Assembly: GCA_965200245.1 (NCBI GenBank)
Contig: CBDATS010000008.1
Coordinates: forward strand, 1 to 64,000
Length of the DNA stretch: 64,000 bases
Reading direction: 5' to 3'
Origin: a bacterium
GTDB lineage: Bacteria > UBA8248
The notes below the pieces were generated by a model. That model searched no databases and had not been told where the DNA came from. It saw only the letters and a program-made list of their open reading frames with translations. The translations under genes and the position numbers were made by a program. Positions 1 to 64,000 of this stretch are shown here, in pieces; the first letter of the stretch is position 1; each line of letters begins with the position of its first letter.

Positions 1-697
1 TTTCCATTTCGCTGGTTTCTGGGTCTATTTCAAAAACATAATCGTCATACAGGGGCAGGAACAGTACTCCGTCTTGGTCATATCTCTTACCAAAGTATAT
101 CAGGTCTTCTTTCAGCCGCTCGCCATCGCCATGCGGGTCATCTATATCGGCCACAAATGCAGACTCTTCCTTTACCCATTTCCCCAGTTCGCCTTTGTTT
201 TTGCATCTCTCTTCATCATCCAGATCGTAATACTTGTGTTCATCTCCTTCCCTGTATGTCTCGCAATACCCGCCGCCTACCTTGGTGACGCTGTAATGTC
301 TGTTGAGCGCGGCCCGGAGTTCCCTGTTTCTTTCCCGGTTCTTTTTCAGGCCGTATCTATCTTTGAACGCCGATATGACCCCACAATGATACCTCTGCCA
401 CTTGCTCTTGAGTCTCTTGAAGTTGCTTTCGGTCATCAGTTCTTCATATTCATATTCCTCTTCGCCGGCGAGCATATCCATGTGGTCGTGCCATCGATCA
501 AAGGCTTCGCCCTCGATTATATCCACGGCATTCTCCATTCTGACGGGGTTGATGTGTATCCCCGATTCAAGTATCCAGCCTTTATACAGTCCGCCAATTC
601 TGCGGGTATAATCGCTTGCGTTTTCGCCATTGCGGATAATCGGAAACCCGTCTGCGGCTTCCAGAAACATTTCCAACATTTTTCGATGGCCTGGCAT
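1..697 (-). CDS. Phage-type SAM lyase (T3 gp0.3/SAMase)-like protein; runs off the window edge
   Basis: Hand-translated frame of 232 codons with no stop, from ATG at 697 (GGGA upstream). Motifs GVISAFK..KNRERNRELRAAL, VGGGYCE, VKEESAFV and YDQDGVLF. Absent from the ORF track because no stop lies inside the window. Confidence 0.65.
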   Translation of the reverse strand, partial: MPGHRKMLEMFLEAADGFPIIRNGENASDYTRRIGGLYKGWILESGIHINPVRMENAVDIIEGEAFDRWHDHMDMLAGEEEYEYEELMTESNFKRLKSKWQRYHCGVISAFKDRYGLKKNRERNRELRAALNRHYSVTKVGGGYCETYREGDEHKYYDLDDEERCKNKGELGKWVKEESAFVADIDDPHGDGERLKEDLIYFGKRYDQDGVLFLPLYDDYVFEIDPETSEME

Positions 698-758
698 GTC
701 TGATTTTCCCTTTATATATCAAACTTTATTTATCCAAATATACATTGCCAAGTTAATC

Positions 759-769
759 ATATAATTCCC
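759..769 (-). mobile_element. IS1595-family-like terminal inverted-repeat motif (GGGAATTATAT)
   Basis: Resembles the motif at 42402-42416 (GGGGATTTATATACC), which closes an IS1595 remnant. Sits at a compositional boundary. Confidence 0.4.
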
Positions 770-884
770 GTCTTTTTTATCGGCAGGTAATTTTGTGGGA
801 TTTGCATCGGTGATAGCGTTCATGTTGGTTTGTTCCGAGCGCTTCGTAAATGTGGCACCCCCACTGGAATTTCGAGCAACCGGG

Positions 885-1200
885 TACCCACCCGACGGAA
901 ATCGGATTCATGGCAAAACCTGCGTTTTGTGAGCAAACTAGCCTCAAAGCTTTCACCTCACCCGAATCCTGATTTACGGCCACCTCCGCAAGTTGCGCCA
1001 TGCAGATGGAGCATGGGTCTGGCGCTTGCGTTTCCCCTTGACCCATAATGTAGCCTGAAATACTTGGCACCGCTTTTGCCACTTCGCCCAATGATATGGA
1101 GTGATCGGCTGTAGATAGAACGCGTCCCTTTCGATTTCCTGATCGTTCGGGTCGGCTTCGAGTTTCTCGGCGGCAACGACTCGCAGTTTTCCCGTAGATA
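885..1200 (-). pseudogene. Fragment of a xanthine dehydrogenase/CoxL-family molybdopterin-binding subunit
   Basis: Frameshifted pieces LRVVAAEKLEADPNDQEI and AQLAEVAVNQDSGEVKALRLVCSQNAGFAMNPISV match the C-terminal AEVEVD-tGev motif region. Confidence 0.65.
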
Positions 1201-1250
1201 TATGGTCTTTGGTGTGATGCTAAACATTATAGAACCTGAATCCCTTGCTA

Positions 1251-1303
1251 TCAAAATTGCCCAATGCAAGACGGCACATGCAGAAATTCGAATTCGAAGA
1301 TCA
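1251..1303 (+). repeat. Degenerate copy of an internal aroE segment (1852-1904)
   Basis: 45 of 53 nt identical by manual alignment. Confidence 0.75.
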
Positions 1304-1433
1304 AGCGATGCAAAAATCACCCGATTGCGAACGTATCCCTGAGTCTCTAGTCTAATGTGTATATCGTCATAGAAACAGGTATTTTATGCCAATACCACAT
1401 TGCCCCGATGAAATAATGCCAAGGAGAACCTTC

Positions 1434-2312
1434 ATGCCAAATCCGATACCACTGGGGGTATTTGGATACCCGGCAGGTCATATCTTGTCACCTGTGCTTC
1501 ACAACAAAGCTGCTGAGGTTTTGGGTATGAATTATCACTACCTTTCCTATGAGGTGCACCCGGATACTTTGGAGGAAGCTGTGCGGGGAGCCCAGGCGAT
1601 GGGGTTTCGCGGGCTCACGATCACAATTCCGCATAAAGTGACCGTAGCCAAACTCATGGATGAGTTGAGTGAGGACGCCCGATTCATGGGTGCGGTAAAC
1701 ACGATAGTTTTTGAAGAAGACGAACGCCTTGTTGGGCATAATACGGATGGTACCGGATGGCTCCAATATTTTGAAGAAACGACAGGAGAACATCCTGAAG
1801 GAAAAAAATGCCTTGTTCTGGGTGCGGGGGGAGCTGCAAGAGCCATAGCTGTCAAAATTGCCCAATGCGGAGCGGCACATATAGAAATTCGAAATCGAAC
1901 ATCACAGAAAGCTTTGGAACTGGCACGGTTTGTGGAGAAAAACTTCCCTGCGGTTACAGTAAATGGTACTGGCCTGGACGATCTGGATGCCACTTTGGAT
2001 GGTTGCGAGATAATTGTGAATACAACGAGCTTGGGGATGTGGGGAGACACTGAGCGCGTTGCAGCTACCCCTATTCCCGCAGACTCTATTCCAGAAGGTT
2101 GTATTTGTTCTGATGCGGTTTACATCCCGCCTGATACGGAATTCCTGAAGGCGGCCAGAAACTCAGGGGCTCAAATTGTCCGCGGAACGGGTTGGTTGGT
2201 ATATCAAGCCGCGGCTGCTTGGAAAATGTGGACTGGTGTGGATATGCCTACGGATATCGTGATGGAAGCTTTTCTGAAAGCATTGGAAAGACGCCTCGGT
2301 GGAGAGGATTAG
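1434..2312 (+). CDS. aroE: Shikimate dehydrogenase family
   Basis: Motifs GH.LSP, TIPHK, GAVNT, NTDG, GAGGAARA and NRT. AGGAGA RBS precedes ATG 1434. Confidence 0.9.
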   Translation: MPNPIPLGVFGYPAGHILSPVLHNKAAEVLGMNYHYLSYEVHPDTLEEAVRGAQAMGFRGLTITIPHKVTVAKLMDELSEDARFMGAVNTIVFEEDERLVGHNTDGTGWLQYFEETTGEHPEGKKCLVLGAGGAARAIAVKIAQCGAAHIEIRNRTSQKALELARFVEKNFPAVTVNGTGLDDLDATLDGCEIIVNTTSLGMWGDTERVAATPIPADSIPEGCICSDAVYIPPDTEFLKAARNSGAQIVRGTGWLVYQAAAAWKMWTGVDMPTDIVMEAFLKALERRLGGED

Positions 2313-2579
2313 CTATTGAAGGTTTTTCGTTTTCACTCGTTCTTCGCATGGAATTGCCGCATTATTCCTGGCCATAAATCCCATATGCCCCGATGACTGA
2401 TGCCCCTTCTATTCAAGTCTTTTTGTCTGCGATTTTTGTAAGGGGTTATTGTGGGAAAGCTGTTTTGTATTCCTGTGAAGGTAACTCAAGTTTACAGAGA
2501 TAGAATGGGGGAATCTCCCCTGTTTTACCTGATCATTGTCTGAGGTTATACCTGCTATGTTCATTCTGTGTGGGAAGGG

Positions 2580-2617
2580 CCGGGGGCCCGGTATTACGCA
2601 TGGGGCCGGGCCCCCGG
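2580..2617. terminator. Perfect 12-bp GC hairpin between the convergent aroE and mreB genes
   Basis: CCGGGGGCCCGG-N14-CCGGGCCCCCGG. No clear U tract. Confidence 0.45.
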
Positions 2618-2643
2618 TAGGGGAGTGGTGCTCGTGAAGTTTT

Positions 2644-3681
2644 TTAGTTCAGACAAACTTGCCTAAAGTCTTTGAAATGGTCTAGTACATGTCCGGTTCC
2701 ACGCACTACCGTGGTGAGTGGGTCTTTTACTCTATAAATGGGAAGCCCTGTCTCTTCATGTAGCCTTGTCCCGAGCCCTTTTAAGAGCGAACCGCCGCCG
2801 GCTAATACGATTCCTCGCCGAGAAATGTCCGAGGCAAGCTCAGGGCTGGTTTTGGAGAGTGCTTTTCTGATTGAATCAACGATGGCTTTCACTGGGCCGT
2901 CAAGAGCCTTGAGCACGGATTCATTGGTTAATTTTATTGTGCGGGGCATACCTGTTGAAACGTCTGCACCCGAAATTTCCGTTTCCAGAGGCTCCGAGAG
3001 TGGGGCTGCTGCTCCAATCTCTATTTTTACGCGCTCAGCCTCGAATGCGCCGATCGATAAGCCATGGTGCCTTTTGATGTGGCGTTGTACGCATTCGTCC
3101 ATTGCGTCTCCCGCCATGCGCAGCGATTCTGAATATGCAATGGCGTATTGGGAGATGACGGCCATTTCGGTTGTCCCGCCCCCTATGTCAACGATCATGG
3201 AACCGGCGATTTCATGAATCGGCAGTTTGCTGCCTATTGCCGCCGCCATCGGTTCTTCGATTAGATGAACTTTTCCGGCTCCGCATTGAGTCGCGGAGTC
3301 GATGACGGCTTTCATTTCAACACTGGTAATTCCTGAGGGAACACAGACCATCATGGTTGGTCGGCTGAAAGATCTTTTCGGTACGATTGCCCCCACAAAA
3401 TGGCGAATCATGGCCTTTGTTACATCAAAATCGGCGATAACTCCATCTTTCATAGGGCGTATAGTCTGAATGGATTCTGGTGTCCGGCCGTACATTTCTT
3501 TGGCTTTCTTGCCGACGGCAAGAACATGCCCTCCATTTTTGGAGTTCAATGCGACAACGGAGGGTTCATCAAGAACGATTCCGGCATGTTTTGTGTACAC
3601 GAGTGTGTTCGCTGTCCCCAGGTCCATCGCGATATTGGGACGCATCCATGATCTCAGGCGCTTAAACAAATTGAATTCCAT
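2644..3681 (-). CDS. mreB: Rod shape-determining actin homolog MreB
   Basis: Motifs DLGTANT, EPSVVA, IRPMKDGVIADF, EEPMAAAIG, DIGGGTTE and GGGSLL. Confidence 0.95.
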   Translation of the reverse strand: MEFNLFKRLRSWMRPNIAMDLGTANTLVYTKHAGIVLDEPSVVALNSKNGGHVLAVGKKAKEMYGRTPESIQTIRPMKDGVIADFDVTKAMIRHFVGAIVPKRSFSRPTMMVCVPSGITSVEMKAVIDSATQCGAGKVHLIEEPMAAAIGSKLPIHEIAGSMIVDIGGGTTEMAVISQYAIAYSESLRMAGDAMDECVQRHIKRHHGLSIGAFEAERVKIEIGAAAPLSEPLETEISGADVSTGMPRTIKLTNESVLKALDGPVKAIVDSIRKALSKTSPELASDISRRGIVLAGGGSLLKGLGTRLHEETGLPIYRVKDPLTTVVRGTGHVLDHFKDFRQVCLN

Positions 3682-5131
3682 TACCTATTTCCCCCATCAA
3701 GCAAAGTTGGCTTACCGCACCCCCTTTTTGAGCGAAAGCCAGTGCTTCAAGAGATGATTTGATCAGGTTTTTCGAACTTTGTGCAGTTTCAGGATAACAG
3801 GCGGCACCTATCGAAATCGTGATTTCAAACTCTTTTCCTCCAAGAAGGAAAGGGGTGTGATTCACGACATGAATTATGCGTTCTGCAACGGCTTCGGCAT
3901 ATTCTTGTGAGGAGTCTTGCAGCAACAACAAGAAACGTGACCCTTCGTATCGTACCAAAATATCGTTTTCGGCGACGAATTGCTTGAGCGAATTTGAAAG
4001 CAGAATGATGACCTCTTCCTCGCATGAATCCGTAAATTCCCATGAAGTGTCTGGAGCGATGCTCAACAATGCGAGTTGACGTCCTTTCGTTTCCGCCTCG
4101 CAGATCATTTCGTGAAGGCGAGAATGCAGATAATGTATGTTTTGCTCGCCGGTAAGGGGGTCGATTTCCAGACGAGCTTGCCAGCGCAGTTCGTTTTTCC
4201 GGCTTGCAATGGCGTCAGCGACAATAGCTGCTATGAGTTCTCCGCGTTGTATGGAGGAGACATCGAATTGGGCACGGCGTCTGCTCGTGAAGCCCAGGCA
4301 TCCAAGTATTTCACCCCTTGAGATTAGGGGGAGGCACACGGCGGAACGGGCATCGATCCGAGGCTCGTCTTGATGGAAAAGGGGCTTGGTTCCCTTTTTC
4401 CCCTTAAGATCGGGGAGCCTCAAGCTTTCTTTTTTATTCAATACGTATCCCGCTAGGCTTGCGTGCTCGCTAATTGCTACTTCATTCAGGAAGAGTTCCC
4501 CGAATCCAGAGGTTTTTACGAGGCGGGAGACGCCTGCTTCCTCGTCGACGAGGACAAGGAAGCAGGCGTCGAAGGGGAGCAACTCGCGTGGTGCCTGACA
4601 TATAGCGTTCAACAATTGACCCTCGTTTTCGCTTGAGCGAAGCGAAGACAGGTATTTATTGAAAGCGGGAACGTTCATGGAGCGTCGCTCCTTTTGAACG
4701 CTCATCAAAGCACCGTCAGCCAGATAGGCGAATTGCTGGGCGAACCCCGCGAGTATTTTTTGATCTTTGGAGGTAAAACACCAGCTTTTCTTGCTGTCGA
4801 TGGCAAGCACCCCTTTGTTTGTGGATGACGGCAGGGGTGTCGCCATGAAGGATTTGATATCCTCGTTTCGGCTGTAATAACCGAGAACCAGGGTGTCCTT
4901 TTCAAACTGATTAACGCTCAATGGTTCATTGTTTTCCAGAACCCAACCCATGAAACCTTGACCAATGTCGACCGAGGCGTCTGTGAGAATATAGGGACTG
5001 AGGCTGTGGTATGTGGTGAGTTGGTAAGTTTTTCGCCTTTTGTTTTCAAGAAATAAACAGGCGGAGTATGCTTCCGTGACGTTGCTGACGAGTGTGATGA
5101 GGGAAAAGAGATCTCTTTCCAGGTTCGTCAT
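3662..5131 (-). CDS. Tandem-GAF plus degenerate GGDEF domain protein
   Basis: Two GAF-like domains, then DPLTG and RYEGSRF (canonical RYGGEEF) and TISIG. Start set at MTNLERD. Confidence 0.8.
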   Translation of the reverse strand: MTNLERDLFSLITLVSNVTEAYSACLFLENKRRKTYQLTTYHSLSPYILTDASVDIGQGFMGWVLENNEPLSVNQFEKDTLVLGYYSRNEDIKSFMATPLPSSTNKGVLAIDSKKSWCFTSKDQKILAGFAQQFAYLADGALMSVQKERRSMNVPAFNKYLSSLRSSENEGQLLNAICQAPRELLPFDACFLVLVDEEAGVSRLVKTSGFGELFLNEVAISEHASLAGYVLNKKESLRLPDLKGKKGTKPLFHQDEPRIDARSAVCLPLISRGEILGCLGFTSRRRAQFDVSSIQRGELIAAIVADAIASRKNELRWQARLEIDPLTGEQNIHYLHSRLHEMICEAETKGRQLALLSIAPDTSWEFTDSCEEEVIILLSNSLKQFVAENDILVRYEGSRFLLLLQDSSQEYAEAVAERIIHVVNHTPFLLGGKEFEITISIGAACYPETAQSSKNLIKSSLEALAFAQKGGAVSQLCLMGEIGNGIQFV

Positions 5132-5185
5132 TTCCACCAACCAACGGGACGGATTGAGACGATGCCGAATATACCAAAAGCCCAA

Positions 5186-5470
5186 AATTTATTTCAAGTA
5201 GAAAATTTATTTAATACTGTATGTAATTGTATTTATTAATTTTATTTAAAATAAAAAATTTCATCGGAAATGTATGATTAAAGCGATTTCTGTAATCATA
5301 AGTATAAATTATTGATATTTATAGAGTTATAGTTTCAGAAAACGATGTTTCGGGCAGGTTGGACGTCGATATGGCAGGAAAATCCATATATTGTAGTAAT
5401 AATTTGTTTAAAGCACCATATTTGATGGGCCATGCATGCGCACGGATTTTGTGGGTTTATAGAAAAACCG
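5186..5470. promoter_or_regulatory. Very AT-rich divergent promoter region
   Basis: Visibly A/T-dominated about 280 bp between divergent genes. Confidence 0.5.
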
Positions 5471-5603
5471 AGTGAATTTACGATATATCCAGAAATCGGG
5501 GGTTGTGAGTCCGTTCTTCTTTCGCCCGGTAGCGGGACCACCCCTTGAGAACGCCTGGATTCGTCGATATATTCAAGGAATCCACCGCCCTTTCGGTTTT
5601 TGC

Positions 5604-6197
5604 ATGTATTCCATCGAACGCGAACTCGCGCGGGAAGGCGTCTTGTACGTAGCAGGCGTGGACGAGGCTGGTCGCGGCCCCTTGGCGGGCCCGGTGGTAG
5701 CCGCCGCCGTGGTGCTGGATCCGAAAAATCTTGTCGCCAATCTCGACGACAGCAAGAAACTCTCCCCGCGAGAAAGGGAAGCGCTTTTGCCCGAGATATT
5801 GGAGAAAGCGCGCGCCGTTGCTTTGGCGGCCGCCGGACCGCGCGAAATTGAGAGAATCAACATCCTCCAAGCGTCCCTTCGCGCCATGGCGACTGCCGTG
5901 GAGAGGCTTGGACCGGCTCCCGCGCATGTCCTCGTCGATGGAAACAGAAAGATTCCCACCGCGCTTCCGCAGACCCCCCTTGTGAAGGGTGATTCCCGCT
6001 GTGCCTGCATCGCAGCGGCGAGTGTGGTTGCCAAAGTGTATCGCGACTGGGTGATGGCCCGGATGGACGGGCGTTTTCCGGTCTATGGCTTCGGCAAACA
6101 CAAGGGCTATCCCACACGGGATCATCTGGCAGCTCTCAAGCGTCATGGCCCCTGCCCCATCCACCGGCGGACTTTCCGGGGCGTTACCTGTGCATGA
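5604..6197 (+). CDS. rnhB: Ribonuclease HII
   Basis: Motifs GVDEAGRGPLAGPV, DSKKL, VDGN, KGD, AASVVAKV.RD and HKGY. Confidence 0.95.
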   Translation: MYSIERELAREGVLYVAGVDEAGRGPLAGPVVAAAVVLDPKNLVANLDDSKKLSPREREALLPEILEKARAVALAAAGPREIERINILQASLRAMATAVERLGPAPAHVLVDGNRKIPTALPQTPLVKGDSRCACIAAASVVAKVYRDWVMARMDGRFPVYGFGKHKGYPTRDHLAALKRHGPCPIHRRTFRGVTCA

Positions 6198-6560
6198 GGA
6201 CGAGGTGAGCCTTGAGAATGGACAAACCGGAGAAGACGTGACTGTGAAATACCTGCACCCACATGAATATGAAATCATTGAGTGAAACTACAAAGGATCG
6301 CGCTATGAAGTTGATACCGGCTCGCGCGAGAGCGGTGTCTAGTCGTTCACCGAGACCAGGACCCGAGCAGACAAAGTCCCTGGGCGGGGTCGAAGCCATT
6401 AACGCAAGAAACAGCGCAGAATGCCACATGCCGCCCAGCACTACGTAATGACACATCCTGAGGAGCAAGCATCCGTTTGCTGTTTCGACATGCTGATAGA
6501 AGCCGATTCGGGGAGAGAAAGCCGAAGGCAAAAGAATTCCTCAGGAACGCGCTCATTAGT
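6190..6560 (+). pseudogene. yraN: Decayed YraN (UPF0102) gene
   Basis: GQTGED..KYL..YEIIE*NYK..YEVD...*SFTETRTR...RKKQRR..AAQHY..FD, with several stops and frameshifts. Lies in the usual position after rnhB. Confidence 0.75.
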
Positions 6561-6607
6561 GCCTCTTTACGGCTTCATCCTGCCATGAGCAAGCTGCCTT
6601 ATGTTGT

Positions 6608-7387
6608 TCAGGGATTTCGTTCGGCGATCAAGCACAGGCCCAGAAGCGTCAAATCAGGGTTGATGAGGTCGAAAACTCCGTTTTCATTACCTAAGGCCAG
6701 ACTCTGTCCGCCTGTTGCGATGACTTTCGTGTCGCGCCCGAGTTCCGTTTTCATGCACTCGACGATTTCGTGGACCATGCCCCGGTAGCCGTAGGCGATG
6801 CCGGCCTGAATACTGTGCACCGTGTTTTTTCCGATGACAGAGGGTGGCACGGCGGTTTCGACTCTGGGGAGACGGGCCGTTTTATCGATAAGTGCTTCCA
6901 GGGCAATGCCCAAACCGGGAGCAATGGCACCGCCCAGGTATTCCCCTCCAGCGGAAATCGCGTCGAAGGTGATGGCCGTTCCGAAGTCGACGATCACCAA
7001 AGGCCCGCTGTAGAGTTGGTAGCCCGCGACGGCGTTAACGATTCTATCCGCCCCCACTTCGCGGGGATTGTCGTACTTGATGGAGATTCCTGTTCGTATC
7101 CCCGGGCCTACGACCAGCGGTTTCACACCGAAAAAGCGGGTCGCCATTTCCTCGAGATTCGGTCCAAGGGGGGGGACGACGCTCGCGAGCACCACGCGAC
7201 CCACGTCCGACATCCTGTGTTGGCCCAGCCGGAACAACCCCTCTATGAGAATGGCCAGTTCGTCCGTCGTGCGGCGGGCTACGGAGCCGAGCCGCCAACT
7301 CGAGAGAAGCTCTTTGCCATCGAAAAGACCCACGACGGTCTGCGTGTTGCCTACGTCGATGGCCAGCAAATGGAAGCCTTGGTTCAT
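6608..7387 (-). CDS. coaX: Type III pantothenate kinase
   Basis: Motifs IDVGNT, GADR, VDFGTA, GGAIAPG and TGG. Confidence 0.95.
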   Translation of the reverse strand: MNQGFHLLAIDVGNTQTVVGLFDGKELLSSWRLGSVARRTTDELAILIEGLFRLGQHRMSDVGRVVLASVVPPLGPNLEEMATRFFGVKPLVVGPGIRTGISIKYDNPREVGADRIVNAVAGYQLYSGPLVIVDFGTAITFDAISAGGEYLGGAIAPGLGIALEALIDKTARLPRVETAVPPSVIGKNTVHSIQAGIAYGYRGMVHEIVECMKTELGRDTKVIATGGQSLALGNENGVFDLINPDLTLLGLCLIAERNP

Positions 7388-8148
7388 GGAAGTTCCACCT
7401 CGCCCGAATTTATTCTCTCGATAGAGCCGTCCAGCTTTTCGAGCAGCATGCGGCCCGACTCGTCAATACCCTTGTTCTTTCCAATAAACGTCTCATCCGC
7501 AACGCGGACGGAGACACTCTGGCCCAGATTGTCGCACAATTCGAGCCACCGTTCCCGCACGGCGCCGAAACCGTACGATTCATATTCTTTGTACCGGAAT
7601 GCAATGCGCTCAAGGAGTATGTGGAGAACTCGCTCCGCGTCGGGTGTCTCTCCTCCCGAGAGAAGTAACGAGGAAGCCGTCTTTCGCAACTCGGGAGTAA
7701 AGTCGGCTTCCCGCGTCGTGAGATTGATGCCCAGACCTGCGACGACGGCGGGGGACTGGCCCTGAAGGCGGAGGTATTCGCACAGGATCCCGCCAATTTT
7801 TTTGCCCCTCGCCCGCAGGTCGTTCGGCCATTTGAGCCCGACAGGAAGGCCCGTCGCCTCGAAAATTCCCTCCGCTGCGGCGACGCCGAGCAATAGGGTG
7901 AGGAGGGGCGAGGCCTCCGCTTCGCCGCTCGGGCGGAGCAGGGCCGAGAAGTAGAGTCCCCCGGGTGGTGAAAACCAGGAGTGCCCCCTTCTTCCTCGTC
8001 CTTTTGTCTGGGAAATTGCGCGTATCACGAGGCCGGACGGTTCGCCTTCCCGCGCGCGGGTGGAAACATGATCGTTAGTGGAATCTGCTTCGTCAATCGT
8101 TTCGATCCGCCAGGAGAGCATTTTCTCCTCGACGCGGGTGGGGTCCAT
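7384..8148 (-). CDS. birA: Biotin-protein ligase (no HTH)
   Basis: Motifs STN, QTKGRGRRG.W, KWPND and KKIGGIL. Confidence 0.93.
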   Translation of the reverse strand: MDPTRVEEKMLSWRIETIDEADSTNDHVSTRAREGEPSGLVIRAISQTKGRGRRGHSWFSPPGGLYFSALLRPSGEAEASPLLTLLLGVAAAEGIFEATGLPVGLKWPNDLRARGKKIGGILCEYLRLQGQSPAVVAGLGINLTTREADFTPELRKTASSLLLSGGETPDAERVLHILLERIAFRYKEYESYGFGAVRERWLELCDNLGQSVSVRVADETFIGKNKGIDESGRMLLEKLDGSIERINSGEVELP

Positions 8149-10770
8149 CTAGTCCTGAAGCCCTGCAATGCGCTTTGTGCTCTCGCGGAGTTTTTCTGCG
8201 CGCTCAATGGTCTCGCGCAGGCGGGTTTTGTCCTTTTCCACGATATCAGCGGGCGCTCGCTCGATAAACGAGGGATTGGCGAGCTTTTTCTCAAGACCCA
8301 GTATCGCGTCTCCCGCGTCGGCGATTTGCTTGTGGAGGCGTTTGAGTTCCTCTTCGACATCGATGAGTCCGCCGATGGGGATGAATGCCTGTCCGTATCC
8401 GAAAACGGTGTGGGCCGATGCCTTGGGCCGCTCCACGTCGGGGCCGACTTTCCAGTCGGGCGCGATTCTGGCCAGTCGCCGAATCCATTCGGCTTCGCGC
8501 ATGATGACGTCGAGATGGCCAGGGTCCTGTACGAGAACATGGGCGGGCATCTCCTTGTTGGGAGAGATGTTGAGTTCCCCCCGAATGTTCCGGATTCCGC
8601 CAATCATGTCTGTCAAGGCCTCGAACTCCTCTTCCGCCTCGGGGTCGTCCCAGTCATCCAGGGGTTTGGGCCATTCGGCCATCATGATGCTCGCGCCCCT
8701 GCGGTTTGGGAGTTTTTGCCAGATCTCCTCGGTAATGAAGGGGATGATCGGGTGGAGGAGCCGTAGTGTGCGTTCCAGCGCTTCGGCGAGCACGGCGCGG
8801 CTAGCGTTGCCGCGCTCCCCAGAGGAGAGAACAGGCTTGATGACCTCGAGATACCAGTCGCACAGTTCATGCCATGTGAAGTGGTAGAGCGCGAGGGCGG
8901 CGTCGTTGAAGCGGTATTCTGTGAGAGCTTCATCCACTTGGCGAGTCACGTCGTTCAGGCGGCTTAATATCCACCTGTCCCCCAGGGAGAGTTCTTCTCT
9001 CGGTGGTATGGGCGGAACGCTGTCATCCAGGTTCATAAGGGCGAAGCGGGCCGCGTTCCAGATTTTGTTACAGAAATTCCGGTTTCCGGCGATTCGTTCG
9101 GTGGAAAGGCGTATGTCACGTCCTTGGGCGGCCATGGCGGTGAGGGTGAACCTCAGTGAATCGGTGCCGAATTCCTCGATGATCTCCAGGGGGTCGATGA
9201 TGTTCCCGCGCGTCTTGCTCATCTTCTGCCCGTGCTCGTCGCGCACAAGTGCGTGGATGTAGACGTCCCGGAAGGGAACATCGTCCATGAACTTGAGGCC
9301 CGTCATGATCATCCTCGCCACCCAGAAGAAGATGATGTCGAAGCCCGTGACGAGGACGGACGTAGGATAGAAATACTTTAGATCTTCATTGTCCTCCGGC
9401 CACCCGAACGTCGAGAAGGGCCACAGGGCCGAACTGAACCATGTGTCGAGTACGTCGGTCTCGCGTCTGAGTTTCGGGTCGTCCGGATCTTCGCGCGAGA
9501 CAATCACTTCTCCTGTTTCGTCGTCATACCAAGCGGGAATCCGGTGGCCCCACCATATCTGGCGGCTGATGCACCAGTCCCGAATGTTGCGCATCCACTC
9601 GAAATAGGTGGATTCCCACTGTTTGGGGATGATCTTGATTCGCCCGTCCTCGACGGCACGTATCGATTCCTCCGCCAGAGGTTTCGCGCGCACGAACCAT
9701 TGTTTCGAGAGATAAGGCTCCACTACGGTGCCGCAGCGGTAGCACCCCCCCACGGCGTGACGATGGGCTTCCACCCCTCTCGACAGCCCTTGTGCTTCCA
9801 TGTCGGCGATGATGCGCTCGCGCGCCTTGAAGCGGTCCAGTCCCTCGTAGGGGCCTCCGTTTTCGTTGATTTTCGCATCCGGCGTGAAAATGTTGACTTG
9901 CGGCAGGTTGTTTCTGAGGCCGGCCTCGAAGTCGTTCGGATCGTGGGCAGGCGTCACCTTCACGGCGCCCGAGCCGAACTTGGCGTCCACGAAAGAATCC
10001 ACGATGACGGGGATTTTTCTGTCCAACAGCGGCAGGCGCAGATGCGCGCCCACGAGGTTTTTGTATTTCTCGTCTTCGGGATGAACGGCCACGGCTGTGT
10101 CGCCGAGCATGGTTTCGGGGCGTGTTGTGGCGATGGTGACACCCTCTCCGCCGTCCCAGAGCGGATAGTGGAAGTTCCAGAGGTGTCCGTCGTGTTCTTC
10201 ATGTTCGACTTCCAGGTCGGAGACGGCCGTCTCGCATCTCGGGCACCAGTTTACCAGGTAATTGTCACGGTAGATCAGCCCCTCTTCATAGAGTCTCACG
10301 AAGGCCTCACGCACGGCGCGGGAGAGGCCTTCGTCCATCGTGAAGCGTTCTCGTTCCCAGTCGCAAGAAGCACCCAGGCGGTGGAGTTGGCGAATGATGG
10401 TTCCACCGCTCTCTTCTTTCCATTTCCAGACGCGTTCAATAAATTTCTCCCTTCCCAGGGATTCACGCGAAAGGTTCTCCTCGGCGAGCTGGCGTTCCAC
10501 CACGTTTTGGGTGGCGATGCCCGCATGGTCGGTGCCCGGCATCCAGCAGACACGCAGGCCGCTCATACGCTTCCAGCGGATGAGGATGTCCTGCAGGGTA
10601 TTGTTCAGCGCGTGGCCCATGTGGAGCGAACCCGTCACGTTCGGCGGCGGAATGACGATGGAATAAGGTTCCTGACCGTCGTCGGGCGTGCCATGAAAAT
10701 ATCCGAGCTTCAGCCACGTGGCATACCAGCGATCTTCGGCCCCTTTCGGGTCGTAGCGTGGTTCCAGCAA
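8149..10770 (-). CDS. valS: Valine-tRNA ligase
   Basis: Motifs PPPNVTGSLHMGH, DHAGIATQ, WCISRQ and KMSKT, plus a C-terminal coiled coil. Confidence 0.97.
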   Translation of the reverse strand: MLEPRYDPKGAEDRWYATWLKLGYFHGTPDDGQEPYSIVIPPPNVTGSLHMGHALNNTLQDILIRWKRMSGLRVCWMPGTDHAGIATQNVVERQLAEENLSRESLGREKFIERVWKWKEESGGTIIRQLHRLGASCDWERERFTMDEGLSRAVREAFVRLYEEGLIYRDNYLVNWCPRCETAVSDLEVEHEEHDGHLWNFHYPLWDGGEGVTIATTRPETMLGDTAVAVHPEDEKYKNLVGAHLRLPLLDRKIPVIVDSFVDAKFGSGAVKVTPAHDPNDFEAGLRNNLPQVNIFTPDAKINENGGPYEGLDRFKARERIIADMEAQGLSRGVEAHRHAVGGCYRCGTVVEPYLSKQWFVRAKPLAEESIRAVEDGRIKIIPKQWESTYFEWMRNIRDWCISRQIWWGHRIPAWYDDETGEVIVSREDPDDPKLRRETDVLDTWFSSALWPFSTFGWPEDNEDLKYFYPTSVLVTGFDIIFFWVARMIMTGLKFMDDVPFRDVYIHALVRDEHGQKMSKTRGNIIDPLEIIEEFGTDSLRFTLTAMAAQGRDIRLSTERIAGNRNFCNKIWNAARFALMNLDDSVPPIPPREELSLGDRWILSRLNDVTRQVDEALTEYRFNDAALALYHFTWHELCDWYLEVIKPVLSSGERGNASRAVLAEALERTLRLLHPIIPFITEEIWQKLPNRRGASIMMAEWPKPLDDWDDPEAEEEFEALTDMIGGIRNIRGELNISPNKEMPAHVLVQDPGHLDVIMREAEWIRRLARIAPDWKVGPDVERPKASAHTVFGYGQAFIPIGGLIDVEEELKRLHKQIADAGDAILGLEKKLANPSFIERAPADIVEKDKTRLRETIERAEKLRESTKRIAGLQD

Positions 10771-10773
10771 AAC

Positions 10774-11448
10774 TTATTCTCCGCGTTTGATTTTCTCGAT
10801 TTCTCGAATGACGATCTTCTCTACGATATCGGGGAGTCGTTGCGCCACGATTTCTTCAATGTGATGAAGTAGTGTAGGAACGATTTTTTCCGCGGCATCT
10901 TCGAGATGTTTCTGGATGATGGGGGCGAGTGCTTCGCCATTCAGCGCGAGCGGATCCTCTGCTGCAGCGGGAGCCCGTTTCGTTTCATCGGCTTCCGTAG
11001 CAGCTGTTTTCCCGGCTGCCATCGCAGATGGAGAATCGGATTCTGCCTGCTCCTCGCACTCCGGCCTTGGAGCGCTCTCGGAAGGCGCGATGATGCGTTC
11101 CACTTCCGTCGTGAATACAATTGGTTTGAATGGTTTTTCGATGTTCGCTACCGCGCCCAATGCCTTGATTTCCTCATCGCTCACGCTGTTGCGCGTGCTT
11201 GTTAAAACGAGGAGAGGGAAGTGTGCAAATTGCGGCTTATCGCGCAAACGGCGGCAGAAGTCGAGACCGTCCGAATGCTTGAGGTCCAGGCCGGCTACGA
11301 CGAGGTCCGGCGGCGTATTTTCCGCCATTTTCAGCGCTTCGTCGGCATTCTCTGCAATTAAAACGTCGACCCCTTTGTCCCTGAAGGCCAATTCCACGAC
11401 GCGCTGTACCAGAAGGCTTTCGTCGAGGAGAAGCAGTTTGGTTGACAT
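10774..11448 (-). CDS. Atypical receiver-domain protein with a RomR/PopZ-like C-terminal helix
   Basis: REC fold with PDLVVAG (phospho-Asp position is Gly), an acidic Ala/Pro linker and tail RLPDIVEKIVIREIEKIKRG. Confidence 0.75.
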   Translation of the reverse strand: MSTKLLLLDESLLVQRVVELAFRDKGVDVLIAENADEALKMAENTPPDLVVAGLDLKHSDGLDFCRRLRDKPQFAHFPLLVLTSTRNSVSDEEIKALGAVANIEKPFKPIVFTTEVERIIAPSESAPRPECEEQAESDSPSAMAAGKTAATEADETKRAPAAAEDPLALNGEALAPIIQKHLEDAAEKIVPTLLHHIEEIVAQRLPDIVEKIVIREIEKIKRGE

Positions 11449-11605
11449 GTGTTCGGTCCTCCTCCGGGTGTCCACTGGATGATCCGAATAGAGGATACGG
11501 AACCGGGAGAACACGCTTGAATTTCCCGGGAGCCGTTGCGCCTTCCGCCATCGGTATGTCAGGAGGCAATCATGCCACTACCGCAATTCCAAGGTCAACC
11601 TGTCT

Positions 11606-12673
11606 CTATCTGCGTTGGTATCGATTCACGGCGCGACGGTGTTCGCGATACGTTCGTGAAAAGTGATGGCCGCCGTCCTTCTTGGCCACAAAATACAGAT
11701 ATTTCACTTTGGCGGGATTCAGGGCCGACTTGATGGATTCCAGCCCCGGACTGGCGATGGGTCCCGGAGGGAGCCCCTTGTGGAGATAGGTGTTATAGGG
11801 AGAATCGTATCGTAAATCTTTTTTGGTGATGTTTCCTTCGTAGTGAGGAAGCTCGTAGATGACGGTGGGGTCACTCTGGAGGCGCATTCTTCGTTTCAGT
11901 CTGTTGATGAATACGGCGGCGATGAGCGGGCGTTCGCTGCCGAGGGAGGTCTCTTTTTCGATTATCGAGGCTAGAGTGAGCGTCTGGTGCATGGTAAATC
12001 CCATTGCTTTTGCCTTTTCTCCAAGAGCGGGCGAGAACTTCTTGCGCATTGTGCGAACCATGAATCCCAGAATTTTTTTCGCCGAAACGCCCACTGGAAA
12101 ATAATACGTGTCGGGGAACAGATATCCCTCTATTGAAGTTCCGGGAATCTTTAGTTCTTTCAAAAAAGACGGATCCTCAGAAAGCCTGAGAATTTCCGCT
12201 TCATCGGCGAGTTTGACGCGCCGAATGGTTCTGGCGATTTCGCGGACGTTGTAACCCTCGGGAATCGTCAACGTGCGTCGAGCAACTCGCCCCTCCGATA
12301 AACGTCGGTATATCTCTCGCGCCGACATGGGTGCCTTCAGTTCATAAACGCCGGCCTGAATTCTATTGGCGCCGCCTCTTAGTCTGGCTTGGAGGTGGAA
12401 CAACCAAGGGTTTCGGATCAAGTCGCTTTTCTCGAGTAATTCCAGAATTTGGGCAAAGGACATGCCGGAGCGGATGTGAATCCGCCTCACCTCATGCGTC
12501 CCGGGGTTCGCGGGCCGGTGGAATTCATCGTCCAGATATCCATAGCCCATCAACGCAAGCAAAATGATAAAGCAAAAAAGTGCGACGAGGACTTTCCCGA
12601 TCCGCCGTTTTTTGGCAGGAGGCACTATTTCGGACACCTCGCCTTCTTCGGTAGGATTTTTGTTTTCAGCCAT
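11606..12673 (-). CDS. mltG: Endolytic transglycosylase MltG
   Basis: N-terminal TM helix. Motifs TIPEG, EGYLFPDTY, ASIIEKE, LQSDPT, YNTY and GLPPGPI. Confidence 0.95.
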   Translation of the reverse strand: MAENKNPTEEGEVSEIVPPAKKRRIGKVLVALFCFIILLALMGYGYLDDEFHRPANPGTHEVRRIHIRSGMSFAQILELLEKSDLIRNPWLFHLQARLRGGANRIQAGVYELKAPMSAREIYRRLSEGRVARRTLTIPEGYNVREIARTIRRVKLADEAEILRLSEDPSFLKELKIPGTSIEGYLFPDTYYFPVGVSAKKILGFMVRTMRKKFSPALGEKAKAMGFTMHQTLTLASIIEKETSLGSERPLIAAVFINRLKRRMRLQSDPTVIYELPHYEGNITKKDLRYDSPYNTYLHKGLPPGPIASPGLESIKSALNPAKVKYLYFVAKKDGGHHFSRTYREHRRAVNRYQRR

Positions 12674-13109
12674 CGGAGATGTCGCGCTTCATATTTTGGT
12701 AGTCGAGGTACGCCTGCAGAATGAGTTGCGCCGCAATGACGTCGCGCTTTTTTATCTTGTAGCTCCGTTTGACTTCCGTTTCGTTCATTATCCGGTCTGC
12801 CTGGGTCGTGCTGAGCCGCTCGTCCCATTTTTCGACGGGAATTTCGAGGTTGTTCCGCAAATAATAGATGAACTTTCTCGTGCGTTTCGCCCTCGGAGTG
12901 TCCTGATTGGAGAGACTGATGGGATAACCCACGACCAACAGACCGACATCGCGCTCACGGATAATGCTAGCCATCTCATCAAGTAGTTGTGTATCGCATC
13001 GTCGCTCGATGAGGCCGAGTGGCTGAGAGGTCAGACCTAGTGAATCACTGATGGCAAGGCCCACCCGTTTCTCGCCGAAGTCTATACCCAAGATTCGGGG
13101 ATGATTCAT
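12666..13109 (-). CDS. ruvX: YqgF/RuvX pre-16S rRNA nuclease
   Basis: Motifs GIDFGEKRVGLAISD, VVGYP, WDERLST and AAQLILQ. Confidence 0.93.
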   Translation of the reverse strand: MNHPRILGIDFGEKRVGLAISDSLGLTSQPLGLIERRCDTQLLDEMASIIRERDVGLLVVGYPISLSNQDTPRAKRTRKFIYYLRNNLEIPVEKWDERLSTTQADRIMNETEVKRSYKIKKRDVIAAQLILQAYLDYQNMKRDISDG

Positions 13110-14722
13110 TATTTGGTTGATTTCACCTTGGCGTCGCCGGGATAGGACATTTCGATCTGGAATCGCTCGAGCGTGGAATGGGTTGCCCTGTCCAACGAGG
13201 CAAGAGATTTGTGATAGTCAATGAGGGCCCTGGTTTCTTCGGTCAAGGCGTTGGCCAGCCTTTCCTGGTCTTCGAGAATGTTTCTGCTCGTCGAGAGGCC
13301 GACCTTGAATTTTTTCTCCTGGGCGTCGAGGCGTTCTTCCGCCAGCCTTCTGGCGACTCGGGTCGCCTCGATTCTTTTGATGTTGACACGAACCCAACGC
13401 GCGTTGCGACGCACTTCCTCCATGATGGCCTGCTGCGTTTGATGGTAGGAGGCCAGCGTTTGGGCGTGCCTGAGTCGTGCTTGACGATAGTCCGCTTTCG
13501 CTCGCCTGTTTCCGATGGGGATGCGGAAAGTGACCCCGCCGGAGAAAGTGTATTTCTCGTTTTTGAACTGCTCCTCGAAGGCCTCGCCTTGATCCTCCGC
13601 TACAGCGTTGTTGGATGCCGATGCGTTCAGATTGACTTCGGGCAGCAGGTTTTGTTTCGCTACCTTCATGTCGATTTTTCTTTTGTCGATTTCGAGACGG
13701 GCGCTCTCGACCGCGGCATGCTTGCGCAAGGCCTTGAGCGTGAGTTGCATCTCGTCCAACTTGATTCTCTTGAACTCCGGCTTATCGCTGGGTTGGATGG
13801 CGATTCCCCAGGAGGAAGGCTTGTCCGTGACGTTCAGCAGCATTTTCAGAGTGTCTTCCCTGTCCTTTACTTCGCGCTCCGCCACGAGAAGAGCTTCTTC
13901 ACGGGAGGCGACGGTGGCTTCCGCTTCCGTAATCTCTATCGGGGCGAGGGTGCCGACATCGACCTGTATCTTGTTCCGACGCAAGAGATCTTTCGCGAGG
14001 CCGAGAGACTTTCGCCTGAACTCGAGATTCTGAATGGAGAAGACGAGGTTCCAATAAGCTTGTTCCACAGCGTCCACAGTCTGGATGACCTTGCTTCGGT
14101 AAGTGTGAAGTGTTTGTTCTTTCGTGACCATGGCCACCTTGATTCTGGCTTGGTTGATGTCGATGCCGAAATTCTTGAACAAGGGCTGCTCAATAGTAAA
14201 GGTGAGGCTGGTTTGATAGGTCGGGTCGAATACGTTTTGCTGGGAATTCGTCGATTCTCGGATATTTCGCAGAATAAGCGAATACTCGGCCCCTGTGATG
14301 ATTTTTTGGCGAATGCCGGCCGCTATCCCAAGGGTGTCTGTTTCCAGTATGCCCGCGAGATTATTCACGATAGCGCTATTCGCCGAGCCGAGCTTGGATT
14401 TGCCGACCTCTGTTTCCACGAAGGCTTGAGGGTCGAAAGCGGAACGTTCCCTGACAACATTGCTTTCGGCGATGTCCGGATCGAACCCAGCGATGGTGAT
14501 GTCGAAATTGCGCGCAAGGGCGATGCTCACGGCTTCCCGTATGGAGAGCGCAAGGCGAGGCCCCTTGATGTTCGGTGGCGGCACATTGCTGCGGGGGCGG
14601 TCGAAAGAAGTTTCCGCGGACCTGTCGACTTCCGCAGCGGAGATGTCATACGTAAGGGAGGAAAAGCACAGGAGCGCGAGAAGCAGGCCAATACACAGAG
14701 AAAAAGATTTGGGCGGTCTCAT
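13109..14722 (-). CDS. TolC-family outer membrane efflux protein
   Basis: Signal peptide, ALARN, AYWNL, duplicated OEP halves and KFKVGLST. Confidence 0.88.
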   Translation of the reverse strand: MRPPKSFSLCIGLLLALLCFSSLTYDISAAEVDRSAETSFDRPRSNVPPPNIKGPRLALSIREAVSIALARNFDITIAGFDPDIAESNVVRERSAFDPQAFVETEVGKSKLGSANSAIVNNLAGILETDTLGIAAGIRQKIITGAEYSLILRNIRESTNSQQNVFDPTYQTSLTFTIEQPLFKNFGIDINQARIKVAMVTKEQTLHTYRSKVIQTVDAVEQAYWNLVFSIQNLEFRRKSLGLAKDLLRRNKIQVDVGTLAPIEITEAEATVASREEALLVAEREVKDREDTLKMLLNVTDKPSSWGIAIQPSDKPEFKRIKLDEMQLTLKALRKHAAVESARLEIDKRKIDMKVAKQNLLPEVNLNASASNNAVAEDQGEAFEEQFKNEKYTFSGGVTFRIPIGNRRAKADYRQARLRHAQTLASYHQTQQAIMEEVRRNARWVRVNIKRIEATRVARRLAEERLDAQEKKFKVGLSTSRNILEDQERLANALTEETRALIDYHKSLASLDRATHSTLERFQIEMSYPGDAKVKSTK

Positions 14723-15018
14723 AAACTGTCTGGCTCCACGTGGCTGGCGGCTTGTATCGCAACCGGTTTTACCACGAATCTACGTTACATTCTTGAGGTT
14801 AGATTGTCCTGCAACTTGGAGGACATATTACGCGCATTCGGGCGAAAAGGAAAACACCTTTTTTCTTGCACGGCGATTACTTATTGTAAATTAGGGAGAT
14901 AGGGCGTCGCCGTATCTTTCTTGCGCAAGTGCGCAGCGCTCTGCTAGAAAGATTTGGTAGAAGCGTTCGGTTCGAAGTCGCTTCGCACAAAACGCGATTC
15001 TTTCGAGGTGAGCAAGCG

Positions 15019-15951
15019 GTGGAAGTGTTTGAGGGAGTGGACGCCTATGATCCTGAGGATTCTCCCTCGGTCTTGAGCATTGGGAATTTCGACGGTGTTC
15101 ATCTAGCCCATCGGGAGATTTGTCGCTTCATCAATCAAGAAGCCACCCGGCGTCGCGGCCGGAGCGTCATATTAACATTCGAACCGCACCCGCTCTCTGT
15201 GGTCGCCCCCGAAAGGCGGCCTTCTCTTATGACCACCCTGGAAGAGAAGTTGGCCCGCCTGGAGGATCAGAACGTCCATGCCGTGGTGGTCCAGAAGTTC
15301 ACGCCCCAACTTGCGCAAACCGAGGCGCGGGAGTTCGTGCGGCGGATTATCGGTGAGGGCTTGAAAGCATCTCTGGTAGTGATCGGTTTCAATTTTCGTT
15401 TCGGAAAGGGCCGCGCGGGAAATGTCGATCTCTTGCAGGATGAAGGGATGAGCACCGGGTTCGAAACGCACGTGTTGAAGCCGTACATGTTCGAGGGCAG
15501 GCGGGTCAGCAGCACGGAAATCAGAAAACTGCTTCTCGGTGGAGCAGTGGAAGAAGCGGCGCGCCTGCTGGGGCAGCACCACATGATAGAAGGACGGGTG
15601 ATTCGTGGCGACGGGCGGGGCCGCCAGATCGGAATCCCGACGGCCAACGTGGATTACCCACCTATCCTGATTCCTGAAAACGGGGTGTACGCCTGCAGGG
15701 TGCAGATAGACGGACGGGAAAGCGCGCGGCATCCTGCCGTGACAAACATCGGAAATCGTCCCACGTTCAATAAGAAAGAGGTAACTCTTGAAACCCATCT
15801 GCTGGATTGGGATGGAGATTTGTATGGGAAATCGATTCGGGTCGAGTTCGTTTCCCGCTTGCGTGCGGAGAAAAAGTTCTCGGGTCCCGAAGAACTCGTG
15901 CGGGAAATTCACCGGGATATCGAAAGCGGACGGGAAAAGTTGGGCGCCTAG
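15019..15951 (+). CDS. ribF: Bifunctional riboflavin kinase/FAD synthetase
   Basis: Motifs IGNFDGVH, TFEPHP, FRFG, SSTEIR, GIPTAN and ETHLLD. Confidence 0.95.
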   Translation: MEVFEGVDAYDPEDSPSVLSIGNFDGVHLAHREICRFINQEATRRRGRSVILTFEPHPLSVVAPERRPSLMTTLEEKLARLEDQNVHAVVVQKFTPQLAQTEAREFVRRIIGEGLKASLVVIGFNFRFGKGRAGNVDLLQDEGMSTGFETHVLKPYMFEGRRVSSTEIRKLLLGGAVEEAARLLGQHHMIEGRVIRGDGRGRQIGIPTANVDYPPILIPENGVYACRVQIDGRESARHPAVTNIGNRPTFNKKEVTLETHLLDWDGDLYGKSIRVEFVSRLRAEKKFSGPEELVREIHRDIESGREKLGA

Positions 15952-16577
15952 GCGAGAATTTCCATTAGTCCGTCGTATACAAAGAACACCCCGAAGCCCA
16001 GCATCACCCAGGCGCAGCCCTGCTCGATTCTCCTCCACCCGGTTTTGCCGATCATTCGGCTACCCTGATTTGAAGACCACGTCACGAAAACAGCCCACAC
16101 GGCGTCCGCCGATAGATGAACGACCGTCATTCCCACAAGACCGGCCAGCCATCCGAATTCGAGCGTCCGGGTGATGAGGCTCGCGCCGATGGTGATCCAC
16201 CACAAAAACCAGTAGGGGTTCAACAATGTGAGGAGGACGCCGCCGGTAACAGAGTTGCACTGTAAGGCGCCCTTTTGCTCGGCAGTATCTGAGGCCCGGA
16301 AATTCCGGAACACGCCGCTTCCCAGATAAATCAGTACGCCCCCGCCCAGCAGGGAGACGCCCTCGCGTATGCCTTGGGTTTCAAAGAAAGGCTGAAGTCC
16401 AGCGTATAAGGCAATAATGAGCGGGACTTCGGCCAGAGCATGTCCGAGAGTTACCCAAACGCCGGCCCACGGGCTTTCCCTGCCGCGCGCGATGAGGAAC
16501 GCCGTGAGAGGTCCCGGCGACATGACGCCGCTCAGGGAGATGAGAGTGATGAATCCGTAAAAGGTGAGCAAACTCAT
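15948..16577 (-). CDS. LysE-family translocator
   Basis: Motifs SPGP, GHALAE and NPYWFLWW; hydrophobic. Confidence 0.88.
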   Translation of the reverse strand: MSLLTFYGFITLISLSGVMSPGPLTAFLIARGRESPWAGVWVTLGHALAEVPLIIALYAGLQPFFETQGIREGVSLLGGGVLIYLGSGVFRNFRASDTAEQKGALQCNSVTGGVLLTLLNPYWFLWWITIGASLITRTLEFGWLAGLVGMTVVHLSADAVWAVFVTWSSNQGSRMIGKTGWRRIEQGCAWVMLGFGVFFVYDGLMEILA

Positions 16578-16813
16578 GAGTTTGTTTTTTCGAGCAAACG
16601 ACGAAACCGCTCAATATCCGGGTGATACTTGAATACCTTCGTTTTTCCCAGAAAAACGACCGGCACTTCCTCGCCGTAGAGGCGGGCAAGTTCTGGATCC
16701 GTATCCACGTCGACCTCTTCAATAACAAGGTCCGGGAAATGGTGCATCATCGCTTCTTTCGCATCGTCGCAAAGACAGCATTCGTTTCGCGTGTAAAGCG
16801 TAATTTTGGGCAT
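16574..16813 (-). CDS. Glutaredoxin-like (DUF836) protein
   Basis: Motifs LYTR..CCLCD, EVDVD.D.EL..YG.EVPV. Confidence 0.85.
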   Translation of the reverse strand: MPKITLYTRNECCLCDDAKEAMMHHFPDLVIEEVDVDTDPELARLYGEEVPVVFLGKTKVFKYHPDIERFRRLLEKTNS

Positions 16814-16919
16814 CTTCTCCTGCGCCTTCGCCGGATACGGATTCTTGGGCTGCGTTATCTGCCACCTACTATATCAGATGAAACAGGCAGGGATTGGTTT
16901 GATTCATCGGTTCGAATCC

Positions 16920-16948
16920 TTGACAATCCATCATCCCACCGATATAGG
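16920..16948 (+). promoter_or_regulatory. Sigma70-type promoter for tRNA-Leu
   Basis: TTGACA-N17-TATAGG. Confidence 0.65.
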
Positions 16949-16968
16949 GGATGACTACCAATCTTCTC

Positions 16969-17055
16969 GCCGGAGTGGCGGAAATGGTAGACGCGCTAGA
17001 TTCAGGTTCTAGTGGGCTTCGGCTCGTGGAGGTTCAAGTCCTCTCTCCGGCACCA
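16969..17055 (+). tRNA. tRNA-Leu(CAG)
   Basis: Acceptor stem GCCGGAG/CTCCGGC, anticodon arm CTAGA-TTCAGGT-TCTAG, long variable arm, GTTCAAG T-loop and encoded CCA. Confidence 0.97.
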
Positions 17056-17110
17056 ATTTACATCAAATCGTTCAGCGGAAAGAGCGCCGTCTTCCCGCTC
17101 AGGAGGCCTC

Positions 17111-18364
17111 ATGAAAATTTTCGAGGATAAGCTTTCGAACGGCATTCGCGTCGTAACTGCGGAACGCGCGGAATCGGCGGCCGTGGCGTTTCACATTTAT
17201 TTCGGCTGCGGCGGCCGGCATGAACGCGACGCAGTGGTGGGCGTCTCCCATGCGCTCGAGCACATGGTTTTCAAGGGCACGCCTTCGAGAACGACACTCG
17301 ACATCGCGCGAGAGATGGAAGGTAACGGCGCGTCCATAAACGCCAACACCGCGCCCGAGCGCACTTGCTATCACTTCACGGCGCCCGCCGATGCGTTCGC
17401 CACCGTCCTGGAAGTCTATGCGGACGCGGTGAACAACTGCCTGCTGGACAAGGACGAGTGGCATCGGGAACGAATGGTCATTCTGGAAGAGTTGAAGATG
17501 TATGAGGATATGCCGCGGATATGGGTCTCGGATATGCTGGAGACCACGATCTACAACTTACAGATGGGCGTCATCGGGGACCGGGATACCATCAACGAGA
17601 TAGAACCCGAACACATGCGCGAACTGATAGAGAAATGGTATGTCCCTGGCAACACGGTAATCTCCGTGGCGGGCGGCGTAAAGCATGAAGAGGTAATGAT
17701 GCTCTCCGAGAAACACTTTGGGGAGCGGAGCGGCAGCCGAGAGAAGCCTCAACCTCCCGGTTTGCCGGGGAAAAGTAAGGCCAAAATCGTGGATCAGGCC
17801 CGCCAGACGGATCAGGTGAATCTTGCGCTCGGGTTCCGCGCCTTCGGTCTGAATCACCAGGACGCCACTCCCCTCCGGGTGATGTGCAACATTCTTGGCG
17901 GGAAGATGAGCAGCAGACTGTTCACTGAAGTACGCGAGAAGCGGGGTCTTGCCTACAGTGTGGGTGCTGCTCCGCATCGTTACACCGATACCGGCATGGT
18001 ACAGCTCAAGGCGGGCGTTGCTCTTGAGAAGGCGGTGGAGGCGACCGAGGTGATGCTTTCCGAAACGGGTAAGTTCAAGAACGAATCCGTTACAGAGGAT
18101 GAACTCGCCGAAGCGAAGCGCTACATCAAGGGAAATCTGCAGATACACGAGAGTTCGGAATATCATGCGGGCCGAAACGGATTGAACCTCATGCTGAGAG
18201 GTAGGATATACTCCGTGGAGGAGGAATTGGCTGATATCGACTCCGTGGATGGGCTGGATATTCAGCGCGTGGCGAACGAAATCTTTCAGGAAGAGAGGCT
18301 CACCGCCGCCGTTATCGCGGAGCGCGAACTCGGCTCCGAACTCGAAGCGGTCCTCCGGATTTAG
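17111..18364 (+). CDS. M16-family (pitrilysin-like) peptidase
   Basis: HALEHMVFKGT (HxxEH) and SSRLFTEVREKRGLAYSV. AGGAGG RBS. Confidence 0.92.
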   Translation: MKIFEDKLSNGIRVVTAERAESAAVAFHIYFGCGGRHERDAVVGVSHALEHMVFKGTPSRTTLDIAREMEGNGASINANTAPERTCYHFTAPADAFATVLEVYADAVNNCLLDKDEWHRERMVILEELKMYEDMPRIWVSDMLETTIYNLQMGVIGDRDTINEIEPEHMRELIEKWYVPGNTVISVAGGVKHEEVMMLSEKHFGERSGSREKPQPPGLPGKSKAKIVDQARQTDQVNLALGFRAFGLNHQDATPLRVMCNILGGKMSSRLFTEVREKRGLAYSVGAAPHRYTDTGMVQLKAGVALEKAVEATEVMLSETGKFKNESVTEDELAEAKRYIKGNLQIHESSEYHAGRNGLNLMLRGRIYSVEEELADIDSVDGLDIQRVANEIFQEERLTAAVIAERELGSELEAVLRI

Positions 18365-18384
18365 CTTTCAAAATCTGAGAATAA

Positions 18385-20316
18385 CTAGCGAGACGCCTCT
18401 TCCCCCGCTGGCCTTGGGCTGCTGAGCAGGATGACGGTTCGCCTGTTCTTGGCGCGGCCTTCTTCAGAGTCGTTTCCCGCCACAGGCCTGTAGTACGAAT
18501 GTCCCGTTGCCGACATGCGCGCGGGCGATATGTTTTTCGATTCCAGAAATTTGACGATAGAAACAGCGCGCGCGAACGAGAGTTCCCAGTTCGATGGATA
18601 GCGAACGAGCAGTTCACTCTTGATGGGCTGATCGTCGGTATGCCCTTCGATGCGGATCATCTTGTCTTTTTGTTTCTGGAGAAAATCCGCGATATTTGAA
18701 AGCGTCTCGAAACTTTTATCCTTGAGCGTGGCGCTGCCGGAATCGAACAAGAGGCTGTTCACGATGGTTACGCGGAGTTGATCTCTCGTCTGCTCCAGGT
18801 TGACGGTCTGTTTTTTCAGTTTGGCGTCCAACTCGCTCAGGTCTGCTTCGAGCCTTTTCGCTCGTTCGGCCTCTTCGCGTGCCCTTTTCTCCAGCACTTT
18901 CGAGCGCGCGATCGCCAGCGTGTGTTTCTTGATTGTTTCCGCTAGGCTCAGGTTTGTCTGATTCAGCTTGTTCTTGATGAGTTCGGCTACAGAGGTTTTC
19001 TCGGCGATTAGTTGGCTCATCTCCTGAATTTGTGCCTGCTGAAGTTCCCTGGCTTTCGTGAGGCTTCTTATACTTTCGGCTCTTGTTCTGGCAAGTTCGG
19101 CGTTTCGCGCATTTTCTTTTTCTGTCTTCACCCGCGTCTTTTGCTCGTTGTGGAGGGTTACGCGAATTTGATTGAGCGCTAGTTGGAGGTTTTTCGCTTT
19201 CGTTTTCTCGCGCGCGATGCCGACGTTTTTCTCAGAAATCAGCCGCCCCATCTCCTGAACTTGGGCTTTGAGAAGCGCTCTTGAATTTTGAAGGCGCTTC
19301 AATTCTTCAGCCTGGTTTTTCGCGAGCATTGCGTCTTGTGTATTCACCTTTGCCGTCTTTTCGTTCGACTTTCGTTCGTTTGCCTTTTGCTGTGCGGACG
19401 CGATAAGACTGTCCACTTTCTGAAGCTGGGCTTCCAGTGATCCCTGAAATCTTTCGAGTCGCTTTATCTCTTTCACCTGCGCCGTAGCAAGTTCAATGCT
19501 TTGTTTGGTTAAATTTTCGACCATCGCCTGTGTTTTGCGGTCGCCATTGAAGTTCGTCTGGATTTGTTTGAGGGTGATTTCGAGTTGTCGCGCCTTTGCT
19601 TTTTCCTGCTCTATAGCCGTGTTTTTCTCTGCAATGAGCCGACTCGTCTCTTTGAACTGTGCTTCGAGACCTTTAATTTCTTCGGCGCGGGCTGTGAGCA
19701 GTTCGATGTTTTGTTTGTTCACCTTTTCCAATCCGACGCGTGCTTTACGCTCGTTATCGAGGGAGCCGCTGAGGATGTCGAGCGTAACTTTGAGATTTCG
19801 GATTTTGGCTTTTTCCTGCTTGATGGAGGTGCTTTTCTCCGCAATGAGTCGGTTTGCCTGTTTGGCCTGTGCTTCGAGGTCTTTCACCTCTTCGGCGCGT
19901 GCCTTGCGCTCGTTATCGAGGGTAGTCTGGTTTTTTTCGAGAGCGGTTGCGAGGCTTAGTATTTTCGCCTTATTCTGCTCTATGGCGGTGTTTTTCTCGG
20001 TGACGAGCTTGTTCAGCTTTTCCAACCGCGTTTTGGCGGAGGCGTTTACGTTTTCGAATCGTGACTCCAGACCTTTCACCTTTTGTTCCAGGTTTTTGAA
20101 ACGAAGGATGCCACTTCTCAGCTTTGCGGAACTCTCTTTTTCTTTTGAGAGTTCAGCCTCTCTTTGTTGAAGCAGATTTTTCGTGGTTAGTGATTGCTGG
20201 GCGAAGTATCCTGTCCCGCCAAGAAGGACTGCGATAATTGCCCCTATGAAGATCCGAAGCCCCAAGATCATTCTCCTGCGAGGGCGATAGGGGATGTTGA
20301 GTCTTTCGTAATTCAA
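18385..20316 (-). CDS. MotB/OmpA-like peptidoglycan-binding protein with a long repetitive coiled coil
   Basis: One TM helix, about 450 aa of heptads, then LFDSGSA, IEGHTD, NWELS..RA and NRR. Confidence 0.85.
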   Translation of the reverse strand: MNYERLNIPYRPRRRMILGLRIFIGAIIAVLLGGTGYFAQQSLTTKNLLQQREAELSKEKESSAKLRSGILRFKNLEQKVKGLESRFENVNASAKTRLEKLNKLVTEKNTAIEQNKAKILSLATALEKNQTTLDNERKARAEEVKDLEAQAKQANRLIAEKSTSIKQEKAKIRNLKVTLDILSGSLDNERKARVGLEKVNKQNIELLTARAEEIKGLEAQFKETSRLIAEKNTAIEQEKAKARQLEITLKQIQTNFNGDRKTQAMVENLTKQSIELATAQVKEIKRLERFQGSLEAQLQKVDSLIASAQQKANERKSNEKTAKVNTQDAMLAKNQAEELKRLQNSRALLKAQVQEMGRLISEKNVGIAREKTKAKNLQLALNQIRVTLHNEQKTRVKTEKENARNAELARTRAESIRSLTKARELQQAQIQEMSQLIAEKTSVAELIKNKLNQTNLSLAETIKKHTLAIARSKVLEKRAREEAERAKRLEADLSELDAKLKKQTVNLEQTRDQLRVTIVNSLLFDSGSATLKDKSFETLSNIADFLQKQKDKMIRIEGHTDDQPIKSELLVRYPSNWELSFARAVSIVKFLESKNISPARMSATGHSYYRPVAGNDSEEGRAKNRRTVILLSSPRPAGEEASR

Positions 20317-20381
20317 TTATATCATTCATTACCGGAAAGTTTAACCAGCGGACGCGATACCCGCAATACGCAGAAAATGTA

Positions 20382-20411
20382 ACAAAGCCGGGGTCCAGAC
20401 CCCGGCTTTGT
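20382..20411 (-). terminator. Intrinsic terminator
   Basis: ACAAAGCCGGGGTC-CA-GACCCCGGCTTTGT just downstream of the BI-1 gene. Confidence 0.8.
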
Positions 20412-20432
20412 GGATGGAGATGTCTGCCTTGT

Positions 20433-21143
20433 TCATTCGCGCGAGGCACCAAGCAGTTGCGTGAGATAAATGAACATCATGATGAAATCGAGGTAGAGTT
20501 CGAGAGCCGCCATGATAGAGGCCCGCCTGCCCGTTTCGTTGTCCGTCTCCTGGGTGTAGGCGTATTCTTTCATCTTCTGGGTGTCATAGGCGGTAAGTCC
20601 CGCAAAGATGAGAACACCCAGGACGCTGATGGCGAAATGAATGGCGGAACTGCCCACAAAAATATTCACGACGCTGGCGAGAATAATACCGATGAGTCCT
20701 ACCATGCAGAAATTGCCCACGCCCGATAGATCTTTTTTCGTCACGAACGCGAAGAGGGTCAATCCGCCGAACGCGCCGCCAGTGACGAAAAACGCTTGGG
20801 CCACGGAGGTGAACGTATAACGCAGGAGCAGGGTGGAAACGGTGACGCCCAGCGTCGCACTGTAGAGAAGGAACAAAAGCGCACCCGCTTGCCAGCCTTT
20901 GCTGCGCATCACAGGCCTGATGGAGAATACCAGCGCGAGTTGAACGCCGATTACCAGAAATACCGAGATGGAACTTCCGAAGATGAACTGAATGGCGGCG
21001 GGGCTGGATGCGACGTAGAGCGCGCTGAAACCTGTGACGAAGAGCCCGAGTGTCATCCATCCATAGACGCGCTGCATGAACGCGGCAGCGTCTTGCGCGA
21101 TGACACGTTGCCCGGTCGAGCGGGTGAAATCTTGAGAACGCAT
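20433..21143 (-). CDS. Bax inhibitor-1/YccA-family membrane protein
   Basis: Motifs FMQRVYGWM, TKKDLS, AYDTQK and ALELYLDF. Confidence 0.92.
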   Translation of the reverse strand: MRSQDFTRSTGQRVIAQDAAAFMQRVYGWMTLGLFVTGFSALYVASSPAAIQFIFGSSISVFLVIGVQLALVFSIRPVMRSKGWQAGALLFLLYSATLGVTVSTLLLRYTFTSVAQAFFVTGGAFGGLTLFAFVTKKDLSGVGNFCMVGLIGIILASVVNIFVGSSAIHFAISVLGVLIFAGLTAYDTQKMKEYAYTQETDNETGRRASIMAALELYLDFIMMFIYLTQLLGASRE

Positions 21144-21429
21144 TTGAGGAATCCTCCTGGATTAAAAATCAATCGGTATTTTGAACGAAGCGGCCAAAAT
21201 ATGTTAGCAAGTTGATGGCTAGAAATCTTCAAGCTCCGAGTATATGGCCTACTCCCGCTAATATATCCCATTTGATGAATGTTTCAAGGCCTGAAAATGT
21301 GGTTTCTTTGGCACCATTGTATATGGATATTGGAGCCTGGGTGAAATTTGAGGGTTTGGATGCCGTTTGACTTTGATTGTAAGGCTCCATATAATTAGGC
21401 TCCATAATATTTATTTTCGGGACAAAGCC

Positions 21430-21972
21430 ATGTTCTACATGAAAGAACTGCCGGACGAGGAAGATTTCCGTCCCCTTGTACCTGAGTATTCCTCTTTGGA
21501 TACATCCTCTGTCATGCTGTTTTATCTTTTTCTGCAAGTTGGCAGTGATATGCTAACCGCCTTCGAGTCGTATCTTGCCGAACACGGCGTATCGCAGGGC
21601 AAGTTCATCGTTTTGTTGTTGCTGCTGCGCTCACAGGTGAGAAACAACGGCTCGGGCCTCAGCCCGTCGGAATTGGCCAGACAGGCTGGCGTGACGCGTG
21701 CGACGATGACCGGCTTGATGAAGGGCCTGCAACGTGATGGACTCATCGAGCGTTTCAGTAACAACGATGACGGCAGGAAAGTCATCGTACGCCTGACTCC
21801 CAAGGGAAAAGGGAGCCTGAACGCCATTTTCCCCGACTATTACGCGCGCATATCGGAACTCATGAATGATTTGGAGGACGATGAGAGAGAGAAATTCTCC
21901 ATGCTGCTCCATAAGGTGAAGAAAAAAATGAATTCATCGAAACAGGTGCTGGCCACCGGCGCCCGTGGATGA
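21430..21972 (+). CDS. MarR-family transcriptional regulator
   Basis: Motifs SPSELA, VTRATMTGL and DGR..IVRLTPKG. Confidence 0.9.
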   Translation: MFYMKELPDEEDFRPLVPEYSSLDTSSVMLFYLFLQVGSDMLTAFESYLAEHGVSQGKFIVLLLLLRSQVRNNGSGLSPSELARQAGVTRATMTGLMKGLQRDGLIERFSNNDDGRKVIVRLTPKGKGSLNAIFPDYYARISELMNDLEDDEREKFSMLLHKVKKKMNSSKQVLATGARG

Positions 21973-22005
21973 AGCAAACCTCTTTCGAAGAAGGAGAACA
22001 AGGCA

Positions 22006-23250
22006 ATGGCGAAACCCAAAGTGATCATACAGTTGTACCCCATGCTGCCGACGGAAAGCCGGGAGGAACGGGAGCAGAAAAGACCCTTGGCCAGAGACAG
22101 GGATTTGTACCATCACGTGCTTCACGAATGGGTCGACATCGTGAAAGCCGCCGATGAGATGGGCGTTTGGGGCATCAGCACCATCGAGCATCATTTGCAT
22201 TCGGAGGGTTATGAGGTAGGCCCGAATCCGGGGGTTCTGAACTCGTGGTGGGCCGCGCACGTGAAAAACGCGAGAGTGGGCGCACTCGGGTATGTCATGG
22301 CTACTCAAGATCCGATTCGCGTGGCCGAGGAAACAGCCATTCTCGACCATATCACCAAGGGCAAGTTTTTCTGCGGCCTGGCGCGCGGGTATCAGTCGAG
22401 ATGGTCGAACGTCCTGGGGCAATTCAGTGATACCCGGGCTACTGTCTCCGACGCTCTCGGCGGGGCCGACGACGTGAAGAACCGGGACATCTTCGAGGAG
22501 CGGGTCGAGATGCTCCTGAAATTCTGGCAGGAAGATTCGGTGGAAGTAAGGGGAAATTACTACGAGATTCCCTACCCATACGAGGAAGGCATCAAATACC
22601 CGGCCTGGAAGAGTGCCCGGGATGCAGGCGCAATCGGCGAGATCGGCGACGACAATCGGGTGCGGAAAGTCAGTGTCGTGCCCAAACCCTATCAGGATCC
22701 TTATCCGCCCGTGTTTCAGGCTGTAAGCGCGAGCCCCGATTCCATAAAATTCGCCGCCAGGCACGGTTTCAGGCCGGTGTATTTCACAAAACTGGAAAAG
22801 ATGGAGGAATTCTCCCACCTCTACGTGGAGGAAGCCGCCAGGGCAGGCCACGACTTCACCCATGGCGAGCGGCAATGCGTATGTCGGTGGATTCACGTGA
22901 CGGACACCGAAGAGGAATATGACGAGAAGCTCAGGAAATACGATCAGGACATCTACCAGAACTTCTACGTACCCTTCTTCCCGCAGTTTCCCGACGATAC
23001 TGAGAGCATCGACTGGATTCAGAACATCAAGGAGAGCGGAATCTTCCTCGGTGGTCCGGTAGACAGGCTCAAGCGTGAGTGGGAAGAGACGTACGAGAAG
23101 GTGCCCGCTGAGTTCATCACTCTCATCTGGCACTACGCGCAGTGCCCGAAGGAGGAGGTCATCTACGAGTTGGAGACGTTCATGACGAAGATATGGCCCG
23201 ACCTTGAGTGTCCGGTGTCGAACGGCGTCACGGTAGGCGGCGTCGCCTGA
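22006..23250 (+). CDS. LLM-class (luciferase-like) flavin-dependent oxidoreductase
   Basis: Motifs EHH, DPIRVAEETAILDH, G.ARGY and PKPYQDPYPP. Confidence 0.9.
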   Translation: MAKPKVIIQLYPMLPTESREEREQKRPLARDRDLYHHVLHEWVDIVKAADEMGVWGISTIEHHLHSEGYEVGPNPGVLNSWWAAHVKNARVGALGYVMATQDPIRVAEETAILDHITKGKFFCGLARGYQSRWSNVLGQFSDTRATVSDALGGADDVKNRDIFEERVEMLLKFWQEDSVEVRGNYYEIPYPYEEGIKYPAWKSARDAGAIGEIGDDNRVRKVSVVPKPYQDPYPPVFQAVSASPDSIKFAARHGFRPVYFTKLEKMEEFSHLYVEEAARAGHDFTHGERQCVCRWIHVTDTEEEYDEKLRKYDQDIYQNFYVPFFPQFPDDTESIDWIQNIKESGIFLGGPVDRLKREWEETYEKVPAEFITLIWHYAQCPKEEVIYELETFMTKIWPDLECPVSNGVTVGGVA

Positions 23251-23325
23251 TTGTCCTATTGACGGGGAAGCCCCCCGCGCGCGGATGCGGGGGCTTGGCG
23301 GTACGTTCTTAGGTAGGAGGTGAGC

Positions 23326-24039
23326 ATGTATGAAATCATCGATCTGAGCCAGGAGATATACACCGGCGCACCTAGGTTTCCAGGGCATCCGGCCACCGAA
23401 ATCGAGTATGTTGCACGGCACGAAGACGCGGCCAACGCTCCGATTCGGCCCAAGGACATCACCTATGCGGCGATGATGCTCCACATGTGCGATCATGGTC
23501 CGACACATACCGATTCAGTCAGCCATATCGACGAGCGCGAAACGGCGCCCAATATCGATCAGGCCCCGATCGAGTGGTTCTTCACCCGTGCGATTGCGCT
23601 TGACTTCACAGGCAAGGTGGAGCCGATGGAAGAGATATCCTTGCATTTGCTTCAGGACGAGCTTTCAGCGGCGGAACTCACGCCCCCCAAAGACGGCACA
23701 TTTATTTTCACGGGCGGGCATTTCAAGCGCACCTATCCGACGGACGATTACCTCACCACGTACCCGGGTTTGGGCTATGAGGCCGCGAACTTCCTCTATC
23801 GCGATTGCGGCGTGGTGAACATCGGCCAGGATGCGCCCAGCATCGACGCCGGCGTGAACACCATCAAGCTGACGTTTCCCTGTCACGTGCTATGCCGGGA
23901 ACTCCAGCGCCACAACACGGAAAATCTCGCGAACATCGAGGCGGTAGCTGGCAAGGAATTTCTCTACCTGGGGCTTCCGCTCAGGATTCGCGCGGGTACG
24001 GGCTCTCCTATACGAGCCGTCGCCGTCATGAACCTTTGA
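23326..24039 (+). CDS. Cyclase/kynurenine formamidase-family metal hydrolase
   Basis: Motifs IIDLS, H.PTH.D, YPG, D.PSID, ENL and GTGSPIRA. Confidence 0.88.
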   Translation: MYEIIDLSQEIYTGAPRFPGHPATEIEYVARHEDAANAPIRPKDITYAAMMLHMCDHGPTHTDSVSHIDERETAPNIDQAPIEWFFTRAIALDFTGKVEPMEEISLHLLQDELSAAELTPPKDGTFIFTGGHFKRTYPTDDYLTTYPGLGYEAANFLYRDCGVVNIGQDAPSIDAGVNTIKLTFPCHVLCRELQRHNTENLANIEAVAGKEFLYLGLPLRIRAGTGSPIRAVAVMNL

Positions 24040-24172
24040 AGCAATTGGAAAATTCGCACCTCAGGCCTTCAATGATGAGTGAATGGAAGTCGAATCGTCT
24101 CGGAAGCTTTTTGCCGTTATGTTTTGAGCGAAAGGAAATCTCGTTCCGTGTTCCGTAAGGAGATTTTGAGAC

Positions 24173-24523
24173 ATGTCGAGGACAGTGGAGTGGTACTATC
24201 ATCGATCCGGTTGAAAGACCTGCGCCAAAACGCAAGCGTTTCTTGCGGAAAATGGTATCGAGGTCTTCGAGCAGGCCAACTCGAAAAAAGACGTGGTGGA
24301 TGAGGGCAACGTCGATTCCGTCCTGAATGGTGTGTCGGACGTGTATTCGACCAGGGCGCGGAAAGTGATTCACCTAAACATCAAGCAGGGAAAGCCCGCA
24401 CGCGAAGACGTGCTGGCGCTTTTGATGGGCCGGTCGGGTACGCTCAGGGCGCCGGTCATCAAACACGGGAACACCCTCATCGTCGGTTTCGATGAGGATA
24501 CCTACGCCCGGGTATTGAAGTAG
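24173..24523 (+). CDS. ArsC/Spx-like thioredoxin-fold selenoprotein (UxxC)
   Basis: AAGGAG RBS. Reads MSRTVEWYYHRSG-TGA(24212)-KTC, then stays in frame to G.LRAP...IVGF. Extends the 76-aa track ORF to 116 aa. Confidence 0.88.
24231..24247 (+). promoter_or_regulatory. Candidate bacterial SECIS
   Basis: CGCAAG-CGTTT-CTTGCG; the loop starts 22 nt after the UGA and has G at its second position. Confidence 0.7.
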
Positions 24524-24544
24524 GCCGTATCCGGTGGCTTTGGC

Positions 24545-25999
24545 TTAGAGGGCCAACTGGCCCTGCGTGGGTTCCGCTCAGCAGAACCACGATTCGCTCA
24601 GGCGGGGCGGGCGGATTCGGTCGGGTGCGAAGACAGCCCCTGGCCGTGCCTGAGCGGGACGCTCAAGAACGTCCGCCGCCAGTTCGCGAATTCTTGCAAA
24701 GGTCTCAGCGGCGTCTTCATGGCGTGCCGCCGCATCTTCTGCGAGGAGGAGCGCCTCCTCGTGCAGTTTGTCCATTCTTTCATCGGGGTGTTTCCAGCGG
24801 TAGATGAAATTCTCCGCGTCGAGTTCGGTAAGGTATCTCTCCATATCCGGGGAGCGGAGCAGGCAGGAACCGGGCGGAACGAGCAGGCGGATGGCCATCT
24901 GGATGGGGTCGACCTCGTCGATCAGGGCGAATTCTTCGATGAAATCCAGCAGGTCGAAATAATCCTGTGCACTTGTCCATGGTGTGAATGCGACGAGCGA
25001 CGGCCGGATGGAGACACGTGCCTCTCTGGCGGCTCTCACCACCCGGAAAACACCTTCCCTGTCGTGTCCCTTGTCCAGATGATGGAGCACAATGTCACTC
25101 AGTGATTCGACCGCCGTGACGAAGAACGCGCATCCGTTTTCCCTGAACTCAAGCAGGAGATTCTCGTTTTTGAGGAGGTGTTCCACCTTGGCCGTGAAGT
25201 CGAACGTAAGCGAGGGAAACCTCTCGTGCACCGCGCGGGCGACCCGTAACGCATGAGCGGGACCGTTCAGAAAATCCGGATCCGCAAAGGTGATGTGACG
25301 CGCCCCGTGCGCCGCCAAGTCTTCGATGTCCTCCAAAACCTTGTCCTGTGGCACAATGAAGAAACGGCCCTCGTAAACCGGCGGAATGGGACAGTGAAGG
25401 CACAGGTGCTTGCAGCCTCGGCTTGCCTCGACGGCTCCGGCGGGGTAGCGTTGCCCATTCTTGACGAGATGGGCGTATGCCTGTAGCGCGGGCAATTCCT
25501 CTCGTGCTGGTTTTAGCAGGGGTATTTTTTTGAGAAACGGACCGGATGTGTGCGCTCTCGTCGCCGCGCCGTGAACCTTTATGTTCCCCGAGTTTTGGGA
25601 GAACTCTTGAACAAGGTTCACGAGCGGCAATTCGAACTCGCCGCCGATAACCGAATCCCCGCCGTTTCCAAGAAGATAGTCTTTGTTGAGCAGGCCGTAG
25701 AGGCCATAGAAGCAGATATGACATTCAGGGTTCGTTTCTCGTACTTTCGCCGCCACCTCCACGCCGAGTCTGAGTGCCGTGTGCATCGGCACACTGATGC
25801 CGACGAATTTCGCATTTTCTATTTTTTCCGGCGAGAATTCCTCTGCCGCCACGTCCATCGCCCAGGGCTGAAATCCCGCTTCGCGCAAAAACGCCAGGGG
25901 TGAGGCGACGGCCAAGGGCTGATGCCCCAACTCATAACAGGAGATGAGAACGACCGCTCCGGGTGAATGCCACTCAGAGGCTTTATCCGCTCGATTCAC
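24545..25999 (-). CDS. CUAEP-tail radical SAM selenoprotein
   Basis: B12-binding-like N-terminus (ISCYELGHQP) and RGCKHLCLHC (CxxxCxxC). The apparent stop TGA (24580-24578) reads on as WFC-U-AEPTQGQLAL-TAA. Confidence 0.9.
24549..24564 (-). promoter_or_regulatory. Candidate bacterial SECIS
   Basis: AGGGCC-AGTT-GGCCCT; the loop starts 19 nt after the UGA and has G at its second position. Confidence 0.7.
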
Positions 26000-26021
26000 G
26001 TCGAATCTCTTCGTTCATCAT

Positions 26022-26055
26022 AAAAAAGCCCCGGGCGTGTGAGGCCCAGGGCTTT
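26022..26055 (-). terminator. Intrinsic terminator after iscA/erpA
   Basis: AAAGCCCTGGGC-loop-GCCCGGGGCTTTTTT on the minus strand. Confidence 0.75.
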
Positions 26056-26070
26056 AAGGTTATTGTTCCA

Positions 26071-26454
26071 TCACGTAGTGAACGATTTGCCGCAACCACA
26101 CATGCTCATGGCGTTGGGGTTATTGATCTTGAAGCCCGAGCCTTGGAGACTGTCGACGAAATCGATTTCCGTTCCGGCGATGACGGGATAACTCTGCGGG
26201 TCCACGTACACGTCGAATCCATCGGCGGAAAACACCTTATCTTCAGGGTTAGCGGATTCCTCGAAATAAAGGCCGTAGTTGTAACCCGAGCACCCGCCTG
26301 CCGTGACGGCGAGCCTGAGCCCGTGGCCACTCTTGCCTTCGGCCTTGAGAATCTCCACCACCTTCTTGTTGGCGTTCGGCGTAACCACAATGCCTTCAAG
26401 AGCTTGGGGTTTCTTTTGGGATTGATCGAACAGCGTGACCGTTCCATCCGACAT
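26071..26454 (-). CDS. A-type Fe-S carrier (IscA/ErpA/HesB)
   Basis: Motifs GGCSG.NY and NPNA..CGCGKSF. AAGGAG RBS before ATG 26454. Confidence 0.92.
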   Translation of the reverse strand: MSDGTVTLFDQSQKKPQALEGIVVTPNANKKVVEILKAEGKSGHGLRLAVTAGGCSGYNYGLYFEESANPEDKVFSADGFDVYVDPQSYPVIAGTEIDFVDSLQGSGFKINNPNAMSMCGCGKSFTT

Positions 26455-26678
26455 AGGTTGTATCTCCTTGACTTTTATGACTTTATGAGGGTTGTTGAAA
26501 TTTACCGTGATGACGACACCTCCAGTATTACACCTTTTCGCCTTTTTTGCAAAGATCGATCCCCATATACCCTTGAAATTCCACCATCTTTTCGGACGTA
26601 ATTCCTTATTTACTCCCGAACGGACGGGAATCTCGCGAGCGTATCCTGAATAATTCTTCATTTTATTATTCAAAAAAG

Positions 26679-26707
26679 TTGACAATAAAATAATAAGATA
26701 TTATATT
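26679..26707 (+). promoter_or_regulatory. Sigma70-type promoter upstream of clpB
   Basis: TTGACA-N17-TATATT with an AT-rich upstream tract. Confidence 0.65.
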
Positions 26708-26809
26708 TTTCTTGTTTCAAACGGTCTTGGCCGCCGGTCTCCCATATTGACGGGTTTTCGGCGCCGGGAGATTCATCGAATTTTTGGATAATGATTCGGA
26801 GCAACTCTC

Positions 26810-29431
26810 ATGAATTTCGATCAATTCACTCATAAGACGCAAGAAGCACTTCAGCATGCCCAGGAGTCGGCTCAGGCGAGGGGCCACCAGGGCGTTACGC
26901 CCGCGCACGTACTCCTTGCACTTCTGGCTCAGCCAGAAGGCGTGCTTGCGCACCTCATCGAAAAGGCGGGGCTGAAAATCCACGTGTTAAGCCGCGAACT
27001 CGAAGCTTCTCTGGAAAAGCTCCCGAAAGTCGCCGGAAACGGCGCACCCCAATACGTCACACGGGAACTGGCGGCGCTCTTCCAGGCGGCGCAAAAAGAA
27101 GCGAAGATCATGGCGGATGAATACGTGAGCGGCGAGCATCTGCTGTTGGCCGCGCTTGAAAACGGAGGCGCAGAGGTGAGAAACATCCTGCGCGCGACTG
27201 GTCTCGACCGCGAGGTTGTCCTCTCGTCTTTGAAGGACATCCGCGGGAGCCAGCGAATCACCGATCAGAATGCGGAGAGCCGCTACCAGGCGCTTGAGCG
27301 TTTCGCAATCGATCTCACCGGGAAGGCACGCTCCGGCAAACTCGACCCCGTCGTGGGCCGGGAGGACGAGATCAGGCGCGTCATGCAGGTGCTCTCGCGT
27401 CGTACGAAGAACAACCCGGTGCTCATTGGCGACCCCGGCGTGGGCAAGACCGCGATAGTCGAAGGCCTCGCCCAGCGCATCGTGAATGGCGACGTGCCGG
27501 AAGGCCTCAAACGCAAGCATCTGCTCAGTCTCGACATCGGTTCGCTCATCGCGGGTTCGAAGTTTCGGGGTGAGTTCGAGGACAGGCTCAAGGCCGTGCT
27601 GAAGGAAGTGAGCGAATCGGACGGCGAAATCGTCTTGTTCATCGACGAACTTCACACCGTCGTGGGCGCAGGAGCGGCGGAAGGGGCGGTGGATGCCTCG
27701 AACCTCTTGAAGCCTGCGCTCGCCCGTGGCGAACTCCACTGCGTGGGTGCTACTACGCTTGATGAATACCGGAAACACATCGAGAAAGATGCCGCGCTCG
27801 AGCGTCGCTTTCAGCCCGTGATGGTCGATGAGCCGAGCCTGGAGGACGCCATTTCCATCCTGCGCGGCCTCAAGGAGAAATACGAGATCCACCATGGCGT
27901 CCGCATCCTGGACAATGCCTTGGTCGCTGCCGTCGTGCTCTCGCATCGTTACATCAGTGACCGCCATCTGCCGGACAAGGCCATTGACCTGATAGACGAG
28001 GCCGCGAGCGGCCTGCGTCTCGAACTGGACAGCCTGCCTCAGGAGATCGACCGGCAGGAGCGCGAACTTCTCAGGCTGCGGATCGAGGAACGCGCCCTGG
28101 AAGGGGAGAAGGACGATGATGGCCGGGAGCGTCTCGCGCAGATACGCGAGCGAATCTCCTCTCTCGATGAACAGAGCAGGGAACAGCGAAACCAGTGGGC
28201 GAATGAGAAAAGCGTCATCTCCCGTGTGCGCGAGCTCAAGGAGCGCGTCGAGGAAATGAAGGCCGGGGCCCAGCGTGCCGAGCGCGAGGGGGATTTGAAC
28301 CGGGCGGCGGAACTTCGCTACGGTGAGATTATCGCGGCCGAGAAGGAAATAAGCGATGCGGAAGAAGAACTCGAAAAAAGAGCCAACGGTCGCATGCTCA
28401 AGGAGGAAATCACCGAGGACGATGTGGCTGCCGTCGTGAGCCGCTGGACGGGTATCAACGTGAGCAGGCTCCTGGAGAAGGAGCGGGAGAAGCTCCTGCG
28501 CATGGAGGAGAACATTCACAGGCGCGTCGTGGGCCAGGACAGGGCGGTGGAGGCCCTCGCAGAAGCCGTGCGCCGCGCACGGGCGGGTATCATGGACGAA
28601 AACCGGCCCATCGGCTCGTTCATATTCCTGGGTCCCACCGGCGTCGGCAAGACGGAACTCGCCCGCGCGCTTGCGGAGTTCCTTTTCGACGACGAGTCTG
28701 CGATGGCCCGCGTGGACATGAGCGAGTACATGGAAAAACACGCCGTGGCCAGGCTCATCGGCGCTCCGCCGGGCTATGTCGGCTACGAGGAGGGGGGACA
28801 ACTCACAGAAGCCGTCCGGAGAAAGCCCTATTCGGTCGTCCTTCTGGATGAGATCGAGAAGGCGCACCCCGAGACTTTCAACCTGCTACTGCAACTGCTC
28901 GACGACGGAAGGCTCACGGACGGGCATGGTCGCACGGTCGATTTCCGAAATGCCGTCATCATCATGACGAGCAACGTAGGTACGGACGAACTTTCGCGAA
29001 ACGATATCGGCTTTGTCGGAGGCGGGATACAGGAAATTGACCAGCCCGAAGGATTGCTCGCGGAACTTCGCAGGGTGTTCCGGCCCGAGTTCCTCAACCG
29101 CGTCGATGAGGCCATCGTTTTCCGCCCGCTCACGAAAGAACAAATCGGCGAAATCGTGAATATCCGGTTGCGTGAACTCGAGAAACGCTTGGAAGCCCAG
29201 AAAATCAGGCTGCGTCTCACGGGTGCTGCCAGGAACTTCCTGGCCGAGCGCGGATACGATCCGGTTTTTGGTGCGCGGCCCCTTAAGAGAGCGATACAGA
29301 CGTATGTTATGAACCCGCTCAGCAAGAAGCTCCTCGCCGGCGAATTTGAAGCCGGTGAAACTGTAGAGGTCGACCATGCGGCGGGGATGGATGCGCTCAG
29401 CTTCGCCGTACTCATGGAGGCGGAGGTATAA
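26810..29431 (+). CDS. clpB: Disaggregase ClpB
   Basis: Two AAA modules ([16 protein letters not shown]), a middle coiled coil and GARPL. Confidence 0.97.
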
Positions 29432-29560
29432 GGCAGGCACAAGCGAAAATACGGATTTTTCAAGAAGGGCATCTTTGACGCAGGATGGATTGACAAAAAG
29501 CAAGTTTGTTCACTTTACCTGAATGAGCATGAAATTTCGATTGGATAAGGAGAAAGGTTG

Positions 29561-31477
29561 ATGTCGAAGGTAATCGGAATTGATTTGGGCACCACCAATT
29601 CGGTCGTCTCCGTCATGGAGGGTGGGCAGCCTACGGTCATCGCCAACCAGGAGGGCAACCGCACGACGCCCAGCGTCGTGGCGTTTACAGACGACGGCGA
29701 GAAGCTTGTCGGCCTCGTGGCCAAGCGCCAGGCAGTGACCAACCCGACCAGGACCATTTATTCTGCAAAACGCTTCATGGGCAGGCGTTTCGACGAAGTG
29801 CCCGAAGAAGTCACCATCGTGCCGTATGAGGTCGTGAAGTCGGACAGCGGCGACGCGCGTATCAAGATCGACGGCAAGGAGCACGCTCCTCCCGAGATAT
29901 CGGCGAGCGTGCTGCAAAAGCTCAAGCAGGCCGCCGAGGACTATTTGGGTGAGAAGGTGACGGAAGCTGTCATCACGGTTCCTGCATATTTCAACGACAG
30001 CCAGCGCCAGGCGACAAAGGACGCCGGAAAAATCGCCGGGTTGAACGTCCAGCGTATCATAAACGAACCCACGGCCGCTGCACTCGCCTACGGGCTCGAC
30101 AAGAAGGCAGATCAGACCATCGCCGTGTATGATTTCGGCGGCGGTACATTCGACATCTCCATCCTCGAGGTGGGGGACAACGTGGTCGAGGTGAAGGCCA
30201 CGAACGGCGATACGCACCTGGGTGGCGATAACATCGACCACCGAATCATCGAGTGGATGGCCGAGGAGTTCAAAAGGGATCAGGGAATTGACATCTCGGG
30301 CGACCCCATGGCGCTTCAGCGCCTGCGCGAGGAATCGGAAAAAGCGAAGATCGAGCTTTCGAGTTCAATGGAAACGACTATCAACCTGCCGTTCATTACG
30401 GCAGACGCCTCGGGTCCCAAGCACCTGAACTTGAAGCTCACACGCGCGAAGCTAGAACAGTTGACGGGTGATCTGGTCGAGAAAACGCTGGTTCCCTGCC
30501 GTCGCGCGCTCGATGACGCGAAGATCCAGCCCGGTGACATCGACGAGGTAGTGCTCGTGGGCGGTTCGACGCGGATGCCGCTGGTGCAGCAGACGGTGGA
30601 GAAATTTTTCGGAAAAGAGCCTCACAAAGGCGTGAATCCCGACGAGGTCGTGGCGGTTGGCGCGGGCGTGCAGGGTGGCGTGCTTGTCGGAGACGTCAAG
30701 GACGTTCTATTGCTTGACGTTACCCCGCTTTCTCTGGGTATCGAGACCTTGGGCGGCGTGTTCACCAAGCTCATTGAGCGCAACACGACGATTCCGGTCA
30801 AGAAGAGTGAAACCTTCTCAACCGCTGCGGACAACCAGCCCTCCGTCGAGGTGCACGTCTTGCAAGGCGAGCGCGAGATGGCTGCGGGCAACCGTTCGCT
30901 GGGCAAGTTCCACCTGGTCGGCATCCCCGCCGCGCCGCGCGGTGTTCCCCAGATCGAGGTGGCGTTCGACATCGACGCCAATGGTATCGTGAACGTCTCT
31001 GCCAAGGACTTGGGTACCGGTAAGGAGCAGGCGATTACCATCACGAGTTCGAGCGGCCTCTCCGAGGAAGAGATCAACAACATGGTAGCCGACGCGGACG
31101 AGCATGCAGAAGAGGACAAGAAGAGACGTGAGGCCGTCGAGGCGAGAAACATGGCCGACAGCATGGCGTACAGCACGGAGAAGATGCTCAATGAAAATGA
31201 GGAGAAAGTTTCGGCCGAAGACAAGAAAGAGATAGAAGACGCCATCGCGGCGCTTCGGACGGTCCTTGAAAAGGAAGACGCGACGGTGGAGGAGATAAAG
31301 GAAGCGCAGGCGAAACTTGAGGCGGCCTCGCACAAGCTTGCCCAGGCGATGTACGAGCAGGCGAGCCAGGCCGGCGGTGACGACGGCGTTCCCGAGACCG
31401 GCAGTGGCTCGAACGGTGCGGCCTCGGGCGATGTGGTGGATGCGGAGTTCGAGGAAGTGGACAAGGACAAATCCTAG
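29561..31477 (+). CDS. dnaK: Hsp70 chaperone DnaK
   Basis: Motifs [23 protein letters not shown] and DAEFEEV. Confidence 0.98.
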
Positions 31478-31502
31478 GCATCTTGCCCGAATGAGGGGTG
31501 GT

Positions 31503-32456
31503 ATGGCGAAGCATGATTATTACGAAGTGCTGGGGATCGACCGGAGCGTTTCGGATTCGGAGCTGAAGCGCGTTTTCAAGAAACTGGCGCGCAGGTATCA
31601 TCCCGACGTCAATCCGGGGGATGCGAAGGCTGAGGAGCGCTTCAAGGAAATCAGTGAGGCTTACGCCGTCCTATCCGACCCTGAGAAGCGCAGGAAGTAC
31701 GACACCATGGGGCATGCCGCCTTCGGAAGGGGCAGCCCTTGGGGAGATGGCACCCCGCCCGGTATGGAAGACATTCTGCGCGAATTCGGCTTGGGCGGTA
31801 TTTTCGGCGGGATTTTCGGTGGCACGCGCGGTGGTGCGGCACGAAGAGGCTTTCATGCGGGTACCCAGGTCCCCCAGCGGGGCCAGGACGTGAACTACTC
31901 GATGGAGATTGGTTTCGATGATTCCCTGAAGGGGCTCAACACCACTATCACCGTGCCCAAGACCACACAGAAGAACGGGAAAATCCAGCACACAACGGAG
32001 CGTATTCAGGTGAAGATACCGCCCGGCGTCTCGAACGGCTCGTGCATACGCTTGGCGGGCAAGGGTGAAGCCTCCCTGAGCGGTGGGTCGCAAGGAGATC
32101 TCTTTATCGTCACAAAGGTGCGGGAGCATCCTTTCTTCGAGCGCAAGGGGGATAATCTGTGTCTCGATCTTCCCGTCAGCCTCGGCGAGGTGCTGCTGGG
32201 TGCGCGGGTGGAGATTAATACATTCGAGGGGGTGACGAAGATGACGATTCCTCCCTCGACCCAGAACGGCCAGGTGTTCCGGCTTTCGGGAAAGGGTGCG
32301 CCGAAACTCAAGGACTCTGGAAAGGGCGATTTGTTTGTGACCATCAAGGTTATTCTGCCGGAGAAGATGGACGAGGAGAGCAGGGAGATCGTCCGCGAAC
32401 TGGAGCAGCGGAACCCCACGTCTCCTCGGGCGAACATGACGGGCGTGAGCATGTAG
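31503..32456 (+). CDS. Class B J-domain protein (CbpA-like, no zinc finger)
   Basis: HPD J-domain, G/F region and C-terminal domain; no CxxCxGxG repeats. Confidence 0.9.
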   Translation: MAKHDYYEVLGIDRSVSDSELKRVFKKLARRYHPDVNPGDAKAEERFKEISEAYAVLSDPEKRRKYDTMGHAAFGRGSPWGDGTPPGMEDILREFGLGGIFGGIFGGTRGGAARRGFHAGTQVPQRGQDVNYSMEIGFDDSLKGLNTTITVPKTTQKNGKIQHTTERIQVKIPPGVSNGSCIRLAGKGEASLSGGSQGDLFIVTKVREHPFFERKGDNLCLDLPVSLGEVLLGARVEINTFEGVTKMTIPPSTQNGQVFRLSGKGAPKLKDSGKGDLFVTIKVILPEKMDEESREIVRELEQRNPTSPRANMTGVSM

Positions 32457-32521
32457 TTTGTAGACGATTTCGGGTAAAAGCGGGAGCGGATGATGGATGA
32501 CCATATGTGCGGGAGAGGACC

Positions 32522-32929
32522 ATGGCGCGTAGAGGCGTAAGAAACGGGCGCTACACCATCAGCGCGGTGGCCGAGATGTTCGAGATTCACCAGCAGACGC
32601 TCAGGTTGTATGAGCGCCAGGGTCTCATCGAGCCGAACCGCAGCAAGGGTGGCACGCGCTATTACTCCGAAGAAGATATCGATCAACTGGAAATCATCAT
32701 GGCGCTCACGCGGGACATGGGCGTGAACCTTGCAGGTGTGCAGGTCATCATCGAGCTTCGCGAGAAGCTCATGAGCGCACTTGAGCGCCTCGGCGAACTT
32801 GAGGAGTTGATAGAAAGCCAGGCGTTCGAGGACTTGCGCGAGCGGATGAGCAGCGCAACGCCCGAGATGCAGGCCATGATACCTTCGGTTGCCGCCAAGC
32901 TCGTGCGCGTCAGGAGGAGACGGTTGTGA
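32522..32929 (+). CDS. hspR: MerR-family heat-shock repressor HspR
   Basis: Motifs [26 protein letters not shown] and GVNLAGV; follows the cbpA-like gene. Confidence 0.88.
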
Positions 32930-33783
32930 GCACGAATTCCATCAAATCCTTTTTATTGCTCGCTTTGTTGACGAGCCTGATTCTGCTGATTGGCAATCTT
33001 CTCGGCGGGGCAACCGGGCTGGTCATCGCCCTGGTGCTGGCGGTGGGCATCAACGGCTACAGCTATTGGTATTCGGACAAGATCGTTCTCGCCAGCACGG
33101 GCGCGAGCGAGGTATTGCCCGAACATGCGCCCGAATTGTACGGTATGGTGGCGGATCTGGCGCGTCGCGTGAACCTGCCCATGCCGCGCGTTTACGTGAT
33201 TCCCGAAGATGTGCCGAACGCCTTCGCCACGGGCAGAAATCCCGAGAACGCCGCTGTCGCCTTCACCGAGGGGATTTTGCACGAACTCAACCGCGAGGAA
33301 CTCGAAGGCGTGGCCGCGCACGAACTCGCCCACATCAAAAACCGGGATATTCTTCTGAGCACCATCGCTGCCTCGCTGGCGGGTGCCATCATGTATATTG
33401 CGCAAATGGTGCAGTTCGCCGCGTTCTTCGGTGCCTACGGCAGGGACGATGACGAGGAAGGCGGTGGTGGTTTGTTGGGCATCATCGTCGCCGCGATAGT
33501 CGCTCCCATTGCAGCCACGCTGCTCCAGATGGCGGTGAGCCGCTCGCGCGAATATCTCGCCGACGCCACGGGCGCACAAATCGCGGGCACGCCCATCGGA
33601 CTGGCGAACGCCCTGCACCGACTTGACGAGGCTGCACATCGCGAGGAACTCCACTGTGCGAGCGAGGCGACTGCCCACATGTATATTGTCAACCCGCTCG
33701 CTGGAGGTGGCTTGGCGAATCTGTTCAGCACGCACCCGCCGATGGATGAGAGGATTCGGCGGTTGATGGAGATGAGATACTAG
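32926..33783 (+). CDS. htpX: Zinc metalloprotease HtpX
   Basis: Motifs [21 protein letters not shown] and FSTHP. Confidence 0.95.
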
Positions 33784-33804
33784 GTTTCGGGAGGAAGTCG
33801 TTTC

Positions 33805-34503
33805 ATGAAAGCGAAAGAAGCAGGTGTCGGGACGGATAACGGCGACGGCATGAAGGCCGAAGCTGCGAATGTAGAGCCGAAGGAGGAAGTCCGTTTGGAA
33901 GAGGAAGCCAGGGAGAAGCCGCGGATCGTCGACAGGCGGCGCGTCCGAGAGGACGGCGAAGTGAGAGAGGAGAACGCAGAGGAGGCCGAAGAGACCCCGC
34001 GCGTGCCAGCCTACGTCGAGCAACTCCAGGCGAAGGTCGCCGCTGCCGAGGAGAAGCTCAAGCAGCACATCGAGAAAATCGACAAGGAGACGGCCGATTT
34101 CAGGGCGCGCCAGGAACGCGAGATGGTGCGCAGGACCCAAGAGGTAAAAAAACAGGCCGTGTCAGGTTTTTTGGGCATCGCCGACGATCTGGCGCGCGCC
34201 ACGGCAGCCGCGGACGGAGGCGTATCCAGGGGGGAAGCGGACAAGACCCTCGAAACACTCGTACAGGGGGTCCGGATGATTCAGGGCCGATTCTTTCAGG
34301 AATTATCGAATCTGGGAGTGGAGCCTCTTGCGGCGATGGGTGCCGAATTCAACCCCGAGGAGCACGAGGCAGTGCGCATGGTCGAAGTGAGCGACAAGGC
34401 ACAGGGCGGCTTGGTGGTGGAGGAATTGGCTTGCGGCTACAAGCTGGGTGATGTGGTATTGAGACCCGCGCGCGTCTCGGTGGGCAAGTACACAGGCCCG
34501 TAA
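33805..34503 (+). CDS. grpE: Nucleotide exchange factor GrpE
   Basis: Motifs FNPEEHEAV and GYKL...VLRPARV.V. Confidence 0.92.
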   Translation: MKAKEAGVGTDNGDGMKAEAANVEPKEEVRLEEEAREKPRIVDRRRVREDGEVREENAEEAEETPRVPAYVEQLQAKVAAAEEKLKQHIEKIDKETADFRARQEREMVRRTQEVKKQAVSGFLGIADDLARATAAADGGVSRGEADKTLETLVQGVRMIQGRFFQELSNLGVEPLAAMGAEFNPEEHEAVRMVEVSDKAQGGLVVEELACGYKLGDVVLRPARVSVGKYTGP

Positions 34504-34582
34504 CCCGGACCGCATGCCCTTGAACCGGATTCGCGCTCATAGTATCTTCGCGTGTTTTCGATTTTCGGGGTGAAGGGAAGAC

Positions 34583-35731
34583 ATGAGCAAGCGTGATTAC
34601 TACGAAGTGCTGGGCTTGAGCCGCAACGCGAGCGACGCCGAGATCAAGAAGGCGTATCGTACCCTCGCGATGAAGTATCACCCGGATCGGAATCCGGGCG
34701 ATGCGAAGGCGGAGGAGTTGTTCAAGGAAGCCTCCGAGGCCTACCAGGTGCTGAGCAAGCCCGAGAAGAGAAACACGTACGATCGCTTCGGCCACGACGG
34801 GCTTCGTGGGATGGGGCATCAGGGATTTTCGAGTTTCGACGACATCTTCTCCTCGTTCGGGGATATTTTCGGGGATTTGTTCGGCGGCGTGTTCGCTGGC
34901 TCGCGCGCGCGCCGGGACGGGCCGCGCAAGGGCCGAGACCTCGCCTACCAGATGGAGATGACATTCGAAGAAGCGGCAACGGGTGTCGGACGCGAGATCG
35001 AGTTCGAACGCCCTGTGGAATGTGTCTATTGTGGTGGCAGCGGGGCCAAGTCGCCCGATGCGATTCGCGAGTGCCCATCCTGCGGCGGCAGTGGCCAGAT
35101 GTCCTACCGCCAGGGTTTCATGACTTTTTCCACCGCCTGTTCAAACTGCGACGGCGCGGGCATTCAAATCACCGAGCACTGCGAGGAATGCAGTGGGGTC
35201 GGGCGCCGCATGGAGCAGAGGAAGGTGAAAGTGAAGATACCCCCCGGCGTCGACGAGGGTGCCAGACTGCGCCTTCGCGAAGAAGGAGAAGGGGGTGCCA
35301 AGGGCGGACCGGCAGGCGATTTGTTCGTCGTCGTCTCCTTGCTCGTGCACGAGGAATTCGAACGCAACGGTGCGGATGTGGCGAGCCAGGTGTACGTTAG
35401 CTTCTCGCAGGCGACCTTGGGGGACACAGTGAGGGTACGGACGCTCTACGGGGAATCCGAACTTGAAATTCCCAGGGGGGTGCAGTCCTCGGATGTGCTC
35501 AGCCTAAGGGGCGAGGGATTCGAACGCCTCGGCAGGAAGGGGCGCGGCGATCATATGTTCCTGGTTCAGGTCCGGACCCCGACGAAATTGACGCCGGACG
35601 AGGAGAGGCTGTTTGGCGAGTTGTCGGAGATCGAACGTGAAAAGATGGAGAGAAACGGAGTTGGGGGAACTGGGGAAAACGGCACAGGGAAAAAAGGCAT
35701 TCTCGATAAGCTAAGTTCCCTTTGGGGATGA
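34583..35731 (+). CDS. dnaJ: Chaperone DnaJ (class A)
   Basis: HPD plus four CxxCxGxG repeats. Confidence 0.96.
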
Positions 35732-35801
35732 TCGCTCAATCGGGCGAATCGGGAAGAGACGGTGTCGGATAGCCCCGGTACCCGGATCCAGAGGGGTAGC
35801 G

Positions 35802-36323
35802 ATGGAAGAAGAAAACGTAGAAAACAAGGGATTCAAGGTTTCCGACCGAAGATTTTCGGTGAGGGGATATGTGGATGAAGAATCGCCTGCTTCGGGAAGT
35901 GAAGGGCAGGTGCTTTCCCCGGAGCCGGTGGACGAGGACGTAACACCAAGGTCCGGCGTGTTTTCCGCCGTTCCTGAACCGACGGAGAGGGAACCGCTGT
36001 CGCCCCCTGAGGTTCCGCAAACTGAGGCCGAAACGCAGGCGGAGCCTCCAGGCGATGAGACGAAAGAGGACGAAGAAGACAAGAGTTTCGAGATGCTCAT
36101 CGCCATCGTTCAGCAAAACGCTCTGGCGGCGATGGGCATTCATCCGCAGACGGGTGAACGCATAGGGGCTGCAGATCCGCGAAGTTCCAAGATTTTCGTC
36201 GATTTGTTCGCTGCCCTCAATGAGAAGACAAAAGGAAATCTGTCTGAAGAGGAGGAATATCTTCTGAATCAGGTTCACTCCGATCTGCAAATGATATATG
36301 TTCGAGAGGTGGGATTCGGCTAG
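35802..36323 (+). CDS. DUF1844-like protein
   Basis: N-terminal FKVSDRR and C-terminal EKTKGNLS.EE..LL....DLQM.YV. Confidence 0.8.
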   Translation: MEEENVENKGFKVSDRRFSVRGYVDEESPASGSEGQVLSPEPVDEDVTPRSGVFSAVPEPTEREPLSPPEVPQTEAETQAEPPGDETKEDEEDKSFEMLIAIVQQNALAAMGIHPQTGERIGAADPRSSKIFVDLFAALNEKTKGNLSEEEEYLLNQVHSDLQMIYVREVGFG

Positions 36324-36403
36324 GTTCGGGTGATCGGTGAGACGCCGTTTTAACGAGCGTCATTCCCGGGCATCTATATTGTTTACCTTATCCGGGGGAT
36401 TAT

Positions 36404-36679
36404 ATGGCCGTGGCAACGTCTTATGACGAAATGTTCGAAGAAGCGCTCGGTATCGTCAAAAATCGTTTCTTGCTTTCGGTGTTACTCGCCAAGCGGGTGG
36501 CCCAGCTCAGGCGGGGCACGGAGCCTTTGGTGCCTTCCCAGCCTAACGAGACGCCCGAGGAAATCGTGTTTCGCGAAATCATCGAAGAAAAACTTGAGTG
36601 GCGAAAAACCGTTTCGGCATTTGATTTGGCCGATATGGATCAAGCGTTCATGGATGGCGGTTTCGACGACGGGGAATAG
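36404..36679 (+). CDS. rpoZ: RNA polymerase omega subunit
   Basis: NRFLL....AKR..QL..G..PLV and ..REI. Confidence 0.85.
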   Translation: MAVATSYDEMFEEALGIVKNRFLLSVLLAKRVAQLRRGTEPLVPSQPNETPEEIVFREIIEEKLEWRKTVSAFDLADMDQAFMDGGFDDGE

Positions 36680-36702
36680 TTTCGCTCAAAGGTGCATACC
36701 TG

Positions 36703-36733
36703 CCGCTGTCCGCTCCGCCGGGCAGCGGTTTTT
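36703..36733 (+). terminator. Intrinsic terminator
   Basis: CCGCTGTCCG-loop-CGGGCAGCGG followed by a T run. Confidence 0.75.
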
Positions 36734-37884
36734 TATCTCTCCCGCAGATATGCTCCTACTCTTTCGAGACCTTTTTCGATGTTTTCGATGGAGTTGCAAT
36801 AGGAGAAGCGCAAGAACCCCTCTCCTCCCGGCCCGAAATCCGCTCCCGGCGCCACGGCCACACCTGTAGCCTCAAGAATTTCCTTGGCCAGTTTCAGGCT
36901 GTCCGCGCCATGGGTGCGCGCGTCAGCGAAGGCGTAGAACGCGCCAGTCGGCTCATGAAGTATTTCGAGGCCGATTTCCTTGAGTCGCGCGAGCATGATT
37001 TTGCGTCTTTCGTCATAAATTTCTCGCATGCGCTCCGCTTCGGGCACCCCTTCTGCGAGGGCGGCGAGCGCCGCGTACTGGACGAAGGAATTGGGCGAGA
37101 CGAAATAGTTCTGCTGCAGAATCTCCAGCGGGCGGATGTATTCGGGGGGTGCGATGAGGTAGCCGACCCGCCAGCCCGTCATGGCGAAATACTTCGAAAA
37201 ACCGTTGATGACGAAGCAATCATCCGTAAACTGGAGCGCCGTGTGTTCCTCATCCTGATAGCTGAGTCCGTGATAAATCTCGTCCGACACGATAGGGACG
37301 CCCAACTCGGCGAGCGCCGCCATGTCCTGGCGGGAAAGCACAGTGCCCGTGGGGTTTGAGGGCGAGTTGACGAGGATGGCCCTGTTCTTCGGGGTGAGGT
37401 AATCGCGAACGGCTTCCGCCTTGAGCGCAAAGCCATCCTCCGCACGAGTGGAGATTCGCACGGGTTTTCCGCAGGCGGAGAGGATGAAGGCCGGGTAGCA
37501 TGCGTAGTGAGGGTCTGAAATGATGATTTCATCGCCCGCATCGACGAGAACGGAGAAGAGCATCATCAGGCCCGGGCTCGTGCCGTTCGTCACCATCACG
37601 CGCTCGGGCGAAACGGAGACGCCGAATTTTCGGTTGTAGAATTCTGCTATCGCCTCGCGCAGTTCAGGAATCCCCAACGCCGCCGTGTAATGGGTGTGGC
37701 CGGCGCGCAGCGCGGCTTCTGCAGCGCTGATGATGACCTCGGGTGTGTCGAAATCGGGCTCTCCCACTTCAAGGTGGATGACTTCGCGGCCCTGCGCTTC
37801 CAGTCGATGGGCGTGCTCCATAATGTCCATTACCAGGAAGGGTTTGATGCCCGAGATGCGCACCGGCGCAGAGAATTGGTTCAT
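36733..37884 (-). CDS. Class I/II PLP aminotransferase (AspC-like)
   Basis: Motifs GEPDF, NSPSNPTG, SDEIY and FSKYFAMTGWRVG. Confidence 0.93.
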   Translation of the reverse strand: MNQFSAPVRISGIKPFLVMDIMEHAHRLEAQGREVIHLEVGEPDFDTPEVIISAAEAALRAGHTHYTAALGIPELREAIAEFYNRKFGVSVSPERVMVTNGTSPGLMMLFSVLVDAGDEIIISDPHYACYPAFILSACGKPVRISTRAEDGFALKAEAVRDYLTPKNRAILVNSPSNPTGTVLSRQDMAALAELGVPIVSDEIYHGLSYQDEEHTALQFTDDCFVINGFSKYFAMTGWRVGYLIAPPEYIRPLEILQQNYFVSPNSFVQYAALAALAEGVPEAERMREIYDERRKIMLARLKEIGLEILHEPTGAFYAFADARTHGADSLKLAKEILEATGVAVAPGADFGPGGEGFLRFSYCNSIENIEKGLERVGAYLRER

Positions 37885-38162
37885 TATTTTGCCTTTACGA
37901 TGATCTGGTGAATTTAAATATAGTTGCTCACATGGAAGGCTAGTAGTAAGCTCAATAATACTCAAGGGGGGCATACGGATTTTGCAGAAATTTCAATGGC
38001 AACTCCCACTTGACTCAATAAACCATAATATTTATAAATAATACAATATCTTACATCATATAGTGGTGAGTTCATGATTTATCTTTTTTTCATGTATGGA
38101 ATTCCCTTTTCATGGAAGGAAGTGGGACTCCGGGTAAGTCTGGAGAGAGTGGAGAGAGTTCT

Positions 38163-38456
38163 ATGACGAAGATCGACATCATCAACCTCGTATCGGAAGA
38201 TACGGGCCTCAGCAAGGTGAAGGCGGAAGAAGCGGTCGAGACGATCATCCATGCCATCAAGGAATCCCTCCAGAGCGGCGATTCCGTCATTCTCAGGCGA
38301 TTCGGTTCTTTTCAGGTGAGAGAGAAGAACGCACGCGTGGGACGCAATCCCAAGACGGGTCAGGAAGCGCCCATCAGCGCGCGCCGGGTCGTGCGATTCA
38401 AGGCGGGCAAGCATTTCAAAGAAGCGGTGAACGGCGCCGATGTGAGGTTTCATTAG
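38163..38456 (+). CDS. HU/IHF-family DNA-binding protein
   Basis: Motifs MTK.DII, FGSF and GRNPKTG. Confidence 0.93.
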   Translation: MTKIDIINLVSEDTGLSKVKAEEAVETIIHAIKESLQSGDSVILRRFGSFQVREKNARVGRNPKTGQEAPISARRVVRFKAGKHFKEAVNGADVRFH

Positions 38457-38475
38457 TGGTGAGTCTTCCGTCCGC

Positions 38476-39516
38476 CTAATACATCAGCATGGCGTCTCCG
38501 TAGCTGTAGAACCTGTATCCCTCATCTATCGCCTGCGCGTATGCGTTCAGGACTTTCTCCCTGCCCGCGAACGCCGCCACCAGCATGAGCAAGGTCGATC
38601 GCGGCAGATGGAAGTTAGTGAGCATCATATCCACGGCCTGAAACCGAAAGCCCGGCCGGATGAACAGGCGGGTGCTGAATTCTCCCGCCTCTGGCGTCTG
38701 GCCATGTGCGTTCGCCTGGATATAGGCGGATTCCAGGGCACGGACCACGGTTGTGCCCACCGCCAGAATCCGGCCGCCACCCGCTTTGGCCTCGCCTATA
38801 GAGGCGACGGCCTCTTCGGTGAGAATGTAGCTTTCCGTGCCCATCTCGTGTTCGTTGATGTTTTGCGTCTGAACGGGCCTGAACGTGCCGGCCCCCACGT
38901 GGAGGGTGATCCTTGCGATGCGCGCGCCAGTGGCCGATATCTCTTCGAGCAGTGTTTCGCTCAGGTGGAGTCCAGCTGTGGGCGCGGCGACAGCGCCAGG
39001 GTTTCTGGCAAAAACGGTCTGGTAGCGCTCCTTGTCGATAGATTCGGCGCCTCTGCACAGATAGGGTGGTATCGGCATCTCCCCGAAAGATTCCAGCCAT
39101 TCGAGAAGTCCGTCCACGGTAGAGAATTCGAGTTCTCTCTCGAGGCCTTGCGGTCCGAACGTGGCTTGGTGCTCTTCATCGAAAACGATTGTTTCCCCCT
39201 CGGGCAGGGGGCTTTTGGCGCGCGCCATGGCGCGGAATTTTCCGGGCGAGAGTTGCTTGAGAAGAAGGACCTCTACCCGACCTCCGCTTTTTCGCCTGCC
39301 GTGAATTCTCCACGGGTTGACCTTCGTATCGTTCAGGACAATCAAATCCCGCGGGCGCAGATGATGTGACAGGTCTGTAATCTGAAGATGCGCAATCCCT
39401 TCTCCCGTTCTGGGGAGATGGAGCAGCCTCGCGTCCTCACGGTTTGGCGGCGGGTAACGGGCGATGAGATTCCTGGGCAGGTGATAGTCGAAATCGTCCA
39501 GTTCCATGCGTCTCAC
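38476..39516 (-). CDS. queA: SAM:tRNA ribosyltransferase-isomerase
   Basis: Motifs DFDYHLP, NDTKV, PPY, AAPTAGLH, LHVG.GTF and YSYGDAM. Confidence 0.96.
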   Translation of the reverse strand: MRRMELDDFDYHLPRNLIARYPPPNREDARLLHLPRTGEGIAHLQITDLSHHLRPRDLIVLNDTKVNPWRIHGRRKSGGRVEVLLLKQLSPGKFRAMARAKSPLPEGETIVFDEEHQATFGPQGLERELEFSTVDGLLEWLESFGEMPIPPYLCRGAESIDKERYQTVFARNPGAVAAPTAGLHLSETLLEEISATGARIARITLHVGAGTFRPVQTQNINEHEMGTESYILTEEAVASIGEAKAGGGRILAVGTTVVRALESAYIQANAHGQTPEAGEFSTRLFIRPGFRFQAVDMMLTNFHLPRSTLLMLVAAFAGREKVLNAYAQAIDEGYRFYSYGDAMLMY

Positions 39517-39552
39517 GTTATTTGCGGATTTACTTACTTGAATATGGTGGAT

Positions 39553-40389
39553 CTAGTTTTCTTCATCCACTCCTCCCGGAAGGGGCGAAACGGCAGACTC
39601 CTGCGCGCCGTCTTTTTCTTCCGGGTGAAGGAGTTTCCATATTGCCTGGCGCAGCACGCCTCGCATCACCCGGACCTCCCTTTCGTCCGGTCCCATCCTG
39701 TCGAGCATCTTCCGAAACGTGCGGGCCACGCGGTTCGGGTCGTTGTGGGGGGTGAAACCTATCTGTTCCATGGATTCGAGCAGATGATCCACCAGTCCCT
39801 CGATTTCCTCGCGCGGTGCGGGTTCATGCTCATTCGTACGCTCGCGCTTCGTGTTGGCCGTCCCGGGCAGGGTGCCAGGCTGGTTCTGGCAGAACAACTC
39901 CCACAAGACGATCAGCACGGCCTGTGAGAGATTGAACGATTCGCCGCTCGGCAACGCCGGAATAAGGAGCCTCTCCTGGCACAGGCTCAACTCCTCGGTG
40001 AACAGGCCCTTGTCCTCCTGCCCGAACACGAGGCCGACTTTCATGCCCGATGCGCGCTCGAGCATGGCGCCCGCATCTTCTCTCGGACGCATGGTGGGCT
40101 GCCGTTTCCTGCCGAGGCGCCTCGATGTCCCCACCAGCCAGCCGCAATCGTGAGTGGCCTCGCGCAGGTTCGCGAAGTGCTTGGCGTCTGCCAGAAGTGG
40201 CTGCGCGTTCATCGCCATCGATCGCGTCTCCACGCTCTTGACGTCGCAGCGAGGCGAGACGAGGCGCAGGTCGGACAGGCCGAAGTGCGACATCACGCGC
40301 GCAATGGCACCCACGTTGCGCGCGCCCCTCGGACGCACGAGGATGATGGCGAAATCGGTGTTTTCTTCCAAAGAGGAGGGTTCGTCCAT
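39553..40389 (-). CDS. trmJ: TrmJ/LasT-family SPOUT RNA methyltransferase
   Basis: Motifs NVGAIAR.M, VFGQEDKGL and SFNLSQAV. Confidence 0.88.
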   Translation of the reverse strand: MDEPSSLEENTDFAIILVRPRGARNVGAIARVMSHFGLSDLRLVSPRCDVKSVETRSMAMNAQPLLADAKHFANLREATHDCGWLVGTSRRLGRKRQPTMRPREDAGAMLERASGMKVGLVFGQEDKGLFTEELSLCQERLLIPALPSGESFNLSQAVLIVLWELFCQNQPGTLPGTANTKRERTNEHEPAPREEIEGLVDHLLESMEQIGFTPHNDPNRVARTFRKMLDRMGPDEREVRVMRGVLRQAIWKLLHPEEKDGAQESAVSPLPGGVDEEN

Positions 40390-40641
40390 GAGGCGTTATC
40401 ACCATGGGTCGGAAACTGGGGTTTCGGATTTCACTGCGCCCTGGATTCAAATATAGCACTCCGGGCGCGGGCTTCGAACTTATCTTCCTCATAGCACAAA
40501 GCAACCCGCCCTGTCATAAACGAGCCGGGCACCCACGCCGAAATTCCCGTGAACCGGCGTCTCGCGCCTTGGTAGAGGCGGGTCCGCGCCGGGAGTTGCG
40601 AGGCGGTGTCATGCGCGTTGTTTTCACGTATAATTGTTGTT

Positions 40642-41034
40642 ATGAGTTCTGACATCACACGAACATTCCAGCGCGGGAACCTCCACGAGTTGGCGGCCTT
40701 TCTGGTGACGCCCGCTCGATCGGGCGTATTTCTCACGCGAAGCCGCATTCGCTCCCTGGCTCAGGAGATGGGCCTGCGCGCAGGCGTTCAAAGCCGTGCC
40801 AGAATGCTGGAGAATCTCTTTCGCGAGGCGGGTTCGGACGGCCGGGTGCTGGAGTTGCTCGCGTGCATCGACGGGGTGGCGGAGGAGAACCTCGCCCGTT
40901 ACCGCGCCTGGTCGAAGGCGTGTCCACCCTCAAAAGCCGCATGGCGCGACTGGACGAAAAAGACCCAGGCTCTCAGGCGTCACCTCGCACAGGCCCGGAA
41001 GTGGGCGCATGCCGTGAAAGAAGACGCCTCATAG
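40642..41034 (+). CDS. Hypothetical protein
   Basis: Host-like codon usage and TATAAT just upstream; no recognised motif. Confidence 0.6.
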   Translation: MSSDITRTFQRGNLHELAAFLVTPARSGVFLTRSRIRSLAQEMGLRAGVQSRARMLENLFREAGSDGRVLELLACIDGVAEENLARYRAWSKACPPSKAAWRDWTKKTQALRRHLAQARKWAHAVKEDAS

Positions 41035-41179
41035 GGCCTGTGCTGGTTTAGGAGCGAAATCCGCGTGGTTGGAACAGCTGGCCTCTCTCAGTTGAAGAAT
41101 TGGAAAATAACCATGGCTGGTTAACCAAAACGACCAACGGCAGAAATAGTCAAATCATCATCTCAACCAGGCAAGGCAG

Positions 41180-41320
41180 AATTGAAAACCGATTTGTAGG
41201 TGAATACGACGTTCAAACAAGCTGTCCAGGCATTGGGTCAGGGAGATTGATACTATTGACCGAATCAAATCCCTGTTCATGGGGATGGTTGGCAAGTGAT
41301 TGAAATATTATGAACTGAAA
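41180..41320 (+). pseudogene. C-terminal remnant of an IS1595-family transposase
   Basis: NRFVGEY, frameshift, then RHWVREIDTIDRIKSLFMGMVGK*LKYYEL, matching the IS1595-type RY..EF..RHN.R..DT..M..GMVGKRL.Y..L tail. Confidence 0.65.
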
Positions 41321-41616
41321 CGGAAACAATCAAAGGAACTCGTTTCTCTTTCCTGTTTGACAACTTGGAATTTCTTCCTGTATCGTTTTTCACCGTTACC
41401 ATCATTGCACGGGATTCCTGGCTGACCAAAGTCGGGTTTCTCGCTGAATACAACAGCCTTGTAGATGATGGGGGTAGCTCCCTCGTCATAAAGGTAAATA
41501 GGTGAGGTCTCACCCACTTTTCTCGTGTGATGATGGTAAAAGGCCCGGCCTTATGAGGCTGGGCACACGCCATTATCGGGTAGGGCATACAACATTGATG
41601 GGAGGAGGCCACCACC

Positions 41617-42201
41617 ATGCAGCAACAAGCGAAAAAAGAAACTGCCCCGGACATAAATGAGTACAAGGTTTTTGGGCCATTTGAACTAAAACGAAAGAAA
41701 GAAAATGGTAAATGGGTACTGGATTTAGAGGCTAAAACTGAATTTTGGAATAATGTTCTTGAAAAGACTGGTTAGGATTTAAAAGAGGGACGCGGTTGTT
41801 ACATCTTCGCCGTAAATGTAGGCAAAAACTTTACCCCTTGGTATGTAGGCAAGTCTAGTAGGCCATTTCAGAAGGAAGTTTTTCAAGACCACAAGCAAGA
41901 CCACTACCAGAATGTAGTAAAAACAAAAATCAAAAGAGGCAAGCCTGTTCTATTTTTCGTGGCCAGACTTACCGGGAGAGGAAAAAAACTTGCGGGACCC
42001 CTCAATAAAGGAGTAGTTGATTATCTGGAGCAGATGTTCATTATTGAAGCGTATCGCGCAAATAATGACCTTCTGAACGTGGGGAAGACAAGTATTCCGA
42101 AGCAGTTGCACATCCCCGGCATTTTCAAGAATCCCGCAGTCAAAAAGAAAAAACCCGACGACTCTACAAAAGCTCGCAAGCAAGCACTAAACCTTCCTTA
42201 G
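41617..42201 (+). pseudogene. GIY-YIG-like nuclease passenger gene with an internal TAG (41773)
   Basis: GGAGG RBS and a single 194-codon frame with one stop. Motifs GCYIF..PWYVGK, YLEQMFI and NNDLLN; AT-rich. Confidence 0.65.
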
Positions 42202-42209
42202 TAACTTGC

Positions 42210-42377
42210 ATGAGAACATCCAAACCGGAACTCGATCCAATCACAATGGATGAATTCAAGGTCGCGGTGAAGGACATTCTGTTGAGAAAAGTCGATAAGA
42301 AGCCGAAGTGGGAGAACGAGATGCCCGGCAAGGAAGAATTGAACCGGAAATGGAAATTGGTAAGGAAAAAGGACTGA
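42210..42377 (+). CDS. 55-aa hypothetical protein at the IS end
   Basis: Hand translation MRTSKPELDPITMDEFKVAVKDILL...PGKEELNRKWKLVRKKD; below the track length cutoff. Confidence 0.55.
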   Translation: MRTSKPELDPITMDEFKVAVKDILLRKVDKKPKWENEMPGKEELNRKWKLVRKKD

Positions 42378-42401
42378 CGGCGGAAGGAGGAGTTTAGGAG
42401 A

Positions 42402-42416
42402 GGTATATAAATCCCC
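42402..42416 (-). mobile_element. IS1595-family-like terminal inverted repeat (GGGGATTTATATACC)
   Basis: Lies at the right edge of the low-GC island, downstream of the transposase remnant. Confidence 0.5.
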
Positions 42417-42479
42417 TATATCGAGAAGCCGTGCTCATCTTGTTTCAGTCAGTTTTGTAGATAATTACCTCTCTCTTCG

Positions 42480-43118
42480 TTAAAGTATCCTGGAGATGTA
42501 TTTCCTGTCCGAGAAGACGAATTCACGTATCCATCCGGCGAGTTCACGGTAGAGGTGTGTTTCCGCGTCCTCTTCCATGCTAGACGTGTAGATGGGCATC
42601 CAGCGCATGAGGTGCTCGTCCATGAATCGCGCGCTCAAGGTTAGCTTTTCCCGTGCAGATTCCGTGTTCCCATCTCTCCAGGCGTCCGCCTCCTCGTCGG
42701 CGAGCCGGGCCAGGAATTCGAGTTCCACACTTAGGTGGTCCATCGCCAGCACGCTGGAATGGGCGAGTCCCTCGCTTCCTTTTCCCGGGTTGTAGCCGCA
42801 CGCGCGGTAGAAATCGGTTACGTCATCCGTCCTCTTCGAGTTCAAATGCCCGCTTTCATCCATCAGGGCGGCTTCATAAGGTGGGGAGGAGAGCACGAAG
42901 AGGTTCGTGAAATCGACCCGAAGCTTCTGGAAGGCCTCTTCTGTGATCTCGAATCCTTCGGGGAAGAGGAACGGATAGTTTTCCAGCAGGAAACCTGCGA
43001 GTTCCGCGTCGAGCGGGTCGAGCATCGCTCGCGCCTGAACCCGGTAGAGTTGGGCGCGCAGCCTCGCCTGCCCTGCATACTCCGAATTCGCGGCGCGGCG
43101 CCTCCAGCGGAGGTTCAT
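42480..43118 (-). CDS. TorD/DmsD-family molybdoenzyme chaperone
   Basis: Motifs PPYE, DHLSVELEF and F..EHL..W. Start overlaps the upstream stop (ATGA). Confidence 0.88.
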   Translation of the reverse strand: MNLRWRRRAANSEYAGQARLRAQLYRVQARAMLDPLDAELAGFLLENYPFLFPEGFEITEEAFQKLRVDFTNLFVLSSPPYEAALMDESGHLNSKRTDDVTDFYRACGYNPGKGSEGLAHSSVLAMDHLSVELEFLARLADEEADAWRDGNTESAREKLTLSARFMDEHLMRWMPIYTSSMEEDAETHLYRELAGWIREFVFSDRKYISRIL

Positions 43119-45991
43119 TCGGAGATGGTGTAGGCCTCGGCCTGGGGCTTGTTGGGCCGGGCGAACCAAAGCGGACGCCTGAGGTTGTCGGGGCCTGGTG
43201 CCGGTCTCGTCATCTCGAGCCATTCCTTGTAGTGCTCGAAGCTCTTCTTCGTGTCGACACTGATGTCACCGTAACGATCCGCCGCCCCCGCCTTCGTTAC
43301 CCGGACCTTCTGGTGCCAGCAGTGCATGCCGCTCACCGGGTCGGGGTTGACCGGGAATGTGAGGTTTTGGTTGACACCTACCTCGCGCCACCAGATGCGC
43401 TCGGTGTCCGGGTCGTCGCTCTTGAAGGGCTGGACGCCGTGCACTTGGCGCATGGTGTATTCTCCGTTGCCCTTCTCGTCGAGGCGAACGACGGCGGAGG
43501 CGATCTTGGGCGCGCCTTGGTCTTCGCTCAGACGCCAGCGACCCAGGTGGTGTGCCATGGCGACGATGCCGGGCCTCAATCCCTCGGTCACCCAGCATCT
43601 GGTGACGAAATGACCTATCTTGGTCTCGACTTTCGCGAGGTCGCCCGTTTTGAGTCCGAGGCGTGCGGCGTCGTCCGTGTGTATCCACAACGGATTGTTG
43701 TGGGTGATCTCGTAGAGCCATTTCACGGCCGAGCGCGTGTGGATGAGGGTGGCGAGGCGATAGTTGGGCAGCAGGTCGAACTCGTTGTTCTCCCTTTGCA
43801 TGTCGCGCCAGTAGACGTGGGTTTTCATGTACCTGGGTATAGTCTGATCATCCCAGTTCCAGGCCGCCATGGTCGGGCTGTAGAATTCAAGTTTCCTGGA
43901 AGGCGTCGAGAAGCCCGTCCTCGGCCTTCCCTTGCTCATATTGCCGATGACGGCACCTTCTTTCCAGACCGAACCCGTCGCCTCGTCTACATGAGCGTCT
44001 TGCATCGCTTCATCCGAAAGTTCGTGCATGTGGGGTTCGTACACGTTTTCCTGCACGGCGAAAACCCCATATCTGCGCATGTATTCGAGAGGCGTCAGTC
44101 CCTCTTTCTCGGCGGCCTCGGGCAGTCCCGGCACACCGTTTTCGAACATCCACTGATAATATTCGTTCACCGTGATCTTCTCGCCCGGTCTGTAGGGGCT
44201 CTCGAAATACTGCCGGATGCCGAGCGAGCCGTCCGGGTCCACGCGCCAGGAGAGTTCGATGTGGAGTTCGTTTTCTTCCCATACCTCACCGGGGTTTGCT
44301 TCCCGTGAGGTCTTGAACGTCTCTCCCATCTTCTCGCGAAGCGCGCGGAGCACGGGCTGGCGGAAACCTACCCACTTCGTGGGATGCGTCTCCTGGCTCT
44401 GGTTGTCGTGGCGTTCCGTGGCGTTGCCCATGGGTAGAATGTAGTCGGCGAACCACGCCGTTTCACTCCATGTGGGGGTGAGGGCCACATGGCAGCCTAT
44501 CTTGTCGTGATCTTTGAGCATATCCACCCACATGAAACCATCCGGATTCGTCCATACCGGGTTGTAGACCCGCGTGAAGTAAACGTCCACGCTGTGGCCC
44601 TTGTCCTTCACGAGGTGGGGCATAAGGAAACTCATCTCGAAGAAGGCGAGGGGGTATTCTCGGGGGAAAAGAAGCTCGTTCCATTCTTTTGGTCCCGGCG
44701 CGGGGTTGGGGTGTTGGGGCACGAACTTGTGCGTGCTCGCCAGGTGGGTTCCGCCCACAGTGCCCACTGCGCCCGTAAGCGAGGGGAGGAAGTGCAGGCA
44801 GCGCGCCACCTGCCAGCCGTGAAGGTTGCCGGTAGCGGCCGCTCGCCAGACATGGACGCAAAGCCTGTTTCCGGCACGAGCGACGACCTGGGCGACCTCG
44901 GCGATGAGATCGGCGGATACGCCCGTCTCCTCCGCCGCGAATTCGAAGGTGAACTGCGCATATTCCTGCCTGAGTTTCTCGATGAAGTTCTCGAAACTTG
45001 CCTCGTCGTCGGGGTGAACGGTCCGCATGTATTCGGTCCAGTTCATCCACTCCTCGACGAACTGCGCGTCGAACTGTCCGGTATCGAGCAGATAGCGCGC
45101 GATGGCGAGCAGAATCGCCGCCTCGGTCCCGCTGTAGGCAGGCAGCCAGTAGTCGGCCTTCGCCGCCGTGTTGGAGAGCCTGGGGTCGATGACGATTAGT
45201 TTTGCGCCGCTGGTTTGCGCCTCGATAATGCGCTGGGCAGATGGGTTGTAGTAGTGGCCCGTGTCGAGGTGGCTGCTGATGAGCAGGATGGCGTCGGCGT
45301 TGGTGAAATCAGGCGAGGGCCTGTCTGACCCGTTCCAGAGGAACTGGCCGATGCGGGCGGAGGAGCTGCACACGTTGGTGTGACTGTTGTGGCCGTCTAC
45401 ACCCCAGCCTGCGAGCGTCTTGAACATGTAGCCGTCCTCACCGGGTCGCCCCACATGGTAGATGACGCCGTTTCGCCGCCCTTCTAGGATCGCTTCCCGC
45501 ATGCGGCCTGCGATGTCGTCGAGCGCCTCGTCCCAACTCACGCGTTCCCACTTGCCCTCGCCACGCTCGCCTACGCGTTTCAGGGGATAGAAGATGCGAT
45601 CGGGGTCGTAGACCTGGTTGAGCGTCACCCAGCCTTTCGCGCAGTTACGCCCGCGCGAAGCGGGGTGAAGGGGATTGCCCTCGATTTTCCTGATCTTCAT
45701 GTCGTCCTTGTCGACGTAGGCCAGAAGGCCACATCCCGCCTCGCAGTTGAAGCAGAGGGTCGGAACCAGCGCGTAGTTTCTCGTCACCTTCTGCGGCCAT
45801 TTGGTGCTCTCGTATTCTGTCCAGTTGTCCCACTGGTCGGGACTCGGGTAGGAAGTGAGGGTACCGTTCGTGTTCGTGTAGTTGAGTTGTCCCGCAGGCG
45901 CTGCGGGCGGGGCCTTGGCCAGCAGGTCGGGGCGGCCCAGTGAGGCGACATCGCGCGCGCCCTTGCCGACTTGAAGATGACTTGTGCTCAT
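43115..45991 (-). CDS. Mo-bisPGD oxidoreductase catalytic subunit
   Basis: 4Fe-4S motif CFNCEAGC..NCAKG, plus YPLKRVGERGEG, HTNVCSS and VIDPR. No Tat leader. Confidence 0.92.
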   Translation of the reverse strand: MSTSHLQVGKGARDVASLGRPDLLAKAPPAAPAGQLNYTNTNGTLTSYPSPDQWDNWTEYESTKWPQKVTRNYALVPTLCFNCEAGCGLLAYVDKDDMKIRKIEGNPLHPASRGRNCAKGWVTLNQVYDPDRIFYPLKRVGERGEGKWERVSWDEALDDIAGRMREAILEGRRNGVIYHVGRPGEDGYMFKTLAGWGVDGHNSHTNVCSSSARIGQFLWNGSDRPSPDFTNADAILLISSHLDTGHYYNPSAQRIIEAQTSGAKLIVIDPRLSNTAAKADYWLPAYSGTEAAILLAIARYLLDTGQFDAQFVEEWMNWTEYMRTVHPDDEASFENFIEKLRQEYAQFTFEFAAEETGVSADLIAEVAQVVARAGNRLCVHVWRAAATGNLHGWQVARCLHFLPSLTGAVGTVGGTHLASTHKFVPQHPNPAPGPKEWNELLFPREYPLAFFEMSFLMPHLVKDKGHSVDVYFTRVYNPVWTNPDGFMWVDMLKDHDKIGCHVALTPTWSETAWFADYILPMGNATERHDNQSQETHPTKWVGFRQPVLRALREKMGETFKTSREANPGEVWEENELHIELSWRVDPDGSLGIRQYFESPYRPGEKITVNEYYQWMFENGVPGLPEAAEKEGLTPLEYMRRYGVFAVQENVYEPHMHELSDEAMQDAHVDEATGSVWKEGAVIGNMSKGRPRTGFSTPSRKLEFYSPTMAAWNWDDQTIPRYMKTHVYWRDMQRENNEFDLLPNYRLATLIHTRSAVKWLYEITHNNPLWIHTDDAARLGLKTGDLAKVETKIGHFVTRCWVTEGLRPGIVAMAHHLGRWRLSEDQGAPKIASAVVRLDEKGNGEYTMRQVHGVQPFKSDDPDTERIWWREVGVNQNLTFPVNPDPVSGMHCWHQKVRVTKAGAADRYGDISVDTKKSFEHYKEWLEMTRPAPGPDNLRRPLWFARPNKPQAEAYTISE

Positions 45992-46009
45992 GCTCTGGAA
46001 ACTCCCGGA

Positions 46010-47530
46010 TTACGAAAGGGGAATGGCCTGTCCGGCCTTCACCCAGATTTTGTCCCAAAGATACGCGCCCGCCATGGCCATGATGCCCGCCAGCACTGCG
46101 CTGAAACCGCCGAATCCTCCCAGCCATAGAAGGAGCAGGGGGGCAACGCATCCAACGACGATGGCCCCTCCCCAGAAATCGTTCCTGAATGGTCCGCTTG
46201 TCAGCAGGTGGATCGCCCGCTCATGGGCGACTGAGCCGAAGCGATGCACGAGAATCGAGAATATCAGTATGCTCAGGTGCAATACGACAAGGACGGCGAG
46301 CAGTCCGCCCAGAACGCGCAGGGCCGAGTCCTGACTCGCGATCGGGAAAAGCGTGGCGAACAGAAGCAGGATGGCTGCGCCCTTGAGGCCCGATTGTACG
46401 CCGATATCAAGCGTGTTCTCGCTTCCTTTCCATAAATCGCGCGCCGACGCCTGGGCAAAGAAAAAGCCCGTGTATATCGAGGATAACACGCCCAGGATGA
46501 TGGTGGGCCAGAGGATGAGATTCAGGAAGCCCGTCGCGCCCACCAAGGCGCCCAGCACCCAGAGGAAGGTGAAGACGCCGTCCAGCGCGATGAACCACGT
46601 GCCCCAGGCCATCCAGCTTCCCCAGTTCGAGCGCAGCATGATGTAGTAAAACCGCTCGGGACGCTTGAGGTCGGTGATGAGTACCGCACCCGTGACGGCG
46701 AGGAGGATTCCGCTGAGCGCGGGCATCCAGAAGGAGAACAGCGAACTCCTGAATCCGAACATCCACAAAAACAGGCTGATGACCAGAAGGCCCGTGCTCG
46801 CGCCCTTGGTCAGCAGGTAGGTGATGATTTTCGTTTCCCAGGGAATCTCATGGAAGGTGTCGTAGACGGTGCGGCTCTCGCCGGGCTTGTTCTCCCACTC
46901 GGGCACGACATCTTCTCGTTCCATGTCCATCTCGCCCTGCTTGTAGATGCCCGACTGGCCCGCTTCGGTGGGATCGAGAAGCTGGCGGCTGCCTTCCAGA
47001 TAATAGATGTTGGGCGCGGTGTTGTATTCGGGCTTCCTCACGTGGTAGGGGCGTTGCGTGGTGAGCCTCGATATCTTCGATTCCGAATCCTCCACATCGC
47101 CGAACACGCGGCACTGCGTGGGGCAGACCACCACGCAGGCGGGTTCGAGATTCGCTTCGAGTCGGTTCGCACAGAAATTGCATTTCTCCGCCGTCATCGT
47201 GTTGGGATCGATGAAGAGTTGATCGTAGGGACACGCCGCGATGCAGGATTTGCACCCGATGCACCAGTCCGGATCCAGGTCCACGATACCGTCCCTGCGC
47301 CTGAAGAGCGCCTTCGTCGGGCAGATGTTCTGGCAGGGAGCGTCGTCGCACTGGTTGCACAGGACGGGCAGGAATTCCCTCCTGGTGTTCGGGAAGGAAC
47401 CCTTTTCGACTTCCTTCACCCAGCATCGCCAGACGCCGATGGGAATGTCGTGTTCGGATTTACAGGCGATCGTACAGGCGTGGCATCCGATGCAGGATTC
47501 GAGGTCGATCGCCATTGCGTACTTGGGCAT
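46010..47530 (-). CDS. Fused 4x[4Fe-4S] (NrfC/PsrB) and NrfD/PsrC membrane anchor
   Basis: Motifs CIGCHAC, CNQC, CIGCKSC and KCNFC, then DL.RPERF, SWMAWG and YTG; multiple TM helices. Confidence 0.92.
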   Translation of the reverse strand: MPKYAMAIDLESCIGCHACTIACKSEHDIPIGVWRCWVKEVEKGSFPNTRREFLPVLCNQCDDAPCQNICPTKALFRRRDGIVDLDPDWCIGCKSCIAACPYDQLFIDPNTMTAEKCNFCANRLEANLEPACVVVCPTQCRVFGDVEDSESKISRLTTQRPYHVRKPEYNTAPNIYYLEGSRQLLDPTEAGQSGIYKQGEMDMEREDVVPEWENKPGESRTVYDTFHEIPWETKIITYLLTKGASTGLLVISLFLWMFGFRSSLFSFWMPALSGILLAVTGAVLITDLKRPERFYYIMLRSNWGSWMAWGTWFIALDGVFTFLWVLGALVGATGFLNLILWPTIILGVLSSIYTGFFFAQASARDLWKGSENTLDIGVQSGLKGAAILLLFATLFPIASQDSALRVLGGLLAVLVVLHLSILIFSILVHRFGSVAHERAIHLLTSGPFRNDFWGGAIVVGCVAPLLLLWLGGFGGFSAVLAGIMAMAGAYLWDKIWVKAGQAIPLS

Positions 47531-47696
47531 GAAGAATCCTCAATTGTCGTGAAACGCGTTTCTCATAACGTGGCATTGGTAGTCCAAAGCTAGAACTTTG
47601 CTGCGGATGTGTCAATTGAGGCAGAGTGATCGGGATTTTTCGCGTTTTCGCGCGGCTGGCCGCCGAGGAGGAAACCGGGTGGATGGGAGAGGCTCG

Positions 47697-48257
47697 ATGA
47701 GGCCCAGTCTCGCGTATCTGGCGAGGGGTCTTACGCTCGCGCGGTTTCTGATGATTCCACTCATCGTCTGGTCCTTGCTCCGTATAGGTTCCGTACCCGA
47801 CGGGCGGTGGCGGGCTTTACTCGTTGCCGCTTACGTCTACGCTGTCTTGAGTGACTTCGCGGATGGCCCTTTGGCGAGGCGGGCGGGGATCAGGAGTTAT
47901 TTCTGGGGGCAGATGGACGCCTTGTCGGACATTGCCTTCAACACGGCGGCGCTCGCAGCCGCCGCCTGGACGGGACAGCTCGGCCCCTGGGCCGCCCTGG
48001 GCGTCTTGATGCTGGGAGCGCAGTTCGTCTTGCGCTGTACAGGCGGGGCGGGGCGCACTGACGAGGCGTTGCCTGAAGATGCGGCGGGAAAATGGGCGGG
48101 GGTCTGTTTCTACGCCTTGGTGGGCGGCGTAGTGCTGATGGAGGGTTTATCGTGGGAGTGGCTTGCGCCCGTCCTGCCCTGGGCCGGCGATTTGGTTTTC
48201 CTCTATGCCCTTTTCCTGTTCGTCCGTAACGTACGATCGAGTCATGGGCGCTCCTGA
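47697..48257 (+). CDS. CDP-alcohol phosphatidyltransferase family
   Basis: LT..R and SDFADG.LAR....G..MD..SD. Confidence 0.85.
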   Translation: MRPSLAYLARGLTLARFLMIPLIVWSLLRIGSVPDGRWRALLVAAYVYAVLSDFADGPLARRAGIRSYFWGQMDALSDIAFNTAALAAAAWTGQLGPWAALGVLMLGAQFVLRCTGGAGRTDEALPEDAAGKWAGVCFYALVGGVVLMEGLSWEWLAPVLPWAGDLVFLYALFLFVRNVRSSHGRS

Positions 48258-49195
48258 GCGACGCGCCTTTTTCCAAACAGATCCGAATACGCCTTCGGCA
48301 TGAACAACAGGCCGATAGTCCCGTTTGCCAGCATGAAAGTGAGATGGGAGACGAGGCTGTAGGCGAGTAAGTCCGCTTCCTTCGCATAGTCCTTGAAGAA
48401 GAAAATCCAGGCGGCTTGAGAAGTGCCTAGATGTGCCACCGTCACCGGAAGGGCGCCAATCATGAAGACGAGTGGCAGGAAGGTCAGCAGCTGCAGCAGC
48501 GGAATGTCCATCCCGAACAGTGTCAGGGCGTACTTGTGCACGAACAGGGAGAGTACGAATACCGAACCCTTGAGCGCCAGGATGGTGACGCCTTGCCTGA
48601 AGCGAACGGCCCGGAAGGTGTTGAGAAGTGTGTGGCCGCCGATTTTTGCGCCGATGACACCCAATCCCCCGCGCGCCACCCGGGTGATGAATAACCAGAA
48701 GCAGGCGAGCCCCAGGGGCAGGGCGAACAGCACGAGTGGTGCGCCGCCCGGAAAGGCGATGAGGCCGATAGTGGCGAAGGAAATAAGGTTCGTGACTTCC
48801 AGCAGGATGAGCATGGCGACCGTGCTCGTGATCACGGCGAGCGGGGTCTGGAACCTGCGGTGAAAATACAGCGCAAGCGCTACCTGGGCGAGTTGCGTGT
48901 TGATGATGGAGACAACATAGGTGACGGCGCGCACGGGCAGCAGTTTCGGAAACGTCAACGGGCCGTGGAACCAGCGAATCATCCTGCTCAGGACGAAAGT
49001 GTCCATCAGGAAAAAACAGATGGAAAAACACCCCATCAGCACCAGGAAGGGAGCGAGTCTCGCCTTCGATATGGCGAGGGCGAACTCGTGAAAGGGAATC
49101 CGCCAGAAGATGATGACAAAGATCACGACCGTGAGGCCGATGGGGATGAGCCGCCCAGCTTTGCTTGATTGATGTGATTCGTGGTTTTGCTCCAA
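48242..49195 (-). CDS. Lysylphosphatidylglycerol synthase TM/flippase-like membrane protein
   Basis: Multi-TM with LPVTVAHLG (P.t..glG motif). Confidence 0.7.
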   Translation of the reverse strand: MEQNHESHQSSKAGRLIPIGLTVVIFVIIFWRIPFHEFALAISKARLAPFLVLMGCFSICFFLMDTFVLSRMIRWFHGPLTFPKLLPVRAVTYVVSIINTQLAQVALALYFHRRFQTPLAVITSTVAMLILLEVTNLISFATIGLIAFPGGAPLVLFALPLGLACFWLFITRVARGGLGVIGAKIGGHTLLNTFRAVRFRQGVTILALKGSVFVLSLFVHKYALTLFGMDIPLLQLLTFLPLVFMIGALPVTVAHLGTSQAAWIFFFKDYAKEADLLAYSLVSHLTFMLANGTIGLLFMPKAYSDLFGKRRVAQERP

Positions 49196-49221
49196 AACGA
49201 AACTCCTTGAAGGTGCAGAAA

Positions 49222-50144
49222 CTATTCTTCCTGTATCAGCGAGAGGTCTAATATCTCATCCACGTTCGTGCGGGCGACGGGCGCGGTGCTTCCGATCTCC
49301 TCATCGCTGCACAGGTGCTCGTAGAAGATGATGTCGAATACGGTGCGGCTCATGGGAGAGGAGGACGAAAGACTGCCGATAATGCTCGACGCGAGCCGGG
49401 CCGGCCCCCTGGGAATCGTCAGGATTCGGGGTCGTTTCCTGAACTTCCGCCCGGCGCGCATCAGTAGTTCATGGTAGAAGAGCGTTTCCGGTCCCACGAG
49501 ATTCATGCGCACTAGCGGTGTTTCCGGGTTGAGAATCGCCCATTCTATCGCGTCAAGCACGTCTCCCAGGTATATCGGCTGTATCCGCACCGCGCCGCCC
49601 GCCACGAGGGGGACGACCGAGGATCGGAGCAGCCGCTTAATCTGGTTCATCGCGGGAGAGCCGACTCCCAGAATCATCGGCACGCGGAAGATCGCGCCCG
49701 ACGTGAAATTCTCCGCAATCAAATCCTCGGCTTGGCCTTTTGTCCTTATGTACTCGTTGCGGGATTTGGAATCCGCACCCGGAAAGCTCAGGTAGATGAA
49801 GGACTTCACGCCTTGCGCGCGGCTCGCTTCGGCGACGTTTTTTGTGGTCAGCAGGTTTGCCTTCAGCAGGGAGTTCCCCGGTCTCGGGACCAGGGAACCC
49901 GCAAGGTGTGCCACGCAGTCGACGCCGTCCAGGGCGTGTTCAAGACTTTCTGCGTCGTTGTAGTCCACCGGAACCACTTCGACGCGAAGATCGCGAAGGT
50001 TCGCGCTGCGGCCCGCGTCCCGCACGAGCGCGCGCAGACGGGGAGACCCCTGGGCCGGATTGTCAGCCATGCGTTCGATGAGCGCTTTGCCGACGGTGCC
50101 GTTGGCGCCGGTGATGGCGATGTCGATGGGGCATCTCCCGTCAT
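49222..50144 (-). CDS. NAD(P)-dependent epimerase/NDUFA9-like SDR with a frameshift near the start
   Basis: The Rossmann motif AITGANGTVG is in frame upstream of the track start (50070). ATG 50144 is one base out of frame across the G4 run at 50128-50131. Also HLAG, Y..TK and QPI...DV. Confidence 0.75.
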
Positions 50145-50208
50145 GCCGGAAGGCGGCCGTGCACGGCGAATTCCAAAAGGTCCGCCGCGGCTTGGTTCGG
50201 TCTTCGGA

Positions 50209-51447
50209 CTACACCGTGAGCAGTTCGTGGGTCGGCGCGGTCATCTTCTCGATGGGTAGCCCGTGCGTGCATGCGCCCGCGCAGCTTTGATGGCTGCAGT
50301 CGAGGCACGCAGATGCGCCCGCGCCCAGCAGGGAATACTCGGCCTTTGCGAATCGCACGTCCTCATAGTCGGTCGCATACATACGGGTGCGGAGCACGTC
50401 TGGGATGGGGACGTTTTCCGGACATGCGCCCGCGCAGTCGTTGCACGCATGGCGGCAGTAGGAGGTTCCGTTGAGCCGTGCATATTTCTTGAGAATCGGC
50501 ATCTCTCGGCGCGAAATCTTCTTCCATCCCGAGGCACCAACGAACTCGGTGAGGTTCTCCTTGCTGGTCATCGAGATGATGAGCGAGTCTACGTTCGGGT
50601 TCGATAGCACCCAGCGGAATGCAGCCTGCGAAAAGGTGGCGCCCCCTTTCTCGTAGGCCCGCATGTCGTTCAGTCGTGCACCCATCAGCGTCTTCATGGC
50701 GATGACACCGATGCCCTTGGCTTTCGCCCGCGCGAGCGCCAAGGGCAGTTTCGGGAACCTGGCGATGAAGTCGAACCCGCGCGTGAAGCGCTGGTAGAAG
50801 GCCGGGTCCTGGCCGAAATTGTAGGCGACGAGAAACACGTCCACTACGCTGTTGTCGATGCAGTAATCGAGGCATTCAACCAGATTGCCCGCATGGCCCG
50901 ACATGCCGGAATAGCGGATTTTTCCCTGTTTTTTCGCGAGTGCCACGAACTCGCTCCATTCAGGATTCTTCATCCTTTCCACGTCGTTCACAGCGTGGTT
51001 GAAATAAACGTCCACGTAGTCGGTTTGCAGTTTTTGCAGGCTTTTTTCGAGCGATCGCATCATCGAGGCTTTGGAGTCGCTCTGGCCTGCGTGTGTTTTG
51101 GAGGCGATGTAGACCTTGTCGCGTTTTCCCTTGAGTGCCTTGCCGATGGTGGTCTCTGATTCCCCCCAGGAGTAGCTCTCGGCGGTGTCGAAATAGTTGA
51201 TGCCGAGGTCGAGCGCGTGGAGAACGAGGTCTTCTTCGTCGGAACCGAGCCGGCTGCTTCCGAATGAAATATCGGACATCTTGATGTCCGTCTTGCCCAG
51301 GGTGACGTAGCGGCGCACCCGGTTCTGCGCGGCATTCGCGTCCACGGCGCGCGCGAAGGGCAAGAGTCCTGCGCCCAGACCGGCGAAGGCACTGTTCCGG
51401 AGAAAATCGCGTCTCGGCAAGTTGTCGGTATGATGGGGCATCGGCAT
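50209..51447 (-). CDS. Aldo/keto reductase with a Tat-like leader and a C-terminal Fe-S domain
   Basis: PRRDFLR leader, GINYFDTA.SY, SL..LQTDYVD, AMK and Cys clusters. Confidence 0.88.
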   Translation of the reverse strand: MPMPHHTDNLPRRDFLRNSAFAGLGAGLLPFARAVDANAAQNRVRRYVTLGKTDIKMSDISFGSSRLGSDEEDLVLHALDLGINYFDTAESYSWGESETTIGKALKGKRDKVYIASKTHAGQSDSKASMMRSLEKSLQKLQTDYVDVYFNHAVNDVERMKNPEWSEFVALAKKQGKIRYSGMSGHAGNLVECLDYCIDNSVVDVFLVAYNFGQDPAFYQRFTRGFDFIARFPKLPLALARAKAKGIGVIAMKTLMGARLNDMRAYEKGGATFSQAAFRWVLSNPNVDSLIISMTSKENLTEFVGASGWKKISRREMPILKKYARLNGTSYCRHACNDCAGACPENVPIPDVLRTRMYATDYEDVRFAKAEYSLLGAGASACLDCSHQSCAGACTHGLPIEKMTAPTHELLTV

Positions 51448-51863
51448 TCTCCAGGATAGAGAAAAGAGGCGACTCCCTATCTCACCCTATTTTTCGTTCG
51501 AGGTCAATTCAGGAGATTTTCAAGGTGTTCAATGTATTCACACTATGCGGCGAAGCATTTTGCGAATGATGCCCCACAATCCAAATCCATAACCTCTGGC
51601 AGGAACACGTTCAGGCGGAGCGGATTTGTAGCCGGCCGCTACATGGTAGCGCTCATCCCGAACTTGCTGGAACGGGACGGTTCGTGGCCTGGAATTTCCC
51701 GGAACCGTTCCGGGGACTGATCCCCGAATGACTTGGGCATCGCCTCGAAGCTTGCGGCATCCCCATGTGTTAACAGGTTTATCGGGTTGAGGAAGATTCC
51801 TTTCCCGTTATTGCCTTGTTGCCCTTGTGTTCGTGCCCGTGAAGCGAATCCTGATTGTTCCAG

Positions 51864-53096
51864 TCAAGCGTCGATGATACGGAAACTCCTGTCCTGGGGA
51901 ATGAGCATCTCCCAGCCGTTTTCCTTCACGACGACCGAGTATTCGATCTGGTATCCCCCCAGGCCGAACGTGCCGATGGGTGCCTCGATGTTGATCACCG
52001 AATCGATGGGCAGGGGAATCTCGGAAGTCGCAGGGTAAAAGGGCTGGTTGTGTTTCGATTCTGGCCCCAGGATGAAGGGGAACTCTCTGGCTTCCAGGCC
52101 GATCGTGTGGCCTGCGAAGGGGGCGTCGAACTCGGTGAAGCGCGACTGGATTCCCCTGAGAAGCGCTTGATATATCTGATTGCCCGTGCATCCTGCCTTT
52201 ATCACTTCCAGGCACTCGTGGAAACCATCTTCTATGCCTTTCCATTCGCGCTGCACGCGTGCGCCTGGTTCGCCGATGGAGCCGCAACTTCCCGTGTCGG
52301 CATTGTAGTTCTTGTGAAAGAGTCCGGCATCGAACATGAAGCCGTCGCCTTTTTCGAGTTTTCTCTCTGTGGGCGGGAAGATGAAGACGCCCCTCGGGCC
52401 GGAGTTGAAATGGAACCAGTGCCACATGCCGCCGGGTCGGGCCACCTCCTGCCTCCAGACCTCGGCCACCTCGCGCTCACTCACGCCCTCACGCAGGAAT
52501 TCGAATACTTTGGTGATGGCGTCTTCATTCACCCGGGCCGCTTCACGCAGGCGGTCGAGTTCGTCCGCCGTCTTGACGAGACGCGTCATCAGGAAAAGGC
52601 CCGAGCCGGGGATGAATTCGCAGCCGGGGAGTTTTTCCTTGAGTATGGCGAACAAGCTGTCCGGACAGCCTTCCTCGTCCAGGGCGATTCGGCCGGAAGT
52701 GACGCCCCTGTCCTTGAGAGCGGCGAGGAGTCCGTCGAGCAGGGTCGCGTGCCTGGCCCCGCTGGCATGGAGTTCACGGTAGCGCCTCATTTCGTCATCT
52801 TGAGGCTCGTAGCCTTCCGGCTCGATGTGGTTCGCCTGTCCGCCCCAGACGTAGACGTTCTCCGCGTGTCCGCCGTAGGCGGCGTAATAGGTGTTGTCCG
52901 CGCGGTTCATGATGAGGTCGGTGCCTGCGTCGGGATTGTTGGTGATGACACCGTAACTTTTGCGCGCACGGTATACGCGCTGCGCCCAGCCGATGTGGCC
53001 TGTCAGGTAGGTGACGTTCTCGAGTGTCGTGCCGACCATGGCCACCACGTCGTGTTCCCGCATCAGTTCCAGCGCGCGTTCCCTGTTGTAGAGCAT
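51864..53096 (-). CDS. M24 Xaa-Pro peptidase/creatinase family
   Basis: ENV.YLTG, KT.DE, and metal ligands D, D, H (GHTIGL), E, E. Confidence 0.88.
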   Translation of the reverse strand: MLYNRERALELMREHDVVAMVGTTLENVTYLTGHIGWAQRVYRARKSYGVITNNPDAGTDLIMNRADNTYYAAYGGHAENVYVWGGQANHIEPEGYEPQDDEMRRYRELHASGARHATLLDGLLAALKDRGVTSGRIALDEEGCPDSLFAILKEKLPGCEFIPGSGLFLMTRLVKTADELDRLREAARVNEDAITKVFEFLREGVSEREVAEVWRQEVARPGGMWHWFHFNSGPRGVFIFPPTERKLEKGDGFMFDAGLFHKNYNADTGSCGSIGEPGARVQREWKGIEDGFHECLEVIKAGCTGNQIYQALLRGIQSRFTEFDAPFAGHTIGLEAREFPFILGPESKHNQPFYPATSEIPLPIDSVINIEAPIGTFGLGGYQIEYSVVVKENGWEMLIPQDRSFRIIDA

Positions 53097-53291
53097 GGTA
53101 TTCTCCCTGAAAAAATCTGTCGGTGCGTGAAATTTCGTCGGAAAATGTCCCGGGAGGAATATGTATCACAACCAAAGCGTTTCAGGCGAGGCTGCGCACC
53201 TTGACAGATTCAGGCCGAAGCGCAAGGTTTAGCAATAGCGAGCGGTTTGCTCCTGATTCGTTCTGTCGTTATCGTGAGGGGGGATCCAAGC

Positions 53292-53867
53292 GTGGAACTG
53301 GATCGTCCGAGTGCCGAGGCGCTCTTGTTTGAATGGACCAAAAGCCCGGGCCTGAGAGCGCACGCCCGCGCCGTGGAGGCCGCCTTGCGCGCTTATGCCA
53401 GGCAATACGGAGAAGACGAGGAACTTTGGGGGATTACCGGCCTGTTGCATGACATGGATTACGAGAAGCATCCCTCTCCGGAAGAGCACCCCGAAACGGG
53501 TTGTGCTGTCCTGCGCGAGGCAGGTTATCCCGAGGAGATGATACAGGCCATTCTGGGCCACGCGCAGTATCTGAACGTCCCGCGGGAGACGCGCCTCGCC
53601 CAGGCGCTTTTTGCCGTGGATGAGTTGGTGGGCCTCATCACCGCCGTCGCCCTGGTAAATCCGGCCAGGGACGTCCGCCAGGTAAAGCCGCGAAGCATAC
53701 GCAAAAAGTGGAAGGACAGGAGTTTCGCCAAGGGCGTGAACCGCGGGGACGTGGAACTGGGGGCCTCGGAACTCGGGGTGCCGCTTGAGGAACACGTGGC
53801 CTTCACGCTGGGCGCCATGCAGGGTGTCGCCTCGGATTTGGGTCTCGACGGATCGCGCGCGGGCTGA
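53292..53867 (+). CDS. HD/HDIG-domain hydrolase
   Basis: Motifs GLLHDMDYE, AILGHA, AVDEL.G and FAKGVNR. Confidence 0.88.
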   Translation: MELDRPSAEALLFEWTKSPGLRAHARAVEAALRAYARQYGEDEELWGITGLLHDMDYEKHPSPEEHPETGCAVLREAGYPEEMIQAILGHAQYLNVPRETRLAQALFAVDELVGLITAVALVNPARDVRQVKPRSIRKKWKDRSFAKGVNRGDVELGASELGVPLEEHVAFTLGAMQGVASDLGLDGSRAG

Positions 53868-53903
53868 TGTGTTTGATTTTTTTTGAAAAAACATGGATTT
53901 ACG

Positions 53904-53932
53904 TTGACGACTACGATTCATTTCCGCATAAT
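53904..53932 (+). promoter_or_regulatory. Sigma70-type promoter for korAB
   Basis: TTGACG-N17-CATAAT. Confidence 0.6.
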
Positions 53933-53975
53933 CTGCGATTGGCTGCTTGGTCGATGAATCGCCACTCGGACTGAT

Positions 53976-54039
53976 AAAAAGACATGTTCAAAAAAGACAT
54001 GCTTGATATATGGCATATCTCAGTGGGCATATCTCAGTG
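53976..54039 (+). repeat. Two short direct-repeat pairs in the korA leader
   Basis: AAAAAGACATG twice (15-nt period) and a perfect tandem GGCATATCTCAGTG twice. Confidence 0.85.
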
Positions 54040-54100
54040 AATAAAGCCCTCCACGTACTTTCCGACTCCTTGTCAATCCAACTAAAGGACATCCAAACCT

Positions 54101-55957
54101 ATGTCTGAGTCTTCAGGTAAAAACGGGGCCGAGAAGCAGCTTGTCGAACTCGAAACGGTGGCGATTCGCTTCGCCGGTGACTCCGGCGACGGAATGCAGC
54201 TCACCGGAGACAGGTTCACGAACGCGGCGGCCATCGCCGGGAACGATCTGAGCACGTTCCCCGATTTCCCCGCCGAGATTCGTGCGCCCATCGGAACCCT
54301 CGCCGGAGTGAGCGGATTCCAGATCAACTTCTCGAGCAAGGACATTCATACGCCCGGCGACGCCGTGGATGTGCTCGTGGCGATGAACCCCGCCGCGCTC
54401 AAGACGAGCATCGGCGATTTGAAGAGCGGGGGGATTGTCATCGCCAACGTCGACAACTTCGGCCAGAAGAATCTCGACAAGGCGGGCTATGACTCGAACC
54501 CCCTCGAGGACGGGGAGTTCAAGAACAACTACCAGGTTCACGAGGTGAAGATCACTTCCATGACGCGCCAGGCCCTGGAGGACATGGAACTTCAGTCCAA
54601 CCTGGCGGATCGGTGCAAGAATTTTTTCGCGCTGGGCCTGATGTACTGGATGTACTCGCGTCCGCTGGAGCCGACCACGGAGTGGATCGAAGAGAAATTC
54701 GGAAAACGCCCGGAGTTCGTTCAGGCCAATACGCGTGCGCTGGAGGCGGGCTATTTCTTCGGTGAGAACACGGAGGTCTTCACCAGTAACTACATAGTGC
54801 GCGAGGCGACGTATCCGGCCGGTAGGTACAGGAACATCTCAGGCAACGTCGCCTTGGCCTACGGCTTCATCGCGGCAACAAGGAAAATGGGTATCAACCT
54901 CTTCTGGGGTGCCTATCCGATCACTCCCGCGAGCGACGTTCTCCACGAACTTTCCCGGCACAAGAATTTTGGCGTACAGACCTTCCAGGCCGAAGATGAA
55001 ATCGCGGCAGTGTCCGCGGCGCTTGGTGCCTCGTTCACCGGTTCGCTCGGTGTGACGTGCTCAAGCGGCCCCGGCATCGCCCTGAAAGCTGAAGCCATGG
55101 GCTTGGGCGTGATGACGGAGCTTCCCATGGTCATCGCCGACATCCAGCGCGGCGGCCCGAGCACGGGACTTCCCACCAAGACCGAACAGGCCGATTTGCT
55201 GCAGGTGATGTTCGGGCGCAACAGCGAAAGTCCGCTACCCGTCGTCGCGGCGGCCACACCGGGCGATTGTTTCTGGACAGCGATAGAGGCATGCCGCCTG
55301 GCGGTGAAATACATGACGCCCGTCGTGCTTCTGAGCGACGGCTACCTGGCCAACGGCTCCGAGCCTTGGCTGCTGCCCAAGGCGGATGACGTTCCCGAGA
55401 TGCCGGTGACATTCCGCACGGACCCCGAAGGCTTTCTGCCATACCTGCGTGATCCCGAAACGCTGGCGCGTCCCTGGGCGATTCCCGGCACGCCGGGTCT
55501 TGAACACCGTATCGGTGGCATCGAGAAACAGGATGGTACAGGCAACGTCAACTACGAACCGGAAAACCACGAGTTCATGGTGCGCAAGCGTGACGCGAAA
55601 ATCGCAGGCATCGCGAAGGACATTCCGCCCGCGGAAGTCATCGGTGAGAAGAGTGGCAAGGTTCTCGTCATAGGCTGGGGCGGTACCTTCGGTGCCATTA
55701 CGGCGGCGATAGAGGCCTTACAGGCCAGGGGCGCCTCGGTATCCCAGGTTCACCTCCGCCACCTCAACCCCTTCCCTGCGAATCTCGAAGAAGTTCTCAA
55801 TAGTTTCGAAAAAGTTCTCGTTCCCGAATTGAATCTGGGCCAGCTTTCCAAGATGCTCCGCTACCAGTATCTGATCGATACGATCGGCTTCAACAAGATT
55901 CAGGGAAAACCCTTCAAGGTCGGCGAACTGATTACCAAGATTGAGGAGTTGCTCTAA
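54101..55957 (+). CDS. korA: 2-oxoacid:ferredoxin oxidoreductase alpha subunit
   Basis: Motifs AGDSGDGMQ, YPITP, QAEDEI and QRGGPSTGLPT. Confidence 0.93.
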   Translation: MSESSGKNGAEKQLVELETVAIRFAGDSGDGMQLTGDRFTNAAAIAGNDLSTFPDFPAEIRAPIGTLAGVSGFQINFSSKDIHTPGDAVDVLVAMNPAALKTSIGDLKSGGIVIANVDNFGQKNLDKAGYDSNPLEDGEFKNNYQVHEVKITSMTRQALEDMELQSNLADRCKNFFALGLMYWMYSRPLEPTTEWIEEKFGKRPEFVQANTRALEAGYFFGENTEVFTSNYIVREATYPAGRYRNISGNVALAYGFIAATRKMGINLFWGAYPITPASDVLHELSRHKNFGVQTFQAEDEIAAVSAALGASFTGSLGVTCSSGPGIALKAEAMGLGVMTELPMVIADIQRGGPSTGLPTKTEQADLLQVMFGRNSESPLPVVAAATPGDCFWTAIEACRLAVKYMTPVVLLSDGYLANGSEPWLLPKADDVPEMPVTFRTDPEGFLPYLRDPETLARPWAIPGTPGLEHRIGGIEKQDGTGNVNYEPENHEFMVRKRDAKIAGIAKDIPPAEVIGEKSGKVLVIGWGGTFGAITAAIEALQARGASVSQVHLRHLNPFPANLEEVLNSFEKVLVPELNLGQLSKMLRYQYLIDTIGFNKIQGKPFKVGELITKIEELL

Positions 55958-56977
55958 ATGTCAACGACGACAAAGAACGGTGGGGGACTGGGCCTCACCC
56001 GCAAGGATTTTCAGTCTGACCAGGTCGTGCGCTGGTGCCCGGGTTGCGGAGATTACGCGATCTTGGCCCAGATGCAGAAGGTGCTGCCGACGCTCGAGAT
56101 TCCGCGCGAGAAATTCGTATTCATCTCCGGCATCGGTTGTGCTGCGCGATTTCCATATTACATGGATACGTTCGGTTTCCATACCATTCACGGACGGGCG
56201 CCCGCGTTCGCCACGGGCGTGAAGGTGAGCAATCCGGATCTTTCCGTCTGGGTTATCAGCGGCGACGGCGACGCGCTGAGCATTGGCGGCAACCACCTGA
56301 TCCACGCCATGCGCCGCAACGTGGGCGTGAAGATCGTCCTATTCAACAATCGTGTATACGGTCTGACCAAGGGTCAATATTCTCCCACCTCGCTTCTGGG
56401 CTCGCGCACGAAGTCCACGCCCATCGGCTCGGTGGACTATCCACTCCACCCGCTGACTTTGGCCTTGGGGGCGGAGTGCAGCTTCGTCGCCCGAACGACG
56501 GACAGGGACCAGAGGCACATGGCCTCGATGTTCGAGGAAATGGCGAACCACGAGGGAACGTCGATGCTTGAAGTGTTGCAGAACTGCATCGTGTTCAACG
56601 ACGGCGCGTGGCACAAGTTCACCGAAAAGGGACTCAAGGAGCAAAACGTGATGTATCTCGAAGACGGCCAGCCCCTCGTCTACGGTCCGGCAGATAACCG
56701 CAAGGGCATTTCTCTCGAGGACTACAGGGTTCGCATTGTCGATGCCGATTCTCCAGACATCACCCTCCACCGCGTAAACGACGAATCGGGGGGCTACGCC
56801 CATATCCTGAGCCGGGTCGAGCTCGAAGGCGGTCCCGTACCGCTGGGTGTCCTGAGAAAGGTGGAACGTCCGCCGTTCGAGGGATTAATGGGCGATCAGG
56901 TCGCCGCGGCTCAGGCGAAGGGCGAGGGCGATATCGATACGCTGCTCAATTCTGGAGACACTTGGGAGCACCATTAA
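55958..56977 (+). CDS. korB: 2-oxoacid:ferredoxin oxidoreductase beta subunit
   Basis: Motifs WCPGCG, SGIGC, HGR and GDGD..SIGGNH. Confidence 0.93.
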   Translation: MSTTTKNGGGLGLTRKDFQSDQVVRWCPGCGDYAILAQMQKVLPTLEIPREKFVFISGIGCAARFPYYMDTFGFHTIHGRAPAFATGVKVSNPDLSVWVISGDGDALSIGGNHLIHAMRRNVGVKIVLFNNRVYGLTKGQYSPTSLLGSRTKSTPIGSVDYPLHPLTLALGAECSFVARTTDRDQRHMASMFEEMANHEGTSMLEVLQNCIVFNDGAWHKFTEKGLKEQNVMYLEDGQPLVYGPADNRKGISLEDYRVRIVDADSPDITLHRVNDESGGYAHILSRVELEGGPVPLGVLRKVERPPFEGLMGDQVAAAQAKGEGDIDTLLNSGDTWEHH

Positions 56978-57006
56978 TTTTCGTCGCCTCCGGGCGTCCG
57001 GAACTC

Positions 57007-57876
57007 ATGTCCAGGACTTTCACCCTACTACTCGTTCACGCACACCCCGACGATGAGTGCAGCAGCACGGGCGGCCTGATTCTCAGGTGCGCGCGCGAAG
57101 GCCACCGCGTCGTTCTCATCACCTGTACCAACGGAGAAATGGGTAAGATGGAACATCTCGGGGAGAACCTCGACCCCGATTCAGAGGCGGACCAAAACAG
57201 ACTCGGCGAGATCAGGCTCGAAGAACTCGCGCACGCGGCCCGGATTTTGGGGATTTCAGAAGTTCACACCCTGGGCTATCGGGATTCCGGCATGGACGGC
57301 TGGGAGGGTAACGAGCATCCCGAGGCGTTCACGAACGCGAACGAGGAAGAAGCTGTCGGCAGGCTGGTGAGTCATATCCGCCGCTATCGCCCTGACGTGG
57401 TCATCACCTACAACGAGCAGGGCGGTTACGGCCACCCCGATCACGTGATGGCGAACAAGGTCACCACCGAGGCGATAGAAGCGGCCGCGGACGCTTCCCG
57501 GTTCTCGGAATACGGCACAGAAGTCTGGCGCGTGCCAAAGTTCTATCACACGGCGTGGTCGCGCTCGAAAATGCTGCGCGCCTGGCGCTGGATGAAGCTT
57601 TTCGGACAAAAAACGCCGCTCGACGATCCCGACTTCCGGGAAGACAGGTACGGGACGCCGGATGAGTTCATCACCACCCGCGTGAATATCCGCAGATATC
57701 TTCGCCGCAAATGGCGCGCGCTCACCGCGCACCAGAGCCAGATCAATGGGAATTTCTTCTGGTGGTTCGTCCGCATGACGGGCCGCTGGCTTTACAACGA
57801 GGAGTCCTTCGTTTGCGCCCAATCGCAGGTAGAGGTGCGAAACGGCGAAAGATCGGTGTTCGAGGGCCTATCCTGA
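57007..57876 (+). CDS. PIG-L/MshB/Mca-family deacetylase
   Basis: Motifs VHAHPDDE, T.GE, YRDSGM, GYGHPDH and AH.SQ. Confidence 0.9.
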   Translation: MSRTFTLLLVHAHPDDECSSTGGLILRCAREGHRVVLITCTNGEMGKMEHLGENLDPDSEADQNRLGEIRLEELAHAARILGISEVHTLGYRDSGMDGWEGNEHPEAFTNANEEEAVGRLVSHIRRYRPDVVITYNEQGGYGHPDHVMANKVTTEAIEAAADASRFSEYGTEVWRVPKFYHTAWSRSKMLRAWRWMKLFGQKTPLDDPDFREDRYGTPDEFITTRVNIRRYLRRKWRALTAHQSQINGNFFWWFVRMTGRWLYNEESFVCAQSQVEVRNGERSVFEGLS

Positions 57877-58266
57877 GCCGCCTGCAAGGGGTTTGCTGAC
57901 CTCGATCAAAAATCCGTTCGGATCCTTCAGCATGAACATGCGCACGCCCCAGGGAGCATCGCGGGGCGTGAACAGCACGGCCGCTCCTTTTTCTGCGAGG
58001 GTATCATAGGCGCGGTCCACATCCTCGGGCGTGAGCGTGACGACCACACCGGAACCTCTGGGTTCCCGGAGGGGTTCGAGATTCCACTTGCGCATCTCCT
58101 CATCAGAAATGGGTGCGTGTACGACGAGCGATGTTCCTCCGAGGTCATAGCGAACGTGGTTTTTCGCTTCACTCGCTTCTTTCAGTCCCAATGTTTCGGT
58201 ATAAAAACGACGCGACGCCTCGTAGTCTTTGACAATGAGAAAAACGACGGAAAGCGATTCGAACAA
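57868..58266 (-). CDS. VOC/glyoxalase-family protein
   Basis: Motifs FY...LG and PWG.R.F..KDPNG..IE. Confidence 0.88.
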   Translation of the reverse strand: MFESLSVVFLIVKDYEASRRFYTETLGLKEASEAKNHVRYDLGGTSLVVHAPISDEEMRKWNLEPLREPRGSGVVVTLTPEDVDRAYDTLAEKGAAVLFTPRDAPWGVRMFMLKDPNGFLIEVSKPLAGGSG

Positions 58267-58313
58267 GACGAGGATCTCCCGAAATCTATCAACTCCGTCT
58301 TCGGAGAAAAGAT

Positions 58314-59000
58314 ATGTCTCAACCCTTGGTCGAGTTGAAAGAGGTATCGAAAACCTACGTCGCGGGCGACATGCGCATTCACGCGCTCAATGACGTGAGT
58401 TTCCGGGCGAATCAGGGCGAGTTTATCATAGTTTCAGGTCCCAGCGGTTCGGGCAAGAGCACGTTCCTGCACCTGATGGGGGCTGTCGACGCGCCCACCA
58501 GTGGCGAGGTGTTTTTGGGCGGACGCGAAATTTCGTGCCTGAGTGATGAGGGCTTGAGCGAAATTCGCAGGAAAGAGGTGGGCTTTATCCATCAGTTCTT
58601 TCATCTAATGCCAACGATGACGGCGAATGAGAATGTCGCCCTGCCACTTCTGCTTCAGGGCCGGAAACGACCTGAAATCAAAGAGATGGTCGAAAACGCT
58701 ATGGCACGCGTGGGGCTTGAGGAGCGGATGGACAGCTTCCCGAGGCAACTCTCGGGCGGCGAGATGCAAAGAGTGGCCGTCGCGCGTGCCATCATCCACA
58801 AACCTCGCCTCATCCTCGCCGATGAGCCGACGGGAAACCTTGATACCGAGAACTCAAAGAACGTCTTGGAACTCGTCTCCGAACTCCACCGGGAAGAAGG
58901 TTTTACCATCATCATGGCGACGCACGACAGGATGCCCTTGTGCTACGCCACCCGGCGGGTCGGAATCACCGATGGCCGCCTGGATGAGGCGGATTCCTGA
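58314..59000 (+). CDS. ABC transporter ATP-binding protein (LolD/AttE-like)
   Basis: Motifs GPSGSGKST, LSGGE and ADEPTGNLD. Confidence 0.93.
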   Translation: MSQPLVELKEVSKTYVAGDMRIHALNDVSFRANQGEFIIVSGPSGSGKSTFLHLMGAVDAPTSGEVFLGGREISCLSDEGLSEIRRKEVGFIHQFFHLMPTMTANENVALPLLLQGRKRPEIKEMVENAMARVGLEERMDSFPRQLSGGEMQRVAVARAIIHKPRLILADEPTGNLDTENSKNVLELVSELHREEGFTIIMATHDRMPLCYATRRVGITDGRLDEADS

Positions 59001-61594
59001 TGGGCGTCACCGTCTCGATCTTGCGCCTTCTCGCCTGGCGGCGCCTCAGGGAAGACCCGTATCGCCTGTTGCTTACGCTGGTGGGTGTGGCGCTCGGTGT
59101 TGCTGTTTTCATCGCTGTCAAGATGGCGAACGAAACGGCCACCGGGGCCTTTCGGAACAGTTTGGCCGCCATTTCGGGCAAGACGCAGCTCGAGGTGTCC
59201 GCGGGCGGGTTGGGCGTGGATGAGAATTTGATTCTTCGCCTTCGCGGTACGAAGGGTGTGAGGCGTGCGACACCGGTCATGCAGCAGCACGTCTGGATAA
59301 GGAAGGCCGGAGGCTCAGGCGCGAGGTGGCGGCGTGGCACCGCGTCTCAGGGTCGCGCTGTCCTGGCCCTGGGTCTTGATTTGCTCGGAGACGACGACTT
59401 CAGAGGCTACAAGTTCGAAAAAGACTATTCTCGCAAGGAAATCCTGTCGCGTATCGCCGACCCGGAGGGCCTGTTCATCGCCCGTGGGGTGGCGGATACA
59501 CTGGGCGTTGGAGAAGGCAGTTTTGTCGAAGTCGAGGCCACGCGGAGGATGCGTTTTCGCGTTCGGGGGGTTCTCAGACCCGAGGGCATGGCAAAGTCAA
59601 TGGACGGCCGTCTCATCATCATGGACATCGGTGTAGCACAGGAGCTCTTCGAGCGGTTTGGGCAGTTGGACCGGATCGATTTGATTCTGGAAAATGGAGG
59701 CGAAATCGTATCGATCCGCGAGAAAATCCGGAGCTTTCTGCCACCCGGCACAATCGTCGAGCGGCCCGCGCGGCGCGGACGCGACGTGGAGAAGTTGTTG
59801 GCATCGTTCCAGCTCAATCTCACGGTGCTGAGCGTCATCGCTCTCCTGGTGGGCTGTTTTCTGATCTACAATACGATGTCGGCATCCGTATTGCGGCGAA
59901 GAGGCGAAATCGCCATCCTGCGCTCACTGGGCATGACGTCGAGAGGAATCGTCCTGCTCTACGGTTCGGAGGCGCTTTGCATCGGCTTGGCCGGATCGTG
60001 TCTGGGCGTTGCGATGGGGGTGCTCATGGCCCAGGGCGCTCTCTCGTTCATCTCCCAGACGATCAGAAACCTGTACGCATTTCTGGAAGTGCGCCACTTA
60101 ATCTTCGGCCCAGGAGAACTTCTCTGGGGATTTGGCCTGGGCCTGGGGGTTTCACTGGTTTCGGGAATCTATCCTGCAATCGTCGCCTCGCGACAAAGTC
60201 CCCGCCAAGGCGTCGTGGACAGGCGCGGCAAGGTGGAGGTGCGGACCAAGGACATCGCCACGTTCGCCGCAAGCGCCTCGATAGCCGCCCTCATCGCTTA
60301 CTGGCTGAACTTGCGAGCCATGGCAGGAGGAACGCTCTTGCCCGGCTATCTATCTGCGGCGATGGTCATTCTGGCCACCGTGCTCGCGAGTCTGCCTTTC
60401 ATTTTGTGTGGATCGGCGCTCATCCGGCGGATTGCGGGCGGTGACTTGAACGTCTGGCTTGCCGCACACGGTTTGAGCAGGCACCCGCACCGAAATGCAG
60501 TCACGCTCTCTTCACTGGCGATAGCCGTAGCCATGTTGGTGAGCCTCATCGTCATGATCGAGAGCTTTCGCGCCACGGTGGAAGTCTGGACGCAGCAGAC
60601 GCTGAGAGCGGATTTCTACGCCGCGCCCGCCTCGCGCTTTATCAAGGGGTCGAGCACGAGCATTTCAGAAGACGCGATCCGGACGATTGGCGGCGTTTCA
60701 GGCGTCGCAGCGGTCGATGGCTTCAGAACTGTTCGGCTGCCCTGGCACGGGAAGCGTATAATGCTTGCGGGCGGAGATTTCCGCATCGTTGCCGAAAGGG
60801 GACACCTGCTGTTCGTAGACGGCGATTCGAAAGAAACGCTCATGAAGGCGAGGGCGCGTGGCGATGCCATCGTTACGGAGACGTTCTCGAACCTCTACGG
60901 GGTGAGGAAAGGAGATGTCCTGCACCTCCCGACTCCGGGGGAGGAGATATCGGTACGTGTTGCGGGCGTCTTTTACGACTACACTACGGACGGTGGTTCT
61001 GTCGTCGTGGATCGCGAATTTTTGAAAAAACATTGGAGGGATGATCGTCTGAATTCCCTTGCAATATATCTCACCGAAAGTGCGCGTCCAGAAGTCGTCC
61101 GTAAATCGCTCGAAAAGGCTCTCGACCCCACCATGGTGCTGATATCGAACGCGGGTCTCAAGAAGCGGGCACTCAGCATCTTCGATCAGACATTCGCCAT
61201 TACCTATGCGCTGGAGTTCATTGCCGTTCTGGTGGCTCTTCTCAGCGTGGCGACGGGTCTTGGTTCAAACATCCTGGAACGCGTGCATGAAATCGGCGCA
61301 CTGCGCGCCATGGGCCTGAGCAGAAGGGGAATCGTGTACGCCATCATGGGAGAGGCCGTCATTCTGGGTGCGCTCTCCGTTTTGGCCGGACTTGTGTCCG
61401 GCATGTGCCTGGCGACTATTTTGATTTTCGTGATCAACAAGCTGAGTTTCGGTTGGACGATTCAATATATCTTCCCCTGGAAGGGTATGGCGGCCTATCT
61501 TTTCATGGTGGTGCTCGCATCGCTGGCGGCGAGCTGGCTCCCCGCCCGAACCGCCGCGCGAATCCCCATTCGAGAGGCACTGAGCGAAGAATGA
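59000..61594 (+). CDS. FtsX/MacB-type double ABC permease (AttF/G-like)
   Basis: Two MacB-PCD/FtsX halves; motifs EIAILRSLG and EIGALRAMG. Confidence 0.9.
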   Translation: MGVTVSILRLLAWRRLREDPYRLLLTLVGVALGVAVFIAVKMANETATGAFRNSLAAISGKTQLEVSAGGLGVDENLILRLRGTKGVRRATPVMQQHVWIRKAGGSGARWRRGTASQGRAVLALGLDLLGDDDFRGYKFEKDYSRKEILSRIADPEGLFIARGVADTLGVGEGSFVEVEATRRMRFRVRGVLRPEGMAKSMDGRLIIMDIGVAQELFERFGQLDRIDLILENGGEIVSIREKIRSFLPPGTIVERPARRGRDVEKLLASFQLNLTVLSVIALLVGCFLIYNTMSASVLRRRGEIAILRSLGMTSRGIVLLYGSEALCIGLAGSCLGVAMGVLMAQGALSFISQTIRNLYAFLEVRHLIFGPGELLWGFGLGLGVSLVSGIYPAIVASRQSPRQGVVDRRGKVEVRTKDIATFAASASIAALIAYWLNLRAMAGGTLLPGYLSAAMVILATVLASLPFILCGSALIRRIAGGDLNVWLAAHGLSRHPHRNAVTLSSLAIAVAMLVSLIVMIESFRATVEVWTQQTLRADFYAAPASRFIKGSSTSISEDAIRTIGGVSGVAAVDGFRTVRLPWHGKRIMLAGGDFRIVAERGHLLFVDGDSKETLMKARARGDAIVTETFSNLYGVRKGDVLHLPTPGEEISVRVAGVFYDYTTDGGSVVVDREFLKKHWRDDRLNSLAIYLTESARPEVVRKSLEKALDPTMVLISNAGLKKRALSIFDQTFAITYALEFIAVLVALLSVATGLGSNILERVHEIGALRAMGLSRRGIVYAIMGEAVILGALSVLAGLVSGMCLATILIFVINKLSFGWTIQYIFPWKGMAAYLFMVVLASLAASWLPARTAARIPIREALSEE

Positions 61595-62703
61595 AGAAAG
61601 GGTTCGCATATCTTCTGGCTACCATCTTTGTCCTGGGCGCAGCACCCACGTATCCTGCGACTTGGCGGCAGGCGTTGCCCGGCTATCGCTATCAGTTTCC
61701 CCGCGATAACGGTGCGCACGAGGCATTCCGCACGGAGTGGTGGTATTTTTCGGGAAATCTGCAGGATTCAAAAGGCGGAAAATACCCGTTCATGCTCACG
61801 TTCTTCAGGGTGGGCCTTCGTCCCGGAGAACCGCCAAAATCGAAGAGCCGCTGGGCACTCAGGAATCTCTATTTCGGACATTTCTCTGTTCTGGACGTGA
61901 AGCGTGAAAAGCACTTTTTTTCCGAGCGGATCAGCCGGGGCGAACTTGAGCAGGCGGGCGCGTCGGAGGCGGGTCTCAAGGTCTGGCTGCGCGACTGGCG
62001 CGCCGAGAGCACGGTCGGGAAAGGCTCATCCTCGATTCGCATCAGCGCGGCGACGCCCGAGATTAAGTTGCGCCTCAGTCTGAAACCTGCAAAACCCCTC
62101 GTGGTTCACGGCGAGAACGGAGTGAGCCAGAAGTCGCCGGGTCCGGGACGCGCGTCTCATTATTATTCCTACACGCGACTTCTCGCATCGGGCGTCCTGG
62201 AGATGGAGGGGAGGCGGTTCGACGTGCGCGGAACGGCGTGGATGGACCATGAATTCGGCTCGAACCAGTTGACAGAAGAACAGGCGGGGTGGGATTGGCT
62301 GAGCTTCCAGTTGTCCGACGGTCGGGATTTGATGTTATATCTCGTAAGGCGAAAAGACGGGAGCGTGGAGCCCACGAGCAGCGGCACGCTGGTAGAGGTG
62401 GATGGCAGTGCCAAGCATTTGCGCCTCGGGGATTTCCGTTTCCGGGGCACTGATACCTGGAAGAGCGAGCGAAGCGGTGCCGTCTATCCCATGGGCTGGG
62501 AAGTCGAGGTTCCGGCGTACGGCCTTCACTTGCGGGTTGTACCTTACGCCCGCGCGCAGGAAATTGAATCGAAAGGCAGTACGGGAGTCACCTATTGGGA
62601 AGGGGGCGTTTTCGTCGAAAGCGCATCAAGTGAAAAAAAGCTCACGGGGGTGGGCTTTATCGAGATGACGGGGTACGCTCCCGATGGACGACCCCAATTT
62701 TGA
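61591..62703 (+). CDS. Secreted AttH/CrtC-like lipocalin-fold protein
   Basis: Signal peptide; motifs FPRD.GAH, EWWYF, WMDHEF, GWDW, YWEG and EMTGY. Confidence 0.9.
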   Translation: MKKGFAYLLATIFVLGAAPTYPATWRQALPGYRYQFPRDNGAHEAFRTEWWYFSGNLQDSKGGKYPFMLTFFRVGLRPGEPPKSKSRWALRNLYFGHFSVLDVKREKHFFSERISRGELEQAGASEAGLKVWLRDWRAESTVGKGSSSIRISAATPEIKLRLSLKPAKPLVVHGENGVSQKSPGPGRASHYYSYTRLLASGVLEMEGRRFDVRGTAWMDHEFGSNQLTEEQAGWDWLSFQLSDGRDLMLYLVRRKDGSVEPTSSGTLVEVDGSAKHLRLGDFRFRGTDTWKSERSGAVYPMGWEVEVPAYGLHLRVVPYARAQEIESKGSTGVTYWEGGVFVESASSEKKLTGVGFIEMTGYAPDGRPQF

Positions 62704-62757
62704 TTTTCATAGTCCCCACTGGGGTGCGGGATGATTTTTTATGTGTGGAGGCGCGAA

Positions 62758-63654
62758 ATGGCGGAAAGCGCGAACATCGGAATCATAGGACTCGGCCTCA
62801 TGGGAACGGCCATGAGTCAGAAACTGATCGAAGCGGGGCACCGCGTGCGCGGGTTCGACATCGACCAGAGCAGGCTCGATGAGCTTGCCGAGAACGGGGG
62901 CGTGCCCACGGGCTCGGCGGCGGAAGCGGCGGAAAATGCGCAGTTCGTCATCATCTCGCTACTCTATAGCCACATCGTCCGCGAGAGTTGCCTGGGTGAT
63001 GGGGGAATCGCGAGCGTGGCGCGTGATGGTCTCATCATTATCGACACTTCCACTTCCAGTCCCGATGAATCGGCGCAACTCGGTGAAGATCTCCGTGCCA
63101 GAAATATCGGTTTTCTCGATGCGAGCCTGAGCGGTTCGCGCAATCAGGTGCTTGAGGGGAAGATCGTCTCTGTCGTCGGGGGCGAGGAGAACGATTTTGA
63201 GACGGCGCGGCCTGTTCTTGCCAACTTTGCCCGCTCTATCCACCATATGGGGCCGAACGGAGCGGGTGCGCGGACGAAGCTCGTCATCAACCTCGTGCTG
63301 GGTCTGACGCGCCTCGCGCTGTCGGAAGGACTCGTTTTGGGCATGAAGTCGGGACTGGAGATGGAGCGTCTGCTCGAGGTACTCAAGGACAGCGCGGCCT
63401 ACAGCAAGGCTATGGACCAGCGCGGCGCGCGCATGATTCACGCTGATTACGACAATCCTCTCTCTCGCGTCAAGCAGCACCACAAGGATGTAAGGCTCAT
63501 TCTGGAGCAGGGCCAGAAGCTCGGCTCCCCCATGCTGCTCAGTTCCGTGCACCAGCAAGTACTCCAGGCCGCAGAGTATGGTGGACTCGCAGATGCGGAC
63601 ACTTCGGCCATCATTGAGGTATTCAGGCGCATGGCGGGCATTCCCTCCCGCTAG
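62758..63654 (+). CDS. Beta-hydroxyacid dehydrogenase (3-hydroxyisobutyrate/tartronate semialdehyde family)
   Basis: Motifs GLGLMG, DASLSG, K..N and KD. Confidence 0.9.
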   Translation: MAESANIGIIGLGLMGTAMSQKLIEAGHRVRGFDIDQSRLDELAENGGVPTGSAAEAAENAQFVIISLLYSHIVRESCLGDGGIASVARDGLIIIDTSTSSPDESAQLGEDLRARNIGFLDASLSGSRNQVLEGKIVSVVGGEENDFETARPVLANFARSIHHMGPNGAGARTKLVINLVLGLTRLALSEGLVLGMKSGLEMERLLEVLKDSAAYSKAMDQRGARMIHADYDNPLSRVKQHHKDVRLILEQGQKLGSPMLLSSVHQQVLQAAEYGGLADADTSAIIEVFRRMAGIPSR

Positions 63655-63692
63655 ACGCATGGTGTGCATCCCAAATCTGAGGACATACGGAC

Positions 63693-64000
63693 ATGGTGAA
63701 AAGAATATCCCCGGTCGTACTGAAGGAACTGATGGAGGGTTCCCGCGCGCATGCAGTGCTAGATGTGCGCGACCCGATGGAATTTCACGAGAAACAGATT
63801 TTCATGACGACGAACGCCCCGCGCAGCGCGATCGAGTTTCTGGCCGCGCGCCTGGTGCCCGTGAAGGCGACACCCGTGGTGTGTGTGGATGAGGGCGGCC
63901 CGAGGGCGGAGCATGTAGCCGAGTTGCTTGATGAGTGCGGCTACACGGACGTCTCGATACTCGAAGGCGGTCTCGGTGCATGGGAAGCGCAAGCGTATCC
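63693..64000 (+). CDS. Rhodanese-domain protein (truncated by the window edge)
   Basis: Hand translation gives VLDVR...EF and GY.DV.ILEGG..AW. Confidence 0.85.
   Translation, partial: MVKRISPVVLKELMEGSRAHAVLDVRDPMEFHEKQIFMTTNAPRSAIEFLAARLVPVKATPVVCVDEGGPRAEHVAELLDECGYTDVSILEGGLGAWEAQAY

Follow-up and report, generated by a model that had tools for sequence, protein, structure and literature searches.

The gene located on the minus strand at positions 24545..25999 of the window, the stretch of 64,000 nucleotides that we analysed as a whole, encodes a protein of 484 residues that almost certainly is a true selenoprotein and belongs to the CUAEP/CCAEP-tail radical SAM family, with codon UGA-474 predicted from comparative sequence data to be decoded as selenocysteine (Sec). 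This family is already catalogued, and its sister family, judged by sequence, is that of ArsL, the enzyme that forms the C-As bond of arsinothricin. Translation of the minus-strand frame from a GTG start codon at 25999 runs through SESWFC to an in-frame TGA (24578..24580; U474) directly after C473, and continues for ten codons (24548..24577; AEPTQGQLAL) to a TAA stop codon at 24545-24547. A hairpin of the SECIS type, built from a stem of 6 bp and an AGUU loop of 4 nt (24549..24564, minus strand), lies within the QGQLAL codons; it starts 13 nt past the TGA, ends 2 nt ahead of the stop codon, and would assist the decoding of UGA-474 as Sec. Coordinates, tail peptide and hairpin position as given in the initial annotation were all reproduced by this reading of the minus strand.

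The family named in the initial annotation was recovered in a profile search: the NCBIfam model NF040546 (CUAEP/CCAEP-tail radical SAM (seleno)protein) scored 660.3 bits, its cut-off being 500, and the match spans profile positions 1-467 of 468 and residues 16-483 of the window protein. The C-terminal motif C-[U/C]-A-E-P is present as W-F-C-U-A-E-P-T at residues 471-478, the Pfam domain PF04055 (Radical_SAM; 48 bits, cut-off 29.5) covers residues 191-330, and the cluster motif C196-x3-C200-x2-C203 (25391..25414, minus strand) is invariant in 134 of 134 sequences. With respect to tail motif, Cx3Cx2C motif and length class, the protein is a typical member of the NF040546 family. A genome scan revealed a single copy (653.8 bits, with one TGA inside), and the gene exceeds the cut-off in 48 of the 51 genomes of its phylum, the Nitrospinota; the matches listed comprise more than 8000 protein clusters at E <= 1e-20. 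The available text of the Haft 2022 preprint calls the family uncharacterised, in agreement with the initial annotation, and a full-text literature search retrieved no other relevant paper on CUAEP or CCAEP.

The selenocysteine assignment was decided by comparative evidence, since the hairpin of the window is unremarkable when viewed as a single sequence: the 60 nt past the TGA gave z = -0.47 against dinucleotide shuffles, and 13 of 1000 mononucleotide shuffles of the 29-nt hairpin core folded equally well. Of 29 related loci, 23 have TGA at the homologous codon, and six have a cysteine codon there (TGC/TGT). Residues A475, E476, P477 and T478 are invariant in all 17 aligned sequences, which represent five phylum-level groups. 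The initial annotation had named homologs ending at the cysteine without conservation of AEP as speaking against its reading, and this check did not refute it. The hairpin is found in identical register in each of the 23 complete Sec forms (the window and 22 loci; locus L037, cut by a contig end, was left out), with dG values from -11.4 to -15.1, and it is absent from the six Cys forms (mean dG -2.45). Double-sided compensatory changes have occurred in its stem, namely C-G to U-A in loci L033 and L041 and G-C to A-U in four Blastocatellia loci; pairs were counted by script, since MAFFT did not accommodate within the loop the single base by which the Blastocatellia hairpins differ there. The genome also encodes selB (391.9 bits), selA (572.7 bits), a selD that contains a TGA of its own (338.6 bits), and a tRNA-SeC(tca) on contig C8.

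That translation terminates at the TGA, with C473 as the last residue and with downstream conservation that reflects RNA or chance, is extremely improbable: gene callers and RefSeq do end many copies there (93 of the best 120 database homologs stop exactly at WFC, as does the annotated coding sequence of Thermomicrobium roseum), but a cysteine codon followed by the same AEPT continuation occupies the position in the six loci mentioned above and in the 25 of these 120 proteins that run on as CCAEP, the match to the NF040546 profile continues through the tail, the hairpin covaries, and a full Sec machinery is present. For annotation, this means that most CUAEP radical SAM proteins have been truncated at the TGA by gene callers. 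Since Cys forms occur in genomes without SelD (four of five Cys-form genomes), Sec would constitute an upgrade of the C-terminal arm and not a requirement.

An AlphaFold model of the protein has a pLDDT of 92.7, dropping to 62, i.e., moderate confidence, in the tail from W471 onward. Foldseek aligned the model with AprD4, OxsB, TsrM, MgmA, MiaB and RimO (E 5e-19 to 4e-10; TM 0.50-0.66), solved radical SAM enzymes that possess an N-terminal Rossmann-like domain and share the overall fold, although their identity to the CUAEP protein amounts to merely 12-18% and none of them carries a Cys-Sec tail. The best match is the radical SAM 1,2-diol dehydratase AprD4 (E 5e-19; TM 0.63), and the fold resembles both this enzyme and the B12-bound enzymes OxsB and TsrM. 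The B12-binding domain PF02310 scored 19.7 bits in the window protein, below its cut-off of 32.1, and many homologs have a precomputed PF02310 hit. A sequence search of the PDB returned no close relative, the best entry being 9ccb_A at 1.9e-10.

A set of four residues, all encoded on the minus strand, stands out in the family: C21 (codon 25936..25938), H73 (25781-25783), C96 (25712-25714) and C290 (25130-25132) do not vary among the 17 aligned sequences and are conserved to at least 90% in 134. C21, a family-specific near-invariant cysteine in the motif S-C-Y-E-L-G, shares the N-terminal Rossmann-like domain with C96, and the barrel holds C290. The methylthiotransferases MiaB and RimO, in which three conserved cysteines of the N-terminal domain ligate a second [4Fe-4S] cluster, are among the fold matches, with a TM of about 0.5.

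The kinship with ArsL proposed in the initial annotation is borne out by several comparisons. The ArsL profile NF040542 (RCCLKC-tail) scores the window protein with 308.4 bits, which is under its cut-off of 450, and matches positions 2-414 of 423, stopping ahead of the tail. Six CUAEP and five ArsL-family sequences are 29-36% identical and share about 60 invariant columns, many of which hold polar residues and which are distributed over both domains. Both families have a two-domain architecture with a vicinal cysteine pair at the C-terminal end, and the CC pair of ArsL aligns with C473-U474. The available parts of two preprints state that the ArsL tail binds As(III), in line with the initial annotation, and that it is dispensable for SAM cleavage yet essential for product formation; they also describe non-canonical chemistry performed with a canonical cluster motif. 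Because the vicinal pairs align, an arm that holds the acceptor is a fair analogy for the CUAEP enzymes. There are differences as well: instead of R-C-C-L-K-C, the CUAEP proteins carry their C-U-A-E-P-T tail on an additional arm, about 55 residues in length, the third tail cysteine of ArsL has no counterpart, so that two thiol or selenol groups face three, and the set C21, H73, C96 and C290 is CUAEP-specific, these residues not being conserved in the five ArsL-family sequences.

A conserved partner of the gene is an L-amino-acid ligase of the ATP-grasp type. It adjoins the radical SAM gene in 10 of 13 loci outside the Nitrospinota, and within this phylum a second copy of the ligase gene does so in five of the seven genomes of family f4, whose members possess two ligase paralogs. 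The genome of the window keeps only the non-adjacent type, a 50% identical ortholog that lies beside Nfu on a different contig; unlike in the usual family arrangement, the radical SAM gene is thus positioned apart from the ligase, between genes for IscA and an ArsC-fold selenoprotein. Co-occurrence follows the same line. The ligase is found in 46 and the radical SAM protein in 48 of the 51 genomes of the phylum, neither is encoded by G008 (99% complete), and among 151 Acidobacteriota genomes 24 have both, one has only the radical SAM protein, five have only the ligase and 121 have neither; a radical SAM protein without the ligase was seen in one genome in each of two samples (G053; G087). A search that covered the record of the T. 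roseum megaplasmid yielded no ligase, a result that is uninformative on the genome as a whole.

The nearest solved relative of the partner ligase is BL00235 from Bacillus licheniformis (PDB 3vot), which its profile matches over the full length with an E value of 3.9e-64; the partner ligase carries a LAL_C2 domain and is similar to BacD as well, and its relationship to BL00235 is remote and not orthologous. Four of the five ArsL-family clusters examined also hold a ligase of this class, which is a further likeness between the two systems. Table 2 of PMC6920838 lists Met-Gly and Met-Met as products of BL00235, whose N-terminal substrate is therefore an amino acid of the ACP-X type, in which ACP stands for aminocarboxypropyl.

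By analogy with ArsL, the CUAEP enzymes could catalyze an aminocarboxypropyl transfer to a non-arsenic atom held on the C-U arm, a proposal to which we assign somewhat less than an even chance. SAM would be bound on the [4Fe-4S] cluster ligated by C196, C200 and C203 and cleaved in the unusual direction, as in ArsL. The acceptor would be an atom that the cell never lacks, with sulfur as the best guess, and this sulfur would be handled through the extra site formed by C21, H73, C96 and C290 that is missing in ArsL. Such a site would explain the dedicated Fe-S and iron carriers encoded beside the genes. The reaction would yield a methionine-like amino acid, which a ligase of the BL00235 type would join to another amino acid, and the replacement of Cys by Sec would provide a better nucleophile or ligand on the arm. 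Several points weigh against this proposal: a homocysteine-like product derived from SAM offers no obvious metabolic gain, the score lies below the ArsL cut-off, the tails differ, some genomes have one of the two genes alone, and in the present genome the pair is split over different contigs. A further candidate, a selenium metabolite, had been prompted by the presence of SelD beside the module in Blastocatellia (locus L034; the neighbours in L038 and L039 have the same AIRS domains); it was rejected because of the above-mentioned Cys-form genomes that do without SelD.

A broader version of the aminocarboxypropyl transfer proposal is considerably more speculative, and we consider it doubtful as a whole. 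According to it, the CUAEP/CCAEP enzymes would represent a second and far more widespread ArsL-type branch that forms a carbon-chalcogen bond, most likely a carbon-sulfur bond, with an atom either taken from a sacrificial auxiliary Fe-S site at C21/H73/C96/C290 or carried on the Cys-Sec arm; Nfu, IscA or YggX would rebuild the site, and the ligase would convert the product into a dipeptide that serves as a housekeeping metabolite in the Nitrospinota and in many soil bacteria.

The genes for the presumptive carriers are recurrent neighbours. Directly upstream of the radical SAM gene, an IscA/ErpA-type Fe-S carrier of 127 amino acids is encoded on the same strand (26071..26454; TIGR00049, 122 bits), and this gene is syntenic in all 16 Nitrospinota loci. 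Outside this arrangement, an IscA-like gene that closes a suf operon also precedes the radical SAM gene in locus L040, Nfu is found at the radical SAM gene in four Blastocatellia loci, and YggX in two of the three annotated f4 loci. In aerobes, however, cluster fragility alone may account for Fe-S carriers being encoded beside radical SAM genes. A terminator-like hairpin (26025..26055, minus strand), consisting of 12 pairs and a subsequent T run, is located between the IscA gene and the start of the radical SAM gene. Contigs from two metatranscriptome runs (X6 and X7) cover most of the locus with 100% identity, DNA carry-over being possible, and the X6 contig spanning 25641-26500 bridges this hairpin; the segments at about 24753-24991 in X6 and at about 25009-25190 and 25918-26064 in X7 are uncovered and uninformative.

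On the other side, a convergent gene (24173..24523, plus strand) codes for an ArsC/Spx-fold redoxin selenoprotein of 116 amino acids with the motif G-U-K-T-C (TGA at 24212-24214). With the TGA read through, it matches positions 1-107 of the 107 positions of NF041106 (119.1 bits; cut-off 85), and a hairpin follows its TGA (z -2.69). This ArsC-type protein, the only neighbour with an Ars name, had been considered as a link to arsenic, a notion that we rejected: the protein is an Spx/ArsC-fold redoxin with a U-x-x-C motif, and it gave no tblastn match to two true ArsC queries.

C-terminal tails act as redox shuttles in thioredoxin reductase, in the R1 subunit of ribonucleotide reductase and in MerA. 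Canonical radical SAM chemistry, in which a 5'-deoxyadenosyl radical would act on a small substrate and the C-U arm would serve as a redox or hydrogen-atom-donor shuttle that is re-reduced by a thioredoxin-fold protein, here the U-x-x-C redoxin, is an alternative that we regard as rather less probable than the aminocarboxypropyl transfer. The Cx3Cx2C motif and the radical SAM barrel are canonical, the best structural match is AprD4, interchange of Sec and Cys is typical of redox-active sites, and the convergent redoxin selenoprotein accompanies the gene at all 16 Nitrospinota loci, which makes it a possible reductant of the arm, though it is just a local neighbour. Yet the redoxin is absent at all 13 loci outside the phylum, and the closest characterised relative, ArsL, combines a motif that is canonical too with non-canonical chemistry, as the accessible text of the preprints describes. 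The many polar residues that are invariant in both families likewise suggest a chemistry shared with ArsL.

It is unlikely that the radical SAM enzyme makes or installs an unusual amino acid that the ATP-grasp enzyme then ligates to a protein or cofactor. The combination of a radical SAM protein and a ligase does follow the logic of the beta-lysylation of EF-P by EpmB and EpmA, RimK provides a further analogy through its action on S6, and a gene that is near-core in a whole phylum and present in single copy per genome would fit such a housekeeping role. Against this stand the full-length similarity of the ligase to enzymes that make dipeptides from free amino acids (BL00235 and BacD), together with its LAL_C2 domain, and the annotated loci, in which the pair has no conserved target gene as its neighbour.

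Arsenic is an unlikely substrate of the CUAEP enzymes, and the metalloid-binding C-U arm was not supported in the form envisaged in the initial annotation. The idea that the pair binds a metalloid such as As(III), methylarsenite or Sb(III), and that the enzyme then links it to carbon in the manner of ArsL, can draw on the sister relationship to ArsL, on the alignment of C473-U474 with the vicinal cysteines of that protein, and on CU motifs that occur elsewhere in mercury-handling proteins according to the available text of the Haft preprint; we nevertheless regard it as very improbable. Sixteen arsenic-island protein queries gave no match in 409 kb around 32 stretches of CUAEP-system DNA, and the same set found counterparts in ArsL loci as a positive control. 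No arsM, arsQ, arsR, aquaporin, arsN or efflux gene lies nearby, and the neighbours are Fe-S carriers instead of transport or resistance genes. The third tail cysteine of ArsL is missing, and all three bind arsenic in ArsL, as stated in the accessible part of one preprint. Finally, the near-universal presence of the gene in its phylum is easier to reconcile with a housekeeping substrate than with a toxic metalloid, and the conserved partners point to an amino-acid product and not to arsenic chemistry.

With arsenic unlikely, selenophosphate not required and a ligase partner common to ArsL clusters, the search for the substrate has been narrowed. The family is large, and the reaction of its sole characterised relative ranks among the rarest in radical SAM chemistry. 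Finding what the Cys-Sec arm holds would reveal whether biosynthesis makes general use of non-canonical SAM cleavage; such work could also bring to light a novel amino acid or dipeptide from bacteria that abound in the sea and in soils. A cultured carrier of the CUAEP radical SAM gene exists in T. roseum DSM 5159.

The radical SAM gene lies on the minus strand and extends from a GTG start at position 25999 to a TAA stop (24545-24547); the radical SAM domain of its product is followed by SESWFC, an in-frame TGA (24578-24580) and the peptide AEPTQGQLAL. A hairpin (24549-24564, minus strand) whose 6-bp stem encloses an AGUU loop begins thirteen bases past the TGA. The initial annotation had described the frame, the TGA, the tail peptide and the hairpin exactly as they are found in the window sequence. 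With the TGA read as selenocysteine (Sec, U), the protein has 484 residues, and the NCBIfam profile search bore out the proposed family: the best match was NF040546, the 'CUAEP/CCAEP-tail radical SAM (seleno)protein', with 660.3 bits against a cut-off of 500 bits (profile positions 1-467 of 468). The protein, encoded by a gene present in single copy in the genome, is an ordinary member of an already catalogued family. Its second-best family is ArsL (NF040542), the arsinothricin C-As bond synthase, with a score of 308.4 bits that lies below the cut-off of 450 bits and an alignment that stops at profile position 414 of 423, short of the ArsL tail. Pfam places a Radical_SAM domain at residues 191-330 and reports a sub-threshold B12-binding match. 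The CUAEP/CCAEP family is described as uncharacterised, and CU motifs as otherwise known from mercury-related proteins, in a preprint (Haft, 2022); a full-text literature search for CUAEP and CCAEP retrieved nothing relevant beyond it.

From the window alone, the hairpin signal is weak: the 60 nt that follow the TGA have a z-score of -0.47, and 13 of 1000 shuffles of the 29-nt core fold as well as the core itself. Single-sequence folding being unremarkable, the question whether the TGA is read as Sec was settled by comparing 29 related loci from Nitrospinota, Blastocatellia and other Acidobacteriota, Nitrospirota, Pirellulaceae and Bacteroidota. Of these, 23 have TGA at the corresponding codon and the other six have TGC or TGT, and the peptide continues with A-E-P-T in all of them, locus L037 ending with its contig after WFC-U-A. 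A hairpin in the same register is present in all 23 complete Sec forms (the window and 22 loci), with dG values of -11.4 to -15.1 kcal/mol; its loop letters A-G-U-U are invariant, and paired bases in its stem have changed on both sides, C-G having become U-A in L033 and L041 and G-C having become A-U in four loci of Blastocatellia. The six Cys forms have a mean dG of -2.45 at this position, and in L036, a Cys form among close Sec-carrying relatives, the stem has decayed. Counted from the U of the UGA, the loop G-U is 24-25 nt away, which is about the position of the SelB-binding G-U in the Escherichia coli fdhF element. The genome encodes adjacent selA and selB genes, a tRNA-Sec (contig C8, 357340-357436) and a selD gene with an in-frame TGA of its own (contig C8, 72779-73741, minus strand), the latter two on the same contig as the radical SAM gene and selD about 9 kb past the window end; judged from its reading frame, this SelD is a predicted Sec-containing protein. 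Among the best 120 database homologs, 93 stop exactly at WFC, 25 are CCAEP forms and two are partial, so that most public copies have been cut by gene callers at the TGA. This also holds for a cultured carrier that we add here, Thermomicrobium roseum DSM 5159, whose copy on megaplasmid NC_011961.1 (L052, 6980-8416) is 50.5% identical and continues past the TGA with A-E-P-L-E, while the RefSeq CDS stops at the TGA. Its neighbours are a divergent PLP aminotransferase gene and an MFS transporter gene; a search of the megaplasmid did not find the ligase described below.

Outside Nitrospinota, the radical SAM gene adjoins a gene for an ATP-grasp ligase with an L-amino-acid-ligase C-terminal domain in 10 of 13 loci, the others being L033, L037 (contig end) and L040 (contig ends 450 bp past the radical SAM gene). 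In the window genome, the ligase ortholog (50% identical) is located on another contig, C4, convergent with an Nfu gene; this separation of the two genes in the lineage is a new observation. An SDR-family oxidoreductase gene on the same strand stops 5 bp short of the ligase match (L048, 7046-8275, plus strand) and may belong to the ligase pathway in this genome. Among 51 Nitrospinota genomes, a profile search found the radical SAM protein above the cut-off in 48, fragments in two more and none in G008 (99% complete); each complete copy has one TGA, and this near-universal occurrence is likewise new. The ligase is present in 46 of these genomes and was not found in G008, G009, G011 (67% complete), G020 (79% complete) and G040. 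In one family of the phylum, f4, a second ligase copy sits directly beside the radical SAM gene in five of seven genomes, and of three such loci annotated, two have a gene for the iron-trafficking protein YggX in front of the pair. These five genomes (G001-G004 and G007; L058-L060) possess two ligase paralogs, the adjacent one scoring 482-531 bits against the profile and the one elsewhere, of the type retained in the window genome, 609-647 bits. Among 151 evenly sampled Acidobacteriota genomes, both genes occurred in 24, the radical SAM gene alone in one, the ligase alone in five (one of them G077) and neither in 121, counts whose significance is overstated because relatives are not independent; the two genes are within about 1 kb of each other in 12 of the 24. 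Their co-occurrence is a strong pattern that spans phyla. The partner-ligase profile has a full-length match (E 3.9e-64) to the L-amino-acid ligase BL00235 of Bacillus licheniformis (PDB 3vot), for which a review gives Met-Gly and Met-Met as products (PMC6920838, Table 2). Its substrate methionine is an amino acid of the ACP-X type (ACP, the aminocarboxypropyl group of SAM), as is the ArsL product.

Same-class ATP-grasp genes were also present in four of the five ArsL-family contexts examined (Bacillus cereus, Priestia, Alicyclobacillus and Pantoea), the arsQ-arsL-arsM cluster of Pseudomonas amygdali having none. The encoded ligases share about 25% identity with the CUAEP partner ligase and again have 3vot as top PDB match; an LAL_C2 domain was found in those of B. 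cereus and Alicyclobacillus and was not detected in those of Priestia and Pantoea. The plasmid clusters (L053, L055, L056 and L057, from Bacillus, Priestia, Alicyclobacillus and Pantoea) combine a gene with an RCCLKC tail with genes for the ligase, an MFS protein or aquaporin, ArsM and a GTP-binding protein, which points to a ligated (dipeptide) product for some arsinothricin-type clusters. We did not find this pairing in the literature, where a search for arsinothricin with ATP-grasp gave only an unrelated paper, and report it as new.

According to two preprints, ArsL converts SAM into methylthioadenosine and an ACP species; As(III) is bound by its RCCLKC tail, without which SAM is still cleaved but no product is formed (first ArsL preprint). 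Of its six conserved cysteines, three serve the cluster and the other three, those of the tail, all bind arsenic, and the ACP on the cluster may be an organometallic species attacked by arsenic (second ArsL preprint). We aligned five ArsL-family genes from annotated plasmids with six CUAEP members. The relation to ArsL put forward in the initial annotation held: about 60 invariant columns, many of them polar and distributed over both domains, are common to the two families, and the vicinal CC of ArsL aligns with C473-U474. The third tail cysteine of ArsL has no CUAEP equivalent, and an additional helix and linker, about 55 residues long, carry the CUAEP tail. Four residues that are near- or fully invariant in CUAEP proteins (17/17 aligned; at least 90% of 134), C21 (S-C-Y-E-L-G), H73 (P-M-H-T-A), C96 (H-I-C-F) and C290 (G-C-x-F), are replaced or variable in ArsL. 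This residue-level contrast has been added here.

An AlphaFold2 model built on a 134-row alignment reached a pLDDT of 92.7 and a pTM of 0.91, the tail from W471 having a pLDDT of about 62. Its nearest Foldseek match was AprD4 (E 5e-19, TM 0.63), followed by OxsB, TsrM, MgmA, MiaB, CysS, TokK and RimO, all of them, like the model, radical SAM proteins with an N-terminal Rossmann-like domain. By predicted secondary structure, the N-terminal sheet has C21, H73 and C96 after its strands 1, 3 and 4, on the edge that houses B12 or the auxiliary cluster in the fold relatives. Fe-S and iron carriers recur in the neighbourhoods: an Nfu gene also occurs in four Blastocatellia loci, and the radical SAM gene of L040 is downstream of a suf operon and IscA. 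Two Nitrospirota loci have a ferredoxin gene upstream, and two have DUF169. Together with the family-specific Cys and His residues, the Fe-S and iron carriers suggest a second metal site and perhaps a cluster-derived sulfur.

The best-supported model, still a tentative one, is an ArsL-type ACP transfer, favoured because both families have invariant residues in common, a homologous arm and ligases of one class; the acceptor of the ACP group would be an atom other than arsenic. The main rival, which we regard as rather unlikely, is that the enzyme uses conventional 5'-deoxyadenosyl chemistry and that its C-U pair serves as a redox or hydrogen-donating tail. ArsL clusters are rich in arsenic genes (ArsM, ArsR, aquaporin, ArsN1, ACR3, ArsC and ArsD), and sixteen arsenic-cluster proteins used as tblastn queries had no match in 409 kb of CUAEP-system DNA (the 29 loci, window 14-36 kb, the ligase locus of the window genome and the T. 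roseum locus), while they found counterparts in two ArsL loci that served as positive control. The C-U pair does align with the ArsL CC, but the earlier proposal that it is a metalloid-binding arm is not supported: the third cysteine is missing, no arsenic gene turned up in the DNA searched, and a metalloid held there is very improbable. A selenium substrate, suggested by SelD beside the module in Blastocatellia, is disfavoured: SelD is absent from four of five Cys-form genomes, including the chromosome record G207, so the pathway is independent of selenophosphate. The SelD near the Blastocatellia module most simply reflects the Sec trait. Both the SelD test and the arsenic-gene test are new.

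In the window, an IscA/ErpA-type carrier gene (26071-26454, minus strand) is located upstream of the radical SAM gene. The interval between the two contains a strong terminator-like hairpin (26025-26055, minus strand; 12 pairs and a T run), and no promoter-like site was found in the roughly 25 nt from this hairpin to the radical SAM start. On the other side, a convergent second selenoprotein gene (24173-24523, plus strand; TGA 24212-24214) encodes an ArsC/Spx-fold redoxin with a G-U-K-T-C motif, whose match to NF041106 is complete only with readthrough of the TGA; the hairpin after this TGA has a z of -2.69, and an ORF caller would give only the last 76 codons. All 16 Nitrospinota loci have the IscA-radical SAM-redoxin block in synteny and none of the 13 others has it, a distribution that reflects close kinship and not function. 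Metatranscriptome contigs from two libraries, identical to the window, extend over the convergent gene as well as the TGA and tail, and one of them runs across the IscA-radical SAM junction; as DNA carry-over is possible, such contigs are weak evidence. DNA records containing the window sequence are labelled sponge metagenome. Beside the ArsC-fold selenoprotein gene, window 21367-24039 carries genes for a MarR regulator, a luciferase-like monooxygenase and a cyclase/arylformamidase-like protein, a block kept in 15 of 16 Nitrospinota loci. The IscA gene is followed by a heat-shock block (26810-35731; ClpB, DnaK, a DnaJ-like gene, HtpX, GrpE and DnaJ), and DnaJ and DnaK are also found near the radical SAM gene in two Blastocatellia loci (L034 and L038).
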